From assembly GCA_965602015.1 (NCBI GenBank), contig OZ271918.1, positions 3,232,001-3,296,000 of the forward strand: DNA of 64,000 nucleotides, in the 5' to 3' direction. The DNA comes from Salinispira sp. Lineage in GTDB: Bacteria; Spirochaetota; Spirochaetia; DSM-27196; Salinispiraceae. This document shows positions 1 to 64,000 of this stretch, piece by piece. A program made the translations under genes and the position numbers. Each line of letters opens with the position of its first letter. Position 1 is the stretch's first letter. The notes under the pieces are model-generated. The model ran no database searches. It was not told the origin of the DNA and saw nothing but the letters and a program-made list of their open reading frames with translations.

Positions 1-117
1 ACTGCTTCGGGCGGCTCCATGAAGGCAGAAACTCAGAAATCCCGGCACATAAGTGAAGTTCGGGACCTTTCTCAAGCTGTGAAAGCCCTGTTCGGCGGAT
101 CAGCCGCCGCTGTTTGA
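1..117 (+). CDS. 3' end of a gene entering the window (C-terminus ...ISEVRDLSQAVKALFGGSAAAV*), weakly reminiscent of a RadA/Sms C-terminus
   Basis: Frame 1 open from base 1 to TGA at 115-117; convergent with the next gene; identity is a guess from the VRDLSQAVKALF pattern. Confidence 0.35.
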   Translation, partial: TASGGSMKAETQKSRHISEVRDLSQAVKALFGGSAAAV

Positions 118-187
118 TCGCCTGTAGAATGCAGCCGGGCGGCTGCGGCTTGTTGGCGCACCTTGCAGGCCGCCGGGCGGCTTCGGT

Positions 188-1549
188 TTAAGGAAAAAGC
201 AGCGGCAGGGCGACGAAGGTGCCGATGGATGATCCAAGAGAAGAAAAGAAAAACACCAGCAGAATGCGGGTTATTCGGTTTCGGAAAAACCCCTTGATGC
301 TTCCGATATCGTCGCCGAGGTTTTCGAAATCATCGACCCGGGGCTTTCTCAAAACCGCTTCCAGAAGACCGGTGACAAAACCCACACCGATGGTGGGGTT
401 CATGCTGGTAACCGGAGCGGCAAGGAAGGACGATATGACGGTCAGCGGATGGGCGAGGGCCGCGGCGGCGCCTATCGCCGAAAGGGTTCCGTTAACCAGT
501 ATCCAGCGCAGCAAGGCCTGAAACCCGCCTTCCCACCCTTTGGTGATAAATCCGCTGATAATCAGCCCGGCGATGAGGGCGACAATGAGCCAGGGCAGCA
601 CCCGGCCGACAATCCCCGGAGGCGGTACAGTGGATATCTCTTTCAGATCCGAATCGCCGACCTCGGATTTCGGCGTTTTTTGGTCGGCGGACTTTGTTGC
701 ATCGTCCAAAGACAGGATTTTCGCAACCATTCCGGGAACGTGTCCCGCGCCGACAACGGCGAGTATGGGGGCTTCATTATTGTCCTCGATTGATGCCGGT
801 TTACCGGCGGCCTCGCCGGAAGTAACGGGAGTTTTTCCGGCGCTTTCCCAGGTTTTTATGGCCAAAAAGCGGTCTCGCTCATCGATGAGCACCGATTTAA
901 CAGAGGGCAGGAATTCCGCCATCTCCTTCATCATGTCATCAAGGGCTGAGCGCTGCTTGAGACTCTCTATTGCCTCGGCATCCAGCTCCTCCCGGGAAAA
1001 TGCCGAGCCGATGAGAACCGCAAGGATTTTATTCCGGCCCCAGAGTCCGGTTTTTCTCCAGGCCCGGGTCAGGGTCACCTGGATATCGCGGTCGACCATC
1101 GCGGTGGGTATCGACAATTCGCCGGCGGTTTTGATAGCCGCCCGCATTTCATCGCCGGGGCGGATGCCCATGTTTAATCCCATACGCTTCTGGTACGCGG
1201 AGAGAACCAGATTACTGAGAAGCAGGAAGGTTTTCTTCTGTTTGATAATTTGAAAAATATCGAGGTTTTTCCAGCTGTTGCTCTGATTCAGGGAGCGGTA
1301 ACGGTTTTCGTCCAGTTCTATGCACACCGTTCGGGGCAGCAAGTTCCGAATAAGCTCATCAACTTCGCGGGAGCTTTCCTCGGACACGTGGGCGGTACCG
1401 AGAAGGACTATTTCACCCCGCTCCGTGCTGATCCGTGTGATAGTATCACCGTCCCGTTTTACCCGGGGGTCGGTAAATACCGAATTTTCCAATGCGGGGC
1501 TGGTTTCCGCCTGCTCACTTTTTGTAGTTTCAGGATTATTTGCTTTCAT
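188..1549 (-). CDS. TraB/PrgY/GumN family protein (Tiki-like metalloprotease fold) with C-terminal membrane domain
   Basis: LLGTAHVS, VCIELD..RY, LIDERD, AVVGAGHVPG motifs; C-terminal TM region HPLTVISSFLAAPVTSMNPTIG. Confidence 0.9.
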   Translation of the reverse strand: MKANNPETTKSEQAETSPALENSVFTDPRVKRDGDTITRISTERGEIVLLGTAHVSEESSREVDELIRNLLPRTVCIELDENRYRSLNQSNSWKNLDIFQIIKQKKTFLLLSNLVLSAYQKRMGLNMGIRPGDEMRAAIKTAGELSIPTAMVDRDIQVTLTRAWRKTGLWGRNKILAVLIGSAFSREELDAEAIESLKQRSALDDMMKEMAEFLPSVKSVLIDERDRFLAIKTWESAGKTPVTSGEAAGKPASIEDNNEAPILAVVGAGHVPGMVAKILSLDDATKSADQKTPKSEVGDSDLKEISTVPPPGIVGRVLPWLIVALIAGLIISGFITKGWEGGFQALLRWILVNGTLSAIGAAAALAHPLTVISSFLAAPVTSMNPTIGVGFVTGLLEAVLRKPRVDDFENLGDDIGSIKGFFRNRITRILLVFFFSSLGSSIGTFVALPLLFP

Positions 1550-1626
1550 TATTGTCCTCTGTGGCTCACGGAAAACAGATTCGCACCGGAAAAAATGCTT
1601 TGAGCCGAGTGCACGTTATACCAAAC

Positions 1627-2586
1627 TTATTCGTTTCTGCCCATTGCTTCGAGGAAGCGGTTTCGAAGGGTTTTCTGGCCGGGAAACAAATCACGGGGAA
1701 TGGTTCCCCCGCCCATGTGGACGTGGCCGCCTCCGTAGCCTACTCCCCTGAGGGCTTTTCGGATAATGATGTCCGACGGGCGTAAAAAATCCTCGCTTCT
1801 CACGGAGATGCGGTACTCGTCCCTATCGGGAACCAAAACCACCACGAATTTTATCTCCTGAAGTCCCAGGAAAAAATCGGCGGTGATCGCCATCACTTCG
1901 GGAGAACACTCAATTTCAACGGGAACGAAGGCAAAATCGCCGGCAACCTCGCAGGAATTTATCGCCTCCCGGAATACCTGCAGGTCCTGAAGGCTCAGGG
2001 AATTTCGAAGAAGCCTGCTGCCGGCTTCCCAGTCACCGAGAAAAAACAGCTCGGAAAAGGCGGCCATGTCTTCCCTGGTGACTCCCCGGGTCATAAACGC
2101 CGTATCCATCATCAGGCCCATAAGCAGGGCCGTGGCAACATTCCGCTCCAGGGTCACCCGGGCTTCGTGAAAATAGCTGTAAACCATGGTGGAGCATGCC
2201 CCCACGTCTTCACGGATGTCGTAGAACGGGGTTGAGGGTTTTTCCGGCGGGCTGTGGTGATCAATGAGTCCCACAAGTTTTCCGGGAAGGTCGGTAACGT
2301 TCCGGTTTCCCACGAATCCGTCGACGATTATTATCTGGTCGTCGCCGCGGATCTCCACCTCGTCGCTTGGCAGGAGGGGAATCGAAAGCATGGATACCGC
2401 GGCTTCAAGGGATGTGCTCTCAAGCCGGCCGGTATAACACAGCCGGGTTTCAAAACCCCGGGGTTCGAGCAGGCGGCTCAGGGCGAACCCGCTGGCAACA
2501 GCGTCATGATCGGGAAAATCATGAACCTGTATAATAACCCGGCTGTCTTTGCTCAGGCAGCCGAGTAGGGAATCAAGATGATTCAT
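1627..2586 (-). CDS. DHH/DHHA1 family phosphoesterase (NrnA-like)
   Basis: HDFPDHDA, IVDG, IDHH, DT and C-terminal SVRS...GGGH motifs. Confidence 0.88.
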   Translation of the reverse strand: MNHLDSLLGCLSKDSRVIIQVHDFPDHDAVASGFALSRLLEPRGFETRLCYTGRLESTSLEAAVSMLSIPLLPSDEVEIRGDDQIIIVDGFVGNRNVTDLPGKLVGLIDHHSPPEKPSTPFYDIREDVGACSTMVYSYFHEARVTLERNVATALLMGLMMDTAFMTRGVTREDMAAFSELFFLGDWEAGSRLLRNSLSLQDLQVFREAINSCEVAGDFAFVPVEIECSPEVMAITADFFLGLQEIKFVVVLVPDRDEYRISVRSEDFLRPSDIIIRKALRGVGYGGGHVHMGGGTIPRDLFPGQKTLRNRFLEAMGRNE

Positions 2587-4003
2587 TAATCAACCAATCC
2601 CTGACGAGGCTCTCGGGGCTTCCGTCCAGCTCTCCCTGCTCCACCGATTCGAGCAAGGCTCTGGCGCTGTCCGTTCTCCCCTGCTGAACCGAACGCAGGG
2701 CGAAGTAGAACTGCCCCAACGCCTTGAGCCGGTCGTTTTCCTCACGACGAAGGGCATTTATAACTGGCAGGTCCACATTGTCGACATAATAGCGGGCGGT
2801 CTGGAAAAGCAGCGTGCCGCGCTCAAAAGCATTCAGGCGGTTTTCGAGAAACCTCTCGCCCTCAAACTCTGATTCGGCGAATATGGCGGCCGCGGCAAAC
2901 AGCAGATATGCCGGATTGGCTTCTTCACTCTCATATGCCCTCATGAGCCATTGATGAGCCGAATCATAGTTTCCGGAAATGTATTCCAGGGCGCCCATAA
3001 ACGGATATGCGGGAAAATAGTCCGGCCGCAAATCCAGGGCGGAACGGAACGCGTCGGCGGCTTCGGCGTACTCGCCGAGGTATCCGTGAACCTGGGCGAG
3101 GTAGGCGTATATGAGAAAGACGTCGGGAAGAAGCTCGGCGGCTATGACAAAATCATCCCGGGCTTCGGTGAACCGTCCGCTTCGGGAAAACATGCGGCCC
3201 CGGTCCAGGTAGTGCCAGCCGTTGGTCCGCTCGCGTTCGATGGCCTGCTCCATATCCGCCAGGGCGTCTATAAAATCCCCCTGTTCGACATGGGCCTTCG
3301 CCCGGTCGCTGTAGGTATAGCTGTAATCCGGATCAACCTCTATGGCCCGGGAAAATACTTCGATGGCATCCTGACTTCTGCCGTTTCGCAGAAAACTGTT
3401 GCCCAGACCCTGCAGGGCTACGAAATCATCGGGGTCCTCTTCGAGGGCCTTGGAGAACCGGGCTTCCGCCGCATCGTACTGTTCATCTTCCAGGAGAATT
3501 TCACCGGCGGCAGTGTTCGCCCGGACATTATCGGGATCAAGCTCGAGAACACGCGCCAGAAGCTCCTGCTCCCCGTTGGTATCGCCCTCTATCCGCGCTA
3601 TAAGCGACAGGGCGGACAGGATATCTGCCTGGACTGCCTCGTCCTCGGCCGGAGAAATGCTTTCGAGGATTTGTCGGGCGTTGACCAGATCGCCGGCAGC
3701 TATGTATAGATTCGCCAAAAGCACAAGGGTTGCGGGATCATCCGGATCGGCGAGTTTGGCTTCCTCATAGGCAGATATGGCCGCCTGAGGATCGCCGAGG
3801 ACGATTGCAGCGCTCATCCTTTCGTAGGGGTCTGCCACGGGTTCAAACGGATCCTCGGGTACCTGAGCACCAACGGTTTCCGGCGGGATTTCGTCAGGAA
3901 CCGTAGGCGCAAGAGCGCAGGACGCGAAAAAAAGCAGGGCCGTCAACAGGGACATGGCGGTCAGGTACCCGCTTCTCGAAAAAATGCTATTCCGGATTTT
4001 CAT
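2573..4003 (-). CDS. Tetratricopeptide-repeat lipoprotein
   Basis: Lipobox LLFFASC after a basic/hydrophobic leader; many 34-aa TPR repeats (A...F.KALE.DPD); start placed at ATG 4003 downstream of TTGCCT-N17-TATCAT. Confidence 0.85.
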   Translation of the reverse strand: MKIRNSIFSRSGYLTAMSLLTALLFFASCALAPTVPDEIPPETVGAQVPEDPFEPVADPYERMSAAIVLGDPQAAISAYEEAKLADPDDPATLVLLANLYIAAGDLVNARQILESISPAEDEAVQADILSALSLIARIEGDTNGEQELLARVLELDPDNVRANTAAGEILLEDEQYDAAEARFSKALEEDPDDFVALQGLGNSFLRNGRSQDAIEVFSRAIEVDPDYSYTYSDRAKAHVEQGDFIDALADMEQAIERERTNGWHYLDRGRMFSRSGRFTEARDDFVIAAELLPDVFLIYAYLAQVHGYLGEYAEAADAFRSALDLRPDYFPAYPFMGALEYISGNYDSAHQWLMRAYESEEANPAYLLFAAAAIFAESEFEGERFLENRLNAFERGTLLFQTARYYVDNVDLPVINALRREENDRLKALGQFYFALRSVQQGRTDSARALLESVEQGELDGSPESLVRDWLINESS

Positions 4004-4082
4004 CAGGGACATGATAATGCCCTGTCGCTCTTTAGGCAATAATGTTGATTACCGCCGGCCTCACTGATACACTTCGCCTACT

Positions 4083-5942
4083 ATGAATCGGCAGCTCAAT
4101 AAGGGGGCTTTTTTCGTTCCCCTGCTCTATATCGCAATTATCGCAGGTCTGGTTTACGTACAATTCTCCGGCGCCAGCATCTTCACGGAAAACCTCGGCA
4201 GCATACTGCTGAGCGGAACCATGGATCTCAGCGATGAATCCGACAATTCGGCAATCGCATCCATCGACGTAGAATACAAGGGCCTGCGCTTCTCCTTCGA
4301 CGGAGAGACCGCCCTCACCCTGGAATCCAGATCCGATACTCTGCGCGAGTTGTTCATTAGCGGATACCGAAGAGACGACCGGCTGCTGACCCTCTTCTTT
4401 GACGATGGGGTAGAGCTGCGATTCCAAAATGACGAAGATCTCGATCAATTGATTATCGACACCAACATTCCCCCGAGCCTTGGCAGCGTGATGAGCCTGA
4501 GGATACCATTCCGGACTTCCATCGGCGCGGAAGCCGAGTCGACGGAAAACTTCCCCGGACTGGATATCAGCAGCAACGGCGAACGCTACATCCTCGCCCT
4601 GCCCCCCCGGTCCTACGTCAACGATGAGCTGGGGCTATTGAACATCCCCGGGGACGGGGTGTCCCGGAGCATACGCTACACCCGCAGAGCCGCGGGTAAT
4701 GAGAACATTTTCGAACTCTGGTTTCAAAACCAGCTTGAGGAAATTCCCGCCGCCCTGTATCAGGCTGAGCTCGATGATTACATCGAACGCTCGTATTTAG
4801 CCTGGAGAAGCAACCGCTTTAACCCGGCAACGGGAACATGGCAGATGAGAGGAGAGGCTTCGCGGTTCTCCGAGTCCATTCTGGTAAACGTTCTCGCCGA
4901 AGCCTGGGCGCGAAACGAATACACCAGAGTTTTCAACGATATGCGCAGCGCAGCGGACCTGTTCCCCCTGGATTTGAGCTATCGCTCGAGCGTGTTTTTG
5001 GGAAATCTCAGGCGCATTACCAACGACCTCGACGGCATCGACCGTCAGGAGAGCATACGCATCAACAACATGGTAAATCAGGGAAATGCGATGGTTTTCC
5101 TCAAACAGGATCTGTTCAAATTCGTCTCCAACCGGGGCAGCTCAGAACTGCTGGCCAATCTTGTCGCATTTTCAGAGGGTTTGAGCGCCGGAAGCCTTTC
5201 GCCCCTTGAGGCCTTGGGACTCAGCTCCAATTACTACCTCGGCGACTTCCCGGACCGCGAAATCCGCCAAATACTCAGCCGCTTCGAGGGAACGTTTGAG
5301 GAGCTGCTGCTTCCGAGCATCGTACGGGTAGACGAAGGCTTCTTTTTTCAAAGTGAACCGGGAATTGCCGACTCATACTACACAATTTTGGCAGGCAAGA
5401 CCCTTATCGCCGCCGGCGAGGCGTCAGCCGGCAATGAAAACAGCCAAAGCACCCAGCTGATCAGCCTTGGCCGCAACATGATTCTGTCGGTGCTCAGGCT
5501 CTCCGACCAGCTGGGCTTCCTTCCAGCCCAAATCGAGCTGACCGCCGGAGCCATTTCCGCCACCCAGGGTACAACAAACCCGGAGGATATATATCAGCTG
5601 CTTCAGGAGAACCCCTTCTACCCCCGGGAGGTCAGTCTGTACCAGCAGTTCGGTCAGGGGTCCTGGCTGTACACAATCATGCCTGATTTCCGAATCGAAA
5701 GCAGAACCGGAGAGTTCTCCCTTAGCCTCGAGAATACGCCAAACCGAACGCATTACATATTCTTCAGGGGATTGCCGGACATCGACCCCCTCAACGGCAT
5801 GGAGCTGTTCGGAATTATCTGGCGAAATGCCCCGGATTTCGAGATATACAGCAAGGGCCGGTACTACAATCCCGACAGCGAGACCCTCATGATCAAGTTC
5901 TTCGACGATGAGGTTGATCAGGACATCATTATTTACTATTGA
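4083..5942 (+). CDS. Hypothetical membrane-anchored exported protein (619 aa)
   Basis: Long ORF, single N-terminal TM segment, upstream TTGATT-N17-TACACT promoter. Confidence 0.8.
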   Translation: MNRQLNKGAFFVPLLYIAIIAGLVYVQFSGASIFTENLGSILLSGTMDLSDESDNSAIASIDVEYKGLRFSFDGETALTLESRSDTLRELFISGYRRDDRLLTLFFDDGVELRFQNDEDLDQLIIDTNIPPSLGSVMSLRIPFRTSIGAEAESTENFPGLDISSNGERYILALPPRSYVNDELGLLNIPGDGVSRSIRYTRRAAGNENIFELWFQNQLEEIPAALYQAELDDYIERSYLAWRSNRFNPATGTWQMRGEASRFSESILVNVLAEAWARNEYTRVFNDMRSAADLFPLDLSYRSSVFLGNLRRITNDLDGIDRQESIRINNMVNQGNAMVFLKQDLFKFVSNRGSSELLANLVAFSEGLSAGSLSPLEALGLSSNYYLGDFPDREIRQILSRFEGTFEELLLPSIVRVDEGFFFQSEPGIADSYYTILAGKTLIAAGEASAGNENSQSTQLISLGRNMILSVLRLSDQLGFLPAQIELTAGAISATQGTTNPEDIYQLLQENPFYPREVSLYQQFGQGSWLYTIMPDFRIESRTGEFSLSLENTPNRTHYIFFRGLPDIDPLNGMELFGIIWRNAPDFEIYSKGRYYNPDSETLMIKFFDDEVDQDIIIYY

Positions 5943-5993
5943 TATTAGCCCCGGCGCACCTACGCCGGGGGCCGCACTGCTCCAGGAGTCCCT

Positions 5994-6686
5994 ATGCACG
6001 ACAATCCCATTGCTTTCGAACAGCTTACCCATCCCGCCACGTTTTTTCTGCTTCGTCACGGCGAGAGCGAGGGAAACCGGAAGCGGATGATACAGGGACA
6101 TGTCGATATGCCGTTGACAGATATCGGCCGGGAGCATGCCCGGGCCGCCGGCAGCTTTTTCGCCCGAGGGGGCCTGGATCACATAATTGCCTCGCCCCTG
6201 TCCAGAGCTCGGGAAACCGCGGAAATCGTCGCCGGGTCATGCGGAATGGGTCCCGAATCGGTGGAGCTGCGGGACAGCCTGAAGGAACTCGATACGGGAA
6301 TTTTTTCCGGGCTGACGGTAGAGGAAATACGGAGCCAGTTTCCCGATGATTGGGAGGCCTTTAAGCACAGGAGCTGGGAGGCGGTTCCTTCGGCAGAGCG
6401 GCTTCAGGAGTTGCTGGTAAGGGCCGCGGATACCTGGGAGCGCATGATAGAAGCGGCAAATGCGGGATCCAGAAGAATTCTGGCGGTCTCCCACGGCGGT
6501 CTGATTCAATGGCTGTTCAAGCTGACATTCTCTGACCGGTGGAGCAACTGGCTGCCGGTTACCAGAACTGCCAATTGCGGCATTTACCAGCTTGAAGTTA
6601 CCCCGGTGCCCGGCGATGAGACGCCGGAAGGGCCGGGGTATTACGCCGAGTGGCTGAGGGTCAACCACATCCCCTATACCCGTTAA
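5994..6686 (+). CDS. Histidine phosphatase (phosphoglycerate mutase-like) family protein
   Basis: LLRHGESEGN, SPLSRARETA, LKE, VSHGG motifs; SD AGGAG upstream. Confidence 0.92.
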   Translation: MHDNPIAFEQLTHPATFFLLRHGESEGNRKRMIQGHVDMPLTDIGREHARAAGSFFARGGLDHIIASPLSRARETAEIVAGSCGMGPESVELRDSLKELDTGIFSGLTVEEIRSQFPDDWEAFKHRSWEAVPSAERLQELLVRAADTWERMIEAANAGSRRILAVSHGGLIQWLFKLTFSDRWSNWLPVTRTANCGIYQLEVTPVPGDETPEGPGYYAEWLRVNHIPYTR

Positions 6687-6703
6687 GCGTCAGCTCAAGA
6701 CAG

Positions 6704-6744
6704 AAAAAAGCCGGTTCTCCATCGCGGAGAGACCGGCTTTTTTT
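6704..6744. terminator. Bidirectional rho-independent terminator
   Basis: A6-GCCGGTTCTCC/GGAGAGACCGGC-T7 between convergent genes. Confidence 0.85.
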
Positions 6745-6781
6745 AACTTCCGGCGGTTTGCCGGGCTGACTCCTGGGATTT

Positions 6782-8776
6782 TTACCGCTGTGAGGTAATC
6801 AGGCTGTATAGCCGCTCGGCGGTCAGTCCCAGTGCTTCCGCTGCCTTTTTCCCCGGCGCGCTGAGTCCGAATCGGTCGATAGCAAGGATATGGTCCTGGG
6901 AAGATGCAATGCCTTCCCATCCCATGCTGATTCCCGCTTCGGCCACAAACACCCTGGCATCCAGGGGGATAAGAGCGTCGCGGTACTGCCTGTCCTGCCG
7001 ATAGAACGCATCCCTGCCCGGCATGGACACCACGCGAACCGCATCACCGTCGGCGGCGATGCGCTCAGCCGCCTCGAGTGCAAGACCGACTTCCGATCCC
7101 GTGGCGACAATCACCGTGAGAACACCGTTGCCGGCGTTTTTCTCAAAAACCGTGTAGGCTCCCTTGGCAAATCCCTCCTGCCAATCCTTCGCCTTCGCAA
7201 AAGATTGTAATCCCTGGCGGGTGAGGCTGAGCACCGTCGGCCCGGTCTTTCGCTTGAGGGCATACTTCCATGCCTCGGCGGTTTCCTCCGCATCGGCGGG
7301 GCGCAGGACGTCGAGGTTCGGTATCGCCCGAAGCACTGAAACATGTTCTATGGGCTGATGAGTCGGACCGTCTTCTCCCACGTAAATTGAATCATGGGTG
7401 AATACATAGGTAACCGGAAGATTCATTATGGCGGCAAGCCTGATTGCCGGTCGCATGTAATCGCTGAAAACCAGGAAGGTGGCCGCATAGGCCCTCAGAC
7501 CGCCGTACAGGGCCATTCCGTTAACCACCGCACCCATGGCGTGCTCCCGGACCCCGAAGTGGAAATTCCTGCCTGTGCGCGTAGTTGGGCCGAAATCGCT
7601 CTCCGCTTCGATATGGGAATTATTGGACGGCGCCAGGTCAGCCGAACCTCCGAGTATGTTGCTAAATCTCTCGGCGAGGATCTGGAGGACCGCTCCGGAG
7701 CTTGCCCTGCTGGCTTGGCTCTCTCCCGGTGAAAGGGCGGGAAGCTCCAGGGCGTCGAGGTCAGCTTCGTCAATTCCCGCATGCCATGAATCCCAGGTCT
7801 TTCGTAGTTCGGGGTTGTCATTCGACCATTTTGCGAAAAGGGCATTCCATTGTTCTTCGTCTTTTTTCCACTGGCTGCGGCGCTGGGCAAAGTACTCGGC
7901 AACTCCGTCGGCAATGTAAAAATCCCGGTCTTCGGGTATCCCCAGAGCCTTGCGGAAGGCCGCCCGCTCGTCGCCTCCAAGGGGTGCGCCGTGCACCTTG
8001 TGGCTGCCCGCCTTGTTTGGAGCCCCCTTCCCGATGACCGAAGGAAGAATAATAAGGCTCGGCTTTGCGCCTTCTTTTTTTGCCCCTTCCAGGGCCTGTG
8101 ACATTGATGAGTAGTCATACGGGTCGGCCTGTATTACCTGCCATCCCATTGATTCGAAACGGCCGCCCACGTCCTCGGTAAAGGCCAGTTCGGTTGAACC
8201 TTCGATGCTGATGCGGTTGCTGTCGTAAAAAGCGATAAGGCTGCCGAGCCTTAGGTGACCGGCGAGACTTGCGGCCTCGGAGGAAATACCTTCCATAAGA
8301 CAACCATCGCCGACAAGGGTGTAAATTGCATGGTCGATGATGCGGTGCTCTTTTGTGTTGAACTTCGCCGCGGTGAATTCCCTGGCAATTGCGAGGCCGA
8401 CGGCATTGGCGAAGCCCTGGCCCAGGGGCCCGGTGGTGGTCTCAACCCCTGGAGTGTGGCCGTACTCGGGGTGGCCCGGCGTCATTGAGTCCAGTTGACG
8501 GAAGGCCTTGAGCTCCTCGAGCGGCAGGGAGTAACCGCTGAGGTGAAGAAGCGAGTAAATAAACATTGAGCCGTGGCCGGCGGAAAGCACGAATCGGTCC
8601 CGGTTCATCCAGTGGGGGTTTTCCGGGTTGTGGCTCATCACCTCACCGTAGAGCCAGGCTCCGAACTCAGCCATTCCCAGGGGAAGTCCCGGATGGCCGC
8701 TGTTGGCGGCTTCAACCGCGTCAGCGGAAAGTGCTCTCAGGGTCTTTGCAATACTATTAAGAGCCGGTATATTCAT
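6782..8776 (-). CDS. tkt: Transketolase
   Basis: SGHPG, RDRFVLSAGH, TTGPLGQG, GDGCLMEG, FGVREHAM, THDSIYVGEDGPTHQP. Confidence 0.98.
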   Translation of the reverse strand: MNIPALNSIAKTLRALSADAVEAANSGHPGLPLGMAEFGAWLYGEVMSHNPENPHWMNRDRFVLSAGHGSMFIYSLLHLSGYSLPLEELKAFRQLDSMTPGHPEYGHTPGVETTTGPLGQGFANAVGLAIAREFTAAKFNTKEHRIIDHAIYTLVGDGCLMEGISSEAASLAGHLRLGSLIAFYDSNRISIEGSTELAFTEDVGGRFESMGWQVIQADPYDYSSMSQALEGAKKEGAKPSLIILPSVIGKGAPNKAGSHKVHGAPLGGDERAAFRKALGIPEDRDFYIADGVAEYFAQRRSQWKKDEEQWNALFAKWSNDNPELRKTWDSWHAGIDEADLDALELPALSPGESQASRASSGAVLQILAERFSNILGGSADLAPSNNSHIEAESDFGPTTRTGRNFHFGVREHAMGAVVNGMALYGGLRAYAATFLVFSDYMRPAIRLAAIMNLPVTYVFTHDSIYVGEDGPTHQPIEHVSVLRAIPNLDVLRPADAEETAEAWKYALKRKTGPTVLSLTRQGLQSFAKAKDWQEGFAKGAYTVFEKNAGNGVLTVIVATGSEVGLALEAAERIAADGDAVRVVSMPGRDAFYRQDRQYRDALIPLDARVFVAEAGISMGWEGIASSQDHILAIDRFGLSAPGKKAAEALGLTAERLYSLITSQR

Positions 8777-8858
8777 GCATATCCTCCGTATAAAATTGTA
8801 ATTCTGTCGAAGTGTTGTACCGTGCCGATAGAGGCATGTACAAAATAAGGAGCGCGCA

Positions 8859-9938
8859 TTGAGCGAGTCAAAAGCGAAAATAAGAATAGCAGTACTGGCC
8901 GGCGATGGTATAGGCCCCGAGGTTATGTTTCAAGCTGAAAACATAATGGACAAAATCCTCTCCGACGAGGGCCTGGAATATGAGACCAGGAAGGCCGACG
9001 TCGGGGGCATCGCCATAGATAATCACGGCAGCGCCCTCCCGGAATCCACCCTCGAAACCTGCCGCTGGGCAAACGCAATACTATTCGGCAGCGTCGGCGG
9101 TCCGAAATGGGAATCCCTGCCGCCGGAACAGCAACCCGAACGGGCCGCGCTGCTCCCCTTGAGGAAGATTTTCGGCCTCTATGCCAACCTCAGACCGGCA
9201 ATAATCTTCCCCCAACTGAAGAACGCATCTCCCTTGAAAAACTCGGTGATCGGCGATGATTTTGACATTCTGGTTGTGAGAGAACTGACCGGCGGCATTT
9301 ACTTCGGCACCCCGAAAGGTCGTGAAGGTGACAAAGCCTTCGACACCCTGGTCTACACCCGTCCGGAAATCGAGCGGATCGCCCATGTGGCCTTCAAGGC
9401 CGCAGCAAAGCGCGGTAAGGCGGTGACGTCGATCGACAAGGCGAACGTCCTGACTTCCATGGTCCTATGGCGGGAAGTCGTCGAAGACGTGGCGAAGCAG
9501 TACCCCGACATCAACGTAAAACACATGTATGTTGATAACGCCGCCATGCAGCTGGTCAGAAATCCCGGACAGTTCGACGTGATACTCTGCGGCAATATGT
9601 TCGGCGACATCATCTCTGATGAAGCCAGCATGATAACAGGATCGCTGGGAATGCTGCCCAGCGCCAGCCTGGCGGACGGCAGCTTCGGACTCTACGAACC
9701 CTCGGGCGGCAGCGCACCGGACATTGCCGGTCAGGGCATTGCGAACCCCATCGCCCAGATTCTCAGCATGGCCATGATGCTTAAATACAGCTTTGGCCTG
9801 GACAAAGCATATGAACGAATTTTTACTGCGATTTCCCGGGTTTTGGACGATGGTATTCGCACCGGCGACATTATGAGCGACGGCTGCACCCGGGTGGGAA
9901 CCGAAGAAATTGGACAAAAAATATTGGAGGTGCTGTAA
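8859..9938 (+). CDS. leuB: 3-isopropylmalate dehydrogenase
   Basis: [43 protein letters not shown] start with AGGAG SD. Confidence 0.97.
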
Positions 9939-10037
9939 GGGGTTGCGGGGGTGGACGGCCCGGCCGGCTGGGCCGGGCTGTTCAGGCATAACCTCAAAAC
10001 ACGCTCGAGACCCGGCTCAACGGCAGGTTTTCCGGAT

Positions 10038-10649
10038 TTAGCCGCCGTGGCGCTCCATCAGCACGGCAATGGCGTCCCTAATATCCATTTCCCTGGCGGC
10101 AAGTAAAACCATCATGTGGTAGAGCAGGTCGGCGGCTTCCCCGGCCATTTCATCGGCATCCTTGGCGAGGATGAGCTCCAAGGCCTCCTCGCCGGTTTTT
10201 TTTCTGATTTTGTCCTCACCTTTTTCGAAGAGGTGGGTTGTGTAAGACCCCGGAGGCATGTCCTTCTTGCGTCGATAGATGATGCGCTGGAGCTCCAGAA
10301 GGAAATCCCCGGCTAATCTGTCCGCTCTGCCCGCACCAGCAGAGCCCGTTTCCGGGCTTTTTTCGTCTTGCCCGGATTGTTTACCAAGCGATGCGCGTTC
10401 CTCGGCAGGCTGCTGCCAGGCTTGGGCGACAATCAGCACATGGTCGCTCATCCGCTGAATGGAGGCAAATCCCTCGCAGCCCTCGGCAGGCAATAGCCGC
10501 CCGGTGGAACCGTCGAGTATCCAGGGCTGATTCTGTTCGATGGTTTTTTGAAAGCCCTTCTGATTGCACAATGCGGTACCGAGAAACTCCCCACGAGGGT
10601 TCTGTATAATTACCGGCAGTACCGTGCCGTCCTTATCCGGGGTTCTCAC
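10038..10649 (-). CDS. hisE: Phosphoribosyl-ATP diphosphatase (HisE) with degenerate N-terminal HisI-like domain
   Basis: SYTTHLF..G.DKIRKKTGEEALE, EAADLLYH motifs; N-terminal LPVIIQ...KTIE resembles the HisI start but lacks its metal motifs. Confidence 0.9.
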   Translation of the reverse strand: MRTPDKDGTVLPVIIQNPRGEFLGTALCNQKGFQKTIEQNQPWILDGSTGRLLPAEGCEGFASIQRMSDHVLIVAQAWQQPAEERASLGKQSGQDEKSPETGSAGAGRADRLAGDFLLELQRIIYRRKKDMPPGSYTTHLFEKGEDKIRKKTGEEALELILAKDADEMAGEAADLLYHMMVLLAAREMDIRDAIAVLMERHGG

Positions 10650-11443
10650 GCCTGGGCTCCCGGGCGTGAAGCCGCCGGTTTGGTATTTTGGTATAACATG
10701 ACCGTTTCTCCCAAATCTATGCTGCCCTCGTAGATCGCCTTGCCGATAATTACCCCTTCGATTGGAGAGCTTCCGTCCTCCCGGTACCCGCCGGCAGCCA
10801 CATGTACTGCTGCACAGTCGTCCATGGTTCCCATTCCGCCGGATATGACCACAGGCAAGCCCGATGCCTCGGCGATGATAAGCGAACGCTCGATATCCGG
10901 ACCGGATAAGGTGCCGTCCCGGGAGATGTTTGTGTACACGATGCCTTTTACTCCCAGAGAGCCGACGGTTGCCGCCAGATGCTCATCCTTGACGCGGGTT
11001 CCGTCCTCCCAGCCGGCGACCTTCACCTCGCCGTCTCGGGCGTCGATTCCGGCAATGAAGTCCGCCGTATACTGCGCCGCCCAGCGGGCAACCTTGTCGG
11101 GATCGCGAATCAGAAGGGTTCCCACCACCAGACGTTTCACACCGAGATCGATCAGTTCCGCCACATCGTCGTCGCTTCGCACCCCGCCGCCCACTTCGAC
11201 GACCATATCGCTCTGTTTGCAGATCTGTCTGATCTGATCGCGGTTGCTCCTCCGCTCATGTTTGCCGTCCTTCCATCGCGCGGCATCCAGATCGACCACG
11301 TGAAGGTACCGGGCTCCCTGGTTTGCAAACCGGAGGGCGAGTTCGGCGGGATTTTTCGAGTAACTGGTAACTTCATCATAATGACCCTGGTGAAGCCGCA
11401 CGGCTTCGCCGGCGAGCAGATCAATGGCAGGAATTATCTTCAT
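10646..11443 (-). CDS. hisA: ProFAR isomerase HisA
   Basis: MKIIPAIDL, LHVVDLDAA, VEVGGGVR, TNISRDGTLSGPD; start overlaps the pyrC stop (ATGA). Confidence 0.96.
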   Translation of the reverse strand: MKIIPAIDLLAGEAVRLHQGHYDEVTSYSKNPAELALRFANQGARYLHVVDLDAARWKDGKHERRSNRDQIRQICKQSDMVVEVGGGVRSDDDVAELIDLGVKRLVVGTLLIRDPDKVARWAAQYTADFIAGIDARDGEVKVAGWEDGTRVKDEHLAATVGSLGVKGIVYTNISRDGTLSGPDIERSLIIAEASGLPVVISGGMGTMDDCAAVHVAAGGYREDGSSPIEGVIIGKAIYEGSIDLGETVMLYQNTKPAASRPGAQA

Positions 11444-12456
11444 ATAACGCTCCATTCGAGGGTTTCTCCCGCGAGAAAGGGCACCACCCCGTGATACTCC
11501 GCCGGCACGGTCCAGCTGCGGCGATCGAGATGTATTACCGCGTTGTTGCGGGGCACCTGATAAAAATCCGCCCCGTGTTCGCTGGTGAATGACTGGAAGA
11601 CCGAGGGATCGTTCGCACTGCACGCTCCATTTTCGAGGAAAAACTGAAAGAGCGCTGGCACAGCCACCGGCGCCGTGTAGGTGCCGGCGCAACCGCAATC
11701 GCATTCCTTCTGCCCGCGCTGGTGGGGTGCGCTGTCGGTACCGAGGAAAAAACTGGTGTCGCCGCCAAAGGCCGCCTCCATTAGCGCCTCCTGATCTTCC
11801 GGGCGCTTTAGCACCGGCTTGCAGAACAGGTGGGGATTGAGGAAACCGCCCATCATGTGGTCGAGGTTTTTCATCAAATGATGAACGGTAATGGTTCCGG
11901 CGGTCTTGTCGCCGAGCTCCCGAACTGCGGCAATCCCGTTTTTTGTGCTGATGTGCTCAAGCACCATCCTCAGGTCGGGAAACTGCTCCCGGATTTCCCT
12001 GAGTACGGGCAGAAAGGCGGCCTCCCGGTCGAGGACGAAGGCAGCCGGATCTTCCCCATGGAGGCACAGGACCAGGTCCTCTTTCTCCATGTGCTTCAGA
12101 AGGGGAAATATGCTGCGGTGGTCCCCAACCCCGTCTTCCGCATTTGTGGTGGCTCCCTGGGGATAATACTTTCCGGCAGTCACCCCGCATTCGAGCATTG
12201 CATAGAACTCGTCTTCTCCGATCTCCGGACTGATTTTAAAGGTGAAAAATGGCGTAAAGTCCTCAGCCCCGGTCAGAGCCCGAGACACTTCCTCCCGGTA
12301 ATGGTCCAGGCGCTCCCGGTTGTTGACCGGCGGGATGGTGTTGGGCATTATTAGTGCACGGGCAAATGAACCCGTAGTATCCCCAAGATAAGCCGGAAGG
12401 CCCTCTCCCTGGCGGATATGCAGGTGCCAATCATCTGGTTTACGGATGGAAATCAT
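11440..12456 (-). CDS. pyrC: Dihydroorotase (homodimeric, E. coli-type)
   Basis: KPDDWHLHIR, MPN, KYYPQGATTN, LHGE, EHIST, FCKPVLK, GTDSAPH. Confidence 0.95.
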   Translation of the reverse strand: MISIRKPDDWHLHIRQGEGLPAYLGDTTGSFARALIMPNTIPPVNNRERLDHYREEVSRALTGAEDFTPFFTFKISPEIGEDEFYAMLECGVTAGKYYPQGATTNAEDGVGDHRSIFPLLKHMEKEDLVLCLHGEDPAAFVLDREAAFLPVLREIREQFPDLRMVLEHISTKNGIAAVRELGDKTAGTITVHHLMKNLDHMMGGFLNPHLFCKPVLKRPEDQEALMEAAFGGDTSFFLGTDSAPHQRGQKECDCGCAGTYTAPVAVPALFQFFLENGACSANDPSVFQSFTSEHGADFYQVPRNNAVIHLDRRSWTVPAEYHGVVPFLAGETLEWSVI

Positions 12457-12485
12457 GGCACTATATTATGACTTTAGGAGGCATT

Positions 12486-13193
12486 ATGAACAGAGAATAT
12501 GCCCAGACATTTTCCCAATCCCAGGTGATGTCCCGGAATCTCCTGCGGAATGTTTATATCTGGATGGCCCTCGGGCTGGCTATAACCGGGGTTGTGGCTT
12601 ACGGCACCGCCCAAAGCACGGAACTTATGACCTCGCTGTATCGGAACAACGGAGTGATGATTCTGATTCTCGTCGAGGTGGCACTGGTGTTCTTTCTCTC
12701 GGCCCGCATCATGAAATTAAAACCCATGACCGCCACCCTGCTTTTTGCAGCCTATTCGGCGCTGAACGGGCTGACGCTGTCCTTTATTTTTTACGTGTAT
12801 TCCGGAGCAACAATAGCCAGCACATTTTTTATCTCCGCGGGGATGTTCGGAACCATGAGTCTTTTCGCCATCTTCACGAAGCGGGATTTATCTGGATGGG
12901 GACATTACCTGATAATGGGGGTCATCGGGCTGATCATCTCCTCGGTGGTCAACCTTTTCCTGGACAGCGAGCCGCTCATGTATCTCATCAGCTATGCGGG
13001 CGTCCTGATATTTATGGGTCTCACCGCCTTCGATACCCAGCGAATCAAACGCATGAGCGACGCCCTCAGCGAGGATCTGGCAGAGCCGGACTATATCCGC
13101 CTGAGCATCATCGGGGCCCTCAAGCTTTATCTGGATTTTATTAATATTTTCCTGTTTATGCTGAGAATCTTCGGCGGCGGCGGCCGACGCTGA
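12486..13193 (+). CDS. Bax inhibitor-1/YccA family membrane protein
   Basis: 7 TM segments, TAFDTQRIK and ALKLYLDFINIF motifs; SD AGGAGG. Confidence 0.93.
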   Translation: MNREYAQTFSQSQVMSRNLLRNVYIWMALGLAITGVVAYGTAQSTELMTSLYRNNGVMILILVEVALVFFLSARIMKLKPMTATLLFAAYSALNGLTLSFIFYVYSGATIASTFFISAGMFGTMSLFAIFTKRDLSGWGHYLIMGVIGLIISSVVNLFLDSEPLMYLISYAGVLIFMGLTAFDTQRIKRMSDALSEDLAEPDYIRLSIIGALKLYLDFINIFLFMLRIFGGGGRR

Positions 13194-13220
13194 CTTCGGG
13201 GTTACCCCCAGTCTTTGAAT

Positions 13221-13251
13221 AAAAAGCACGGAGATATCTGTGCTTTTTTTT
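13221..13251 (+). terminator. Rho-independent terminator
   Basis: AAAAAGCACGGA-GATA-TCTGTGC followed by a T run. Confidence 0.75.
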
Positions 13252-13272
13252 ATGCCCTGATATACTGATGCC

Positions 13273-15144
13273 ATGGGCATAGACCAGTTACTTGAAAATA
13301 TTAATTACTCGAATTTCACCCACCGAATCGGAAAGTTAAAAGGCGTGTCCAAGGGGCGCAGCCCCCTTTTCCCGGCCATCGAACTGCGGGGGCTGAGCCC
13401 CGGGGAAATTGCTCAGTTGGGTAGTCAGGGCAATATTTGCGCAGACTGGAGCCGCATCCGGGTGTCCCCCGACTTCAGCGCGGGTCAGATTTGGCAAAAT
13501 CATTTCATCGGCGATATTGTGCTTGGCTGTTACAACGGAAAAAATCTTCCAGATCGCAGCGGGGGAGGAAGTCTTCCAACCGGCATTTACCGTTCGACAT
13601 TGGAAAACAGCCACATTGCGTCGAATTGCGCAATTCATAACTGCCCGGGCATCTTCCAGACCCTCATTGTCCGTGACAGCCTGGTTTCCAACTCCAACAG
13701 CGCTGCCGAAGAGAAAAAACCCGGGGGACTGCTGTACGGAAACGGAATCGAGATTCCCGTCGGCGTCGAAACCGGGGGACGGGAAATCGCCCTGTATTCC
13801 GACCTGAGTCTTGAACTGGCTGAGCACGTGCTTCGCAATCCCGCAAATAAAACGATACGAAAGGCATATCGGAATCACATAAGCGGATATCTTGAGCAGA
13901 TTCGCTTTTCCTGGACCATAATCGACAAGCATTCCCGGGTCATGGACACCAAATCGATTGTAAACAGCTACATCGGTCCCTACAGCATACTTCGGGGCGC
14001 CGACGAAATTCGAAACAGTTCGATTTTCTCTACCCGGGAGGATCCGACACTGGTCAGTAATTCATCAGTGGTTCGAAATTCCATAATTCAGGACGGCGTA
14101 GAAATAAGCGATGCAGCCATAATCGAAAACTCCATGCTCTTTGAGCACAGTCACGCCGAACACCACGGAAAGATTGTGGATTCCATTATCGGACCGAATT
14201 CTGGGGTCAGCAAGGGCGAAATTACCAGCTGCTTTCTTGGACCCTTTGTGGGCTTCCACCACCAGAGCCTGCTGATTGCGGCGTTTTGGCCCGGCGGCCG
14301 GGGAAACGTGGGTTACGGGGCAAACGTCGGCTCTAATCATACATCCCGAATGCCGGACCAGGAATGCTGGCCCGGCGAGGGCATGTTTTTCGGCCTGAGC
14401 TGCGCCATAAAGTACCCGGCAAATTTTGCCTCGGCGCCTTACAGCGTCATCGCCGCCGGCGTCACAACCCTTCCTCAGAAACTCGATTTTCCTTTCAGTT
14501 TGATCAACGAACCGGTGGGTTATTACCTGGAAGTGCCGCCGGGCTTTAATAACCTGGTGCCCGCCTGGGGTTTGGCGAACAATCTCTACTCACTCAAGCG
14601 CAATGAGGGGAAATACCGCCGGCGAAACAAAGCCAAACGAAACGTCTTTGACCTTCGGCTGTTCCGCCCGGATATCATCGCCCTTATGAAAACCGCTCTG
14701 GGTTACCTGGAAAATATCGGGGAGCGAAAGACCATTTACCTGCCGGGGGATATCCAGGGAATCGGCAAAAACATGCTCACCGACGTCAACAGGCTTAAGG
14801 CCATCGACGCATATCGGTTTTTTATCCGCTTCACTGAATTGGCGGACCTGCTGCGCGAGCTGGCACCTAATGGTACTGACCCGGCTACGGCAAAGCTTCC
14901 CGGGGATAAAAAAGAACGCAAACTCTTAGTGAGCAATCTCTCCGAGTACCTGGACATGCTTCCGCGGATACTCGAGGGAACCGAGAAATCCCGTCAACGG
15001 GACATTGACCGGGGAGGGGCGATAATTCCGGATTACCGCGACACTCACCCGTCGGTGGACAAGGATCCTTTTGTCCTCGAGGTGCGAAAAGAAGTGGAAA
15101 CCGAACGCCGATTTTGTCTCGGACTCCTCGATCACCTGCGGTAA
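13273..15144 (+). CDS. DUF4954-like family protein (left-handed beta-helix-like repeats)
   Basis: LGSQGN.CADW, S.IG..S repeats, GPFVGFHHQSLLIAAFWPGG.GNVGYGANVGSNHT motif. Confidence 0.75.
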   Translation: MGIDQLLENINYSNFTHRIGKLKGVSKGRSPLFPAIELRGLSPGEIAQLGSQGNICADWSRIRVSPDFSAGQIWQNHFIGDIVLGCYNGKNLPDRSGGGSLPTGIYRSTLENSHIASNCAIHNCPGIFQTLIVRDSLVSNSNSAAEEKKPGGLLYGNGIEIPVGVETGGREIALYSDLSLELAEHVLRNPANKTIRKAYRNHISGYLEQIRFSWTIIDKHSRVMDTKSIVNSYIGPYSILRGADEIRNSSIFSTREDPTLVSNSSVVRNSIIQDGVEISDAAIIENSMLFEHSHAEHHGKIVDSIIGPNSGVSKGEITSCFLGPFVGFHHQSLLIAAFWPGGRGNVGYGANVGSNHTSRMPDQECWPGEGMFFGLSCAIKYPANFASAPYSVIAAGVTTLPQKLDFPFSLINEPVGYYLEVPPGFNNLVPAWGLANNLYSLKRNEGKYRRRNKAKRNVFDLRLFRPDIIALMKTALGYLENIGERKTIYLPGDIQGIGKNMLTDVNRLKAIDAYRFFIRFTELADLLRELAPNGTDPATAKLPGDKKERKLLVSNLSEYLDMLPRILEGTEKSRQRDIDRGGAIIPDYRDTHPSVDKDPFVLEVRKEVETERRFCLGLLDHLR

Positions 15145-15295
15145 AGCCCGGGACAAAACCGACAGCGGCAATCGGCGTTCTGATTTTTCTGTTACCTGCC
15201 TGGTGAAAATAGTATTTAATGGGTGAAGGAAGGGGAAAGGCTGCCGTTTTCCGTGTCCCGTTCCGCAATACATTAAAAGAGCATTGGAGCCCGCG

Positions 15296-16519
15296 ATGAG
15301 CAGCGATCTGCAGCAGAGTGTTGAAACTTTTTTGCATGAGGCGGAGCTTTCCTGGTCCTGGGCGGGGTTTTCCGCCTTGGACAGATACTACCGGGGACGT
15401 ACCCGGGCAACATCCTACGGCAATGCACCGGAATTAAACCCCCACGAACTCATCCTCATTCGTACAGATATGAGCACCCTCGCCGCCGGCGGTTTTTCCA
15501 TGAGCTTCCCGGGTATAGAAGGCATCGACTGCGTGCTGACCCTGGATGGCTCTGCTCACGACCTGTTTGTAATGTTATACGACAGTAAAGCAGAGCGCGA
15601 TGCAAAATTGCGCCGCTTTTTCGGGGCAGATAATACCCGCTTAGAGCTTCTTGAAAGCCGACGGAGCCCGTCGGAATTTCGGCTCAGACCCGGAGTTTAT
15701 CAGAGGATGAGAGACCGGAGCTACATAGCTGACATCGGCAATCCCGCGGAGGGGAACGGCAGCCTGCTGACCATTCTCAGCGAGGCCGTGCTGCTCTCCC
15801 GTTACCGCACCGGCGATTACGCAAGGGCTCCGGATAGCATGATCAGCGATGCCCTGAACTGTCGCTTCGATTCGTATGATGAAGGCGATGAGGCTGAACC
15901 GCGATGGGATTCCCCGGGGCTTCCTCCGGCCCAATGGCGTTACTGGCTGGATTTGATTCTCACCGGCGCCTCTGCCCATCTCGGCCTGGAATACCTCATG
16001 TGCGCCGGGGTGATTGAGCACATCGCTCCGGAACTGTCGGCCATGAACCGGACTCATCATCACAAGGACCACCATCCCGAAGGGAATGTGTGGCGCCACA
16101 GCCTGGAAACACTGAAATACCGCAAGACCACCGATTTGCTACTGGCCTACTCCCTGCTGCTACATGATGCGGGCAAACCGGAGGCGACAAGAGAAAGCAG
16201 CCGCCGCTTCAGCGGTCACGCGCAAATCGGCGCCGATCTCGCCGGCCGCCTTCTGGATGATCTGGAGTATCCCCGGAGATTTCGGGACGATGTGTGCTGG
16301 ATGGTGGAAAACCACAGTTATCCGTCGGCGCTGCGTCGCCTCCCGTCACACCGGACCGATCCACTGATGGCCGATCCGCGTTTTCCCGATCTGCTTGAAC
16401 TCTACCGCTGCGATATCAGCGCCAGTTACTCGGGTCCGGAAAACTACTATGCGGCCTGCGATGTGTACAACCGCTACCGCAAAGATATGGGATTGCGCCG
16501 ATACCGGCCGGTGGGCTAA
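15296..16519 (+). CDS. HD-domain protein related to CCA-adding/poly(A) polymerase, with degenerate nucleotidyltransferase head
   Basis: HHPEGNVWRHS, LLLHDAGKP, FSGHAQIGA, VENH; N-terminal GFSALDRYY lacks a following DxD. Confidence 0.8.
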   Translation: MSSDLQQSVETFLHEAELSWSWAGFSALDRYYRGRTRATSYGNAPELNPHELILIRTDMSTLAAGGFSMSFPGIEGIDCVLTLDGSAHDLFVMLYDSKAERDAKLRRFFGADNTRLELLESRRSPSEFRLRPGVYQRMRDRSYIADIGNPAEGNGSLLTILSEAVLLSRYRTGDYARAPDSMISDALNCRFDSYDEGDEAEPRWDSPGLPPAQWRYWLDLILTGASAHLGLEYLMCAGVIEHIAPELSAMNRTHHHKDHHPEGNVWRHSLETLKYRKTTDLLLAYSLLLHDAGKPEATRESSRRFSGHAQIGADLAGRLLDDLEYPRRFRDDVCWMVENHSYPSALRRLPSHRTDPLMADPRFPDLLELYRCDISASYSGPENYYAACDVYNRYRKDMGLRRYRPVG

Positions 16520-17839
16520 TCAAAAGGTTTTTCGAAGAAAGCCGGACAAATCCTCCAGACGGTTGCCGATTATTACCGATTGTTTCTCGAGATTCATCAT
16601 CCTGGCCAGGCGCTCGGGCATTTCCGGTTCGCCGCCGCCGGCCTGCCTGGCCACTTCGGTGAACTTGGCTGGATGGGCGGTAGCCAGGGTGCAGATCTGC
16701 CCCTCGCCGGCAAGCTCGTTCCGGGAAAACCCCTCCGAAACCAGAACCCCGGTGGCGGTGTGGGGGCAGAGAAACATGCCCTTTTCTCTCCGGTAGCGTC
16801 CCATGGTTTCGAGAATTTCGTCATCGGTGACCGCCCTGCCGGAGATCATCATGCGCATCCTGGCGGCATCCGAGTGGAAAATCGCCATGAGACGCTCGAA
16901 ATTGCTGGGGTTTCCCACATCCATGGCATTCGCATGGGTGTGGACCGAGGGGCGGGGAATAAACTCTCCGCTGCTCAAATACTGCGGGATTACATCATTG
17001 GCGTTGGTCGCCGCAATATAACCGGTTACCGGAAGACCCCATCTCCAGGCGAAAACGCCGGCAGTGAGGTTGCCGAAATTGCCGCTGGGGACGGTGAAGT
17101 AAAAATCCCCGTCGCTGCGATGCTTGAGCCTGGCAAAGGCGTATACGTAATAGAAACTCTGGGGAAGCAGCCTACCCAGATTTATGCTGTTTGCGCTGGT
17201 GAGGGGAAGGTCCCTGCTGAGCTCCGGGTCGGTAAACGCTTCCTTTACCATCCGCTGACAGTCATCAAAGCTTCCCTTCACCTCGAGAGCATGAATGTTC
17301 CCGCCGAGGGTGGTCAGCTGCTTTTCCTGGCTGGGGCTGACCCGGCCTGAAGGATACAGAATTACCACATCAATGTTATTTTTCTGATAAAAGGCCTGTG
17401 CGACCGCCGAACCCGTATCGCCGCTGGTGGCCGTGAGGATGATAGCCCGACGGTCCCGCCCGGCGAGAAAAAATTCCATGACTGTAGCCAGATATGAGGC
17501 TCCGAAATCCTTGAAGGCGCAGCTCGGGCCGTGAAACAGTTCCAAGATTGAGATGTCTTTGCTCACTTGAGAAATCTCCGGACGGAATACAAATGCCTTT
17601 TCTGCGATGCGTCGGGCATCTTCGCCGCTCATTTCATCGGCAAAGAGGCTGGCGCTGAGCTGGGCTGCCATTGAGGTGAAATCCGTGCCTTCGTCGAAGG
17701 AGAGAATCAGGTCGCGTAGATCCGGCTCGTCAAGCGGATGGTATAATCCCCCGTCCGGGGCGAGGCCCTGAAAAACCGCCTCTTCAAAACTGACCTGGTC
17801 GGAAGGTGAACCCGAGGACCGGGTAGATGCGAATTTCAT
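16520..17839 (-). CDS. thrC: Threonine synthase
   Basis: GLAPDGGLY, ELFHGPSCAFKDFG, ATSGDTG, SANSINLGRL, VPSGNFGN, TAHPAKF. Confidence 0.97.
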   Translation of the reverse strand: MKFASTRSSGSPSDQVSFEEAVFQGLAPDGGLYHPLDEPDLRDLILSFDEGTDFTSMAAQLSASLFADEMSGEDARRIAEKAFVFRPEISQVSKDISILELFHGPSCAFKDFGASYLATVMEFFLAGRDRRAIILTATSGDTGSAVAQAFYQKNNIDVVILYPSGRVSPSQEKQLTTLGGNIHALEVKGSFDDCQRMVKEAFTDPELSRDLPLTSANSINLGRLLPQSFYYVYAFARLKHRSDGDFYFTVPSGNFGNLTAGVFAWRWGLPVTGYIAATNANDVIPQYLSSGEFIPRPSVHTHANAMDVGNPSNFERLMAIFHSDAARMRMMISGRAVTDDEILETMGRYRREKGMFLCPHTATGVLVSEGFSRNELAGEGQICTLATAHPAKFTEVARQAGGGEPEMPERLARMMNLEKQSVIIGNRLEDLSGFLRKTF

Positions 17840-19215
17840 TCTGACTCCTCGGCGAAAAACGCCCGGTGTACCGTTCGAAGGGCTTCCCCGTGATCATCCC
17901 GGTGTATTACGAAGGACAGATTCATTTCCGATGAACCCTGGGCGATGGCGAGAATATTTACACCCTGTTCTCCGAGGGCGCTGAACAGCCGGCCGGCGAC
18001 TCCCGGGCGCCCGCGCATGTTCCCTCCGATGACCGCCATGACTTCGAGTCTGGTGACATGTTCAATCTCCTGTATCACCTTAGAACGGATCTCGAACTCA
18101 AGCTCAGCGCGCAGTCCTCTAATAGCCCGGTCAACCTCGCCATCCCTGATGACCACACAGAGGCTGTGCTCGCTCGATGCCTGACTGATCATTATTGCAT
18201 TTACATCGGCCCGCGCCAGTGCGCTGAAGATTTTCATGGCGGTTCCCCGGGCGCCGACCATACCGCCGCCGATCACATTTATCAGGCTAACATCCTGAAT
18301 GCTGGCGATGCCGGTGATTATATTCGGGTTCGTCTCTGCGTCCGCCGCAATTCGGGTGCCCCGGGCCCCGGGATTCAAGGTGTTTTTTATCCAGACGGGG
18401 ATGCTGCGCTCTACCGCGGGAATCATTGTGGAGGGGTGGAGTACCTCGGCACCGAAGTAGCTCATTTCCATGGCTTCATCAATGCTCAATTCGGGAATAA
18501 CTGATGCTCCCGGCACTGCTCGGGGGTCGGCTTCCAGGACCCCGTCCACATCTGTCCATATTTCAATATTGTCCGCATTCAAGGCCGCTCCGAAAATCGA
18601 GGCGCTGTAGTCGCTGCCGTTACGACCGAGGGTTGTGGTAATCCCTTCTTCCGAAGAAGCAATAAACCCCGTGGTAATTCCAATTCCAGAATTACGGGAA
18701 AAGTGATCCGCAATACGGCGGTAGCTCTCTTCAAATCGAACGATGCCGTTGCCGTGACTGCTGTCGGTCAGCACAAGGGGTCTGGCGTCTACATAAAACA
18801 CCCTGTGCCCCTGGGATGCGGCGTATTCGGCGATTATCTGATTGTTCAGCCTCTCACCGAAGCTCATTATCAGATCAAGGCTTCGCGGGCTGCATTCCTT
18901 CACCAGAAAAACTCCGTGACAGATTTCTTCCAGTTCTTCAAACTCCTTTCTGAGTCCGTTGAGAAAATCCTCCGGAGCAGACAACAGTTCTCTGGCAGAA
19001 TCGCCGTGCTTTACCCAGATAGCGTCGAGGACCGCCTGATACTCCCGGTTTCCCTTTTCAGCCATGCGGGCAGCGCGAATCAGATCATTGGTTACGCCTT
19101 TCATTGCCGAGCAAATGACGGCGCGCACTTCTGCATCACCGGTGAAAATTTCCACCACCTGCGCAATATGACGGGCATCGCACACAGAGCTGCCCCCGAA
19201 TTTCATTACTTTCAT
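17836..19215 (-). CDS. Aspartate kinase (AK domain plus two ACT domains, no homoserine dehydrogenase domain)
   Basis: MKVMKFGGSSV, TTLGRNGSDYSA, WTDVDG, YFGAEVLHP, ISQASSE; stop overlaps the thrC start. Confidence 0.95.
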   Translation of the reverse strand: MKVMKFGGSSVCDARHIAQVVEIFTGDAEVRAVICSAMKGVTNDLIRAARMAEKGNREYQAVLDAIWVKHGDSARELLSAPEDFLNGLRKEFEELEEICHGVFLVKECSPRSLDLIMSFGERLNNQIIAEYAASQGHRVFYVDARPLVLTDSSHGNGIVRFEESYRRIADHFSRNSGIGITTGFIASSEEGITTTLGRNGSDYSASIFGAALNADNIEIWTDVDGVLEADPRAVPGASVIPELSIDEAMEMSYFGAEVLHPSTMIPAVERSIPVWIKNTLNPGARGTRIAADAETNPNIITGIASIQDVSLINVIGGGMVGARGTAMKIFSALARADVNAIMISQASSEHSLCVVIRDGEVDRAIRGLRAELEFEIRSKVIQEIEHVTRLEVMAVIGGNMRGRPGVAGRLFSALGEQGVNILAIAQGSSEMNLSFVIHRDDHGEALRTVHRAFFAEESE

Positions 19216-19351
19216 ATGGATCCGCCGATTTCTGGTTTGGTGAGCAGTGTACTCGCGAATTGCATAAAAATGCAATATCGCCCGCAAATTCTTATATATT
19301 TACATTGATATTTGACAATCTCCGGGCGAGGCCAATTTTATCGGACTCTCA

Positions 19352-19380
19352 TTGACATCCGACACCAAATCCGGGACACT
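19352..19380 (+). promoter_or_regulatory. Putative sigma70 promoter of murA (leaderless)
   Basis: TTGACA-N17-GACACT, 6 nt before the ATG at 19387; no SD. Confidence 0.55.
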
Positions 19381-19386
19381 CGGCTC

Positions 19387-20670
19387 ATGCATCAATATCG
19401 AATAAACGGCGGCAATGCTCTGCGCGGTACCATCACCGCCAGCGGCAATAAAAACGCCGCCCTTCCCTGTATTACCGCAGCCATCCTCACCGAGGAAGAA
19501 GTGGTTCTGAAAAACGTGCCTCGCATCGAAGATGTTTTTGTGCTCTTCGACATTCTTCGGGATCTCGGAGGCAGCGTGGAAGAAGGGAGCTCACCCGGTG
19601 AGTTCCGCATAAAAATGTCATCGGTCAGTAAAACAGAAATTGATCCTGATCTGGCGAAAAAAATCCGCGCCTCCATTCTCCTGGCGGGTCCCATGCTCGC
19701 CCGAAGCGGCACCGTAGTCCTGCCTCCTCCGGGGGGCGATGTCATTGGTCGGCGAAGGCTCGACACCCACCTCCTGGTTCTCCAAGGCTTGGGAGCCACC
19801 ATTGAGATTGACGGAGTCTTCTCGTTTTCTTCGAAGGGTCTTGTCGGTAATGATATCTTCCTCGACGAGGCTTCAGTTACCGCCACGGAAAATGCCGTTA
19901 TGGCAGCCTCACTGGCGGATGGCAGGACGGTCCTGCGAAATGTTGCTTCCGAACCCCATATCCAGGATCTCTGTAATATGATCAATTCCATGGGAGGAAA
20001 AATCTCAGGCGTGGGAAGCAACATTCTCACAATCGACGGGGTACAGAAATTAGGCGGAACCGAATTCTCAATCGGCGCGGATTTTATGGAGGTGGGCTCT
20101 TATATCGGCCTGGCGGCGGTCACCGGGGGCGAAGTAACAATTCAAAAAGCTGACCCGCATCACCTCAGAATGGTCGAAATGGGCTTTGCGAAACTGGGAA
20201 TCCGGTGGGAAGTATCGGGCAACGACATCCACGTACGCGCAGATCAGCAAATGAAAGTAATCAGCGATCTGGGCGGCATGATTCCGAAGATAGACGACGC
20301 CCCGTGGCCCGGGTTCCCCCCGGACCTCCTCAGCATTATCATCACCGTTGCAACCCAGGTTCAGGGCACTATTCTCATTCACGAGAAAATGTTTGAGAGC
20401 CGGATGTTCTTCGTCGACAAGCTGATCGCCATGGGGGCCCGCATCGTTCTCTGCGATCCGCACCGGGCGGTCATTTCGGGACCGGCGCCCCTGCAGGGCT
20501 CTAATCTGGTAAGCCCCGATGTTCGGGCGGGGATGGCCATGGTCATTGCCGCACTTGCAGCGGAGGGAGAGAGTACGATTCAAAATATCTATCAGATTGA
20601 ACGGGGCTATGAAGGCCTTGCCGAGAAGCTAAGCAGTCTGGGGGCCGACATTATCCGGGAAGAGGCCTAA
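19387..20670 (+). CDS. murA: UDP-N-acetylglucosamine 1-carboxyvinyltransferase (Asp-type active site)
   Basis: SGNKNAALP, RASILLAGP, PGGDVIGRR, SVTATEN, PWPGFPPD, DVRAG, IERGYE. Confidence 0.97.
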   Translation: MHQYRINGGNALRGTITASGNKNAALPCITAAILTEEEVVLKNVPRIEDVFVLFDILRDLGGSVEEGSSPGEFRIKMSSVSKTEIDPDLAKKIRASILLAGPMLARSGTVVLPPPGGDVIGRRRLDTHLLVLQGLGATIEIDGVFSFSSKGLVGNDIFLDEASVTATENAVMAASLADGRTVLRNVASEPHIQDLCNMINSMGGKISGVGSNILTIDGVQKLGGTEFSIGADFMEVGSYIGLAAVTGGEVTIQKADPHHLRMVEMGFAKLGIRWEVSGNDIHVRADQQMKVISDLGGMIPKIDDAPWPGFPPDLLSIIITVATQVQGTILIHEKMFESRMFFVDKLIAMGARIVLCDPHRAVISGPAPLQGSNLVSPDVRAGMAMVIAALAAEGESTIQNIYQIERGYEGLAEKLSSLGADIIREEA

Positions 20671-21510
20671 TCAGCTGTCCTGATCATAGTATCTGAACTG
20701 CCACAGCAGTTCGTCATAGGCCTGTTGAAGGGCGGCAAACTCTTCCTGCCGCCTGGCCTCATCACGCGGATCGATTTGCTGCTCCCCGTAGCCGATATTC
20801 ATGGTCGCATCGGGGTGCAGGTTTGCCGCCAGTTCCCGGTATTTCTTCTTTAATTCGCCTTCGCTGCAGTCCGGCGGCAGTTCCATCAGCCGGCAGTATT
20901 CCCGGTTAAGATAGGGCACCGAGCGCAGCCGCTGCTGAATTTCCCTGAGGGACAGCCCCATCGGTTCGAAAATATCCCTGAAAAACCTAAACTCCCGCCG
21001 GCTCAATCCGGCGGGATCGCTTCCGGCAATTCTGTGGAGCAGGCTGAAAAGGAAGTCTCTTTCGGCCTCTCCCCCGTAACTGTACACATACGACAGCTCG
21101 AGATACTCCGCGCTGCTGACCCCGTAAACCCGCACCAGCCAGGGCAGGTCCAGACGCTGATCCCAGCGTTCAGCCAGGTTCCAAAAATAATCGAGTTTGC
21201 TGCGGTCGGAACTACGGATTCGGAAAAAGTGCGCAATTCGCTCAAGGGCATCATCGCGAATCTCGCTGCTGTGGATATCGTCCACGCTTAACAGACGGTT
21301 GATCAGCCCGATGGCCGCAGCGGGCCGCAGAAAGCGTTTAATCCGGGGAACGAACTCAGCTTCCAGATAAAATTTTTCCACATCCCGGTGATTACGCCGG
21401 AGATAAAGTACCTGATCCACCAGTGAACCGGCGAGGACGCCAAGCAGCACTCCAAAAATACCGAAGGGGAGGCCGAGAATAGCGCCGCTGATTTTGCCGG
21501 CAATGATCAT
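20671..21510 (-). CDS. DjlA-like membrane-anchored J-domain co-chaperone
   Basis: N-terminal GKISGAILG...G..VD TM segment; C-terminal J domain KKKYRELAANLHPD...F.ALQQAYDEL. Confidence 0.8.
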   Translation of the reverse strand: MIIAGKISGAILGLPFGIFGVLLGVLAGSLVDQVLYLRRNHRDVEKFYLEAEFVPRIKRFLRPAAAIGLINRLLSVDDIHSSEIRDDALERIAHFFRIRSSDRSKLDYFWNLAERWDQRLDLPWLVRVYGVSSAEYLELSYVYSYGGEAERDFLFSLLHRIAGSDPAGLSRREFRFFRDIFEPMGLSLREIQQRLRSVPYLNREYCRLMELPPDCSEGELKKKYRELAANLHPDATMNIGYGEQQIDPRDEARRQEEFAALQQAYDELLWQFRYYDQDS

Positions 21511-23237
21511 TCGGCACTCAGCCTCGCTAAACCGATCATTATCGCGATGAAGGTGAAGGCCTGAATGGCCGCGAGGGTCACAAGGGCGATGGGAAATGAG
21601 CTGAGTATCAGTACCGCAGACAGCAGATTTCTAAAGACAAATATATACAGATCGAAGAGGGCGAGAATAAACAGCGGAATGAGCGGCAAAAATATGTACA
21701 GGTACAGCGGCGGTCCGCTGAGGTATCGGCTGCGGCCTTTCCAGCCCATTCCGATGATGATGAGCGATACATTTATAAGACTGAAGGGAAGAAGGAGACG
21801 GTACAGTATTTCGGACTGGGGAAACAGAGGGTCCCTGCCATAGTCCGGGTAAATCCGAGCGAGGGAGAATAGCTGCAGGATGTTGACATCATTAAAAAAC
21901 GGGGTTGAGGGATTTACCGCCCAAATTTCTGAAGAGTCCATGTTCATCTGCAGAACGCCTTCTTCACCCGAAGGAGCCTGACCCACCACGTAATCGGCCT
22001 GGTAGCGCAGATCCTGACGGTCCCGGTCGATCGCCCTGGTAATGAGGTAGCTGCCGGACATTTTCCCCCGGGGAATTACGATGTGCTGCAGGACCCCCCC
22101 GTCGGGCCGCACCTCGATATATTCCATGTTAATAAAGTACAGACCCCGTAAACCGTACATCATTTGCTCAGCGGCGATAAACCGCCGAATACCCGGTCCC
22201 GCGAGAGACGCACCGTCGTGACGGGACGAAAAAACCTCGGGAAGCTTAAAGAATACGTTTCGGCGAATATCCTCCTGGTTGGCGTCGGCGATTTCATCAA
22301 GGAAAAAAGCCACGGTTTCAACCTCGGGTGTGAGGAATTCTAAATAGGTAACCAGGTCCGAGTCCGTCGGATCGATTTGCTCGAGCTCCTTGAACGTATA
22401 GTAGGCATCAAGGAAGCGCCTGGCGTTCCAGGCCTGAACTGCCTCGCGCTTCAGGTCAAAAATCATCCGTGAGCGGTTATCCTCGGCATTCGGCTCGAGA
22501 CGGGATATCGCCTTGAGGCTTTCAGAGAGGATTCGTCGTGCGATGGGTTCGTTCCGTTCATCCTGGGGCCCGAGGGCTATGCGGGCGTAAAACACCGCGG
22601 AATACCAGTCTTCTTCGGCAAAAAACCGCTCTGCCCGGTCGAGGATTTCCCCGTAGCTCAGATTTAGCGGTAATCTTGGCGAGGGGTTGTCGGCGGGCGC
22701 CGGCGCCGGTGTGGGCGGCCTGAGGTCCTGCAGCTCCCAGAACAGTTCGGTAGCCCGGGTATGCCTGGGCGCCAGCGCCAGAACATCATCAATCATCTCC
22801 TGGGCCATGTCCCATTCCCTGGCGTCGATGCTGTCCCCGGCCCGTTCAATGCGAAGGCTGACATAGTCCGAACGGAACCTGGCGTCGGCCTGCTGCTGAT
22901 ATGCCCATGGCAAGAGCAGCAGGATTAACAGGGTGTACACCACCATAGATATGAGAAGAAAAACCAAAGCGCCCTGAATCAGCTTGAAGAACGGCTGTCC
23001 GCTTCCCATATCCTCGGGACTTGCCTGAACGGAAAAGGTTAGCATAAACGCCGTAGCGGAGATGGGGATGAAATACTGCAGATAAAAGATAATGCTGCTG
23101 GCCACATACCACTGCCCGATAAAGCGGCTTTCCAGATTCTCAGGGGAGAAGACAATGGTGAGCACCACAATAATCAGCAGAATGGAAATATGGGTAAGCA
23201 GCTGTGTGACCGTTAGTTTTCTGTTTAAGCTGCTCAC
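21507..23237 (-). CDS. Integral membrane protein, LptF/LptG-like 3+3 TM topology with TPR-containing periplasmic domain
   Basis: YFIPISA in TM2, EILYRLLLPFSL...GMGWKGR in TM4, three TPR-like helices; GTG start overlaps the upstream stop (GTGA). Confidence 0.6.
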   Translation of the reverse strand: MSSLNRKLTVTQLLTHISILLIIVVLTIVFSPENLESRFIGQWYVASSIIFYLQYFIPISATAFMLTFSVQASPEDMGSGQPFFKLIQGALVFLLISMVVYTLLILLLLPWAYQQQADARFRSDYVSLRIERAGDSIDAREWDMAQEMIDDVLALAPRHTRATELFWELQDLRPPTPAPAPADNPSPRLPLNLSYGEILDRAERFFAEEDWYSAVFYARIALGPQDERNEPIARRILSESLKAISRLEPNAEDNRSRMIFDLKREAVQAWNARRFLDAYYTFKELEQIDPTDSDLVTYLEFLTPEVETVAFFLDEIADANQEDIRRNVFFKLPEVFSSRHDGASLAGPGIRRFIAAEQMMYGLRGLYFINMEYIEVRPDGGVLQHIVIPRGKMSGSYLITRAIDRDRQDLRYQADYVVGQAPSGEEGVLQMNMDSSEIWAVNPSTPFFNDVNILQLFSLARIYPDYGRDPLFPQSEILYRLLLPFSLINVSLIIIGMGWKGRSRYLSGPPLYLYIFLPLIPLFILALFDLYIFVFRNLLSAVLILSSFPIALVTLAAIQAFTFIAIMIGLARLSAE

Positions 23238-24292
23238 CGTTCGATCTCCCGCTGCCAATCCCTGACCCGGGGAAGAAAGGCGTGAAAAATGAGAAAAAGC
23301 AGGGCAAAAAAACCGAGCAATGCGGGACCAATATATCCGATGGCCCTGGTCTGCAGAAAACTCATCGCGAGTTCGCGGACAAAGAACAAATCCCCTACCC
23401 GGGTCAACAGCAATCCGCCGGCATTAACAAGGACTGCCATAACGAAGTTTATCATCGGCCATCTGGTGAGCCTCAGGAACATCCAGCTGCTGAACAGGAA
23501 AAAGAGCAGGGACAGCACAAGGGCAAGGTACCGAACCGAAAGCTCATCGGCGTATTCATCGAGAGTGGAAAACAATCTCCGGATAGTTTCCTGAAGATTC
23601 ATGAGTATGCCCGTCTGGCCAAAAAGGGCAGAGCGGCTGTTGAGAATAGCAGTATCGTTCACCACCAGTGCGCTGCCGTCAGGGGTGAAGCGGCTTCGCT
23701 GCTGAATTACAATTTCCCGGCGGAGGCTGTCGTAGCTCACTTCTTCAAAATAGCTGAGGGTTCTGACACCGGGGTCATCTATGGGAGAAATGGTGACGCC
23801 AGAATCTTCGTTGTCCAGGGGGTTGGCAAGCAGGTTGCCGTAATGGAAGAGCACAACCTCCCGGAGGGCACCGGCGGAAGTATCCTGAAAGTACAGCCCT
23901 CCCCCGTGGAACTCGATAATCGTATCTATCCGCAAATCGGTGATTTCCGGGCTGTCGCCCAGAACATTTGCGGTTTCAATATTGCGGATGCCATAGTACC
24001 CGAAGAAAAAAAGCGGACCGGATACCAAAAAAAGCAGGAGCAGGGCGAGGGCCCGGTGTGCTTTAAATGACAGGATTTTCCGCAAAAGTATGAGGGTTGC
24101 GAGGGTCCCCCCAATATACAGGCTGAACTTGAGACCCCATATGAGGTTCACGAAAAACAGGGTAGCTTCGGGAGTCTGACCGAGGTTTCTGTAGAGCGCT
24201 GATCCAACCACGAGAGCATATAAAGTAATTATTAGCGTGAGTAACAGAAGCAGGAGTAAATACTGTAATGGGATCAGAAGGGGTCGCCTCAC
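23234..24292 (-). CDS. Integral membrane protein, 3 TM + beta-rich periplasmic domain + 3 TM (possible LptF/G-like partner)
   Basis: Hydropathy pattern; translationally coupled to the downstream gene. Confidence 0.55.
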   Translation of the reverse strand: MRRPLLIPLQYLLLLLLLTLIITLYALVVGSALYRNLGQTPEATLFFVNLIWGLKFSLYIGGTLATLILLRKILSFKAHRALALLLLFLVSGPLFFFGYYGIRNIETANVLGDSPEITDLRIDTIIEFHGGGLYFQDTSAGALREVVLFHYGNLLANPLDNEDSGVTISPIDDPGVRTLSYFEEVSYDSLRREIVIQQRSRFTPDGSALVVNDTAILNSRSALFGQTGILMNLQETIRRLFSTLDEYADELSVRYLALVLSLLFFLFSSWMFLRLTRWPMINFVMAVLVNAGGLLLTRVGDLFFVRELAMSFLQTRAIGYIGPALLGFFALLFLIFHAFLPRVRDWQREIER

Positions 24293-24397
24293 GTAATAAA
24301 TGTTAGCATATGGGTATGCTCAGTGCAACGTAGAAAAGTTTAAAGAACTGCCCTATTATGATGAATAAGCGGATGGCCATGTGGTACCAGCAGTTAC

Positions 24398-24973
24398 ATG
24401 ACATCCGCAGAAATGATGCTACATATACGGGATTCCTCTGCCGCACCCGAGCCTCAGGAGTATGTTCTGACCCAGAAAGAATTTTCCGACAGTCTCCAGC
24501 CTTACCTGCCCCGATTGTATCGCAGCATGTTGTCCATGGTGAGAAATCAGGCGGATGCCGAGGATATCATGCAGGATACGGTTCTGCGGGCCTTTGCAAA
24601 CATTCATCGCTATGACCCGAGCCGTCCTCTGTACCCTTGGCTTCTGACAATCGGACGGAATCTCGCCCGGAACTTCCTGGTGCGTCGAAATCGGAGAGAT
24701 AGCGACGCCGAACTGCCGCTGGATATCCCGGAAACCCAAACGAACAGCCCTGAGGAGGAAGTACTTAAGGACGAACAGGTAAGGCAACTACACAAGGCCT
24801 TGGCATCACTCAAGCCGGAACATCGGGAGATACTCGAACTCCAGCATTTTCAGGAGTGCAGCTATCAGGAGATAAGCGAGATACTCGCTATTCCCCTTGG
24901 TACCGTAATGTCCCGTCTCTATTACGCCCGTAAGCAACTGCAAACGACTCTGGAGAGTTACCATGAAAAGTAA
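24398..24973 (+). CDS. ECF RNA polymerase sigma-70 factor
   Basis: DAEDIMQDT, WLLTIGRN (region 2); SYQEISEILAIPLGTVMSRLYYAR (region 4). Confidence 0.95.
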   Translation: MTSAEMMLHIRDSSAAPEPQEYVLTQKEFSDSLQPYLPRLYRSMLSMVRNQADAEDIMQDTVLRAFANIHRYDPSRPLYPWLLTIGRNLARNFLVRRNRRDSDAELPLDIPETQTNSPEEEVLKDEQVRQLHKALASLKPEHREILELQHFQECSYQEISEILAIPLGTVMSRLYYARKQLQTTLESYHEK

Positions 24974-25442
24974 AAATAACCGTGAAAACGCCCAGCCCCT
25001 CGGGTACGAGGATGAGCAGCTCATATTAAAAGTTCAGGCCCTTGTGGATAACGAGCTGCCTGAATCGGAAATCGATTCCGTAATGGCAAGCATAGAAGGA
25101 AATTACCGGTTGCGGGATGAATACGTCAGTCTTCTCCAAACCAAACGGCAACTCAGCGGCCTGCCCCGGCTGCAGCTGCGGCGCGAATGGTATGAAGATT
25201 TCGAAAAAAAGGCCCGCCGCAAACTGCCCATGTACATCGGCTCATTTTTTGCCGCCGTTTATGCCTTATGGTCACTGTTGTTTTTTGCCGGTGAAAATCT
25301 GGACTATGCATTACCTCAATGGCTGCATATCACTGGACTATTTTCCCTTACCGCGAGCATAATATCCTTTATTCTCAACGCCCTGCTGCAGCGGGGAACA
25401 GAAAAAAAGGGCGATCGTTCGTATAAGGATGTACTACGATGA
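24963..25442 (+). CDS. Putative membrane anti-sigma factor (ASD-like N-terminus, two TM helices)
   Basis: Overlaps the sigma gene; ALVDNELPESE motif resembling the anti-sigma domain; no HxxxCxxC. Confidence 0.75.
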   Translation: MKSKNNRENAQPLGYEDEQLILKVQALVDNELPESEIDSVMASIEGNYRLRDEYVSLLQTKRQLSGLPRLQLRREWYEDFEKKARRKLPMYIGSFFAAVYALWSLLFFAGENLDYALPQWLHITGLFSLTASIISFILNALLQRGTEKKGDRSYKDVLR

Positions 25443-25753
25443 TATTATCAACAACTGACAGCATAAGCGGAAAAACTATTACCAAACACCTCGGGCTGGT
25501 CTACGGGAACACCATTCGCGCCCGCAGTTTTGCCAGGGATCTCGCTGCAGTCTTCAAGAACCTCGCGGGAGGCGAAATATCCGACTACACAAAAATGATG
25601 GCTGAATCCAGGGAACAGAGCATGGACCGAATGATCGATGCTGCAAACGAACTGGGAGCCAATGCAATAATCGGCATCCGCTTCTCCACCACGTCAATGA
25701 TGCAAGCCGCCGCAGAAATTGTCATCTACGGAACCGCTGTGGTGGTCGAATAG
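25439..25753 (+). CDS. YbjQ/UPF0145 family protein
   Basis: GLVYGNTIR, GGEISDYT.MM.ESRE, GANAIIGIRF, YGTAV. Confidence 0.93.
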   Translation: MILSTTDSISGKTITKHLGLVYGNTIRARSFARDLAAVFKNLAGGEISDYTKMMAESREQSMDRMIDAANELGANAIIGIRFSTTSMMQAAAEIVIYGTAVVVE

Positions 25754-25788
25754 CTCGTCACGTAGAATATCGATATTCAGAGCAGGAT

Positions 25789-25808
25789 TTAACCACAAGT
25801 TATCCACA
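25789..25808 (+). promoter_or_regulatory. Tandem DnaA-box pair (TTAACCACA + TTATCCACA)
   Basis: Perfect TTATCCACA at 25800-25808 and 1-mismatch box at 25789-25797, 2-nt gap. Confidence 0.7.
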
Positions 25809-26009
25809 AGCAGATTTCTTTATTTTTTTATATTATTCGCCGGCTGAGATTACCTCGCCGGTGTACTTTTTTTCAAAATCCCGAATGACATTTGCTAAAT
25901 TGTTACCATGTATATATTTACACTATGTCAATATGGAATTTGCAAATTTCCTGATATTTTTTTCAAAAAAGTGCTCAACAGCTATGAAGCAAATTCAATT
26001 ACTGAGAAG

Positions 26010-26029
26010 TTATCCACAGGTTATCAACA
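26010..26029 (+). promoter_or_regulatory. Tandem DnaA-box pair (TTATCCACA + TTATCAACA)
   Basis: Perfect box at 26010-26018 and 1-mismatch box at 26021-26029, 2-nt gap. Confidence 0.7.
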
Positions 26030-26054
26030 AAAAAACGGCCCGGATTCCGGGCCG
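26029..26054 (-). terminator. Rho-independent terminator of pspA
   Basis: CGGCCCGG/CCGGGCCG stem followed on the minus strand by T7. Confidence 0.8.
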
Positions 26055-26077
26055 CTGTGTAAAGGCGGGTTTGCTTT

Positions 26078-26881
26078 TTACTCATTGAGCTTTTTCTTCA
26101 ACTCTTCCATCATTGAATCAACTTCAGGATCATCGGACGCTGCGGATTCCCCGCTGCTCGAAGATGTACTGCCCCCGGAATTATCCTCGATAGCCATTTT
26201 CTTTCTCAAATCCTCAAGCATGGCATCGCCGGAACCGCCGGCTTCCAGCTGGGCGAACTCGCTCTCGAGACTTCCGGCCCCCGGACCTTCAATTTCACCG
26301 ATGGCATCAGCTTCGGCTTCAATTTGCTCGACGCGACTGGCCATTTTGTCAAATGCGTCAAACGCCGAGGTATCTGCAAGTCCGGTAATCTGTTCCTGAA
26401 TCTTTTTCTGAGCCTCGGCGCGCCTAGCCCGGGCGATAAGCAGGTTTTTCTTGCGTTGAGCTTCCTCAATACGCTGCTGGAGACCCTGGAGTGCGGTTTT
26501 TAACTTTTCGACGGAGTCGTGCTGGGCGGTATACTGCTCATTGTATTTTTCCGCAGTTATCTCGCATTCTTTTTTCTGGCTCAATGCCTTTTTGGCCAGG
26601 TCTTCGTAGTGAGCCTTTTTATCGGGCTCCCGCTCGGAAGCTTTGAGTGCGAGGATGGCCCGTTTTTCCCATTCTTCGCCCTTCCGGCGGTGCTCATTAA
26701 CCTGCCGCTCAAGCCGTTTTTCGTCCGCGATAGCGCTGGCAACCGACTTCTTCGATTCCACCAGTTGTTCATTCATATCGACGATGAGCTGGTTGAGCAT
26801 CTTTTCGGGATCCTCAGCCTTGCTGATCATCTGATTGATATTAGATTTTACGACTCGTTTAAACCGGTCAAAGATACCCAT
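26078..26881 (-). CDS. pspA: PspA/IM30 family protein
   Basis: MGIFDRFKRVVKSNIN.MISKAEDPEKML, coiled coil, AFDKMASRVEQIEAEADA. Confidence 0.93.
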   Translation of the reverse strand: MGIFDRFKRVVKSNINQMISKAEDPEKMLNQLIVDMNEQLVESKKSVASAIADEKRLERQVNEHRRKGEEWEKRAILALKASEREPDKKAHYEDLAKKALSQKKECEITAEKYNEQYTAQHDSVEKLKTALQGLQQRIEEAQRKKNLLIARARRAEAQKKIQEQITGLADTSAFDAFDKMASRVEQIEAEADAIGEIEGPGAGSLESEFAQLEAGGSGDAMLEDLRKKMAIEDNSGGSTSSSSGESAASDDPEVDSMMEELKKKLNE

Positions 26882-26928
26882 TGAGGGCCTCCATTTCTTC
26901 TCTGTTAGTGCGCTTTACTGCCCGCGGA

Positions 26929-27324
26929 TTATTCCCTTCCAGGCAGGTACTTCTTCAGGCGGTCATAATGTTCCGCCAGCCCCAGACTGATTGCATCCAG
27001 AGACGCCTGAAGCTCTTCCATATCCATGGTATCAAGCTCAAGCGTGTCCATAAGAATAATATAATCTTCCTCGATGGCATAGGCGCCATGAACGAGATCG
27101 ACATTAAGGATAAGTAATTCTTTGAAGAGATCATGGCACAGCTGCAGATCTTCTGATGGAATATTCATGACACGGGTCCGCACTGTCAGGAGGGATTCGT
27201 CCACGAAGAGCACGATTTGGCTCAGACCCTTATCGGGATCATTTATGACCCAGACGTCCTCGCTTACCCGTTCGTAGGTTACCGTCATGGCAACAAGGTA
27301 GCGTTCGATTCTTTCAATACTCAT
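26929..27324 (-). CDS. YbjN/CesT-like chaperone-fold protein
   Basis: Small acidic protein; LFKELLILN.DLVHGAYAI...ILMDTL...DMEEL pattern. Confidence 0.7.
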   Translation of the reverse strand: MSIERIERYLVAMTVTYERVSEDVWVINDPDKGLSQIVLFVDESLLTVRTRVMNIPSEDLQLCHDLFKELLILNVDLVHGAYAIEEDYIILMDTLELDTMDMEELQASLDAISLGLAEHYDRLKKYLPGRE

Positions 27325-27375
27325 GTCTTACCCCAGGATATGATCGGACGGGCTGCTGCGCAGGAGGGCTGCTAA

Positions 27376-27927
27376 TCAGCCGAGAAAAATCTGTCCGGAA
27401 TTATCTATTGCCAGGATGGTCTTGCAGTTTGAACAGCGGAACCTTCCGGGCTTTGATGCTTTTAGTTTCGTTGAGCAGATGGGACATTTGAATATTTTCG
27501 GGAAGATATCGCTGTCGCTGGTGGCGCTTCCCTTCGAGAAGAACTCAACCGCTTCATCGAGATTGTCTTTGATATTGAAAAATTGGGAGAACCCGAGGAG
27601 TTGGAATACCTCGTAGACTTTGGGCTGTATTTCCAGCAGGACCAAATCGCCGCTTCGGGGTTTGACCGCTTTCAGGAATGCGGTGAAGGAGCCGATGCCG
27701 GTACTGGAAACATAGTTTAGACCGCTGCAGTGAAAAATGAGTTTGGTGAATCCCGATTCAATGGCCCGGTTTACCCGCTTTTGGAAAAAGTTTGAGTTAT
27801 AGGTGTCGATGTATCCCGTAAGGTAGAGAACCAGGCAGCCTTCCGTACCGTCTACTTTCTGAAGGCGTATCTTGAGGCTTTCATCCCTTTCTTCATCAAA
27901 TCCAGGTACAATATCGTTGTTACTCAT
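27376..27927 (-). CDS. STAS-domain anti-sigma-factor antagonist with C-terminal zinc ribbon
   Basis: LTGYIDTYN, LNYVSSTGIG, VFQLLGF; C-terminal CPIC...CSNC. Confidence 0.9.
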   Translation of the reverse strand: MSNNDIVPGFDEERDESLKIRLQKVDGTEGCLVLYLTGYIDTYNSNFFQKRVNRAIESGFTKLIFHCSGLNYVSSTGIGSFTAFLKAVKPRSGDLVLLEIQPKVYEVFQLLGFSQFFNIKDNLDEAVEFFSKGSATSDSDIFPKIFKCPICSTKLKASKPGRFRCSNCKTILAIDNSGQIFLG

Positions 27928-27980
27928 GATTCCCCTAAGAACTTAATGCAGTCCGCACGAAGTATTTTCCGTTAATTTTA

Positions 27981-28009
27981 ATTGTATTCAGCCTGAATTT
28001 GTTTGTCAA
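27981..28009 (-). promoter_or_regulatory. Near-consensus sigma70 promoter for the STAS-YbjN-pspA cluster
   Basis: Minus strand TTGACA-N17-TACAAT. Confidence 0.75.
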
Positions 28010-28025
28010 ATAAATCGGCTTGAAT

Positions 28026-28769
28026 TTACCACTCAAGACCGGCGCCGACATTAATAATAGAACCGTTAACTGCAGCGGCCGAATCGCTTAGTAGAAATTC
28101 AATAATATCAGATATTTTTACAGGTTCAAGCAATTTACCGGCTTTTTTCAGTCTTTGAAGCTCTTTTTCATCATAATACTCAGTTTCGACATATCCCGGG
28201 CATAAGGCGTTGATGGTCACCCCGCTTCCCGCCAGTTCCGCCGCGGCTGACCTGGTCACGCTGTTTATAGAGTACTTCACCGCCGAGTAGAGCGGAATGC
28301 TTCGGAATGGCTTCAGGCTGTCGGTCGCCGTTCCTCCGAACAGGATAATGCGGCCCCAGCGGTTCTCCTCCATATGCGGAATGAACAACGAAAGAAGTTT
28401 CAGGGGAAGCTTGAGGTTCATCTCCGTGATGTAATCGATTTCCGCATCACCGGCCCGGGACAACAGTCCGGAATGGAGGGGGCCGAATGCGTTAATGAGT
28501 ATATCGATCATGTGGACATGGGGTGAAAGTTTCTTTTTTAGCTCCCGGACATCGGCTTCGCTGGAAAGTTCCTGGACGATGGTATTCACCTGGGGAGAAC
28601 CGAGTTCGGTCAGCTCGGCGGCAAACGCCTCCATCTTCGCGGCGCTCCTGCCGTGAATAAATAGTCGATATCCGAGTTCGGCCAGTCGGCGGCTGACGGC
28701 GGCTCCGATACCCCCGCTTCCGCCGATAATAAGACAGCTGTGCTCAGGTGTTTCTCGCTTCAATGACAA
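28026..28769 (-). CDS. SDR family oxidoreductase
   Basis: IIGGSGGIG, YSAVK, INALCPGYVET; TTG start chosen after GGAG. Confidence 0.9.
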   Translation of the reverse strand: MSLKRETPEHSCLIIGGSGGIGAAVSRRLAELGYRLFIHGRSAAKMEAFAAELTELGSPQVNTIVQELSSEADVRELKKKLSPHVHMIDILINAFGPLHSGLLSRAGDAEIDYITEMNLKLPLKLLSLFIPHMEENRWGRIILFGGTATDSLKPFRSIPLYSAVKYSINSVTRSAAAELAGSGVTINALCPGYVETEYYDEKELQRLKKAGKLLEPVKISDIIEFLLSDSAAAVNGSIINVGAGLEW

Positions 28770-28839
28770 CTTCCCGCTCCTGCTTTCTTGACTGGTCAGT
28801 AGAGTGAATCTTATCATAGAGAAGGAGGCGGGAGTACAT

Positions 28840-29346
28840 ATGAAGACGCAGAACACAGGTGTTTTACGGATCGGTCTGGCAGTTTTGTTACTATCGGCAG
28901 CGACAGTCCTGTCCGCCCAGGAGGCTCCGTCGCTCAGCGTCGAAGAACTCCTCCAAATTATCGATATCGATACGGGATTGCGGGATATTTACGAGCAAAT
29001 TGCCGCCGGAGAGAGCATCCCGACGGACCGTTATTATCTTCTCACCGGAACGGTGACATCAATCTCCACCTTGGATCCGGATCCGGCAGCCTTTTATTCG
29101 GAAGTGGAATTTATTTCCGCCGAATGGTCGGGAAACGAGATCCGCTCGTACAAGGCCTTGCTGGTGTTCCTTGACGGAAACTTTGCTCCCCGGCTTCCTC
29201 AAAGAGCGCCAAGAAATCCCGGGCCGGAAGTTATCCGCAACAACAGCGAGGGAATGGCGCTGTCGGAATTTTACGACATCCTCGAACTGCCCAACGGCGA
29301 GATCCTGCCGGTGTTTATCGTATCCCGGTTTAACACCCTGGATTAA
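28840..29346 (+). CDS. Hypothetical exported protein
   Basis: Signal peptide ending VLSA-Q; SD GGAG. Confidence 0.75.
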   Translation: MKTQNTGVLRIGLAVLLLSAATVLSAQEAPSLSVEELLQIIDIDTGLRDIYEQIAAGESIPTDRYYLLTGTVTSISTLDPDPAAFYSEVEFISAEWSGNEIRSYKALLVFLDGNFAPRLPQRAPRNPGPEVIRNNSEGMALSEFYDILELPNGEILPVFIVSRFNTLD

Positions 29347-29363
29347 ACCCGGTAAATCCATAC

Positions 29364-29816
29364 ATGACAGGCCTCATTCGAAACTTCATGAGGGCTCTGG
29401 AACCCCCGGGGCTGCAGTCTCTCATTTCGCGGATACTGCTGATAGGCCTCTTAATTCTGGCTGACGGATTTCTGCTTCTCGTACTTTCCTCGCGCATTGG
29501 GGGCCTGTACAGCCTCGCGGCTGCGGCCTCTGCGAGTCTGGCGGGGGCGCTGGTTATCGGGAGCAGCTTTGCCCGCCACAGCAGACTGGCATTATTACAG
29601 ATCCGCGAGGGACACTACCCCGGGCATGAGTTCGTCCATCTGCTGCCGCTCTTCATTTCATTGACTCTGATTTGCATCCCCGGGTTTTTCACGGATCTGA
29701 CGGCAATGGTGTTTTTTCTTCCTCCGATGCGCACGGCTATCGGAGCGCTTCTGCATAAACGCTTCGGCGCTTCTTTTTCGGAGATTTACAACCTAAGCCG
29801 GATGAACGAAGAATAA
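29364..29816 (+). CDS. FxsA family membrane protein
   Basis: LICIPGFFTDLTA...PPMR motif after hydrophobic helices. Confidence 0.8.
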   Translation: MTGLIRNFMRALEPPGLQSLISRILLIGLLILADGFLLLVLSSRIGGLYSLAAAASASLAGALVIGSSFARHSRLALLQIREGHYPGHEFVHLLPLFISLTLICIPGFFTDLTAMVFFLPPMRTAIGALLHKRFGASFSEIYNLSRMNEE

Positions 29817-29858
29817 TCTGCCTGGCGCCGAGGGGCTTCGCAGGCCTGGCAATGCGGT

Positions 29859-30626
29859 TTACCTGAACAGTCGCACGAACAGCAGCCGAAGCCAAAAAAA
29901 CGCCAAGGGAGCGAATCGGAATACTTTTACCGGGTGGGTATAGAGCTCGGAGATCCATTCTCTCCCGCCTCTCACGGCGGGGCGGACCGGACGACGCCTC
30001 CGGGAAATCACAAAATCAAACCACTCTCCGCTCCATATGCGGATTCCGCGGTTCAGATAGCGCCGGTTCTGAAAGAGCCAGCGGTCACGGCCGGGCAATC
30101 CGCTTCCCGCGAGAAGAATGTCCGGATCTGCCTTTTTAATCGCCAAGGCAACGGATTTCCCCATACGGGCCGGGAAAACCCCGGAGTATCGGCCCAGCAG
30201 GCGTACCCGGGGAAAGGTCTGACGGATGTTCTGCTCCACAGCTGAAATATCGCTGTTGCTGCCCCCAAGGAGAAACAGGCTGCCCCCCATACTTTCCAGC
30301 CAGGTCAATATTCGAATAATGGTGTCGAAGGGATAGTAGGGAACCGGCTCGTTTATTCCCAGGAATCGGCACATCGCCATGATCATCCGGGAAACCGGAA
30401 GCACCAGAGCTGCCTCATTCATGGCGCGCAGCAGTTGCGGGTCGTGATGGGCCCGGAAAATATCCCAGGTTCGGACAAACATTATCTGAGATGCCCCGTC
30501 ATTCTGAATCAGTCTGCTGAGGGCGACGAGAAGATTTCTGGGCTGAACGATATCGACAGGCGCTTTATGTATATAAATCCGGTGTATGAGAACGGAATGA
30601 CGGGATGCTAAAGACTCGGCTGCCAA
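29859..30626 (-). CDS. WecB/TagA/CpsF family glycosyltransferase (divergent)
   Basis: SLFLLGG, PDILLAGSGLPGRDRW, FDFV..RRRRP, EW...L..HP pattern. Confidence 0.8.
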   Translation of the reverse strand: MAAESLASRHSVLIHRIYIHKAPVDIVQPRNLLVALSRLIQNDGASQIMFVRTWDIFRAHHDPQLLRAMNEAALVLPVSRMIMAMCRFLGINEPVPYYPFDTIIRILTWLESMGGSLFLLGGSNSDISAVEQNIRQTFPRVRLLGRYSGVFPARMGKSVALAIKKADPDILLAGSGLPGRDRWLFQNRRYLNRGIRIWSGEWFDFVISRRRRPVRPAVRGGREWISELYTHPVKVFRFAPLAFFWLRLLFVRLFR

Positions 30627-31393
30627 TGACGGCCCTCCAGAACGATTGTTCGTACCGCACCGAGGGCGTAGATGCCCGCTGTTTCGGTCCTGAGGATGGT
30701 ATCACCGAAAAAGACTGCGTGAAAAGCTGCTGCCTCCAGTTTTTGGCACTCGTCTTCGCTGAATCCGCCCTCGGGACCAACGAAGCAGTAAATCCTGCCG
30801 CCGGCAGACGAGGTGTAGGGGCGTAAAAGCTGATGAAGTGAGCTGTCTGATCGCCGTTCCTGATGGAAGTACAAGCCTAACCCGCCGCCGGGAATAGAGC
30901 CTTTGAGCATTGCATCGATTGAAGGAAAAAATCTCAAACCCGGCATATGGGGAGAGCCGGATTGCTGAACCGCTTCCTCAATGATGCTTTTCCAGCGCTG
31001 GGACTTTTTATCAAAATCCCCATCGCTGATCTCGGGGACCGAGTAGCGGGTTTTGACGAGTATTATCTCGGAGGCGCCGGATTCAACAGCCTGACGGATT
31101 ATTTGATCGGTTTTTTTTCCCTTGGGAAGGCCCTGAACGAGGGAAAAGCCCACAGCGGCTGGCCGAATATCCTGAGGAACATCTGTCAGGGGAGAAACCA
31201 CACACAGCGCCTGGGCAACTGAAGCATCGACCCGCTGAATTGTGAGGAGAACATGGCGCTTATCAGCATCCCGCGCTTTGATAGAATCGCCCGGTGCCAT
31301 TCTTTTTGCGAGGATGAGATGTTTGTAATCATCGCCCTGCAAAACATAGTGCGGGGAATTACCCACGCTCTGTTTAATTAAAAAGAGCTTCAC
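30608..31393 (-). CDS. rsmE: 16S rRNA m3U1498 methyltransferase
   Basis: QGLPKGKK, EAVQQS, FVGPEGGFS, ILRTETAG. Confidence 0.95.
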   Translation of the reverse strand: MKLFLIKQSVGNSPHYVLQGDDYKHLILAKRMAPGDSIKARDADKRHVLLTIQRVDASVAQALCVVSPLTDVPQDIRPAAVGFSLVQGLPKGKKTDQIIRQAVESGASEIILVKTRYSVPEISDGDFDKKSQRWKSIIEEAVQQSGSPHMPGLRFFPSIDAMLKGSIPGGGLGLYFHQERRSDSSLHQLLRPYTSSAGGRIYCFVGPEGGFSEDECQKLEAAAFHAVFFGDTILRTETAGIYALGAVRTIVLEGRHWQPSL

Positions 31394-31399
31394 CCCGGA

Positions 31400-32890
31400 C
31401 TATTGAATGTCCGGGAGGGGGAGCAGGGACGGCAGGGAACTCATTTCACCGGGCTCTTGAGCAGGACGGCCGTCAATGATGGCCCGGGTCTGGCGGTTCT
31501 CAAGAATCTCAAGGGCCCGCTGCAGTACCAGATCATATTCCAGGTCATACACCGGATTCTCATTGAGCCGGGCCTGCATTTCCAGATTTATAAGCCGGGT
31601 AAGAAGCCGCTCGTTTATCGCAAAGCCCTCCCGGCGAAGCCCGGCAATAAATGCCCGAATCTGGGCAGCGGAGGCCTGGTCGCCGTTGCCGTCGAGAAAT
31701 GCCTCGATTCTTCCTTCATTCTGAATGGTGATGAGGGCCTGACTCTCCTCTTCGGGAACTTCCGGTTCTTCGATCACCACGTCGGGTTCTATGCCCACCT
31801 TGTCGATAAACACCTCGTCAGGGGTGTAGTATCTCGACATGGTGAGTCGGAAGCCGCCGCTGCCGAGGCTCCGAACCTGCTGCACCGACCCCTTGCCAAA
31901 TGTGGTTTCCCCTACCAGCACGGCCCGGTCCCTATCCCGCAAGGCGCCTGCGAGGATTTCCGCAGCGCTGGCGGTTCCTTCATTTATAATAACGACAATT
32001 TCCGCAGCTTCGTCGACAACCCTTCCCTGACGGGCGAAAAAGGCCTGATTTTCGCTGGCTACCCGCCCGGCGGTGCCGACGACGAGGCCGTCGTCGAAAA
32101 AGAGATCGGCGGTGTCTATAGCGGCGGTGAGCAGCCCGCCGGGATTAGTTCGCAGGTCGAGAATGAGATTGGAATAACCCTGTTCCTGTAAATCAAGGAC
32201 CGCCTGCTCAACATTGGCTGCGGTCCGGGGCGTGAACTGAATAATTCTTATATATCCGATACCTTCGGAAATTCCCGAGTAGCGGACTACGGGAATTTCT
32301 ATGTTCGCCCTGGTCAGGGTTACGGGAAATCTGCGGCTTTCGCCGCGGAGAATGGTAACTTCAACCTGACTTCCCGGCTCGCCTCTCAAGCGGCTGACCA
32401 CCTCGTCGATGCTCATTTCCACCGTGGAGTCGCCTTCTATTTCGACTATCAGGTCGCGGGGTCTCAGCCCCGCCCGGAAGGCCGGCGTACCCTCAATAGG
32501 TGAAACTACCTCTACCCATTCCTGCAGCTCCGGGCGATCTTCATCTGGCTGGACTTTGTTGATGTACAGCCCGACTCCGCCGAAGCTGCCGCTGGTGGTA
32601 TCGGTGAGGCTCCTCATGTCGTCAATATCAAGATAGGCCGAGTATGGGTCATCGAGACTTTCAAACATACCCTTCATGGCGCCCTCGATGAGTACTTCCG
32701 CATCAATCTCTTCGACATAATTATTCCGAATGAAGTCGAAGACCTGACGAAACGTTCGAAGCAGGCGTTCCTCTTCGAAGCTGCTCATGTCCTGAGCCGT
32801 CAACGCCGGACTGACAAAGAGAGATGCTACAATCATCAGCGAAGCCGCCGCCGATACAAACCAATATAGCCGGTTCTTATTTTTGCTCAT
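31400..32890 (-). CDS. Carboxyl-terminal processing protease, S41 family (CtpA-like)
   Basis: DPYSAY, PDZ GVGL, LDLRTNPGGLL, TASAAEI, TFGKGSVQ; signal peptide. Confidence 0.95.
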   Translation of the reverse strand: MSKNKNRLYWFVSAAASLMIVASLFVSPALTAQDMSSFEEERLLRTFRQVFDFIRNNYVEEIDAEVLIEGAMKGMFESLDDPYSAYLDIDDMRSLTDTTSGSFGGVGLYINKVQPDEDRPELQEWVEVVSPIEGTPAFRAGLRPRDLIVEIEGDSTVEMSIDEVVSRLRGEPGSQVEVTILRGESRRFPVTLTRANIEIPVVRYSGISEGIGYIRIIQFTPRTAANVEQAVLDLQEQGYSNLILDLRTNPGGLLTAAIDTADLFFDDGLVVGTAGRVASENQAFFARQGRVVDEAAEIVVIINEGTASAAEILAGALRDRDRAVLVGETTFGKGSVQQVRSLGSGGFRLTMSRYYTPDEVFIDKVGIEPDVVIEEPEVPEEESQALITIQNEGRIEAFLDGNGDQASAAQIRAFIAGLRREGFAINERLLTRLINLEMQARLNENPVYDLEYDLVLQRALEILENRQTRAIIDGRPAQEPGEMSSLPSLLPLPDIQ

Positions 32891-32990
32891 CGATACCACC
32901 TAATGTACTACGTAAGATAACACAAAATATCCTATAGATCACAGGGTAACTTGACGGCCGGGGCATCGGACACCTACACTTCATATTGAA

Positions 32991-33443
32991 ATGACAGGAA
33001 TTAATAAACACATTCTGGTGCTCACTCTTGGGGATGTTTTGCGCTTCGGCCTGATGACCGTGTATCTGCTCCCCATTCTGGCCGGCGACATGACAATAAG
33101 CGGAGATTCCCCGACAAATTACCGCATCCTCCTCTGGCTCGCATCTCCCCAACTGCTTTTGACGGTTTACCTGGGAGCCGTGTCCATTGGCCTAATCTCC
33201 GACCAGGGTCTGAAGCCCCTTTCCTTTATCGCCAAGATACTCAGCGCCGCACCCGCAGCCCTGTCCGTCGCTTCGGCACTGCTCGCGAACCGCCAGCGGG
33301 ACGGCGTACTTGTCGCCGATGGAAGTGAATTAAACAGCTATATCCTGATGACCGCCGTAGTATTAATGGATCTGGTATTCTGTATTATACTGCTGATGTA
33401 CAAAACCGGAGACGACCGTAGGTCGGAGCCCGGGCAAATCTGA
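32991..33443 (+). CDS. Hypothetical membrane protein (about 4 TM)
   Basis: ORF with hydrophobic helices; upstream TTGACG-N18-TACACT. Confidence 0.65.
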   Translation: MTGINKHILVLTLGDVLRFGLMTVYLLPILAGDMTISGDSPTNYRILLWLASPQLLLTVYLGAVSIGLISDQGLKPLSFIAKILSAAPAALSVASALLANRQRDGVLVADGSELNSYILMTAVVLMDLVFCIILLMYKTGDDRRSEPGQI

Positions 33444-33454
33444 GGGAGTCGTCG

Positions 33455-34600
33455 ATGCATATAGTGCCAGTTGCCAGCGGAAAAGGCGGCGTCGGAAAAT
33501 CCCTGTTCACCGCCAACCTGGGCATAGCTCTGTCCCAGGCGGGCAAGCGGGTTATTCTCATAGACTTGGACCTTGGCGGTTCAAATCTCCACCTCATTTT
33601 GGGTGTGCGCCGTTTTCAGTACAGCATTGGCCACTTTCTGAATAATTCACGGATGCAGCTCAGCGATATCCTGGTGGAGACCGAGTACGGCAATCTCAGC
33701 TTTATTCCCGGCGATGCAGAGATACCCGGGCTGGCAAATATCACTGCGGCACAAAAAAACCGGATTATCCGCCAGATCAACAAACTCGATGCGGACTACG
33801 TTCTCCTCGACCTGGGTGCAGGTTCCCACGTGAACACCATCGAATTTTTTCTCGCCTCGAGCCACGGAATCATGATCACCAATCCATCGCCCACCGCCCT
33901 GGTTAACGCATATCTCTTTATAAAGAGTTCAATTTTTCATCTCCTGAACAAGTCCGCAAAGCGGAATTCTCCCGGCGAGCGATACCTGAAGGGCATACAG
34001 AAAGACGCCGACAACATGCAGCGGATCTACATCATCGAAGTCCTTAAAAATCTGATGGAGGTGGATCCGGAGAGCTACGAAGCGTTCAAAGAGACATCCC
34101 AACGGTTCATGCCAAGGCTTGTACTGAACATGCTCGAAGATCCGAAAGATGCGGATAAAATCCAGAAACTCCGGCGATCGGTGCAGCAGTATTTGGGCAT
34201 GGATATGGAACATTTGGGCGTAATGTATCGGGACGATGTTCAGGATGTGGCATTGAGCAGCCGTCTGCCTATTATTGTCTACAAACCGAAGTCCATCCTT
34301 TCACAGGCCATATTCAGGATTGCTGATAAAATCATCCAGCTTGAGAGCGAGGGAGATGACAGCCTTCTCGCCTTCGATGATTTTGAAGACAGCTATGACA
34401 CCGCTGAAGCCGAAGCGAGGGTGGACTTCGAATCGCGGATGGAGTATCTGGAAGAACTGCTGCACAGCGGAGCTCTCACGCCCGGCGATTTGATCGAAAC
34501 AGTAAAAAGCCAGCAAATTGAAATAAACGCATTAAAACGGGAAAATGCATATATCAAAAAGAAGATTATTGAGGCCGCGGAGCAGGGTTATGAGGTGTAA
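33455..34600 (+). CDS. MinD/ParA-family (FlhG-like) P-loop ATPase with C-terminal coiled coil
   Basis: VASGKGGVGKS, IDLDLGGSNLH, LLDLGAG. Confidence 0.88.
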   Translation: MHIVPVASGKGGVGKSLFTANLGIALSQAGKRVILIDLDLGGSNLHLILGVRRFQYSIGHFLNNSRMQLSDILVETEYGNLSFIPGDAEIPGLANITAAQKNRIIRQINKLDADYVLLDLGAGSHVNTIEFFLASSHGIMITNPSPTALVNAYLFIKSSIFHLLNKSAKRNSPGERYLKGIQKDADNMQRIYIIEVLKNLMEVDPESYEAFKETSQRFMPRLVLNMLEDPKDADKIQKLRRSVQQYLGMDMEHLGVMYRDDVQDVALSSRLPIIVYKPKSILSQAIFRIADKIIQLESEGDDSLLAFDDFEDSYDTAEAEARVDFESRMEYLEELLHSGALTPGDLIETVKSQQIEINALKRENAYIKKKIIEAAEQGYEV

Positions 34601-34642
34601 ACCCCTCGACCGGATACAGTGACCGCACGCTAACGAAACAAC

Positions 34643-37606
34643 ATGGCAAAGAAAGACGTCAGGCTACAGGGCGAAGCAGAACTCCGCATCAGCGATGACA
34701 AACTCACGGCGGAAATTCATTTTTCGAAAAAAAAAGACGGTCGTGAATGGTCCGCCGAAGACATCGTCCAACTCCTTAAAGACAATAAAATAAGCTACGG
34801 CTTCAAAGAAGAAGATGTACGCCAGCAACTCAAAATTGCCGGAGAAAAAAAAGATCCGGTGGTAATCTTCAAAGCAGCAAAAGGCGAAGCTCCGGTAAAC
34901 ATGAAAGCCGAAGAAGCCCAGTACGCCGAACTGGAAATTCCCGAAGAGCTGATGATGGTAATAGCCCAGAAACTCGAACTCTGCGAACCGCCGTCAATTC
35001 ACAAAACGATAGTCAATAAGATAAAAAAGCAGAAAACCGTAAAGAAAAAATCCTCCCTGCCTTTTATAAAAGACAAGGAAGAGACGGTGGAATATACCGA
35101 AGACGATGTCCGTCAGGAGAAGGTATACGTGGATCCCACAGTGGAGGCCTACGGATACGTGCACTCCGGCGCGCCAGTGGCGAGCATATTCCCTTCCCAA
35201 CCCGGCGAGCCCGGGAAAAATATCTTCGGAGACCAGGTTCCCCCGAAAACCCTGCCGGATCCCTTTTTTTACCATGGCGAAAATACCAGCAAATCCGGGC
35301 ATGAAATCAAGGCTGAAGCAACCGGGATAGTCCGTCAGGGAATTAATTGGTGCGACATAGTCCCCTTTAGAGGGCATGTGTGGAACATCGAATTGTCAGA
35401 TGACAAGGCAACCTGCCTGCTCAACTTCGATCCCGGAGATGCCCTGGTTGAAGCCCCCGGGTATAAACAGATCGTAGAACAGATTGAGAGCCTGGAGTAT
35501 CCGATGGAAACCATAATGCCCGAAGGGCAGATTATGGCACTGATCTCTCAGGCTATCGAAGATCAGGAGGCCATCGCCGGAAAGGCCATCAGTGACAGCC
35601 AGGATGCCCACTTTGAAATACAGGTTGATGAAAACAAGCTGAAGGCCACTTTGCAGGTACGGAAGGGGCGGGGCGACGGAAAGCCCCTGGTGTTAAAGGA
35701 ACTGGGAAACGCCATCAACAAGAGCGGTCTCGTAATCGCTGACAAGGCCAAATTAAAGGAAGATATTCTCGAATACTACAATTCGCCTGAACTGGAGCTG
35801 CGGAATTATGTTCTGGCAGAAGGAGTGCCTCCGAAGGAAGGCCCCGAGCAGGCTGTTGATTGGTCGGCCCGATTCCTGGATGAAAAAGAGTATCTCGATC
35901 TCAAAAAAGAGATTGAGGAACAGCGCGAGCTGATAGAACGCAATGAGGACGGCTCCCTTTTTCCGTTGGGTGAAATAGACTCCCTGGCATACGTAGAAGC
36001 CGAACAACGCATCGTTACCTTTGGGCCGCCCCAAAAAGGCGATCCGGGCAAGGACGTATACGGCAACCCCGTTGAAGGGCTCATGGGTAAAAGCCTCGAT
36101 TTTATTCTCGCCGACGCAGTGGAAAAAAAAGACAACATAATAATCACCACCAGGGCCGGCCTGCTGGAGAAAGCCGAGGTTGAGGATTCGGTCCATCTCA
36201 GGGTCCGGCCCCGTCGGGACAGCCGAATAAGCGTGGATATCTCGGATGACCGTCTGGAAGCCAGGCTCAGCATCGATCCCGGCGAGGGTAGCGGCGCCGG
36301 GTTAAATGAGAAAAAAATCAGGGACGGAATTGAGGCGGCAGGAGTCACAAAAGGCATTGAAGAGGGCGTGCTCAGCGCCGCCATCGCATCCGTACTTGAA
36401 GGGGAAAAGGTAGAGAACCTGCTGTTCGCCCGGGGACAGGAGCCGGATTTAGGCGGGACAGAACAGCTGGAATTTCTCATTACCATAGCAAGCGATTCCA
36501 AAGTCACCATTCGCAAGGACGGCAGCGCCGACTTTAAGAACAAAGACAATATGACCCGGGTGACAAAGGACCAGGCGATAGCCCGCATTACTCCGCCGCC
36601 CAAGGAACCCGTACCGGGATTCGATGTTTCCGGCAAGGAGCTCCAGCCCCCCGGCGAACAGAAGCTCAATCTTCAGATATCCGGAAATATCCGCCGCGAG
36701 GAGCAGGAAGATAAAACCGTCATCCTTTATTCCGTCATAGACGGGGAACTTCGCTATGAGAAGAATCAGCTCGATGTTTTGGCGGTACACACGGTTCAGG
36801 GCAACGTGGGTCTTGATACGGGAAATATTAAATTCCCCGGAACAGTGCAGGTCGCGGGAAATGTGGAGAGCGGTTTTTTTATCATGTCAAACGCGGACAT
36901 CAAAATTATGGGAGGGGTGGACCGGGCCCTGCTCTCCGCCGGCGGAGACATTCTCATTCAGGGCGGGGTCAAGGGCGGCGGCAAGTCTCTTTTGCGCTCA
37001 AAACAGAACATAATGGCGAGCTTTGTCGAGCAGTGCACAGTTCTCGCGGTGCAGGACATGAAAATCGCCAAGTCCTGCTTTCGATCGAATATTAAATGCA
37101 ACGGTCGGCTGGTTATGGGCGACAAGAGCACCATTGTCGGCGGCACGGTGAAAGTTAAGAACGGTCTGACTGTGAGCAATCTTGGGAGCGAACGGGGCAT
37201 ACCCACGAAGGTGCACTTCGGCCAGGACTATCTGGTGGAAGATCAGGTCAACGTCCAGGAAAAGGAAATTAAGAAAATCCAGCTGCAGATTGCCGAAACC
37301 GACGCCGCCCTTCAAAAAACCGCCAAGGCAGCGGACAAAAAAAACCTGGCGGCCCTGGCCAACAGGAAAACAAAACTTATTAAACTGATGCAAAAGCGAA
37401 ACGTCCACCTGTTTAATCTCAAAGAACGATTCGAGCAGCATTTCGAATCCGAGCTATTGGTAAACGGGAGCCTGTATCCCGGCGTGGTGCTGGAAAGTCA
37501 CGGCCGGGATTTCGAGGTCGTAAAAGAGCAGAAAAACGTCCGTATCAGCTTTGACACAAAGCTGGGCCGAATAAAAATCGAAGAGCACGATAAAAAGGAA
37601 GACTGA
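34643..37606 (+). CDS. FapA (DUF342) family protein, long form
   Basis: Repeated ISDDKL.A/VDENKLKA/ISDDRLEA modules, PG.PGKNIFG, GNVGLDTGNIKFPGTV.V.G.V, C-terminal coiled coil. Confidence 0.88.
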   Translation: MAKKDVRLQGEAELRISDDKLTAEIHFSKKKDGREWSAEDIVQLLKDNKISYGFKEEDVRQQLKIAGEKKDPVVIFKAAKGEAPVNMKAEEAQYAELEIPEELMMVIAQKLELCEPPSIHKTIVNKIKKQKTVKKKSSLPFIKDKEETVEYTEDDVRQEKVYVDPTVEAYGYVHSGAPVASIFPSQPGEPGKNIFGDQVPPKTLPDPFFYHGENTSKSGHEIKAEATGIVRQGINWCDIVPFRGHVWNIELSDDKATCLLNFDPGDALVEAPGYKQIVEQIESLEYPMETIMPEGQIMALISQAIEDQEAIAGKAISDSQDAHFEIQVDENKLKATLQVRKGRGDGKPLVLKELGNAINKSGLVIADKAKLKEDILEYYNSPELELRNYVLAEGVPPKEGPEQAVDWSARFLDEKEYLDLKKEIEEQRELIERNEDGSLFPLGEIDSLAYVEAEQRIVTFGPPQKGDPGKDVYGNPVEGLMGKSLDFILADAVEKKDNIIITTRAGLLEKAEVEDSVHLRVRPRRDSRISVDISDDRLEARLSIDPGEGSGAGLNEKKIRDGIEAAGVTKGIEEGVLSAAIASVLEGEKVENLLFARGQEPDLGGTEQLEFLITIASDSKVTIRKDGSADFKNKDNMTRVTKDQAIARITPPPKEPVPGFDVSGKELQPPGEQKLNLQISGNIRREEQEDKTVILYSVIDGELRYEKNQLDVLAVHTVQGNVGLDTGNIKFPGTVQVAGNVESGFFIMSNADIKIMGGVDRALLSAGGDILIQGGVKGGGKSLLRSKQNIMASFVEQCTVLAVQDMKIAKSCFRSNIKCNGRLVMGDKSTIVGGTVKVKNGLTVSNLGSERGIPTKVHFGQDYLVEDQVNVQEKEIKKIQLQIAETDAALQKTAKAADKKNLAALANRKTKLIKLMQKRNVHLFNLKERFEQHFESELLVNGSLYPGVVLESHGRDFEVVKEQKNVRISFDTKLGRIKIEEHDKKED

Positions 37607-38538
37607 TGCCTCTCTACCTTAACTATCCTTCCTGGTTACAGCCGGAAGTGATTCCCGGGCTTGGTATACGGTGGTACGGGATTATGTACCTGGTTGCCTT
37701 CGCCCTCACCTATCTGCTGTTCCGCTACCAGGTCAAAAAAGAGCAGCTGGATATGAGCAGCGACGACAGTCTCACCATGATGCTCTGGATAATGGTCGGC
37801 GCATTGCTTATGGCCAGAATTTTCGCCACGACGGTCTATGACAGCACCGGTAAATTTCTCAGGCAGCCCTGGCTTATATTCTGGCCTTTCGACGGAGAGG
37901 GAAACTATACGGGTTTTCAGGGCATGAGTTATTTCGGCGGGCTTGTGGGGGCAATACTGGGCGCGGCGCTGTGGGCAAAAAAGTACAAACGCAAGCTCCT
38001 GTTTTGGGGCGATATAATCGTCCACGGGTTTCCCCTGGGGTATTTCTTCGGACGGCTGGGAAACTTCATAAACGGAGAGCTCTACGGCCGCATTACCGCT
38101 TCGCCGTTCGGGGTCATTTTTCCCTATGCCCGCAGGGTTCCCACGAGGGATCCCCGGGTGAGGGAGATAATGGAGGCTACGGGACTGGAAGCCGGTTCGG
38201 ATCAGCTTCTGATCAATCTTCCGCGCCACCCCAGTCAATTGTATGAGGCTCTAACCGAGGGCCTGCTTCTCTGGCTCATACTCTGGTTTTTGGTGCGGAA
38301 CAGGCGGCCCTTCGACGGGTTCAGCGTCGCCATATACATCATCGGGTATAGCGCCTTCCGCTTCGCCGTGGAGTTCGTCCGCGAGCTGGACCCGGGGTTC
38401 AGCTTTTACACCGCTCTCAATCTGAGCCTGGGCCAGCTGTTCTCTCTCGCCGGCGTGGCCGCAGGCGGCCTAATGCTCGCTGCGCTCGCATGGAAGGAGA
38501 GTCGAAAGCCGAAAGTGGAAACCTTCAGCGAGCCCTGA
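37606..38538 (+). CDS. lgt: Prolipoprotein diacylglyceryl transferase
   Basis: IRWYGIMY, GMSYFGG, GRLGNFINGELYGR, RHPSQLYE. Confidence 0.96.
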   Translation: MPLYLNYPSWLQPEVIPGLGIRWYGIMYLVAFALTYLLFRYQVKKEQLDMSSDDSLTMMLWIMVGALLMARIFATTVYDSTGKFLRQPWLIFWPFDGEGNYTGFQGMSYFGGLVGAILGAALWAKKYKRKLLFWGDIIVHGFPLGYFFGRLGNFINGELYGRITASPFGVIFPYARRVPTRDPRVREIMEATGLEAGSDQLLINLPRHPSQLYEALTEGLLLWLILWFLVRNRRPFDGFSVAIYIIGYSAFRFAVEFVRELDPGFSFYTALNLSLGQLFSLAGVAAGGLMLAALAWKESRKPKVETFSEP

Positions 38539-38570
38539 TTGGTCCCATTACGGTCCCCTGAACCCGGGGG

Positions 38571-39209
38571 TTATCTTGAATGCTTCTCTGCAGCCGCAGC
38601 CCGGGGGAGGTGCCAGTCCCGGTATACGGATATAACCCGGAATCCGGCGATAAACAGAGCGATGGAAATGGCCAGTCCGCCCTGCAACAGCTCGTTTTCG
38701 ACGCTGAGGGGTTGGAGGAATACATATCCGGTGGCCCCGATCAGGGCCGCCACCGCATAGACCTCGCGCTGGAGTACCAGGGGAACCTCGCGGGCGAGAA
38801 CATCCCTGATCATACCGCCTCCGGTTCCGCTAATTATGCCTATCATGACTGACGCGAACCAGGGCAAACCGCTTTCCACCGCCAGGTCCGCACCGAGAAC
38901 GGTAAAGACCCCCAGTCCAACGGCGTCGAGAATCCTCAGTGGATAGTGAACCCTGTCTATCACCGAATAGAGCAGATACACCGTGAAGGCCGCTACCATC
39001 GCCACGACAATATAGCTTCCGTCGCTCAACATGACAGGAGGTATTCTTCCGATCATAACATCGCGGATCAGACCGCCTCCCAGTGCGGTGAGAATGGCCA
39101 GAATGATGCTGCCGTACAGATCCATGTGCCGCCGCACAGCCATCACCGACCCCGAGAGGGCGAAAACGAACACTCCCAGGTATTCGAAAAAGACAAACAG
39201 CAGATTCAC
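38571..39209 (-). CDS. Trimeric intracellular cation channel (UPF0126) family protein
   Basis: FALSG, TALGGGLIRD, DAVGLGVF, GTGGGMIRDVL; GTG start overlaps the lnt stop. Confidence 0.9.
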   Translation of the reverse strand: MNLLFVFFEYLGVFVFALSGSVMAVRRHMDLYGSIILAILTALGGGLIRDVMIGRIPPVMLSDGSYIVVAMVAAFTVYLLYSVIDRVHYPLRILDAVGLGVFTVLGADLAVESGLPWFASVMIGIISGTGGGMIRDVLAREVPLVLQREVYAVAALIGATGYVFLQPLSVENELLQGGLAISIALFIAGFRVISVYRDWHLPRAAAAEKHSR

Positions 39210-41434
39210 TCTTCCTCGCTTTTGCTCCGCGATCCGATGACGAGCAGGATCCCCAGTAATAGGGTTACGAGGGCTGCGAGGGCTGCAATATACCAGTCTC
39301 CATGACGGCTGTATGGGGTGAGCCCGGGCTCTTCGGGAAGTTGTACATCGACGCTGGCCGCCATGGCCCGGTAACTGGGCAGCTCGAAAAGGATCCTTCC
39401 CCAAGGGTCCACGGCGGTGGTCATTCCGCTCGCGGTGGAGCGGAGAAGCACCCGCCGATTCTCCACCGATCGGTATAGCCCGGCGGCGAAGTGCTGCTTG
39501 GCGGCAACTTCGGTGAGGGACCAGTAATCATTACTGATATTGATTATGATATCGGCGCCTCCGGTTACGAAACGCCGCACCTCGTCGGGAAATGCATCCT
39601 CAAAACATATGGGCGTTGAAAACATAAACCGGGGGTGGCGAAATACCGTTCTTCTTTCACCGGGTTCCCAGAAGTTAACGTCGAAGTCCAGCAGGAGCTG
39701 ATACACCCCGGGGAACAAATCCCGGTAGGGAAAATGCTCGGTAAAGGGCACCAGCCGGATTTTGTGATAGTAATCCCGCCTCGATGCCTCGGGGTCGAAG
39801 AGGATGGCCGCGTTATAATTATCCCTGCTCTGCTCCACGCCCCGGTCATCCAAAATCACCTTGTAATCATCATTACCCGTTAGCAGCCAGGTTCCGGTGC
39901 TCCGTTGAAACTCCAGCATCTCGTTGACCACCCTCACCAGCCTGAGCCGGGGGTTAAGCTCGGGATTGCTCCACCGGGCTATATTCGGCACAAAAGCGGT
40001 TTCGCTCCAAACCAGGAGATCCGTTTCATCGGAGGATTGGAGGATTCCCCGGCTGAGGCTCGTGAGGGTTTGTAAGACTTCTTCATAGTCGTGTTTCCGG
40101 GGGTCGGAGTTCTGCTGGACCAGGGCAATCCGCTGCCAGCCTTCCTCGGGATTTTGACTTCCCGGGTGAAGCAGCTCGAGATTTCCCGCTCTTTCACCCT
40201 CTTCATGAAGCTCGATAATCGAACCGAGCTGAAGGGGACTTTCGCTGTTCTGGAGCAGAACCCCGGCCCCTCCGGCATGGACCGCAAACACCAGAACCGC
40301 GAAACCGATGAGCATCCGTTTGGCCAGCCGCCGTCCGGAGCCCTTGGTTATGAGAACCGTTGTAATGAGGATATTAGACAGGTAGAGCAGCTGGCTGATG
40401 CTCCACATGCCGGTGAGCGAACTGATTTGGATAAGCGGCGTATTGCGCCATTGACTGTGCGGCATAAGATTCCAGGGATAGGCGCTGAATCCGACGGTAA
40501 AAATCCAGTCATACAGGGTCCACATGGAACTGAAGAGCAGGGTGTACACCAGAAAGTGGAGGAACGGCCGCTGTTCAAGGGAAGCCTGAATCCGGCGCAG
40601 AAAGCGCTCGACGAACCACAGCAACAGAAAAAACAGGACTCCGTACATCCCCAGAATGACGACCGCTACCTGAAGACTCACCAGAGAGAACGTGCCAAGC
40701 CAATAATTCCTGATCATCACCGTAAGCAGGGTCCAGGAAATGCCGTAAAACATCCATCGACGGAACCCCTGGGATTGCTTCAACAGAGTAAAAAGAGGGG
40801 CCATGCTGAACCATGCCAAAAATCCGAATCCGTTGGGCGATATGTTTGACGGGAATGAAAAGCTGAACAGCAGCACCGAGGCCAGGAGCAGGGAAATGGG
40901 TTTTATCACCCGATTGAGGGTTTTGAGCCGGAGCCCGTCGTTGAGCAAAACCGGAATTCCCGCCGCAATCGGGTATATCAACAAGTAAATTCCGTAACGG
41001 AAAATCACGAACATCCGCTCGGTTCTGGTGTCCAGGGCTAGCAGAAGCCTGCCCTCAGTTTCAATAAAGCGCTGAACATAGTCCATGTTTGCCGCGAGGG
41101 CGAAAATGTATCCAAAAACGAATATAACGAGGCTGATGACGAACAGAAGATCCGGCAGCAGCATAAAGTCCTCGGACTCGGGCTGCCGCTCCTGATGGCC
41201 CAGGCGGTATGCCAGCCGTTCCGCCATGCGGTCTGCGGAGCGAACGTCCGGCGCAACAATGAGCCTGGCGCCGAAGTATAATCCCACGGAAGTATGGAGG
41301 GCGATGAGAAGAAGTCCGGGAATATCGCTTACGCTGAAATTCAGGGGGAGGCCTTTCTCAAAAAAGAAAAGGAAGAGGGCCAGGGCGGCCGCTCCGAGGT
41401 ACAGCAGCATCCAGGAGAAGAACTGTTTTTGCAT
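39206..41434 (-). CDS. lnt: Apolipoprotein N-acyltransferase with N-terminal membrane extension
   Basis: Nitrilase triad WSETA / YHKIRLVPFTE / PICFED; NISNDYW, RSVENR. Confidence 0.95.
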   Translation of the reverse strand: MQKQFFSWMLLYLGAAALALFLFFFEKGLPLNFSVSDIPGLLLIALHTSVGLYFGARLIVAPDVRSADRMAERLAYRLGHQERQPESEDFMLLPDLLFVISLVIFVFGYIFALAANMDYVQRFIETEGRLLLALDTRTERMFVIFRYGIYLLIYPIAAGIPVLLNDGLRLKTLNRVIKPISLLLASVLLFSFSFPSNISPNGFGFLAWFSMAPLFTLLKQSQGFRRWMFYGISWTLLTVMIRNYWLGTFSLVSLQVAVVILGMYGVLFFLLLWFVERFLRRIQASLEQRPFLHFLVYTLLFSSMWTLYDWIFTVGFSAYPWNLMPHSQWRNTPLIQISSLTGMWSISQLLYLSNILITTVLITKGSGRRLAKRMLIGFAVLVFAVHAGGAGVLLQNSESPLQLGSIIELHEEGERAGNLELLHPGSQNPEEGWQRIALVQQNSDPRKHDYEEVLQTLTSLSRGILQSSDETDLLVWSETAFVPNIARWSNPELNPRLRLVRVVNEMLEFQRSTGTWLLTGNDDYKVILDDRGVEQSRDNYNAAILFDPEASRRDYYHKIRLVPFTEHFPYRDLFPGVYQLLLDFDVNFWEPGERRTVFRHPRFMFSTPICFEDAFPDEVRRFVTGGADIIINISNDYWSLTEVAAKQHFAAGLYRSVENRRVLLRSTASGMTTAVDPWGRILFELPSYRAMAASVDVQLPEEPGLTPYSRHGDWYIAALAALVTLLLGILLVIGSRSKSEEE

Positions 41435-41460
41435 GGGGATATAGTATTCCGACTATCGGG

Positions 41461-41504
41461 AAAAAAAAAGGGGTAACCCCGGCCATTACGGCCGGGGCCG
41501 CCCC
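41461..41504 (-). terminator. Rho-independent terminator after the DUF4914 gene
   Basis: GC-rich stem (CCCCGGCC/GGCCGGGG core) followed by T9 on the minus strand. Confidence 0.8.
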
Positions 41505-41519
41505 GGTGAGGAGGAAAGT

Positions 41520-43379
41520 CTATTCTATCGCTGCGGAAAGCTCAGCGAGGCCGCCGTCGGCCATGGCAATCTCGATAATACGCCGTCCAAGGGGGTCGAG
41601 ATCGTCGGTGAGAAATTGCTCGAGCTCGGCCTTGAAGAAATCCGTGAGGATTTTGGCACCGGCATCATATCCGTCCTTACCGAGCTCGGTCTGATCCTGA
41701 ACCTGAAGTAGAGTATGGGGAATCGACTGGCCGTTAACCCGCAGGCTGGGCAGGCTGTAACCCAGGAGGGGACAGCGGCTTTCGACGAGCTGCTCATCGC
41801 GGAACTTCACCGAACCCCGGCGGGCAATATACTCCCTTACTATCCATTCGGCCTTGAACCCGATGTGGTAGGCGCCGATGTACTGGTTGGGAATCAGAAT
41901 GTAGCGGGTTTTCGGCGTTTTAAGGGTGAGGTCTAAGAGGATATTCGCCTGGGTCACCCGTTTCCCGGTGGCGAACGGCCAGTACGAACCTACGCCCTCG
42001 GAGCTGAGCCCCTTGGTAGTCACGATGCTCGGATTAGCATGGCCCCGGGGCGCAACCAGACGCCACAGCCAGGCAAGCGCCGGGGGAAGAAGATGCATCA
42101 TTCCGATAATTCCGTAGTTGGGGTTTTCCCTGGTTGTCGGCGGGGTGCGGACTCCGAAACTTCGGACATCCACCTCCACATGTCCGGTTACCGTATTTTC
42201 CACGTGATTCCTGGGCATGATGACCCGCGGGTTGGGGCAGGGTTTGCCGGGAGCATCCATGGTGTGTTCCCAAATCAGCGCCGTCGCCCCGGGTTTGCCG
42301 TCGATGTTCAAAAAAACCAGGGGCTCAGGGGGATTTATGCAGAGCTTCTCGAGATTCGGTTCTTTGCCGTATTCATTCAGGTGGTCGACCCGGAGAAACC
42401 AGCCGTTTTCCGCATCGGTAATGCCCAATTTGCCGTTGTCCATGGGGTTGGCGACCGCCATGTCGTCGGCAACGGGATGTAGCTGGCAGGTGTCGGCCAG
42501 CTCAAGATAAAAATCATCATTAGTAATGGTGTTCCTGGCCAACAGAATGCGGCCGTCGCTCTCCCGGTGTATCGCCTGGGTCATTTCGCTCTTGCCGCCC
42601 CCGCTGGCTCCTTCGTGGAGAATTACGAACTCATTGTCATAGGGAGTTATGAGGCGCACCGCTGAACTGTGCAGCGTGGTCCGCCCCTGGGCTTCTCCGA
42701 TATTTAACAGAACGCCGTAAACACCCTTTTTTGCGCTTGGTCCGGGATACAGATTATAACAGAACAGCTCATGGCAGCTTTCAAGGCGGTTGTGCACCAC
42801 AACCTGCTTACCGTCGAAGTGGGTGTGGCGGAACGGCGGCGCCACGAACAGCACAGCCCGGGGTGAAAAGTCTTCCGGGATGTGGGATGCCGGAATAAAA
42901 CCCTGAAGATCTGCCAGCCCGGTGACGAAGAATCCCGCATTTGACGGCGCGATTAGCATGGAGGCGCAGCGGTCGGCGTCATCGCCGCTCCAGAACGGGA
43001 GGACGACCAGCTCGCCGAGAGAGGCGAACCAGTCGAAGGTTTCGCTTCTGAATGGCGCGAAATCTTTGCCGTAGCGGTTTTTGAAATGCTCCTTATCGCT
43101 AGGATTGTCATCGGCGATGAGCATGGCGTCGGGATCCCGCCTTCGCATGTAGGCTTCGGCGTAATTCACCGACGCTCCGTTCTTGCAACGGGTAACCGAC
43201 GCCTCCAGCACCTTGCCCTTGCCGGGAATGTCGTAGCTTACCTCGAACACATCGGGCCGGCCCTGGAAGGTTAGATCCAGAAGCTCCTGCCGGGTCTCGG
43301 GGATGATTAAGCGATTGGCGTCAAAAATCCGTTTTAGCTCGGGGGAAAGGGTAAAGCGGGCGGCGTGTTTCTGGCTCAT
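41520..43379 (-). CDS. DUF4914 family protein (PEP-carboxykinase-like P-loop)
   Basis: YMRRRDPD, NLYPGPSAKKGVY, HEGASGGGKSEM, VADDM, CPNPRV, SSEGVGSYWPF. Confidence 0.85.
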   Translation of the reverse strand: MSQKHAARFTLSPELKRIFDANRLIIPETRQELLDLTFQGRPDVFEVSYDIPGKGKVLEASVTRCKNGASVNYAEAYMRRRDPDAMLIADDNPSDKEHFKNRYGKDFAPFRSETFDWFASLGELVVLPFWSGDDADRCASMLIAPSNAGFFVTGLADLQGFIPASHIPEDFSPRAVLFVAPPFRHTHFDGKQVVVHNRLESCHELFCYNLYPGPSAKKGVYGVLLNIGEAQGRTTLHSSAVRLITPYDNEFVILHEGASGGGKSEMTQAIHRESDGRILLARNTITNDDFYLELADTCQLHPVADDMAVANPMDNGKLGITDAENGWFLRVDHLNEYGKEPNLEKLCINPPEPLVFLNIDGKPGATALIWEHTMDAPGKPCPNPRVIMPRNHVENTVTGHVEVDVRSFGVRTPPTTRENPNYGIIGMMHLLPPALAWLWRLVAPRGHANPSIVTTKGLSSEGVGSYWPFATGKRVTQANILLDLTLKTPKTRYILIPNQYIGAYHIGFKAEWIVREYIARRGSVKFRDEQLVESRCPLLGYSLPSLRVNGQSIPHTLLQVQDQTELGKDGYDAGAKILTDFFKAELEQFLTDDLDPLGRRIIEIAMADGGLAELSAAIE

Positions 43380-43576
43380 GAGATCTCCATTCGCGTGTAT
43401 AATTATACAAGATAATATGTATATACTTGCAACTGCGCAAGGGGCAGACCCGGGCATTTGCCGGGAGATACGGAAAATCTTCTTTGTTTACTATTATTCC
43501 ATACAGCGTACGGCGGGTGCCGTCGGCCTATGTGCTTATCTGGCAGGAATTTGCTAGATCATCCCCGGGAATTTTG

Positions 43577-43606
43577 TTGACACTATTTGCGCAAATAGTG
43601 TATTCT
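43577..43606 (+). promoter_or_regulatory. rpmG-rpmB promoter with a perfect 22-bp palindromic operator in the spacer
   Basis: TTGACA (43577-82)-N18-TATTCT (43601-06); ACACTATTTGCGCAAATAGTGT at 43580-43601. Confidence 0.7.
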
Positions 43607-43645
43607 CCCGACCTATTAGTCAGATTTATAGAAAGGTGGTTTGGT

Positions 43646-43816
43646 ATGGCAAAAGCAGCCAAGGGCGCGACCAAGGTTCGTCTGAAAAGCACAGAAAGTG
43701 GTCACTGCTACTACACAACCAAGAACAAGCGGAACTTACCAAATAAAATGGAACTCATGAAGTACGATCCACACGTAAGGAAGCACGTACTTTATAAGGA
43801 AACCAGCAAGTTCTAA
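43646..43816 (+). CDS. rpmG: 50S ribosomal protein L33 (no CxxC zinc ribbon)
   Basis: [20 protein letters not shown]...[18 protein letters not shown]. Confidence 0.95.
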
Positions 43817-43835
43817 GGGACATCCGGAGGATATT

Positions 43836-44075
43836 GTGGCACGTAAATGTAAAATAAGCGGAAAAAAACCTCTTTCCGGCCATAAGGTCTCGAAGTCGAA
43901 CATCAAGACCAATAAATGGCAAAAACCCAATATGCAGACCAAGCGTATTTTCGATCCCGAGCTGGGTCGGGAAGTACGGCTGCGACTTTCTACCAGCGCT
44001 ATTCGCACGGTATCCAAAGTCGGTCTTTCTGCATACCTGAGAAAAAAGGGTCTCACCCTCAAGGAAGTTATGTAA
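43836..44075 (+). CDS. rpmB: 50S ribosomal protein L28
   Basis: MARKCKISGKKPLSGHKVSKSNIKT...PN...VRLRLST.AIRT; GTG start with GGAGG. Confidence 0.95.
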   Translation: MARKCKISGKKPLSGHKVSKSNIKTNKWQKPNMQTKRIFDPELGREVRLRLSTSAIRTVSKVGLSAYLRKKGLTLKEVM

Positions 44076-44101
44076 CTTCTTGGGGAGCCTTGAGCCCCGA
44101 G

Positions 44102-44153
44102 CCGCCGGTAATCACAGCTGAAAAGTTCAGTTGCGATTACCGGCGGTTTTTTT
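44102..44153 (+). terminator. Long-stem rho-independent terminator of rpmG-rpmB
   Basis: CCGCCGGTAATC/GATTACCGGCGG outer stem plus inner CAGCTGAA/TTCAGTTG, then T7. Confidence 0.85.
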
Positions 44154-44244
44154 TATTTTTACACTGTTTAATGGTCGGGACTTGACGCTTGACCGCGGAG
44201 TTTCGCTTGATATTTGAAAGATATTGTTCGATTATAACATTAAG

Positions 44245-45546
44245 ATGAAAGTTAAAATCAGCGACAGTGAAATACTTCGTGAGATTATCAGTATAGATTC
44301 GAAACTCAACAAAACCCAGGATCACGATATCCTGCTCGAAACCATATTGAGCGAAGCGCGTCGAATCACCAATGCCGATGCGGGTTCAATTTACGTAAAA
44401 CGGGGAGACATACTCTATATAAAGCATGCGCAGAATGCCTCCCTTCAAAAAAAGCTTCCCGAAGGGCAAAAGCTTCCATACAAGTTCTTTACCGTGCCGG
44501 TTAACAGGAAATCCATATCGGGATACGCCGCCGCCGAGAAGGCCATACTAAATGTGCCGGATTATTATAATATTCCCAAGGACGCCCCTTACTCCCACAA
44601 TGCAAAATACGACAAGGATGCGGGCTACCTTTCCAAATCAATGCTCGCAATTCCTTTGGTTACAAATATGGGAAGCTGCCTGGGAGTCCTTCAGATTATT
44701 AACAAGATGGATGACAAGGGCGAAATTATTCCTTTCAACGATGAAGATGAACAGCTTGTGGAGCACTTCGCCAACAACGTGGTAATCGCCCTGGAAAAGG
44801 CTCAAATGACCCGGGCGATAATCGAGCGCATGGTTCAAATGGCCGAGTTGCGGGACCCCCGGGAAACCGGTCCACATGTAAACCGTGTGGCGGGATTCGC
44901 GGTGGAGATTTACGACCGCTGGGCATTCAAAGTCGGCATCCCCGAGCATAAGCGAAGCAAGGACCGGGACGTATTCCGCATGGCCGCCATGCTTCACGAT
45001 GTGGGAAAGGTCGGAATTTCAGATAAAATCCTCAAAAAACCCGGCAAGCTCAACGATGAAGAATACCACATCATGAAAATGCACACCCAAATCGGCGCAC
45101 AACTTTTTAACGACCCTCACTCGGAGTTCGACCTCATGGCCCGAAGCGTGGTTCTCAATCATCACGAGCGCTGGGACGGAAAGGGTTACCCCGGAAAGGC
45201 TGACACAGACAGTAGCGAAATGACCGAGTGCCAGGAGCGTTTTGACAAGACGGGGACCATACACCATCTTGATCCCGAATCCGGCGAGGTGACCCAACGA
45301 GTCGACATAACTCCTTCAGAAGGTAAAAGCGGTAACGAAATCCCCATCTTTGGCCGAATTGTGGCAATTGCCGATGTATACGACGCCTTGAGGTCTACCA
45401 GGGTATATAAAAAAGCCTGGAGCGAGGAAGACGTGCTCAACGAGTTGCGGGCCTGCGCAGGCACCCAATTCGATCCGGAACTCATTGACATATTCTTCGA
45501 AGTCTATGACAGGCTTCAAACCGTCGCCGACCAGTATCCCGATTGA
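44245..45546 (+). CDS. GAF + HD-GYP cyclic-dinucleotide phosphodiesterase
   Basis: GAF (ADAGSI, SMLAIPL, GVLQIINK); ETGPHVNRV, LHDVGK, HHERWDGKGYP, ADVYDAL. Confidence 0.93.
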   Translation: MKVKISDSEILREIISIDSKLNKTQDHDILLETILSEARRITNADAGSIYVKRGDILYIKHAQNASLQKKLPEGQKLPYKFFTVPVNRKSISGYAAAEKAILNVPDYYNIPKDAPYSHNAKYDKDAGYLSKSMLAIPLVTNMGSCLGVLQIINKMDDKGEIIPFNDEDEQLVEHFANNVVIALEKAQMTRAIIERMVQMAELRDPRETGPHVNRVAGFAVEIYDRWAFKVGIPEHKRSKDRDVFRMAAMLHDVGKVGISDKILKKPGKLNDEEYHIMKMHTQIGAQLFNDPHSEFDLMARSVVLNHHERWDGKGYPGKADTDSSEMTECQERFDKTGTIHHLDPESGEVTQRVDITPSEGKSGNEIPIFGRIVAIADVYDALRSTRVYKKAWSEEDVLNELRACAGTQFDPELIDIFFEVYDRLQTVADQYPD

Positions 45547-45579
45547 TTGTATCGTTCCACAAACGGAAGCTCCACCTAT

Positions 45580-45613
45580 AAAAAAAGAGCCCGCGGATAA
45601 AACCGCGGGTCTC
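45580..45613 (-). terminator. Terminator between convergent HD-GYP and pntB
   Basis: A7-GAGCCCGCGG/CCGCGGGTCTC hairpin. Confidence 0.75.
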
Positions 45614-45651
45614 AGTTTATTATACCATTAGGTATCGGGCATCCGGGATGA

Positions 45652-47067
45652 TCACGCTTCTTTGAATGCGGAAACCAGTTCTTCCACGACCTTCTTTCCG
45701 TCCCCGAACAGCATAAGACTGTTATCGGCAGCGAACAGCGGATTGGGAATTCCCGCAAATCCGGGGCTCAGGCTGCGCTTGATGACAACGACTGTGCGGG
45801 ATTTGTCCACATCCAGTATGGGCATGCCGGAAATCGGACTGCCGCTTGCCTCCCGGGCCAGGGGATTCACCACGTCGTTTGCCCCCAGGACTATGGTTAC
45901 ATCGGTGTTGCCGAAGCTCGAGTTGATGACATCCATCTCCTTGAGCTTGTCATAGGAGATATTCTCTTCGGCAAGGAGCACGTTCATATGCCCCGGCATT
46001 CGCCCTGCAACCGGATGAATGCCGAACTCCACTTCTATTCCTTCGGCTTCCATGACCTCCGTGAGCTGCCGGACTGCGGTTTGCGCCCGGGCGACTGCCA
46101 TCCCGTATCCGGGTACAAAAACCACTCTTTGAGCCATCTTCAAAATCATCGCGACTTCGTCGGGGGAGGTCGACTTCACCTTGCCCGCATAAATGTCGTC
46201 GGCGCTGGCTCCATCGCTTTCATCGGCGGCGCCGAGCCCGCCAAACAGCACGTTGAGAAGACTGCGGTTCATAGCCTTGCACATGATCTGCGTGAGAATT
46301 ATTCCCGAAGCGCCGACCAGGGAACCCGCGATAATAAGGATTGCATTATTAATGACAAAACCCGTAGCCGCCGCCGCAAGACCGGAATAGGAGTTAAGCA
46401 GAGCGATGACGATAGGCATATCCGCCCCGCCAATCGGCATAGTCAACAGCAGACCCAGCAGACTGGAAAGCCCGATAAGAATCCACAGGTACATCAATTC
46501 CGCCGGGTTGAGAACAAGGAGCACGGCGAAAACAATAATCGCCACCCCGACCAGGGCTTTTACGATCTGATCGCCGGGATATCGCACGGCTTTCTCGGTG
46601 ACGATTCCCGCCAACTTGCCGAATGCCACCAATGATCCCCAAAAAGTCACAGCGCCGATCAGAGCCGAAAGCACCGTGGCGACGGTGAACTGAAGATCCA
46701 GGGATGCTGCGGCGACGGTGCCAACCCCGACCGCTTCAAAGAGGGCGGCGGTTGCGACAAGCACAGAAGCTCCGCCCCCGAAACCGTTAAACAGCCCCAC
46801 CATCTGCGGCATTGCAGTCATCTGAATGGTGAGGGCGATTACCGCACCGATCACCGATCCTCCGGCGATTCCGACGATTATCCAGGTAAAACTGAGAATC
46901 TCATTGTTAAGAAGGGTCGCGACGATGGCGATGAGCATTCCCACAGCAGAAAGCAGGTTCCCACCCACGGCGCTGCGGGGATGTCCCAGCCCTTTTAATC
47001 CCAGTGTGAAAAAAACCGCGGCGATAATATACAGGCCGCTTATCAGTATGTTCATATCGATATTCAT
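45652..47067 (-). CDS. pntB: NAD(P)+ transhydrogenase subunit beta
   Basis: MTAMPQMV, PIGGADMP, LNSYSG, GIHPVAGRMPGHMNVLLAE, GANDVVNP. Confidence 0.97.
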   Translation of the reverse strand: MNIDMNILISGLYIIAAVFFTLGLKGLGHPRSAVGGNLLSAVGMLIAIVATLLNNEILSFTWIIVGIAGGSVIGAVIALTIQMTAMPQMVGLFNGFGGGASVLVATAALFEAVGVGTVAAASLDLQFTVATVLSALIGAVTFWGSLVAFGKLAGIVTEKAVRYPGDQIVKALVGVAIIVFAVLLVLNPAELMYLWILIGLSSLLGLLLTMPIGGADMPIVIALLNSYSGLAAAATGFVINNAILIIAGSLVGASGIILTQIMCKAMNRSLLNVLFGGLGAADESDGASADDIYAGKVKSTSPDEVAMILKMAQRVVFVPGYGMAVARAQTAVRQLTEVMEAEGIEVEFGIHPVAGRMPGHMNVLLAEENISYDKLKEMDVINSSFGNTDVTIVLGANDVVNPLAREASGSPISGMPILDVDKSRTVVVIKRSLSPGFAGIPNPLFAADNSLMLFGDGKKVVEELVSAFKEA

Positions 47068-47078
47068 TCAGGCAGCCC

Positions 47079-47354
47079 CTATTTCTTTTTGAATTTTCCG
47101 AGCATTCGGTGGGTGACCAGATACCCGCCGACCACATTGATTGTGGCGAACACCAGGGCCACCATGCCGAGAATCATGCCGAGCCGGGAGTTTTCCGCCC
47201 CGGTAGCGATGAGAGCACCGATTATGGTGATTCCCGATATCGCGTTGGAGCCCGACATAAGCGGGGTGTGCAGAATCGGCGGCACCTTGGTTATCAGTTC
47301 GAATCCAAGAAAAACCGCCAGGATAAATACCGTGAGTAAATTGAGCAATTCCAT
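47079..47354 (-). CDS. pntAB: NAD(P)+ transhydrogenase subunit alpha part 2 (membrane)
   Basis: KVPPILHTPLMSGSNAISG, NVVGGYLVTHRML. Confidence 0.95.
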   Translation of the reverse strand: MELLNLLTVFILAVFLGFELITKVPPILHTPLMSGSNAISGITIIGALIATGAENSRLGMILGMVALVFATINVVGGYLVTHRMLGKFKKK

Positions 47355-47377
47355 ATCTTCTCCTCGATTATTCCGGA

Positions 47378-48529
47378 TCAGAGACCGAGAACGGCTTTGC
47401 GTTCTTCATTGGGCACCGCGCCGTCCTTCGTCAGAAGGGTGGCAGCGACAATTTCATCTTCCATATCGATTGCGAAGTTCCCTTCGGCATCGAAAAAATT
47501 CAACAGGAAGGTTTCGATGTTTTTGCCGTACAGCTGGCTTGCGTGAAAAGCCAGACTGGCCGGAATATTAAGCGGACCGGCTATATGAATGCCGTGTTTG
47601 GTGACGGTTTTTCCGGCCTCGGAGAGTTCGCAATTGCCTCCCCGTTCCACCGCGAGATCGACTATAACCGAACCGGGCTTCATCGCCTTCACCATCTCTC
47701 CGGTCACCAGGACGGGACTTTTCTTCCCGGGAATGGCTGCGGTGGTGATAACCACATCGCTTTCGGCGCACACGCCGGTCATGAATTCCCGTTGCTTCCG
47801 GTAGAATTCCTCGTTCATTTCCCGGGCATAGCCCCCGGAGCCCTCGGCGTCCTCGGTTTCCAGATCCATGTCGACGAATTTCGCGCCGAGGCTCTCAACC
47901 TGTTCCTTCACTGCCGGGCGGACATCATATGCGCTCACCAGGGCTCCCAGACGCTTCGCCGTGGCAATTGCCTGAAGTCCCGCAACGCCGACTCCGACTA
48001 TAAAAACCTTTGCCGGAACGATGGTCCCCGCCGCGGTCATCATCATGGGAAACATTTTCGGCAGTTCATTGGCGCCGATAAGGACGGATTTATACCCCGC
48101 GAGATTGGCCATGGACGATAAAACATCCATGCTCTGAGCCCGGGTGATCCGGGGGATGAGTTCCAGAGCGAAGCTGGTAACTTTTTTCTCGGCATATATT
48201 TTAAAGGATTCATGACCTTGATACGGATCCATCATGCCGATGACAACCTGCCCTTCCTTCATCAGTTCGGCGTCGCTTTTTCCCTGTTCGCCGGCAGCGG
48301 CGCCGGAACGGACAGAAAGCAGCACATCTCCCCTGGAAAAAACATCGCTGCGGTTTACCAGGGCCGCGCCTTTTTCGCTGTAGGCCTCATCAGTGTATCC
48401 CGACAGGTATCCCGCATCCTTTTCGATAATGACCTCGTGGCCCGCCTTGATCAACTTCTGGACCTGGGCGGGCACCAGCGCCACCCGGGTTTCTCCGGGA
48501 TAGCTCTCCTTTGGAACAGCTAATACCAT
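47378..48529 (-). CDS. pntAA: NAD(P)+ transhydrogenase subunit alpha part 1 (dI)
   Basis: PKES..GETRVA, RITRAQSMDVLSS, GVGVAGLQA, ITTAAIPG. Confidence 0.96.
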   Translation of the reverse strand: MVLAVPKESYPGETRVALVPAQVQKLIKAGHEVIIEKDAGYLSGYTDEAYSEKGAALVNRSDVFSRGDVLLSVRSGAAAGEQGKSDAELMKEGQVVIGMMDPYQGHESFKIYAEKKVTSFALELIPRITRAQSMDVLSSMANLAGYKSVLIGANELPKMFPMMMTAAGTIVPAKVFIVGVGVAGLQAIATAKRLGALVSAYDVRPAVKEQVESLGAKFVDMDLETEDAEGSGGYAREMNEEFYRKQREFMTGVCAESDVVITTAAIPGKKSPVLVTGEMVKAMKPGSVIVDLAVERGGNCELSEAGKTVTKHGIHIAGPLNIPASLAFHASQLYGKNIETFLLNFFDAEGNFAIDMEDEIVAATLLTKDGAVPNEERKAVLGL

Positions 48530-48606
48530 ACTCTCCCCTTCTTCCTTGATTTTGTATGTGTGTGCCGCCGGTTCCGACGGCCATGAAATGCATAGTGATT
48601 GGATTT

Positions 48607-49446
48607 TTATCCGACGGAATCACCCTTTCCCTGGAAGCTGTCCATGCTCCTGTGAATGTTGAGAAAGCGCAGGAAGGACTGAAACAGGGCATCCGGCAGG
48701 ACGGCACGGAAAAATATAGCCAATGATACGGACCGTGGAAGCATCCGCCGGTTTCGTCGACGGCGGATTGAGGTGATGATCGCCCGGGCGACGTGGTCGT
48801 GGGATCTGACTCCCGGAACGATGAGCCCGCCCAAGCCGGGAATGTTCGAGCCCTCGAACATTCCGGTCTTTAAATAGACCGGGTGAATGGTGCCTATGTG
48901 CAGGGTTTTTACGCCCAGAACATGCATTTCCTGGCGAAGGGATTCGGAAAACCCCCACACCGCCCATTTCGCGGCGCTGTATGCCGTGAGGCCCGCAGTG
49001 CCGATGACACCGGCCGCAGAGGAAATATTGATAATGTGGCTTCGAGGCTGTTTTTTGAGATGCGGCAGGGCAAGGTAGCTCAGGCGCATCAGGGCTTCAA
49101 CGTTTACCAGCATGGTGCGGCTCCACAGCTCGAAATCCCTATCTTCAAAAAAACCCTTCGCCACATATCCCGCGTTATTCACCAGAATGCTCAATCCCCC
49201 GAGGGCCTGCACGCTTGCGTTCAGCGAGCTCTCGACGGCCTCGGCATCGGTGACATCGCACAGTTCCGTGTGAATCGAATACCCCTTGCCGGAACATTCT
49301 TCCCGGAACTGGTGGAGGGCTTCCCGATTGAAATCCCACACAGCGACCTTCGCGCCGAGATCCAATAGTCTCAGTACGGCTGCCCGGCCTATGCCGCCGG
49401 CGCCGCCGGTGACGATAGCCGTATGCCGACTCCAATCAATCGCCAT
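48607..49446 (-). CDS. SDR family oxidoreductase
   Basis: TGGAGGIG, NNAG, ISSAAG, YSAAK. Confidence 0.92.
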   Translation of the reverse strand: MAIDWSRHTAIVTGGAGGIGRAAVLRLLDLGAKVAVWDFNREALHQFREECSGKGYSIHTELCDVTDAEAVESSLNASVQALGGLSILVNNAGYVAKGFFEDRDFELWSRTMLVNVEALMRLSYLALPHLKKQPRSHIINISSAAGVIGTAGLTAYSAAKWAVWGFSESLRQEMHVLGVKTLHIGTIHPVYLKTGMFEGSNIPGLGGLIVPGVRSHDHVARAIITSIRRRRNRRMLPRSVSLAIFFRAVLPDALFQSFLRFLNIHRSMDSFQGKGDSVG

Positions 49447-49477
49447 TATCCCCCCTGGTACATCTGTAACTATGCGT

Positions 49478-50818
49478 TTACTGCGGTTCTCCCAGAACCC
49501 GGCGAAGGGTTTCTCGGTGTTCCCGGTTCCCGATAATCTGAAGCGCCTGTGCGGGATCCGGGGGATTCTGATTATACCATATACCCTGAGTTATTTTGAC
49601 AGAAATTATCCTTCGCGCCGCCGCGTCTATGCGATCAAGGGGTAAACGCCGGTAAACCGCTTCCATCAGGAGACGATCCCTTTGCTCCATCGGGTCGGGG
49701 GGGATGAGCAGCATATCCGCACCGTTGGCTATGGCAAGCACTCCGGCTTCTTCCGGGCTTTCAAGGTCCTTCAGGCCCCGCATTTCCAGCGCGTCTGTGA
49801 TTATCAAACCTTCGTAACCAATTTCCCCCCGCAGGAGCTCAGTAAGAAAGTACGGAGAAAGGGAAGCCGGAAGATCGCCGCCGTCAATCGAAGGAAAATA
49901 CATGTGGGCGGTCATTACTCCCCCGGCACCGGCCTCGGCAGCCCTCACAAAAGGTATGAGTTCCAGGCTGTCGAGCCGCCGACGATCGTGATCCAGACTG
50001 ATAATCTCGTAATGACTGTCGCCCGAACTGTCGCCGTGACCGGGAAAATGTTTGACGACCGAAATGACCCCGTTCTCCTGGAGGGCCGCAACTCCCGATT
50101 CAACAAAATCCGCCACGGTTTGCGGGTCGGATCCGAAGGCCCGGGTTCGGATTACCGGATTATCGGCCTGGCTCATAACATCAGCAACCGGGGCAAAATT
50201 CATGTTTATGCCCAGAGCCGCCAGCTCCCGGCCGATAATGCCGTACAGTTCGGCGGCAGTGCTCGGATCTCCGGTATTCCCCATGACCTCGGCTGAAGGA
50301 ACCGGCGTCGCCGGAATATTTCCGCTTCGGACAAGCCGGCTCACCAGGCCCCCTTCTTCATCCACCGCCAAAAACAGGGGAAGCAAACTGGATGAAATCA
50401 GCTCCCCGACAAGCCCGGTGACCTGGGGAACAGTCTCGAAATTCTCCCGAAACAGAATAACTCCCCCCGGCCGGATCGCCTCAATGAGTGCGGTGTCCGC
50501 GGGCTCCAGGGCTTGCAGGGGATTTCCGTTCTCGCCGTAGCGGAACTGAAGCATGAAGAGCTGACCGATTTTGTCGCTGAGGCTCATGGTTTCCAGAATG
50601 GCATCGGCCTCGCTCCGTGAATCGAAGCCGGCCTCCGGGATTTCCGACCCGTGGCGGTTCGCCTCCGAGGTGCCGGCGATACCCGCAGCGGCGATGTCGC
50701 CGGCCTGTAAATCGGAAACAGAATTGGAGCAGGAGGAAAAAAGCAGTATAATTACGGAAAGCAGTCTGCAAAGCCGTCGCAGACTGACCCGCCCGTCAAC
50801 AGTAATATATGAATTCAT
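49478..50818 (-). CDS. GH3 beta-N-acetylhexosaminidase (NagZ-like), predicted lipoprotein
   Basis: AVDEEGG.V.R, NFAPVADV, KHFPGHGDSSGDSH, ITDALEM; lipobox LFSSC. Confidence 0.9.
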   Translation of the reverse strand: MNSYITVDGRVSLRRLCRLLSVIILLFSSCSNSVSDLQAGDIAAAGIAGTSEANRHGSEIPEAGFDSRSEADAILETMSLSDKIGQLFMLQFRYGENGNPLQALEPADTALIEAIRPGGVILFRENFETVPQVTGLVGELISSSLLPLFLAVDEEGGLVSRLVRSGNIPATPVPSAEVMGNTGDPSTAAELYGIIGRELAALGINMNFAPVADVMSQADNPVIRTRAFGSDPQTVADFVESGVAALQENGVISVVKHFPGHGDSSGDSHYEIISLDHDRRRLDSLELIPFVRAAEAGAGGVMTAHMYFPSIDGGDLPASLSPYFLTELLRGEIGYEGLIITDALEMRGLKDLESPEEAGVLAIANGADMLLIPPDPMEQRDRLLMEAVYRRLPLDRIDAAARRIISVKITQGIWYNQNPPDPAQALQIIGNREHRETLRRVLGEPQ

Positions 50819-50984
50819 ATGTATACAAATTTGCACAACCTCGTGAGATTGTGCCGCCGCACAAAAAAATACGGTACCTAAGTTTCTTTATTGCAATGGT
50901 TTACAGGACGCTCTCTTGAACAACATGCTTGGCATGGTTGTTGCTTATTCGTAGGTACAGCTAAGCAAAAAAGGCAACAGGATT

Positions 50985-51620
50985 ATGAGCGACCATACAA
51001 TACCGCTGATACTAACACAAAACAAACGAGAACGGGTCATTTCACGGGAAATCCGGACAGAAATAATCCGAAAAACCATACATATGCTCATCGCTTTCAC
51101 CCCGCTTCTTGCCCAGACCCTGGGCAGAAACATCACCGTGGGACTGCTCCTTTCAGGCATACTCATGTACACCGCGGCGGAGAGCCTTCGCCTTCACGGT
51201 AAGCGGGTCTTCCTCATCAGCCGGCTCACCAGGCTGTCTTCCCGCAAGCGGGATCAGGGACATTTTGTGCTGGCCCCGGTAACCCTCGGCTTCGGCGCCG
51301 TCCTGGCTCTTGCCCTGTACCCCGAACCCGCCGCCTCGGTTGCCATTTACGCCCTTGCATTCGGCGACGGCTTATCCAGTCTCTTCGGTAAAATATTCGG
51401 TACGGTCAAAATCCCCTTTACCGGCGGAAAATCCGTCGAGGGCAGTTTCACCTGCTTCACTGCCGTACTGTTTTCAAGTTTTATCGTTTTGCAGAACCTT
51501 CAGTTCGCATTGCTCATTGCCCTGTTCGCGACCTTTCTTGAAGCTCTTCCGACCAAGGACTTCGACAATCTGGTGCTTCCCGCCGGTACAGGACTATTTG
51601 CAGCCCTGCTGATTCTGTAA
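50985..51620 (+). CDS. Dolichol/phytol kinase-like (CTP_transf/SEC59) membrane protein
   Basis: RKTIH, LAFGDGLSSLFG, GKSVEGS, DFDNL motifs. Confidence 0.85.
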   Translation: MSDHTIPLILTQNKRERVISREIRTEIIRKTIHMLIAFTPLLAQTLGRNITVGLLLSGILMYTAAESLRLHGKRVFLISRLTRLSSRKRDQGHFVLAPVTLGFGAVLALALYPEPAASVAIYALAFGDGLSSLFGKIFGTVKIPFTGGKSVEGSFTCFTAVLFSSFIVLQNLQFALLIALFATFLEALPTKDFDNLVLPAGTGLFAALLIL

Positions 51621-51630
51621 GCCGAGCCCC

Positions 51631-52497
51631 TTAATACCAGAAATAATCGTAAAACAGCTGAATAAAGTAGAATGACAAGCCCACCGTCAACATGACGGCG
51701 CCAACCGTGGAAGACGCGGCTGTTGTACCAAAGTGAAAAACGCTGTGACCGATAAGGTACATCATCGAGAAAACCACTCGCGATAGTTCCCGCCTGCTAA
51801 AATTCTCCCAGAGGTGCGAAATATACCCGGCGAGGGTCAAGAGAAGAATTCCCCCGACGAACGAAAGAAATTCCGTAATAAACGCCGTTTGGAACATGAA
51901 GTTCGCATCGGTGCTTCCGGTCTCCATGGGAAGGGAGATGGCGATGAACACCGAGAGCGCGGCAATAATCGACATGGCGGTTCCCTGGTGCTGATATTTA
52001 ACACCGAGAAAATACAAACTGATGGTAAATCCGCTGAGCAGACCCATTATATACACGCCGACGCTGATCCGCGACAGCAGTATAATCAGAGACTGATAGG
52101 TCCCGAAGTATTGGAGAATGAGGCTGAGAACCTTAATCAGTTCGCCGGACAGACTGAACAGGAATATATAGAGGAAGAGCAGATGAGACGCGGTGATCCG
52201 GCGAAAAAACCGGATAAACAGTCCGGAAAACAACGCAGAAATCAGGAGCAGCACCGCCGAACTGGCAACCACCCTAATGACCTGCCCCGCATCGTCCCGG
52301 GACAAAACGTCGGAGACCACTGCGATACCCGAGAGGCTGTCGTTGGCTTCACTGGATATCAGGGGCGAAATAACGGCGCGCACCGGAAAAATTTCCGGGA
52401 AGAGAGCCCCCAATGCAAAAAAGAGCACCGCAAACGCGGCGCCGATTATCCAGATATAGGCAATCCAATAGATGAGCTGTCGGGTGCGCACCGTCAT
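51631..52497 (-). CDS. Hypothetical polytopic membrane protein
   Basis: About 8 hydrophobic helices; TGn-TATACT 6 nt upstream. Confidence 0.75.
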   Translation of the reverse strand: MTVRTRQLIYWIAYIWIIGAAFAVLFFALGALFPEIFPVRAVISPLISSEANDSLSGIAVVSDVLSRDDAGQVIRVVASSAVLLLISALFSGLFIRFFRRITASHLLFLYIFLFSLSGELIKVLSLILQYFGTYQSLIILLSRISVGVYIMGLLSGFTISLYFLGVKYQHQGTAMSIIAALSVFIAISLPMETGSTDANFMFQTAFITEFLSFVGGILLLTLAGYISHLWENFSRRELSRVVFSMMYLIGHSVFHFGTTAASSTVGAVMLTVGLSFYFIQLFYDYFWY

Positions 52498-52578
52498 GAC
52501 ATGAGTATAGCATGTAGTCCGAAAGAAAATGCTACAGTATCGGTACGGACGTTCGATAAACTATATGGAGGTTCATCC

Positions 52579-53295
52579 ATGTTGTCACAATTTCGAAAAA
52601 TCAGGTGTTTGATTCCTGTTGCCATTGCGTTGTTGCTACTGACGGCAGCACCGCTCTTCGCGGGTGATGTGGCGTATTTCCTGAACCTCGGATTCAGCGA
52701 AGACAGTTCGGCCTTTATGTTCGGCCAGTACGGCATTGACGAGGAGACTTCGTACCCCTACGCGGAGAGCTATATCGTTGACGTGGCGGAAAACGAATTC
52801 GTCCCCGGCGGCACAGCCCAGATTATAGCGGACAGTCCGGCGGTTCCCGGTCAGGACGGAATCGGCGCCCTGTTCAACCTCACACGGCAACAGAACGAAA
52901 TCGTTGCCGAATACCGAATTGATCATCTCAATATGGGACGCCTTGTATACCTCTACATCAATGGAAGCGAACCCCGACGGCAAATACGTTTCCGTGATTT
53001 TAACACCGGCACCCGATACACAATAAACCTCGAACAAACCGTGAGGGGGAGTGAATCGTCCCCCGAGGCCGCCTTCCATATAAATTTCGCATCTGAAACT
53101 AGCGATGGCGGACGGGAGGCCAGGACCATCGGTTTGCCGAATTTCTACCGGAAAAATATCAACAACTACAATATCAAACAGGTCCTGCTTTCCCCCGACG
53201 GTAATTCGGTCATAATCGTCGTTGAAAAAATCCTCGATTACGAGGGCGGCAGATATCTGCGCTACATGGTTGAAACTGCCCGACTTAACAACTAA
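52579..53295 (+). CDS. DUF2259 family exported protein
   Basis: Signal peptide ending LFA-GD; NLGFSED...FMFGQYG, VDVAEN.FV, RYMVET; SD GGAGG. Confidence 0.8.
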
Positions 53296-53306
53296 TATCC
53301 TCTGTT

Positions 53307-54761
53307 ATGGCAGAGAAAATAACTCCTCGAGAAGAAAACTATTCGGACTGGTATATCGATATCGTCACCCAGGCAAAACTCGCGGACTACAGTCCCGTTC
53401 GGGGCTCAATGGTCATAAGGCCCCGGGGTTACGCGATCTGGGAAAAGGTGCAGTCCAGCCTGGACCGGATGTTCAAGGAGACCGGGCATCAAAACGCCTA
53501 TTTCCCCCTCCTGATCCCCGAGGAGTTCATGCGCCGGGAAGCCGAGCACGTCGAGGGCTTCGCCCCCGAGCTCGCCGTCGTTACCCATGGCGGCGGTCAG
53601 GAGCTCGAGGAGCCGCTGGTAATCCGGCCCACTTCGGAAACCATCATCTGGAGCATGTACAATAAGTGGATCCAATCCTACCGCGACCTGCCGCTTTTAA
53701 TAAACCAATGGGCCAACGTGATGCGCTGGGAAAAGCGGACCAGACTGTTTCTCCGCACCAGCGAGTTCCTCTGGCAGGAGGGGCATACGGCCCACGCCAG
53801 CGCCGAGGAAGCTGAAAACGAAACCAAAACCATGCTCGAGGTGTACAAAACCTTTGCCGAAGAGTACATGGCCCTTCCGGTTCTCACGGGAGTAAAAAGC
53901 GAAAGCGAGAAATTCGCCGGAGCTGTCGCCACCTATGCCATTGAAGCGATGATGCAGGACGGCAAAGCCCTGCAGGCGGGAACCAGCCATTTCCTCGGAC
54001 AGAATTTCGCCAAGGCCTTCGACGTTACCTTTCAGAATAAAGAGGGAAAGCTCGACCACGTGTGGGCCTCCAGTTGGGGAGTATCTACCAGGCTGATAGG
54101 CGCGCTGATAATGGCTCACTCGGATGACAGCGGGCTCATCCTTCCTCCCAAACTCGCCCCCACCCAGGTTGTCGTGGTTCCCATCTACCGGAACAAGACC
54201 AAAGATGAGGTGATGGACTACAGCGACAAGATTTACGGCGAAATAAAAGAACGTCTCGGAGGACTTCCCCAGACCGTTCAAATGGACACCGATGAGCAAA
54301 ATTCTCCGGGCTGGAAATTCGCCGAGTATGAAATGATCGGCATACCGATCCGCATCGAAATCGGCCCGAGAGACATGGAAAACCGGAAGGTCATGCTGGT
54401 ACGCCGGGATACAAAAGAAAAAATTCTCATGGATGCCGAGAAGGTGGCTGACGCAATTCCCGGCATACTGGAAGATATCCAAAAAGGCCTGTACGAGCGG
54501 GCTAAAAAATTCCGTGACGACAACACGCGAACCGCCTCCAGCTACGAAGAATTCGTTGAAATATTTTCCGGAGACGGCGGCGCCGGCTTCGTCATCGCTC
54601 CCTGGAACGGCAGTCCGGAGGTCGAAGCGAAAATCAAAGCTGAAACCAAGGCGACCATCCGGGTTCTTCCCTTCGGAAACGAGGATGAGGCCCGGGGGAA
54701 GACCTGTATTTTCTCCGGAGAAAGTGCTCGCCACATGGCGGTATTCGCACGGGCATATTAA
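53307..54761 (+). CDS. proS: Proline--tRNA ligase (archaeal/eukaryotic-type)
   Basis: [53 protein letters not shown]-terminal FARAY. Confidence 0.97.
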
Positions 54762-54770
54762 GAGGAAGCC

Positions 54771-55256
54771 ATGAAAAACTGTCCGTGCGGAAGCGGCAAA
54801 CCCTTTGCCCCGTGCTGCCAGCCTTTTCTGGACGGCAGCGCCGAGGCTCCCAGCGCCGAAGCCCTTATGAGATCCCGGTACAGCGCATATGTCCGGAACA
54901 ACATTGATTACATAATTAAGACCCACAACCCCGACACCCGGGACGGTCTCGATGTGGAGGCAACCAGGACCTGGGCTGAAGAATCCGAATGGCGCGGGCT
55001 GGAGATAATTCGCTGCGAGGACGGCTCAGAGGGCGACGAAACCGGACTTGTTGAGTTCAAGGCCTCCTACCTGCAAAACGGCGAAGAGCTGCGGCACCAC
55101 GAAGTCAGTTATTTCAAACGGGTCGGCGGGTCCTGGTTTTTCGATGAGGGATACCCGGCGCGTGATACCTACGTCAGGAAAGAACCAAAAATCGGAAGAA
55201 ACGATCCCTGCCCCTGCGGCAGCGGTAAAAAATATAAAAAATGCTGCGGAAGGTAA
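54771..55256 (+). CDS. YchJ family (UPF0225) protein with SEC-C motifs at both ends
   Basis: CPCGSGK...[39 protein letters not shown]. Confidence 0.92.
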
Positions 55257-56314
55257 GTGTAGCGGTCGTTCTGTTCCTGTTTGCCTCCGGCTTTGTGGTA
55301 AACGCCTCCGGTGGCCGGGAAATAGCCGTGGGCATAGGTTTCGCCGACTACATCTTTCCATCAGCCCAGGACGGGAAGGTCAGAGCCTTCGCGACTGACA
55401 TGGTATTTACCGATCAGCCCAGTGAATTTGTGTATCAGACCCGCAATGGCAGCATTGTTACCCGCAAGATTTATTACCTGCATTCGAGAACCATCACCAC
55501 CGAAACCTGGGATATTTCCGGCTCGCACATACGCTTAACCGGCCTGCAGCAACAGGTGTATCTGGATGATAAGCCGGTAATAGCCGAAGTGGAGTTCCCG
55601 GATAACGGATTAATCCACAACATGTCGATGACCTTCATGGGCATCGGAGATCAGACGGGCCGGCCGGTGTACGCCGAAGAGGAACGGGTAATCAGCCTGG
55701 AGGAATCGTATTTTCACAACGAACAGGGCGATGTGCAAAGCGGCATAGTAATTGAGACCGCAGGCTCATACCGGGGCCCGGAGTTTGATTGGGAATCTGT
55801 GGCGATGGAATCGTTTTACCAGTACATTCTCGGTCTCGGCCTGGTGTATTCAAGCAACATCGACGAAGACGGTTGGGGCCGCAGTATACGTTACCAGGAC
55901 AGCATGAGTCTCGGGGAGTTCATGGAGATATGGACCGGCCGACGGGATCCCGGTGGCAAACGTGAATCCGGCGATGCGGATCTTATCCGGGTGTACATTC
56001 CCGCCAAATGGAACGACTGGTCCACTGTAGACGAAATGACTCAGGTTTCCGAGAATCTGTATTCCTTCAGGAAATGGTTTTTGCCCGATCGGACATACGA
56101 GTTCAGATTTTGGGACGGAAGCTGGCAGAGCACATATAATCTTACTGTCTCTCCCGACAATCACGCTGCAGATATTATTACGGGGTTCCCGGGCTATGCG
56201 TACGGAAATATTCCGCTCAAGGTACCGGTTGCAGGATACTACCGGATACTCTATCAACGGGAAGAGGGCATATACTGGATTGAAGGGCCTCTCACCCGGA
56301 ATTCCCCTCAGTAA
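55241..56314 (+). CDS. Hypothetical secreted protein with C-terminal putative carbohydrate-binding module
   Basis: Signal peptide; C-terminal [10 protein letters not shown]...M...Y...TYEFRF...W...GNI......GYY pattern. Confidence 0.65.
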
Positions 56315-56411
56315 CGCCCACACACACTCTCTTACCTCGCCGCGGTTTTCTTTTGTGCCGGATTTTGCTATTTTATTTAGTATACTAAATATTTTCAAAA
56401 CTGGAGCCACC

Positions 56412-57755
56412 ATGAAATCATCCGGAAGAACACCGCTGCTGCGAGCAAAAAAGATTGAGTCGATGTTCGGGCTCGGCGAAGTATACCTTAAGTTGGAAGG
56501 TGCAAATCCGCACGGTCATAAGTTCGACCGCATCGGGGAAACTATCGTCCGGGATGCCCTGGCCGGCGGTTTCTCGTCAATCATCGCCGACGGCCCTCGC
56601 CGGTATCTGCACTGTCTGAAGCAATTCGCCGATGAACGGGAAATCGGGCTGCTCGTGCCCCTCTTTCCAAACCAGGCGTGGAAGCGCCAGGATTTCGCAG
56701 AGAATGAGCTCATAGACCTCAAGCGCACAGGCTCTGAAGACAGGGTCGGGGCAATCGAAAGAATATGCACAGAACGAAACTGCTATAACGGTGCGACGGG
56801 TTACCATAATTCTCACCTATCTATCCTCGCACTCGAAGAAATCGGCGAAGAACTGGTTGAGCGACTCGACGACATTACCACCGTATTCGCCCAGCTGAGC
56901 TACGGCTACACGGTATCGAGCCTTTACAACTCCTTTTTCCGCGGATGGACACGGGGAGAATTGGATCGGTATCCGAAAATTTATTCCTGCACGATTCCCA
57001 AAGGAAACCGCATTTATGAGGACTACAAGAAGCAAAACGGAATTGACGGGATCGATGATTACGAAATCAAACTCAATAAATACACCAAAGAACTGTACAT
57101 CGAGAACACTCAGCTTCTTGAGGATTCGCTGGGGGCCATACGAGATACTAACGGGCAAATTGTCAGCATAGATGAGAAGACTCTAAAAGAAGCATCGAAC
57201 GACCTTCGAAAAAGCGAGATGCTCAGCGTCTCGGCGGAGGAATGCTACGGCTTCGCCGGATTTTACAAACTTGCCAAGGAGGGCAGGCTCGAAAAAGGAA
57301 GGCATGTGGTAATCCTCAACGACGGACGGGCCGACATCGATATCCAACGGATTGAGGATTTTTCAGAACATTCGTCGGAGGAACTGCTCGCCTTTGTCGA
57401 TACCTTTCTCCAGCAATACGGCGACCCGGAACATGAAATGCGCGACGCCATTGCTCACGCGGTTTCCCGGGGTGCAATATTTTTGGCTAAAATGAACGGA
57501 GAAATCCAGGGGATCACCGTTGTTGTCCATACGGGGTTTGAAGAGTTTCTCCCAAAATACCACCTGGCGTATATTGGTACTAAACCCGGCCGGAAAGGAC
57601 GGGGAATTGCCAGCAGCCTCATAGAACAGGTTATTGCCTTCACCGAGGGCAACGTGTCATTACACGTAGATCTGGATAATTCCCGGGCTCGAAAGCTGTA
57701 TGAAAAATTCGGATTCAAGACAAAGTACTTCAGAATGATGTATGCCGGAGGGTAA
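56412..57755 (+). CDS. Degenerate PLP fold-type-II (threonine-synthase-like) domain fused to a GNAT acetyltransferase
   Basis: GRTPLLRA...VYLKLEGANPHGHKFDR; C-terminal LAYIGTKPGRKGRGIA and DNSRARKLYEKFGF. Confidence 0.85.
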   Translation: MKSSGRTPLLRAKKIESMFGLGEVYLKLEGANPHGHKFDRIGETIVRDALAGGFSSIIADGPRRYLHCLKQFADEREIGLLVPLFPNQAWKRQDFAENELIDLKRTGSEDRVGAIERICTERNCYNGATGYHNSHLSILALEEIGEELVERLDDITTVFAQLSYGYTVSSLYNSFFRGWTRGELDRYPKIYSCTIPKGNRIYEDYKKQNGIDGIDDYEIKLNKYTKELYIENTQLLEDSLGAIRDTNGQIVSIDEKTLKEASNDLRKSEMLSVSAEECYGFAGFYKLAKEGRLEKGRHVVILNDGRADIDIQRIEDFSEHSSEELLAFVDTFLQQYGDPEHEMRDAIAHAVSRGAIFLAKMNGEIQGITVVVHTGFEEFLPKYHLAYIGTKPGRKGRGIASSLIEQVIAFTEGNVSLHVDLDNSRARKLYEKFGFKTKYFRMMYAGG

Positions 57756-57757
57756 TT

Positions 57758-59431
57758 ATGAACACCCTGACTGATGCCGGGGAGTATCCATGGCAGGAGC
57801 AGATTGAACCCCTCTTTTTACGACTGGTGGCTGTAAAAAGCGATTCAAATACCGCCTTCGAAGGCATTATCGAGGAACTAATTCTAAGCTGGTTAAAAGG
57901 CCGGAAGTACTTCACCGAACATCCCGCACACACGGGTTCTGCCCCACTGCAGGGAGATATGCACAACCGAAGGGTTCTATGGGGATTGGTGAAGGGCCGG
58001 GGGGCTAAAACCGTCGTGCTGATACATCATCACGATACCGTCGACACGGCGGATTACGGAAAATTACGGGACCTGGCCCTCCGCCCGGATGAGCTTGCTG
58101 CTGCCCTCTCTCAACGGCGGCTTCAGCCGGCTGTCCGCGCCGACCTGGAGTCCGGCAGATGGTTATTCGGCAGGGGAACCGCGGACATGAAAGCCGGAGC
58201 CGCAATTCAGCTCGCAGCCCTGGACAGATTTTCCCAGGAGTCCGAACCGGAGGGAAATTTGCTGGTGCTCAGCGTTCCCGATGAGGAGTCCCTTTCAAGG
58301 GGCATGCTCGAGGCGGTAAGGCTTATGGATGACCTTCGGAAAGAACACGGCCTGGAGTATATCCTGACGGTAAATTCCGAACCCTATTTCAACCAGGTGC
58401 GCGGCAAGGCAATCCTCTTCGAGGGATCGGTGGGAAAAGTTATGCCCATTGTCTATGTCCGTGGAGTCAAAAGTCATGTTGGGGACCCCTATGCGGGAAT
58501 TAATCCCTCCCTCATTCTGGCTAATATTCAGAGGCTCACGGAGCTCAATACCGAATTGTGCGATGTTTCAGACACCGACGCCACTCCCCCGCCGGTGTGG
58601 GTGAATCTCAAGGATCGGAAAAAAGCCTACGATGCCTCTATTCCGGAGGCCGCAACGGGATACTTCAACTGGCTCACCTTCAACAAAACTCCTGCTGATA
58701 TCATCGAGATTATGATGGACCTTTCTTCAAGGGCTCTGAACGAAACCCTGTCCCATCACTCGGCTTCTTACCGCACGTTCTGCGAAATGACCGGGGACAA
58801 ACCTGACCTGGCGGATTTCGAGCCGCTGGTGTTGGATTTTGCCACCCTGTTTGCCCGGGCCCGGGAGCATGCCGGCAATGGTTTTTCCGAAGAGTACCGG
58901 TCCCTTGAGCAGTCGGTCGCAGACATGGTGGACCGGTCCCAGATTACGCTCCCTGAGGCAGCTATCAGACTACTGGAGTTCTGTGCAGAGGCGTCAGACC
59001 TTCAGGGGCCCGCCGTGGTCATCGGGCTGTCCGGCCCCTATTACCCTCATGTGGCAAACGCGAATCTGCCCGATGGATCCAGATATGATTTGCACAGACG
59101 TGTTGATGAGATGAGCAGACAGCTTTATGGAGTCAGCTATGAGTCCCGAAAATACTTTATGGGGATTTCCGACACTTCGTATGCATCATGGACCGGAGAT
59201 GACGAATCGACCAATGCCGTAAAGGAGAACAGTCCGGGTTGGGGCGGCATTTATCGAATTCCGTTTGCCTCACTGAAAAAACTGAATTCCCCGGTTCTCA
59301 ACCTTGGTCCATGGGGAAAGGATCTCCACAAACCCACGGAAAGGGTATTCGCCCCCGATGTGTATAATCGGGTACCGGAAATCCTCTATAGACTCATCGC
59401 GGATATCCTGGGAGAAACCGGCCCTTCATGA
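57758..59431 (+). CDS. RocB-like M20/M25/M40 metallo-amidohydrolase
   Basis: HHHDTV, GRGTADMKAG, VPDEES, NSEP, GSVGKVMP, GISDTSY, GPWGKDLHKPTER. Confidence 0.88.
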   Translation: MNTLTDAGEYPWQEQIEPLFLRLVAVKSDSNTAFEGIIEELILSWLKGRKYFTEHPAHTGSAPLQGDMHNRRVLWGLVKGRGAKTVVLIHHHDTVDTADYGKLRDLALRPDELAAALSQRRLQPAVRADLESGRWLFGRGTADMKAGAAIQLAALDRFSQESEPEGNLLVLSVPDEESLSRGMLEAVRLMDDLRKEHGLEYILTVNSEPYFNQVRGKAILFEGSVGKVMPIVYVRGVKSHVGDPYAGINPSLILANIQRLTELNTELCDVSDTDATPPPVWVNLKDRKKAYDASIPEAATGYFNWLTFNKTPADIIEIMMDLSSRALNETLSHHSASYRTFCEMTGDKPDLADFEPLVLDFATLFARAREHAGNGFSEEYRSLEQSVADMVDRSQITLPEAAIRLLEFCAEASDLQGPAVVIGLSGPYYPHVANANLPDGSRYDLHRRVDEMSRQLYGVSYESRKYFMGISDTSYASWTGDDESTNAVKENSPGWGGIYRIPFASLKKLNSPVLNLGPWGKDLHKPTERVFAPDVYNRVPEILYRLIADILGETGPS

Positions 59432-59566
59432 CCTGCGGCGCCTGATGTGAAGCAAACGCGTGACCAGCGGCGGTCCTCGAAACGAAGACCTGTTCACTCA
59501 ATGGGGATTTTCCCCAAGGGCAGGAAGGCGCTGGTTTTTTATTAGGCTGATGTTATACTTCTTAGT

Positions 59567-60301
59567 ATGAAAACCGGCATCGCCGCTTTAGCGCTACTAT
59601 TCGCCCTCGCCGTTCCCTTTAGCGGTTTTGCACAGGAAGATCAGCCCCAAGAGGATGTTCCCGGCTCACCGGCCGCCGCGGTCGAATTCACTCTACAATT
59701 GCGAAGCGGCTTACATTGGCAGGGCCAGAGCGAGGGCACCACCGGAGATCCGGAAAGCGGCGATTTTCCCAACGGCATATCGACAAGTCAGTGGTTTAAC
59801 CACGGAGGCGTGGGGCTGATAATCGGAATACAGCCCTTTCTGAATTTTTCACCGTCGCTTGATTTTTACGTGGATGAATACATCTTTCTGGAAGAGTATG
59901 GCAGAGCCTTTATTACTCAGGCGCAGACCGGGAGCAGTCTCGGGCCATTGGCGACGGTTCTGGTGGTTCAGCTCAATCTCCCCTGGATGATGCGCCTTCC
60001 GCTCAGTGAAAATGCCGGCTTTGACTTTGCGGCCGGCATCAATATAAATCTTCGTATTCCGGCCTTTGCCCTCGACGGAACCAGCGACACCGGACCAATC
60101 GCTTCCTATCTGCTGGGCGGCGGGCGCTTCTTGAATTTGTACCTGGAGCCGGGGTTTTCCTTCGGCCTCTCCGAGTCCATCGGGTTCAGCCTGGCTGTCC
60201 GCAGCCTATTGCCGGTCTGGCAGCTCTGGGACCCCGCCGGTTCACCGTTCTGGGACAGTCTGTACGCCGGCCTTGTGCTGGGAATTACATTTAATCTTTA
60301 G
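59567..60301 (+). CDS. Putative outer-membrane beta-barrel protein
   Basis: Signal peptide ending GFA-Q; alternating amphipathic strands; C-terminal YAGLVLGITFNL. Confidence 0.6.
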   Translation: MKTGIAALALLFALAVPFSGFAQEDQPQEDVPGSPAAAVEFTLQLRSGLHWQGQSEGTTGDPESGDFPNGISTSQWFNHGGVGLIIGIQPFLNFSPSLDFYVDEYIFLEEYGRAFITQAQTGSSLGPLATVLVVQLNLPWMMRLPLSENAGFDFAAGININLRIPAFALDGTSDTGPIASYLLGGGRFLNLYLEPGFSFGLSESIGFSLAVRSLLPVWQLWDPAGSPFWDSLYAGLVLGITFNL

Positions 60302-60358
60302 CCTGCAGCCCCGTGCATCCAGATCCGAGCCTCGGCCATCAGCCGAAAGAAGAGAACA

Positions 60359-61597
60359 CTAGTTTCGCATTTCGCGTACCGAGGCATTCTCAATCAGCGA
60401 TTCGTGATCTGCTACGAGCTGGGTATTCATCAGCACGACCATGACATCCAGTAACACCGCAATTGAAGTGAGAATAGGGGCAATAGGCAGAAGAATGAGG
60501 AAGCCCTCCTCCAGTCCCTGCCCATACCAGGTAGAAATTACCGAAAGGCTGACCACCATGGCGTTGCCCGGAACCGTGCCGAGCATAAAACTAATGAGGA
60601 TGCTGCTACCCATAATCCACAGATATTGAAGCAGGGATATATCGAGACTGGAATATGATCTGAGTATGAGAATAAAACTGATGGTGGTGACCAACGCGGT
60701 TCCGCTGCGGCTGAATATCGCTCCGAGGGGCATGGCGGAATAGCTCGCTTTCCGGTTGATCCTCATATTCTCACCGGCAACACCTATTGCTGAACCCAGG
60801 GTGTAATACATATCCCCGGAAAGCAGGGACGATAGGGCGGTCGGCATGGCAGAGAACAGCCAGGCGTAGGGGTTGCGCTTTCTGTCGCCCAGCAAAAACA
60901 CAATCCCCGGCAGCAACGCGAAAATCACGAACAGCGCCGCCCCCAACACAACAAGCAGAAGCTGACTGAACAGTTCGAGGTCTGCCATGCCCCTCAGCTG
61001 GGTGGTCCGATAGGCGGTCATAAAAAAGATTCCCACACTCAGAATCTCAAGCATAATGCGGTTCATTGAGAAAACTACCCGGGACAGGCTCTCGAAAATA
61101 TCGACAACAGGTGCGGAAATCGATCGGTTATACAGGAGTCCCAGGCCCAGGAGAATGGCAAAAATAAAGACCGGCAGAAGAAAATCGCCGCTGTTGCTGA
61201 AAATTGAAAACAGGTTTTTCGGGAAAACCTGAGTGAGCTGCTCTCCAAAACCCGGGAGATTCCGCACCTCGGTTTCCTCGATAATTATGGGCACCCTTTC
61301 AGGTGAAAAAACAGCGACAAAAACCGCCGCAATAACGCTGGCCGCGCCGGCAGACAGCATGGAATACCCCATCATCCGTCCGTACAGCGGGAGAAATTTT
61401 TTCTCCATCCACAATTCGTAACTGCTAATTACCAGCCCGAAAAAAACCAGGGGGAATACCAGGTAGCGTCCGATGTGCAATACATAATTGTTAACTGTGA
61501 CAAAAAAGACTTCGGTATCGCCGCCGTTCAACGGGAGAAAAAGACCAAGAATTGCACCGAGGGAGGCGCCGATGAGATATTTAAGCCAAAGTTTCAT
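60359..61597 (-). CDS. Dicarboxylate/amino acid:cation symporter (DAACS) family, divergent
   Basis: LVFPLVFFGL, FPKNLF, PLGAIFSRSGTA, GTVPG motifs; multiple TM. Confidence 0.8.
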   Translation of the reverse strand: MKLWLKYLIGASLGAILGLFLPLNGGDTEVFFVTVNNYVLHIGRYLVFPLVFFGLVISSYELWMEKKFLPLYGRMMGYSMLSAGAASVIAAVFVAVFSPERVPIIIEETEVRNLPGFGEQLTQVFPKNLFSIFSNSGDFLLPVFIFAILLGLGLLYNRSISAPVVDIFESLSRVVFSMNRIMLEILSVGIFFMTAYRTTQLRGMADLELFSQLLLVVLGAALFVIFALLPGIVFLLGDRKRNPYAWLFSAMPTALSSLLSGDMYYTLGSAIGVAGENMRINRKASYSAMPLGAIFSRSGTALVTTISFILILRSYSSLDISLLQYLWIMGSSILISFMLGTVPGNAMVVSLSVISTWYGQGLEEGFLILLPIAPILTSIAVLLDVMVVLMNTQLVADHESLIENASVREMRN

Positions 61598-61651
61598 ACA
61601 TGGAGATTACCTCAAAGCAAGGTCGAGGGCAATGCTCAGTTCGCAGTCCGA

Positions 61652-62302
61652 TTAGCGGCCGAGGGAAAATAAGCCGCCGCGGTTCTTGAGAGGGTACCAC
61701 CTACCCGAGGGCTTGTTCTCGAGAATTCCCTGACAGATATGATCAGCAAAATCATCGGCCGATACATCCCGGGCGCTGAAGCCCCGAAGAACTGTGGTAT
61801 CCTGGCTGTAGTAGGCGAACAGACTGTTTGCCGCTGCTTCGACCCCGCCGTACACCAGAGAGTCCATCGGTCCGGAAACTTCCGGGCCGCTGTTTTGAAG
61901 GACGATATTTATGGAGCCCGACCCGATGCGGTTAAAGTACGCCATCGCTTCTTTTACCAGGAACATAAAGCCCTTGATATCTCCATCAATGCGCTCTTCG
62001 ATTTGCCGGCTGCTGATGCTTTGAATGGTTTCATCAGTCGCCATGATGCTCTGAACGATGAGAAGGTGATTAACAGTAATTTTCCGGTTCGAAAGCTCGA
62101 GGAAAAGCGAGCGGGAGGAAATGGGCGAACGCCGCTCATGCTCAAGCAGGATGAGAGATTCTTCATCGGCATCGGGGAAAATTATTTCCTCGTTTTCCCG
62201 TTCTATTCCCGCGATAACCTTTCGTTGGTTTTTTAACAGTCGGCTAACCAGGCTGCGGCTGAGCGGGCTTTGATTTCCTGTTATCAGAAGGGTCTCATCC
62301 AT
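61652..62302 (-). CDS. Degenerate SDR-like Rossmann-fold protein
   Basis: TLLITGNQSPLSRSLV, IDGDIKGFMFLVKEA, GSINIV; lacks GxxxGxG and YxxxK. Confidence 0.6.
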   Translation of the reverse strand: MDETLLITGNQSPLSRSLVSRLLKNQRKVIAGIERENEEIIFPDADEESLILLEHERRSPISSRSLFLELSNRKITVNHLLIVQSIMATDETIQSISSRQIEERIDGDIKGFMFLVKEAMAYFNRIGSGSINIVLQNSGPEVSGPMDSLVYGGVEAAANSLFAYYSQDTTVLRGFSARDVSADDFADHICQGILENKPSGRWYPLKNRGGLFSLGR

Positions 62303-62366
62303 GGTATGTTGAGTCTATATTCAGGCATTTGCAGGGTCAAGGGCAAAGGATTTTCAGGAGACTGGC

Positions 62367-64000
62367 ATGAACATCGCCATTGGGCAGATTAACTCGGTTA
62401 TCGGCGATTTCGCCGGAAATGTGGAAAAAATCATCAGTTATTCAAAGAAGGCTGTATCTTCCGGCGCTGAGATTATCGTATTTCCCGAACTTGCGGTCTG
62501 CGGGTATCCGCCGATGGATCTCCTGGACCATCCGGCCTTCCTTCAGGAAAATCTCCAGGCGCTGCGACGGCTCCAGCACGAGCTTCCGGCCGACATTGCT
62601 GTGCTGGTCGGGTATGTGGAAAAGAACCCGGGACTCAGCGGTAAAGCCCTGCAAAATTGCGCTGCGGCGATTTACAATGGAAACATCGTTCACCGTCAGG
62701 CGAAGACCCTGTTACCTACCTATGACGTGTTTGACGAGGCCCGGTATTTTGAACCCGCCCATGAACGCCGTCTCTGGATACACAAGGGCATTAAGATCGG
62801 CATCGCGATCTGCGAGGATCTCTGGTGGGAGAACGAGGAAGCGCAAAACCTGCGATACCCCGTCGATCCGGTGAGTGAGCTCCTCGATGCCGGCGCCCGG
62901 ATGATTCTCGTACCTTCGGCGAGCCCCTTCCACGCTGGAAAACTGGCGACCCGGGCCCGGCTAATCCGTGATGTGGGGGTATCAAGCGCTGCGCCGGTGG
63001 TCTACGCAAATCTGGTGGGCGCCAATGACAATCTCATTTTCGACGGCAGATCACTGATTTCCGACACAAGGGGCGACATTCACGCCATGGCCAGGGAATT
63101 CGAGGAAGATCTGCTGATCAGCGATGTTCCGGAAATCGGCAACAAGGTTTCTCCGGCAGTCGATAAATACCGGGAGATCGAAGCGGCTCTTGTGCTGGGC
63201 ATCCGGGATTACCTGGCGAAAACCGGTTTTCAGCGGGTTCATCTCGGATTATCCGGAGGAGTTGACTCCGCCCTGGTTCTGGCACTCGCCGTCCGGGCTC
63301 TGGGTCCCGATAAGGTCGAGGCCTTTATGCTCCCAAGCCAGTATTCGTCGAGCGGCAGCATAACCGACTCAGAAAAGCTCTGTGAAAACCTGGGATTGAC
63401 TCCCCGAACAATCCCCATAGAGGAGCTGTACCACAGTTTCGAGAGGGCTCTGGAACCGCATTTCGCCGGTCTGGAAGCGGGTCTCGCCGAAGAAAATATA
63501 CAGGCGAGAATCCGGGGAAATCTGCTCATGGCATACTCAAACAAATTTGCAAGTCTGGTTCTCACCACGGGCAACAAATCAGAGCTCGGAGTCGGATACT
63601 GCACCTTGTATGGAGATATGGCCGGTTCACTGGCGGTAATCGGCGATCTTTTTAAGACCGAGGTATATGAACTGTGCCGATATATAAACAGGGATGGGGA
63701 AGTAATTCCCGAAAGCATTCTTACCAAGGCGCCCTCGGCGGAACTTCGCCCGGATCAGAAGGATGAAGACAGCCTTCCGCCGTATGAACTCTTGGACGAG
63801 CTGCTTCGGCTCTATCTGCTCAAGGGCTACACCGCCCGGGAACTGGTTGGTTTAGGACATGATGAGGAGCTGGTCCGCCGGGTAATCGGCCTTGTAGCCC
63901 GATCGGAATACAAGCGCCGTCAGGCACCGCCGGTACTCAAGGTGTCGCCAAAGGCCTTCGGCACCGGCCGGCGGATTCCCATTGCCCGGAGCATGTACGA
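62367..64000 (+). CDS. nadE: Glutamine-dependent NAD+ synthetase (runs off the window end)
   Basis: Translated by hand from ATG 62367 (SD AGGAG): MNIAIGQIN..., FPELAVCGYPPMDLL, KTLLPTYDVFDEARYF, ICEDLW, GLSGGVDS, ENIQARIRG, TGNKSE, APSAELRPDQKDEDSLPPY. Confidence 0.96.
   Translation, partial: MNIAIGQINSVIGDFAGNVEKIISYSKKAVSSGAEIIVFPELAVCGYPPMDLLDHPAFLQENLQALRRLQHELPADIAVLVGYVEKNPGLSGKALQNCAAAIYNGNIVHRQAKTLLPTYDVFDEARYFEPAHERRLWIHKGIKIGIAICEDLWWENEEAQNLRYPVDPVSELLDAGARMILVPSASPFHAGKLATRARLIRDVGVSSAAPVVYANLVGANDNLIFDGRSLISDTRGDIHAMAREFEEDLLISDVPEIGNKVSPAVDKYREIEAALVLGIRDYLAKTGFQRVHLGLSGGVDSALVLALAVRALGPDKVEAFMLPSQYSSSGSITDSEKLCENLGLTPRTIPIEELYHSFERALEPHFAGLEAGLAEENIQARIRGNLLMAYSNKFASLVLTTGNKSELGVGYCTLYGDMAGSLAVIGDLFKTEVYELCRYINRDGEVIPESILTKAPSAELRPDQKDEDSLPPYELLDELLRLYLLKGYTARELVGLGHDEELVRRVIGLVARSEYKRRQAPPVLKVSPKAFGTGRRIPIARSMY

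Follow-up and report, generated by a model that had tools for sequence, protein, structure and literature searches.

A fusion of a pseudo-PLP domain to a GNAT domain, and its one-sided genomic association with a RocB-like M20 subclade

We analyzed a window of 64,000 nucleotides from Salinispira sp. (contig OZ271918.1), in which two adjacent genes had been proposed to form an undescribed system. Both are real open reading frames on one strand, separated by 2 nt (Table 1). The ATG of gene 1 is the start used by its homologues, and the GGAGG at the junction suggests that translation of the two genes is coupled. In the complete sister genome G352, the homologue of the gene at 59567-60301 directly follows proS, at a distance of 173 nt; neither gene 1 nor gene 2 had a match in that genome. 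The description of the pair as more AT-rich held up poorly, since gene 1 has 50.4% GC and gene 2 has 54.4%, compared to 53.8% for the genome. These values rank gene 1 at the 9th and gene 2 at the 41st percentile among 1434 long ORFs and do not support an AT-rich island. A promoter and terminator scan returned signals below chance level, an Rfam search of 54500-61000 returned no match, and PADLOC models for anti-phage defence matched the two proteins in 0 families. The canonical thrC that had been noted elsewhere in the window occupies 16520-17839 of the minus strand and scores 262.6 bits with TIGR00260 (cut-off 167.1).

Table 1. Features of the two-gene locus (positions in the window)
Feature	Position	Strand	Description or basis
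Block of YchJ/SEC-C gene, 357-aa gene, gene 1 and gene 2	54771..59431	+	Between proS and a 244-aa gene
Shine-Dalgarno-like GGAG	56403..56406	+	5 nt 5' of the gene 1 ATG; sequence
Gene 1 ORF	56412-57755	+	447 aa
Threonine-synthase-like fold-type II domain, gene 1 residues 1-305	56412..57326	+	Pfam PALP, PRK06381 profile, structure model
K37-F38	56520..56525	+	Phe at the Schiff-base lysine position, Lys one residue before
GNAT domain, gene 1 residues 306-447	57327..57755	+	Pfam, 250-row alignment, fold matches
Gene 1/gene 2 junction	57747..57757	+	GGAGG in the last codons of gene 1, then its stop codon and a gap of 2 nt
Gene 2 ORF	57758-59431	+	557 aa, RocB/COG4187-like M20 metallohydrolase

Pfam matched both halves of gene 1, as expected for the proposed fusion: PALP (PF00291, E 7.5e-15) in the N-terminal half and GNAT (PF00583, E 2.7e-12; 47.4 bits against a cut-off of 20.7) in the C-terminal half. 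The structure model of gene 1 (pLDDT 86.5) contains the two-domain fold of fold-type II enzymes when compared to 2zsj (Foldseek E 1.5e-16) and 2d1f, and threonine synthases give the best fold matches of the PALP-like domain (for 2d1f, Z 29.9, rmsd 2.9 and 287 residues aligned). However, the Schiff-base lysine of the NP-x-G-x-x-K-D-R motif is absent, its place being taken by F38. Among 250 aligned fusions, lysine occurs at position 38 in 1, at position 37 in 198, and at neither in 51, compared to lysine at position 38 in 8 of 8 parents of the PRK06381 family. Because 51 of the 250 rows lack a lysine at either position, K37 is ruled out as a shifted Schiff-base lysine for the family as a whole, although it may substitute for the lysine in the clade of gene 1. 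In PLP enzymes of this fold, an S/T-x-G-N loop contacts the substrate and O3', a glycine-rich loop binds the phosphate, and a Ser, Thr or Cys faces the pyridine nitrogen. Gene 1 lacks all three motifs, with ADGPRRY, QLSYGYT and N303 where the eight parents have ATCGNY, PVSNGTT and T. Thus, the original designation of this domain as a pseudo-PLP domain was borne out across the family.

The PRK06381 profile scored gene 1 at 113.2 bits, under its NCBIfam cut-off of 266. The single fusion that keeps the lysine, P0273, joins an intact PRK06381 domain (299.7 bits) to the same GNAT, and it shows that the dead domain of the fusion descends from the PRK06381 family. It would now act as an oligomerisation scaffold or as a ligand sensor; support for the sensor role is anecdotal.

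The GNAT motifs quoted in the original prediction were located in gene 1, including an acetyl-CoA loop (K395-G-R-G398-I-A400) that fits the GNAT pattern R/Q-x-x-G-x-G/A. Across the 250 rows, conservation of at least 97% was found for this loop, D338, Y383, H384, Y387, S416-L-H-V419, N423, Y430, Y439, R441 and M442. Fold matches of the domain reached Z 14-16 and were equally close to protein N-terminal acetyltransferases (NatE, RimI, NatC, Naa50 and Ard1; Z 14.5-15.6) and to small-molecule enzymes (1y9k; Z 15.8). The rimI model TIGR01575 scored 37.2 bits, under its cut-off of 86.4, the NAGS model gave a very weak match (E 0.037), and no EctA model was among the profile matches listed. The last two strands of the GNAT are short in the model (435-438 and 441-444). 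Stand-alone relatives of this domain lie upstream of an Orr-like racemase gene in 3 of 3 loci, beside alr in 2, and in Persicobacter between a sodium/solute symporter gene and a directly following gene for a DoeB2-like M20D amidohydrolase. Several long proteins carry the stand-alone GNAT as a fusion. Fusion to Alr and fusion to DUF1611 were each seen singly.

Gene 2 matched Peptidase_M20 in Pfam, and its model (pLDDT 93.3) has the DapE/ArgE/CPG2 fold. All of the predicted M20 metal ligands (HxD, D, EE, E and H) are kept, as H91, D93, D143, E176, E177, E208 and H524, and these are invariant in 108 of 108 rows of the gene 2 subclade. Homologues carry the source name "arginine utilization protein RocB", and gene 2 aligns full-length with a Bacillus RocB-like protein, which is not the strain 168 protein itself, at 33% identity over 550 columns. 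The names and the full-length homology (about 550 aa) place gene 2 in the RocB/COG4187 family, where its subclade forms one branch of the RocB-like M20 tree (support 100) with 24 diagnostic positions. RocB of B. subtilis is described as cleaving citrulline (N-carbamoyl-ornithine) to ornithine and carbamate (PMC10404663). Since RocB is characterized as a citrulline hydrolase, deacylase activity of the gene 2 subclade is putative. A rocABC-type operon context was absent around gene 2 in the window and at the examined subclade loci. At four loci in the order of G301, an oligopeptide-ABC operon that includes two further peptidase-like genes has the subclade M20 gene as its last gene, a position that fits scavenging of an imported substrate. 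In five genomes (G432, G444, G455, G478 and G548), more distant RocB genes and an ornithine racemase gene are about 6 kb apart or less.

The fusion family comprises at least 269 protein clusters, with matches in at least 277 genome stretches, and is carried by many anaerobic bacteria. Named members are annotated as threonine synthase or PLP enzyme despite the missing catalytic lysine. A literature search, largely of open-access articles, found no paper on the fusion. A RocB-like gene was present within the fetched flanks at only 1 of 80 fusion loci, 67 of which extend at least 2 kb downstream. This count rules out a conserved two-gene operon; as a rule the fusion gene occurs singly, and adjacency of the gene 1/gene 2 type was found in about six records altogether. 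It is seen in DNA at the source locus and two others (L058 and L102), and consecutive accession numbers point to it in a Spirochaetaceae MAG, in a Wallbacteria MAG and in Fusibacter sp. A1, whose pair falls on other branches of both the fusion and the M20 trees than gene 1 and gene 2. The 98 proteins neighbouring fusions revealed no recurring pathway, only scattered BCCT, OpuAC, MscS and lysine-aminomutase proteins, the last being 1 of the 98.

A co-occurrence test set beforehand thus mostly failed for the pair as a two-gene locus, but the pair passed it in one direction as a genome-level module. In three taxon samples (523 genomes, 82 with the fusion), 33 of 35 genomes with the M20 subclade also carried the fusion (31 of 33 when the centre genomes were left out); conversely, the subclade was present in 33 of the 82 fusion genomes and absent from 49. 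These counts are inflated by kinship and shared habitat. In the order of G323 (251 genomes), the fusion occurred in 20 of 22 genomes with the subclade, compared to 14 of 96 with a distant RocB alone and 12 of 133 with neither. It accompanied the subclade in 6 of 6 genomes in the order of G301 (191 genomes, 22 with the fusion), compared to 1 of 23 with a sister RocB, and in 7 of 7 in the phylum of G318 (81 genomes, 14 with the fusion). In 6 of these last 7, the partner is a fusion of a 30%-identity type that was not co-inherited with the M20 gene. Subclade genes without a fusion match were found in G645 and G512, genomes without a completeness estimate, and at a contig edge in G357, a genome 57% complete. 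Branches of the two trees are partly congruent. On a fusion tree of 78 rows, the subclade label needs 12 changes, 10 of them forced by well-supported branches, yet the M20 subclade is a single branch, which implies that it pairs with many fusion lineages. We conclude that the genome-level dependence of the M20 subclade on the fusion is strong and one-sided.

The source genome has clusters that, by similarity, are like those for ornithine and lysine fermentation. It gave no match to ablB (TIGR03827) or ectC. In the one genome pair compared, an ectoine cluster is present in the sister G352, which lacks both gene 1 and gene 2. The idea that GNAT genes fill an ectABC slot beside the MarR/ProVWX locus did not hold up, because that locus is not the site of ectABC in G352, and in the source genome MarR is followed by an IS-like gene.

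The best reading of these data is acetylation and deacetylation of an amino-acid-like metabolite. The near confinement of the M20 subclade to fusion genomes implies that the two proteins likely add and remove acetyl on the same small molecule, and we infer that this metabolite is an N-acetylated basic amino acid, because RocB acts on a side-chain-carbamoylated ornithine. Gene 1 would acetylate an amine on a free amino acid (ornithine or lysine is the probable substrate) with acetyl-CoA as donor, and gene 2 would take the acetyl group off again as an optional recycler, so that the freed ornithine or lysine would feed fermentation. We give this pair of predicted activities about an even chance of being correct. 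That the product is a compatible solute seems to us somewhat unlikely; support for an osmolyte role is anecdotal, and one GNAT has been described whose acetylation of free lysine yields a compatible solute (PMC9049628). The fullest version is a doubtful extension: the fusion would be a widespread and so far unrecognized enzyme that makes an N-acetylated diamino-acid stress solute, N-delta-acetylornithine for example, for anaerobes in saline, alkaline and cold environments. A ligand bound to the dead fold would act as its switch, and the RocB subfamily would be its dedicated recycler.

We also considered, as unlikely, that the genes have no direct link, such that gene 2 would serve amino-acid fermenters simply as a citrulline hydrolase or as an amidohydrolase for peptide scavenging, with co-occurrence arising from niche and kinship and adjacency from co-transfer in one lineage. 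The scattered, lone genes, the many fusion genomes without the subclade, the oligopeptide-operon context of the M20 gene, the partial congruence of the trees and the distant RocB genes near ornithine racemase are consistent with this explanation. It accounts poorly for the lack of association between sister RocB genes and the fusion in the same samples, for the repetition of the pattern in three samples with a divergent fusion partner in the phylum of G318, and for the recurrence of adjacency on separate branches. A replacement of ArgA and ArgE, with gene 1 as N-acetylglutamate synthase bearing a dead regulatory domain and gene 2 as acetylornithine deacetylase, is extremely improbable. Its architecture would be analogous to classical ArgA, argH lies upstream of the fusion at L022 and L051, and the very weak NAGS match points the same way; however, the source genome has both argC and argJ, the fusion-carrying G333, G343 and G318 (genomes without a completeness estimate) gave no argC above cut-off and no argJ, and occurrence of the fusion does not match the pattern of argC with argJ missing. 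We reject this role on the argC/argJ distribution in the five genomes examined.

The neighbours of the stand-alone GNAT relatives bear on two further alternatives. The racemase genes beside these relatives, the single fusions to Alr and DUF1611, and the position of PRK06381 parents upstream of DUF1611/DgcN-like and epimerase genes favour a D-amino-acid route of the NSAR or Dgc kind, in which the GNAT would acylate a D-amino acid, for example D-ornithine, and the M20 enzyme would free the amino acid after racemisation or without it; combinations of GNAT, racemase and M20 have been described (10.1101/2022.03.03.481873; PMC12363236). We consider this route improbable. No racemase gene adjoins any examined fusion, one DUF1611 and one epimerase query at E 1e-6 gave no match in the source genome, and Orr does not discriminate, since it is present in 72 of 80 genomes whatever their fusion status (22/22, 24/26 and 26/32). 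The same racemases, together with the neighbouring transporters and amidohydrolase, argue against gene 1 being a RimI/Ard1-type enzyme that acetylates proteins at the N terminus or at lysines, in which the dead fold would be a substrate-recruiting scaffold, and gene 2 as an aminoacylase that recycles N-acetyl-amino acids after proteolysis. The protein acetyltransferases rank high in the profile search as well as by Z score, the fusion is habitually a lone gene, and two features are similar to the NAT pocket of PMC5390088, namely the conserved histidine of LHV and an acidic residue of the alpha1-alpha2 loop. Against these stand the tie in Z with small-molecule GNATs, the rimI score under cut-off and the two short final strands, and we judge a protein substrate to be rather improbable.

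The one-sided dependence offers a substrate link that can be tested directly for an uncharacterized subfamily of RocB, a family with one characterized member. The fusion family displays a transition that can rarely be observed, in which a PLP enzyme, at first intact and joined to a GNAT, ends as a dead scaffold. If the product were a compatible solute, it would explain salt or cold survival of anaerobes without genes for ectoine or N-acetyl-beta-lysine, and if the stress-solute reading were true, hundreds of "threonine synthase" annotations would mark a new solute cycle.

Several known systems resemble parts of this one. The PRK06381 "threonine synthase" family, for which a literature search found no functional study, is the closest profile of the N-terminal domain and, through P0273, clearly ancestral to it; unlike this family, gene 1 lacks the lysine, the TCGN and PVSNGTT loops and the Thr at 303, and the fusion is no longer in a DUF1611/epimerase operon. 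Classical ArgA consists of an inactive kinase domain and a GNAT. It thus shares with gene 1 a dead enzyme fold N-terminal to the GNAT, but the dead fold differs and the distribution of the fusion does not follow arginine biosynthesis. CysK-CysE, which had been offered as a precedent, fits gene 1 loosely, because CysK is an active enzyme there. AblB (beta-lysine), ShKAT (N-alpha-lysine; likened by description, not by sequence) and EctA with DoeB-type deacetylases join acetylation of a diamino acid by a GNAT to a deacetylase that is optional, which is the proposed chemistry; in contrast, the source genome has no AblB model match, no abl or ect context is conserved, and gene 1 has an extra dead domain of 305 aa. 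The NSAR system (GNAT succinyltransferase, racemase and M20 desuccinylase) and the Dgc D-glutamate pathways likewise pair a transferase that puts an acyl group on with a hydrolase that takes it off, as proposed for gene 1 and gene 2, and relatives of both gene 1 domains adjoin such genes. No acylamino-acid racemase was found at the locus or, with the one epimerase and one DUF1611 query, in the genome, and gene 2 belongs to a different M20 subfamily than the NSAR enzyme. B. subtilis RocB shares its family and the M20 dimetal site with gene 2, which differs in belonging to a separate subclade, outside a roc operon, that tracks the fusion.

The two genes of the Salinispira pair, gene 1 (a fusion of a dead pseudo-PLP, threonine-synthase-fold domain to a GNAT; hereafter the fusion) and gene 2 (a RocB/COG4187-like M20 metallohydrolase), lie on the same strand 2 nt apart, as originally predicted, and each is preceded by a Shine-Dalgarno-like site. 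A longer alternative start of gene 1 at 56196 would overlap the preceding gene; homologues start at 56412. Domain searches bore out the PALP and GNAT domains of gene 1 and the M20 domain of gene 2, and a separate canonical thrC is present. The proposal that the pair is AT-rich fared poorly: GC content is 50.4% in gene 1 and 54.4% in gene 2 compared to 53.8% in the genome; among 1434 long ORFs, gene 1 ranks at the 9th percentile and gene 2 at the 41st. The block containing the pair looks inserted in this genome, because in the complete genome of a sister (G352) neither gene is present and proS adjoins the downstream gene.

Features of the Salinispira genome (G000) and of related loci
Feature	Location	Description
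Gene 1	window 56412-57755 (+)	447 aa; fusion
Gene 2	window 57758-59431 (+)	557 aa; M20
thrC	window 16520-17839	canonical
357-aa gene	window 55241-56314	in inserted block; signal-peptide-like start; weak C-terminal carbohydrate-binding match (PF16561, E 0.018), no other family match
IS-like gene	G000:C1:278233-279877	after MarR, where G355 has stand-alone GNAT and Orr-like genes
641-aa ORF	G000:C1:793198-795123	ornithine-racemase-like N-terminal part, long extension; ends ornithine fermentation cluster
Stand-alone GNAT and Orr-like racemase	L244:9225-11318	
Stand-alone GNAT and Orr-like racemase	L243:8318-11355	
Stand-alone GNAT and Orr-like racemase	L283:13577-18811	

The gene 1 model (pLDDT 86.5) matches threonine synthases over residues 1-306 and GNATs over residues 307-447; its nearest profile, the intact threonine-synthase-like family PRK06381, scores under the family cut-off. 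Among 250 aligned fusion rows (each >330 aa, not dereplicated), lysine occupies the Schiff-base position in one, the preceding position in 198, and neither in 51. Three motifs with established roles in this fold, namely the loops TCGN and PVSNGTT and Thr at 303, are present in 8/8 stand-alone parents and replaced in the fusion. P0273 is the sole fusion with an intact PRK06381 domain, joined to the same GNAT type, and P0275 and P0269 are intermediate between it and the dead-domain family, which implies that fusion came first and that decay of the PLP site followed. These three proteins form a graded series from intact through partly decayed to dead domain, and P0273 provides a natural control for the biochemistry of the family. 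Mean pair identity in the fusion alignment is 0.53 for the GNAT versus 0.42 for the dead domain, and 23 of the 35 near-invariant positions fall in the GNAT. Two divergent fusion copies per genome occur in G434, G446, G457, G469, G480, G491, and G502.

The gene 2 model (pLDDT 93.3) matches the folds of DapE, ArgE, and carboxypeptidase G2. Relatives carry the source name 'arginine utilization protein RocB', and gene 2 matches a Bacillus protein at 33% over full length; PMC10404663 describes B. subtilis RocB as a Mn-dependent citrulline hydrolase. Relatives with at least 48% identity form a single branch (support 100, 84-row tree), here called the subclade, in which all metal ligands are invariant (108/108 rows) and which 24 positions set apart from 87 other rows. 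At L138, L142, L313, and L315, two further peptidase-like genes precede the subclade gene, which is the last of an oligopeptide ABC operon.

Three taxon samples were each searched with both proteins. In the order of G323 (251 genomes), the fusion occurs in 46 genomes, comprising 20 of 22 with the subclade, 14 of 96 with distant RocB only, and 12 of 133 with no RocB. The phylum of G318 (81 genomes) has the fusion in 14, one further fragment being left out, and in 7/7 subclade genomes. For the 191 genomes of the order of G301, the corresponding numbers are 22 and 6/6, with the fusion split over two contigs in one of these six, which may be one family; a sister RocB occurs in 23 genomes, one with the fusion. 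Overall, 33 of 35 subclade genomes carry the fusion versus 82 of 523 genomes, and 31 of 33 do so without the centre genomes, which were picked for having it. Fisher values for this link are very small and overstate it, because kin are not independent. Placing the subclade label on a 78-row fusion tree takes 12 changes, which argues against simple co-inheritance; still, the label is clustered, and some branches of both trees are congruent. Subclade genes without a fusion match were found in G645, G512, and G357 (57% complete). The converse fails: 50 fusion genomes divide into 15 with the subclade, 22 with a distant RocB, and 13 with no RocB.

Adjacency is rare. At the best 80 of 277 fusion-matching genome stretches, 67 with at least 2 kb downstream, an M20 gene lies inside the flanks of one (L058; L203 is the same stretch, counted once). 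A further locus of this kind, L072, is ended by a contig edge, and another contig of that genome (L102) has the GNAT end of the fusion 8 nt before the M20 gene. Consecutive accessions, rather than DNA, imply that the genes adjoin in one Spirochaetaceae and one Wallbacteria MAG and in Fusibacter sp. A1, whose pair sits on other branches of both trees; accessions likewise place the genes four apart in Spirochaeta isovalerica. The distance is 4.7 kb in G655 (near 9 kb from the start of one gene to the end of the other) and about 28 kb in G318. No fusion was found at 44 metagenome RocB-like loci; of the loci included in the tree, a single one falls in the subclade. A Pfam scan of 98 fusion neighbours, made up of 97 out of 131 immediate neighbours listed and a single second neighbour, revealed no recurring pathway. 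Among relatives the pair is patchy: 2 of the 81 near genomes have the fusion, as does 1 of 301 genomes in the phylum. We conclude that the module is dispersed more than an operon.

Stand-alone GNAT relatives, unfused to the dead domain, precede an Orr-like racemase in 3/3 loci seen. One is flanked by a sodium/solute symporter on one side and by a DoeB2-like amidohydrolase on the other, and another comes after a MarR gene that diverges from a betaine ABC transporter; with partners being MarR and ProVWX, alr, or the symporter and amidohydrolase, these loci may represent an osmoregulated operon not yet described. Single proteins join this type of GNAT to MarR, Alr (alanine racemase), DUF1611, or GHMP kinase (P0316, P0320, P0321, P0337, P0345, P0351, P0372). 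The PRK06381 parents precede DUF1611/DgcN-like and epimerase genes, and one in Chondrinema lies near an aspartoacylase-family gene. These contexts point to N-acyl chemistry on amino acids, for which the NSAR pathway (10.1101/2022.03.03.481873), the dgcN pathway (PMC12363236), and ShKAT (PMC9049628) are precedents.

A recurring operon in spirochaete-phylum genomes (L245, L246, L248, L249, L251, L252) combines an intact PRK06381 enzyme with a DUF1611/DgcN-like gene (in four of them a fusion of 857 aa), a creatininase-like gene, a DgcA-like epimerase, and often glycosyltransferase-like genes. Distant RocB-like genes, often tandem, lie within ~6 kb of an ornithine racemase (G432:C22, G444:C9, G455:C2, G478:C3, G548:C14), which suggests that this family feeds ornithine fermentation. 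Neither ablB nor ectC had a match in the Salinispira genome; G352 has an ectoine cluster. ectC also had no match in 5/5 further genomes with the pair, M20 alone, or a stand-alone GNAT; this evidence is anecdotal. Named fusion carriers include Alkaliphilus, Fusibacter, Oceanirhabdus, and clostridia that grow in the cold.

For the two genes, the analysis establishes the folds, the loss of residues, the motifs, and how they are distributed. The reading that we favor, at even confidence, is that gene 1 is a maker, likely acetylating a basic amino acid in its free form, and that gene 2 is an optional recycler, likely regenerating by hydrolysis of the product ornithine or lysine, which Salinispira appears able to ferment. 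The one-sided distribution fits this reading, because a recycler without a maker would be useless and a maker can stand alone. We infer the shared substrate, its identity, and the direction of reaction; any solute role, or sensing by the dead domain, would be conjectural too.

Rival readings are supported by the GNAT fold, to which protein N-terminal acetyltransferases (pocket described in PMC5390088) are equally close, and by the M20 gene closing an oligopeptide-ABC operon in the order of G301. We consider it unlikely that a shared niche explains the co-occurrence, and rather improbable that gene 1 acetylates proteins. A D-amino-acid route through both genes seems slightly more doubtful still, and an ArgA/ArgE pair very improbable.

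The fusion family is already catalogued under automatic names, and a search covering mainly the open literature revealed no study of the family. As kinds of system, both GNAT-plus-M20 modules and dead-domain-plus-GNAT fusions are already known.
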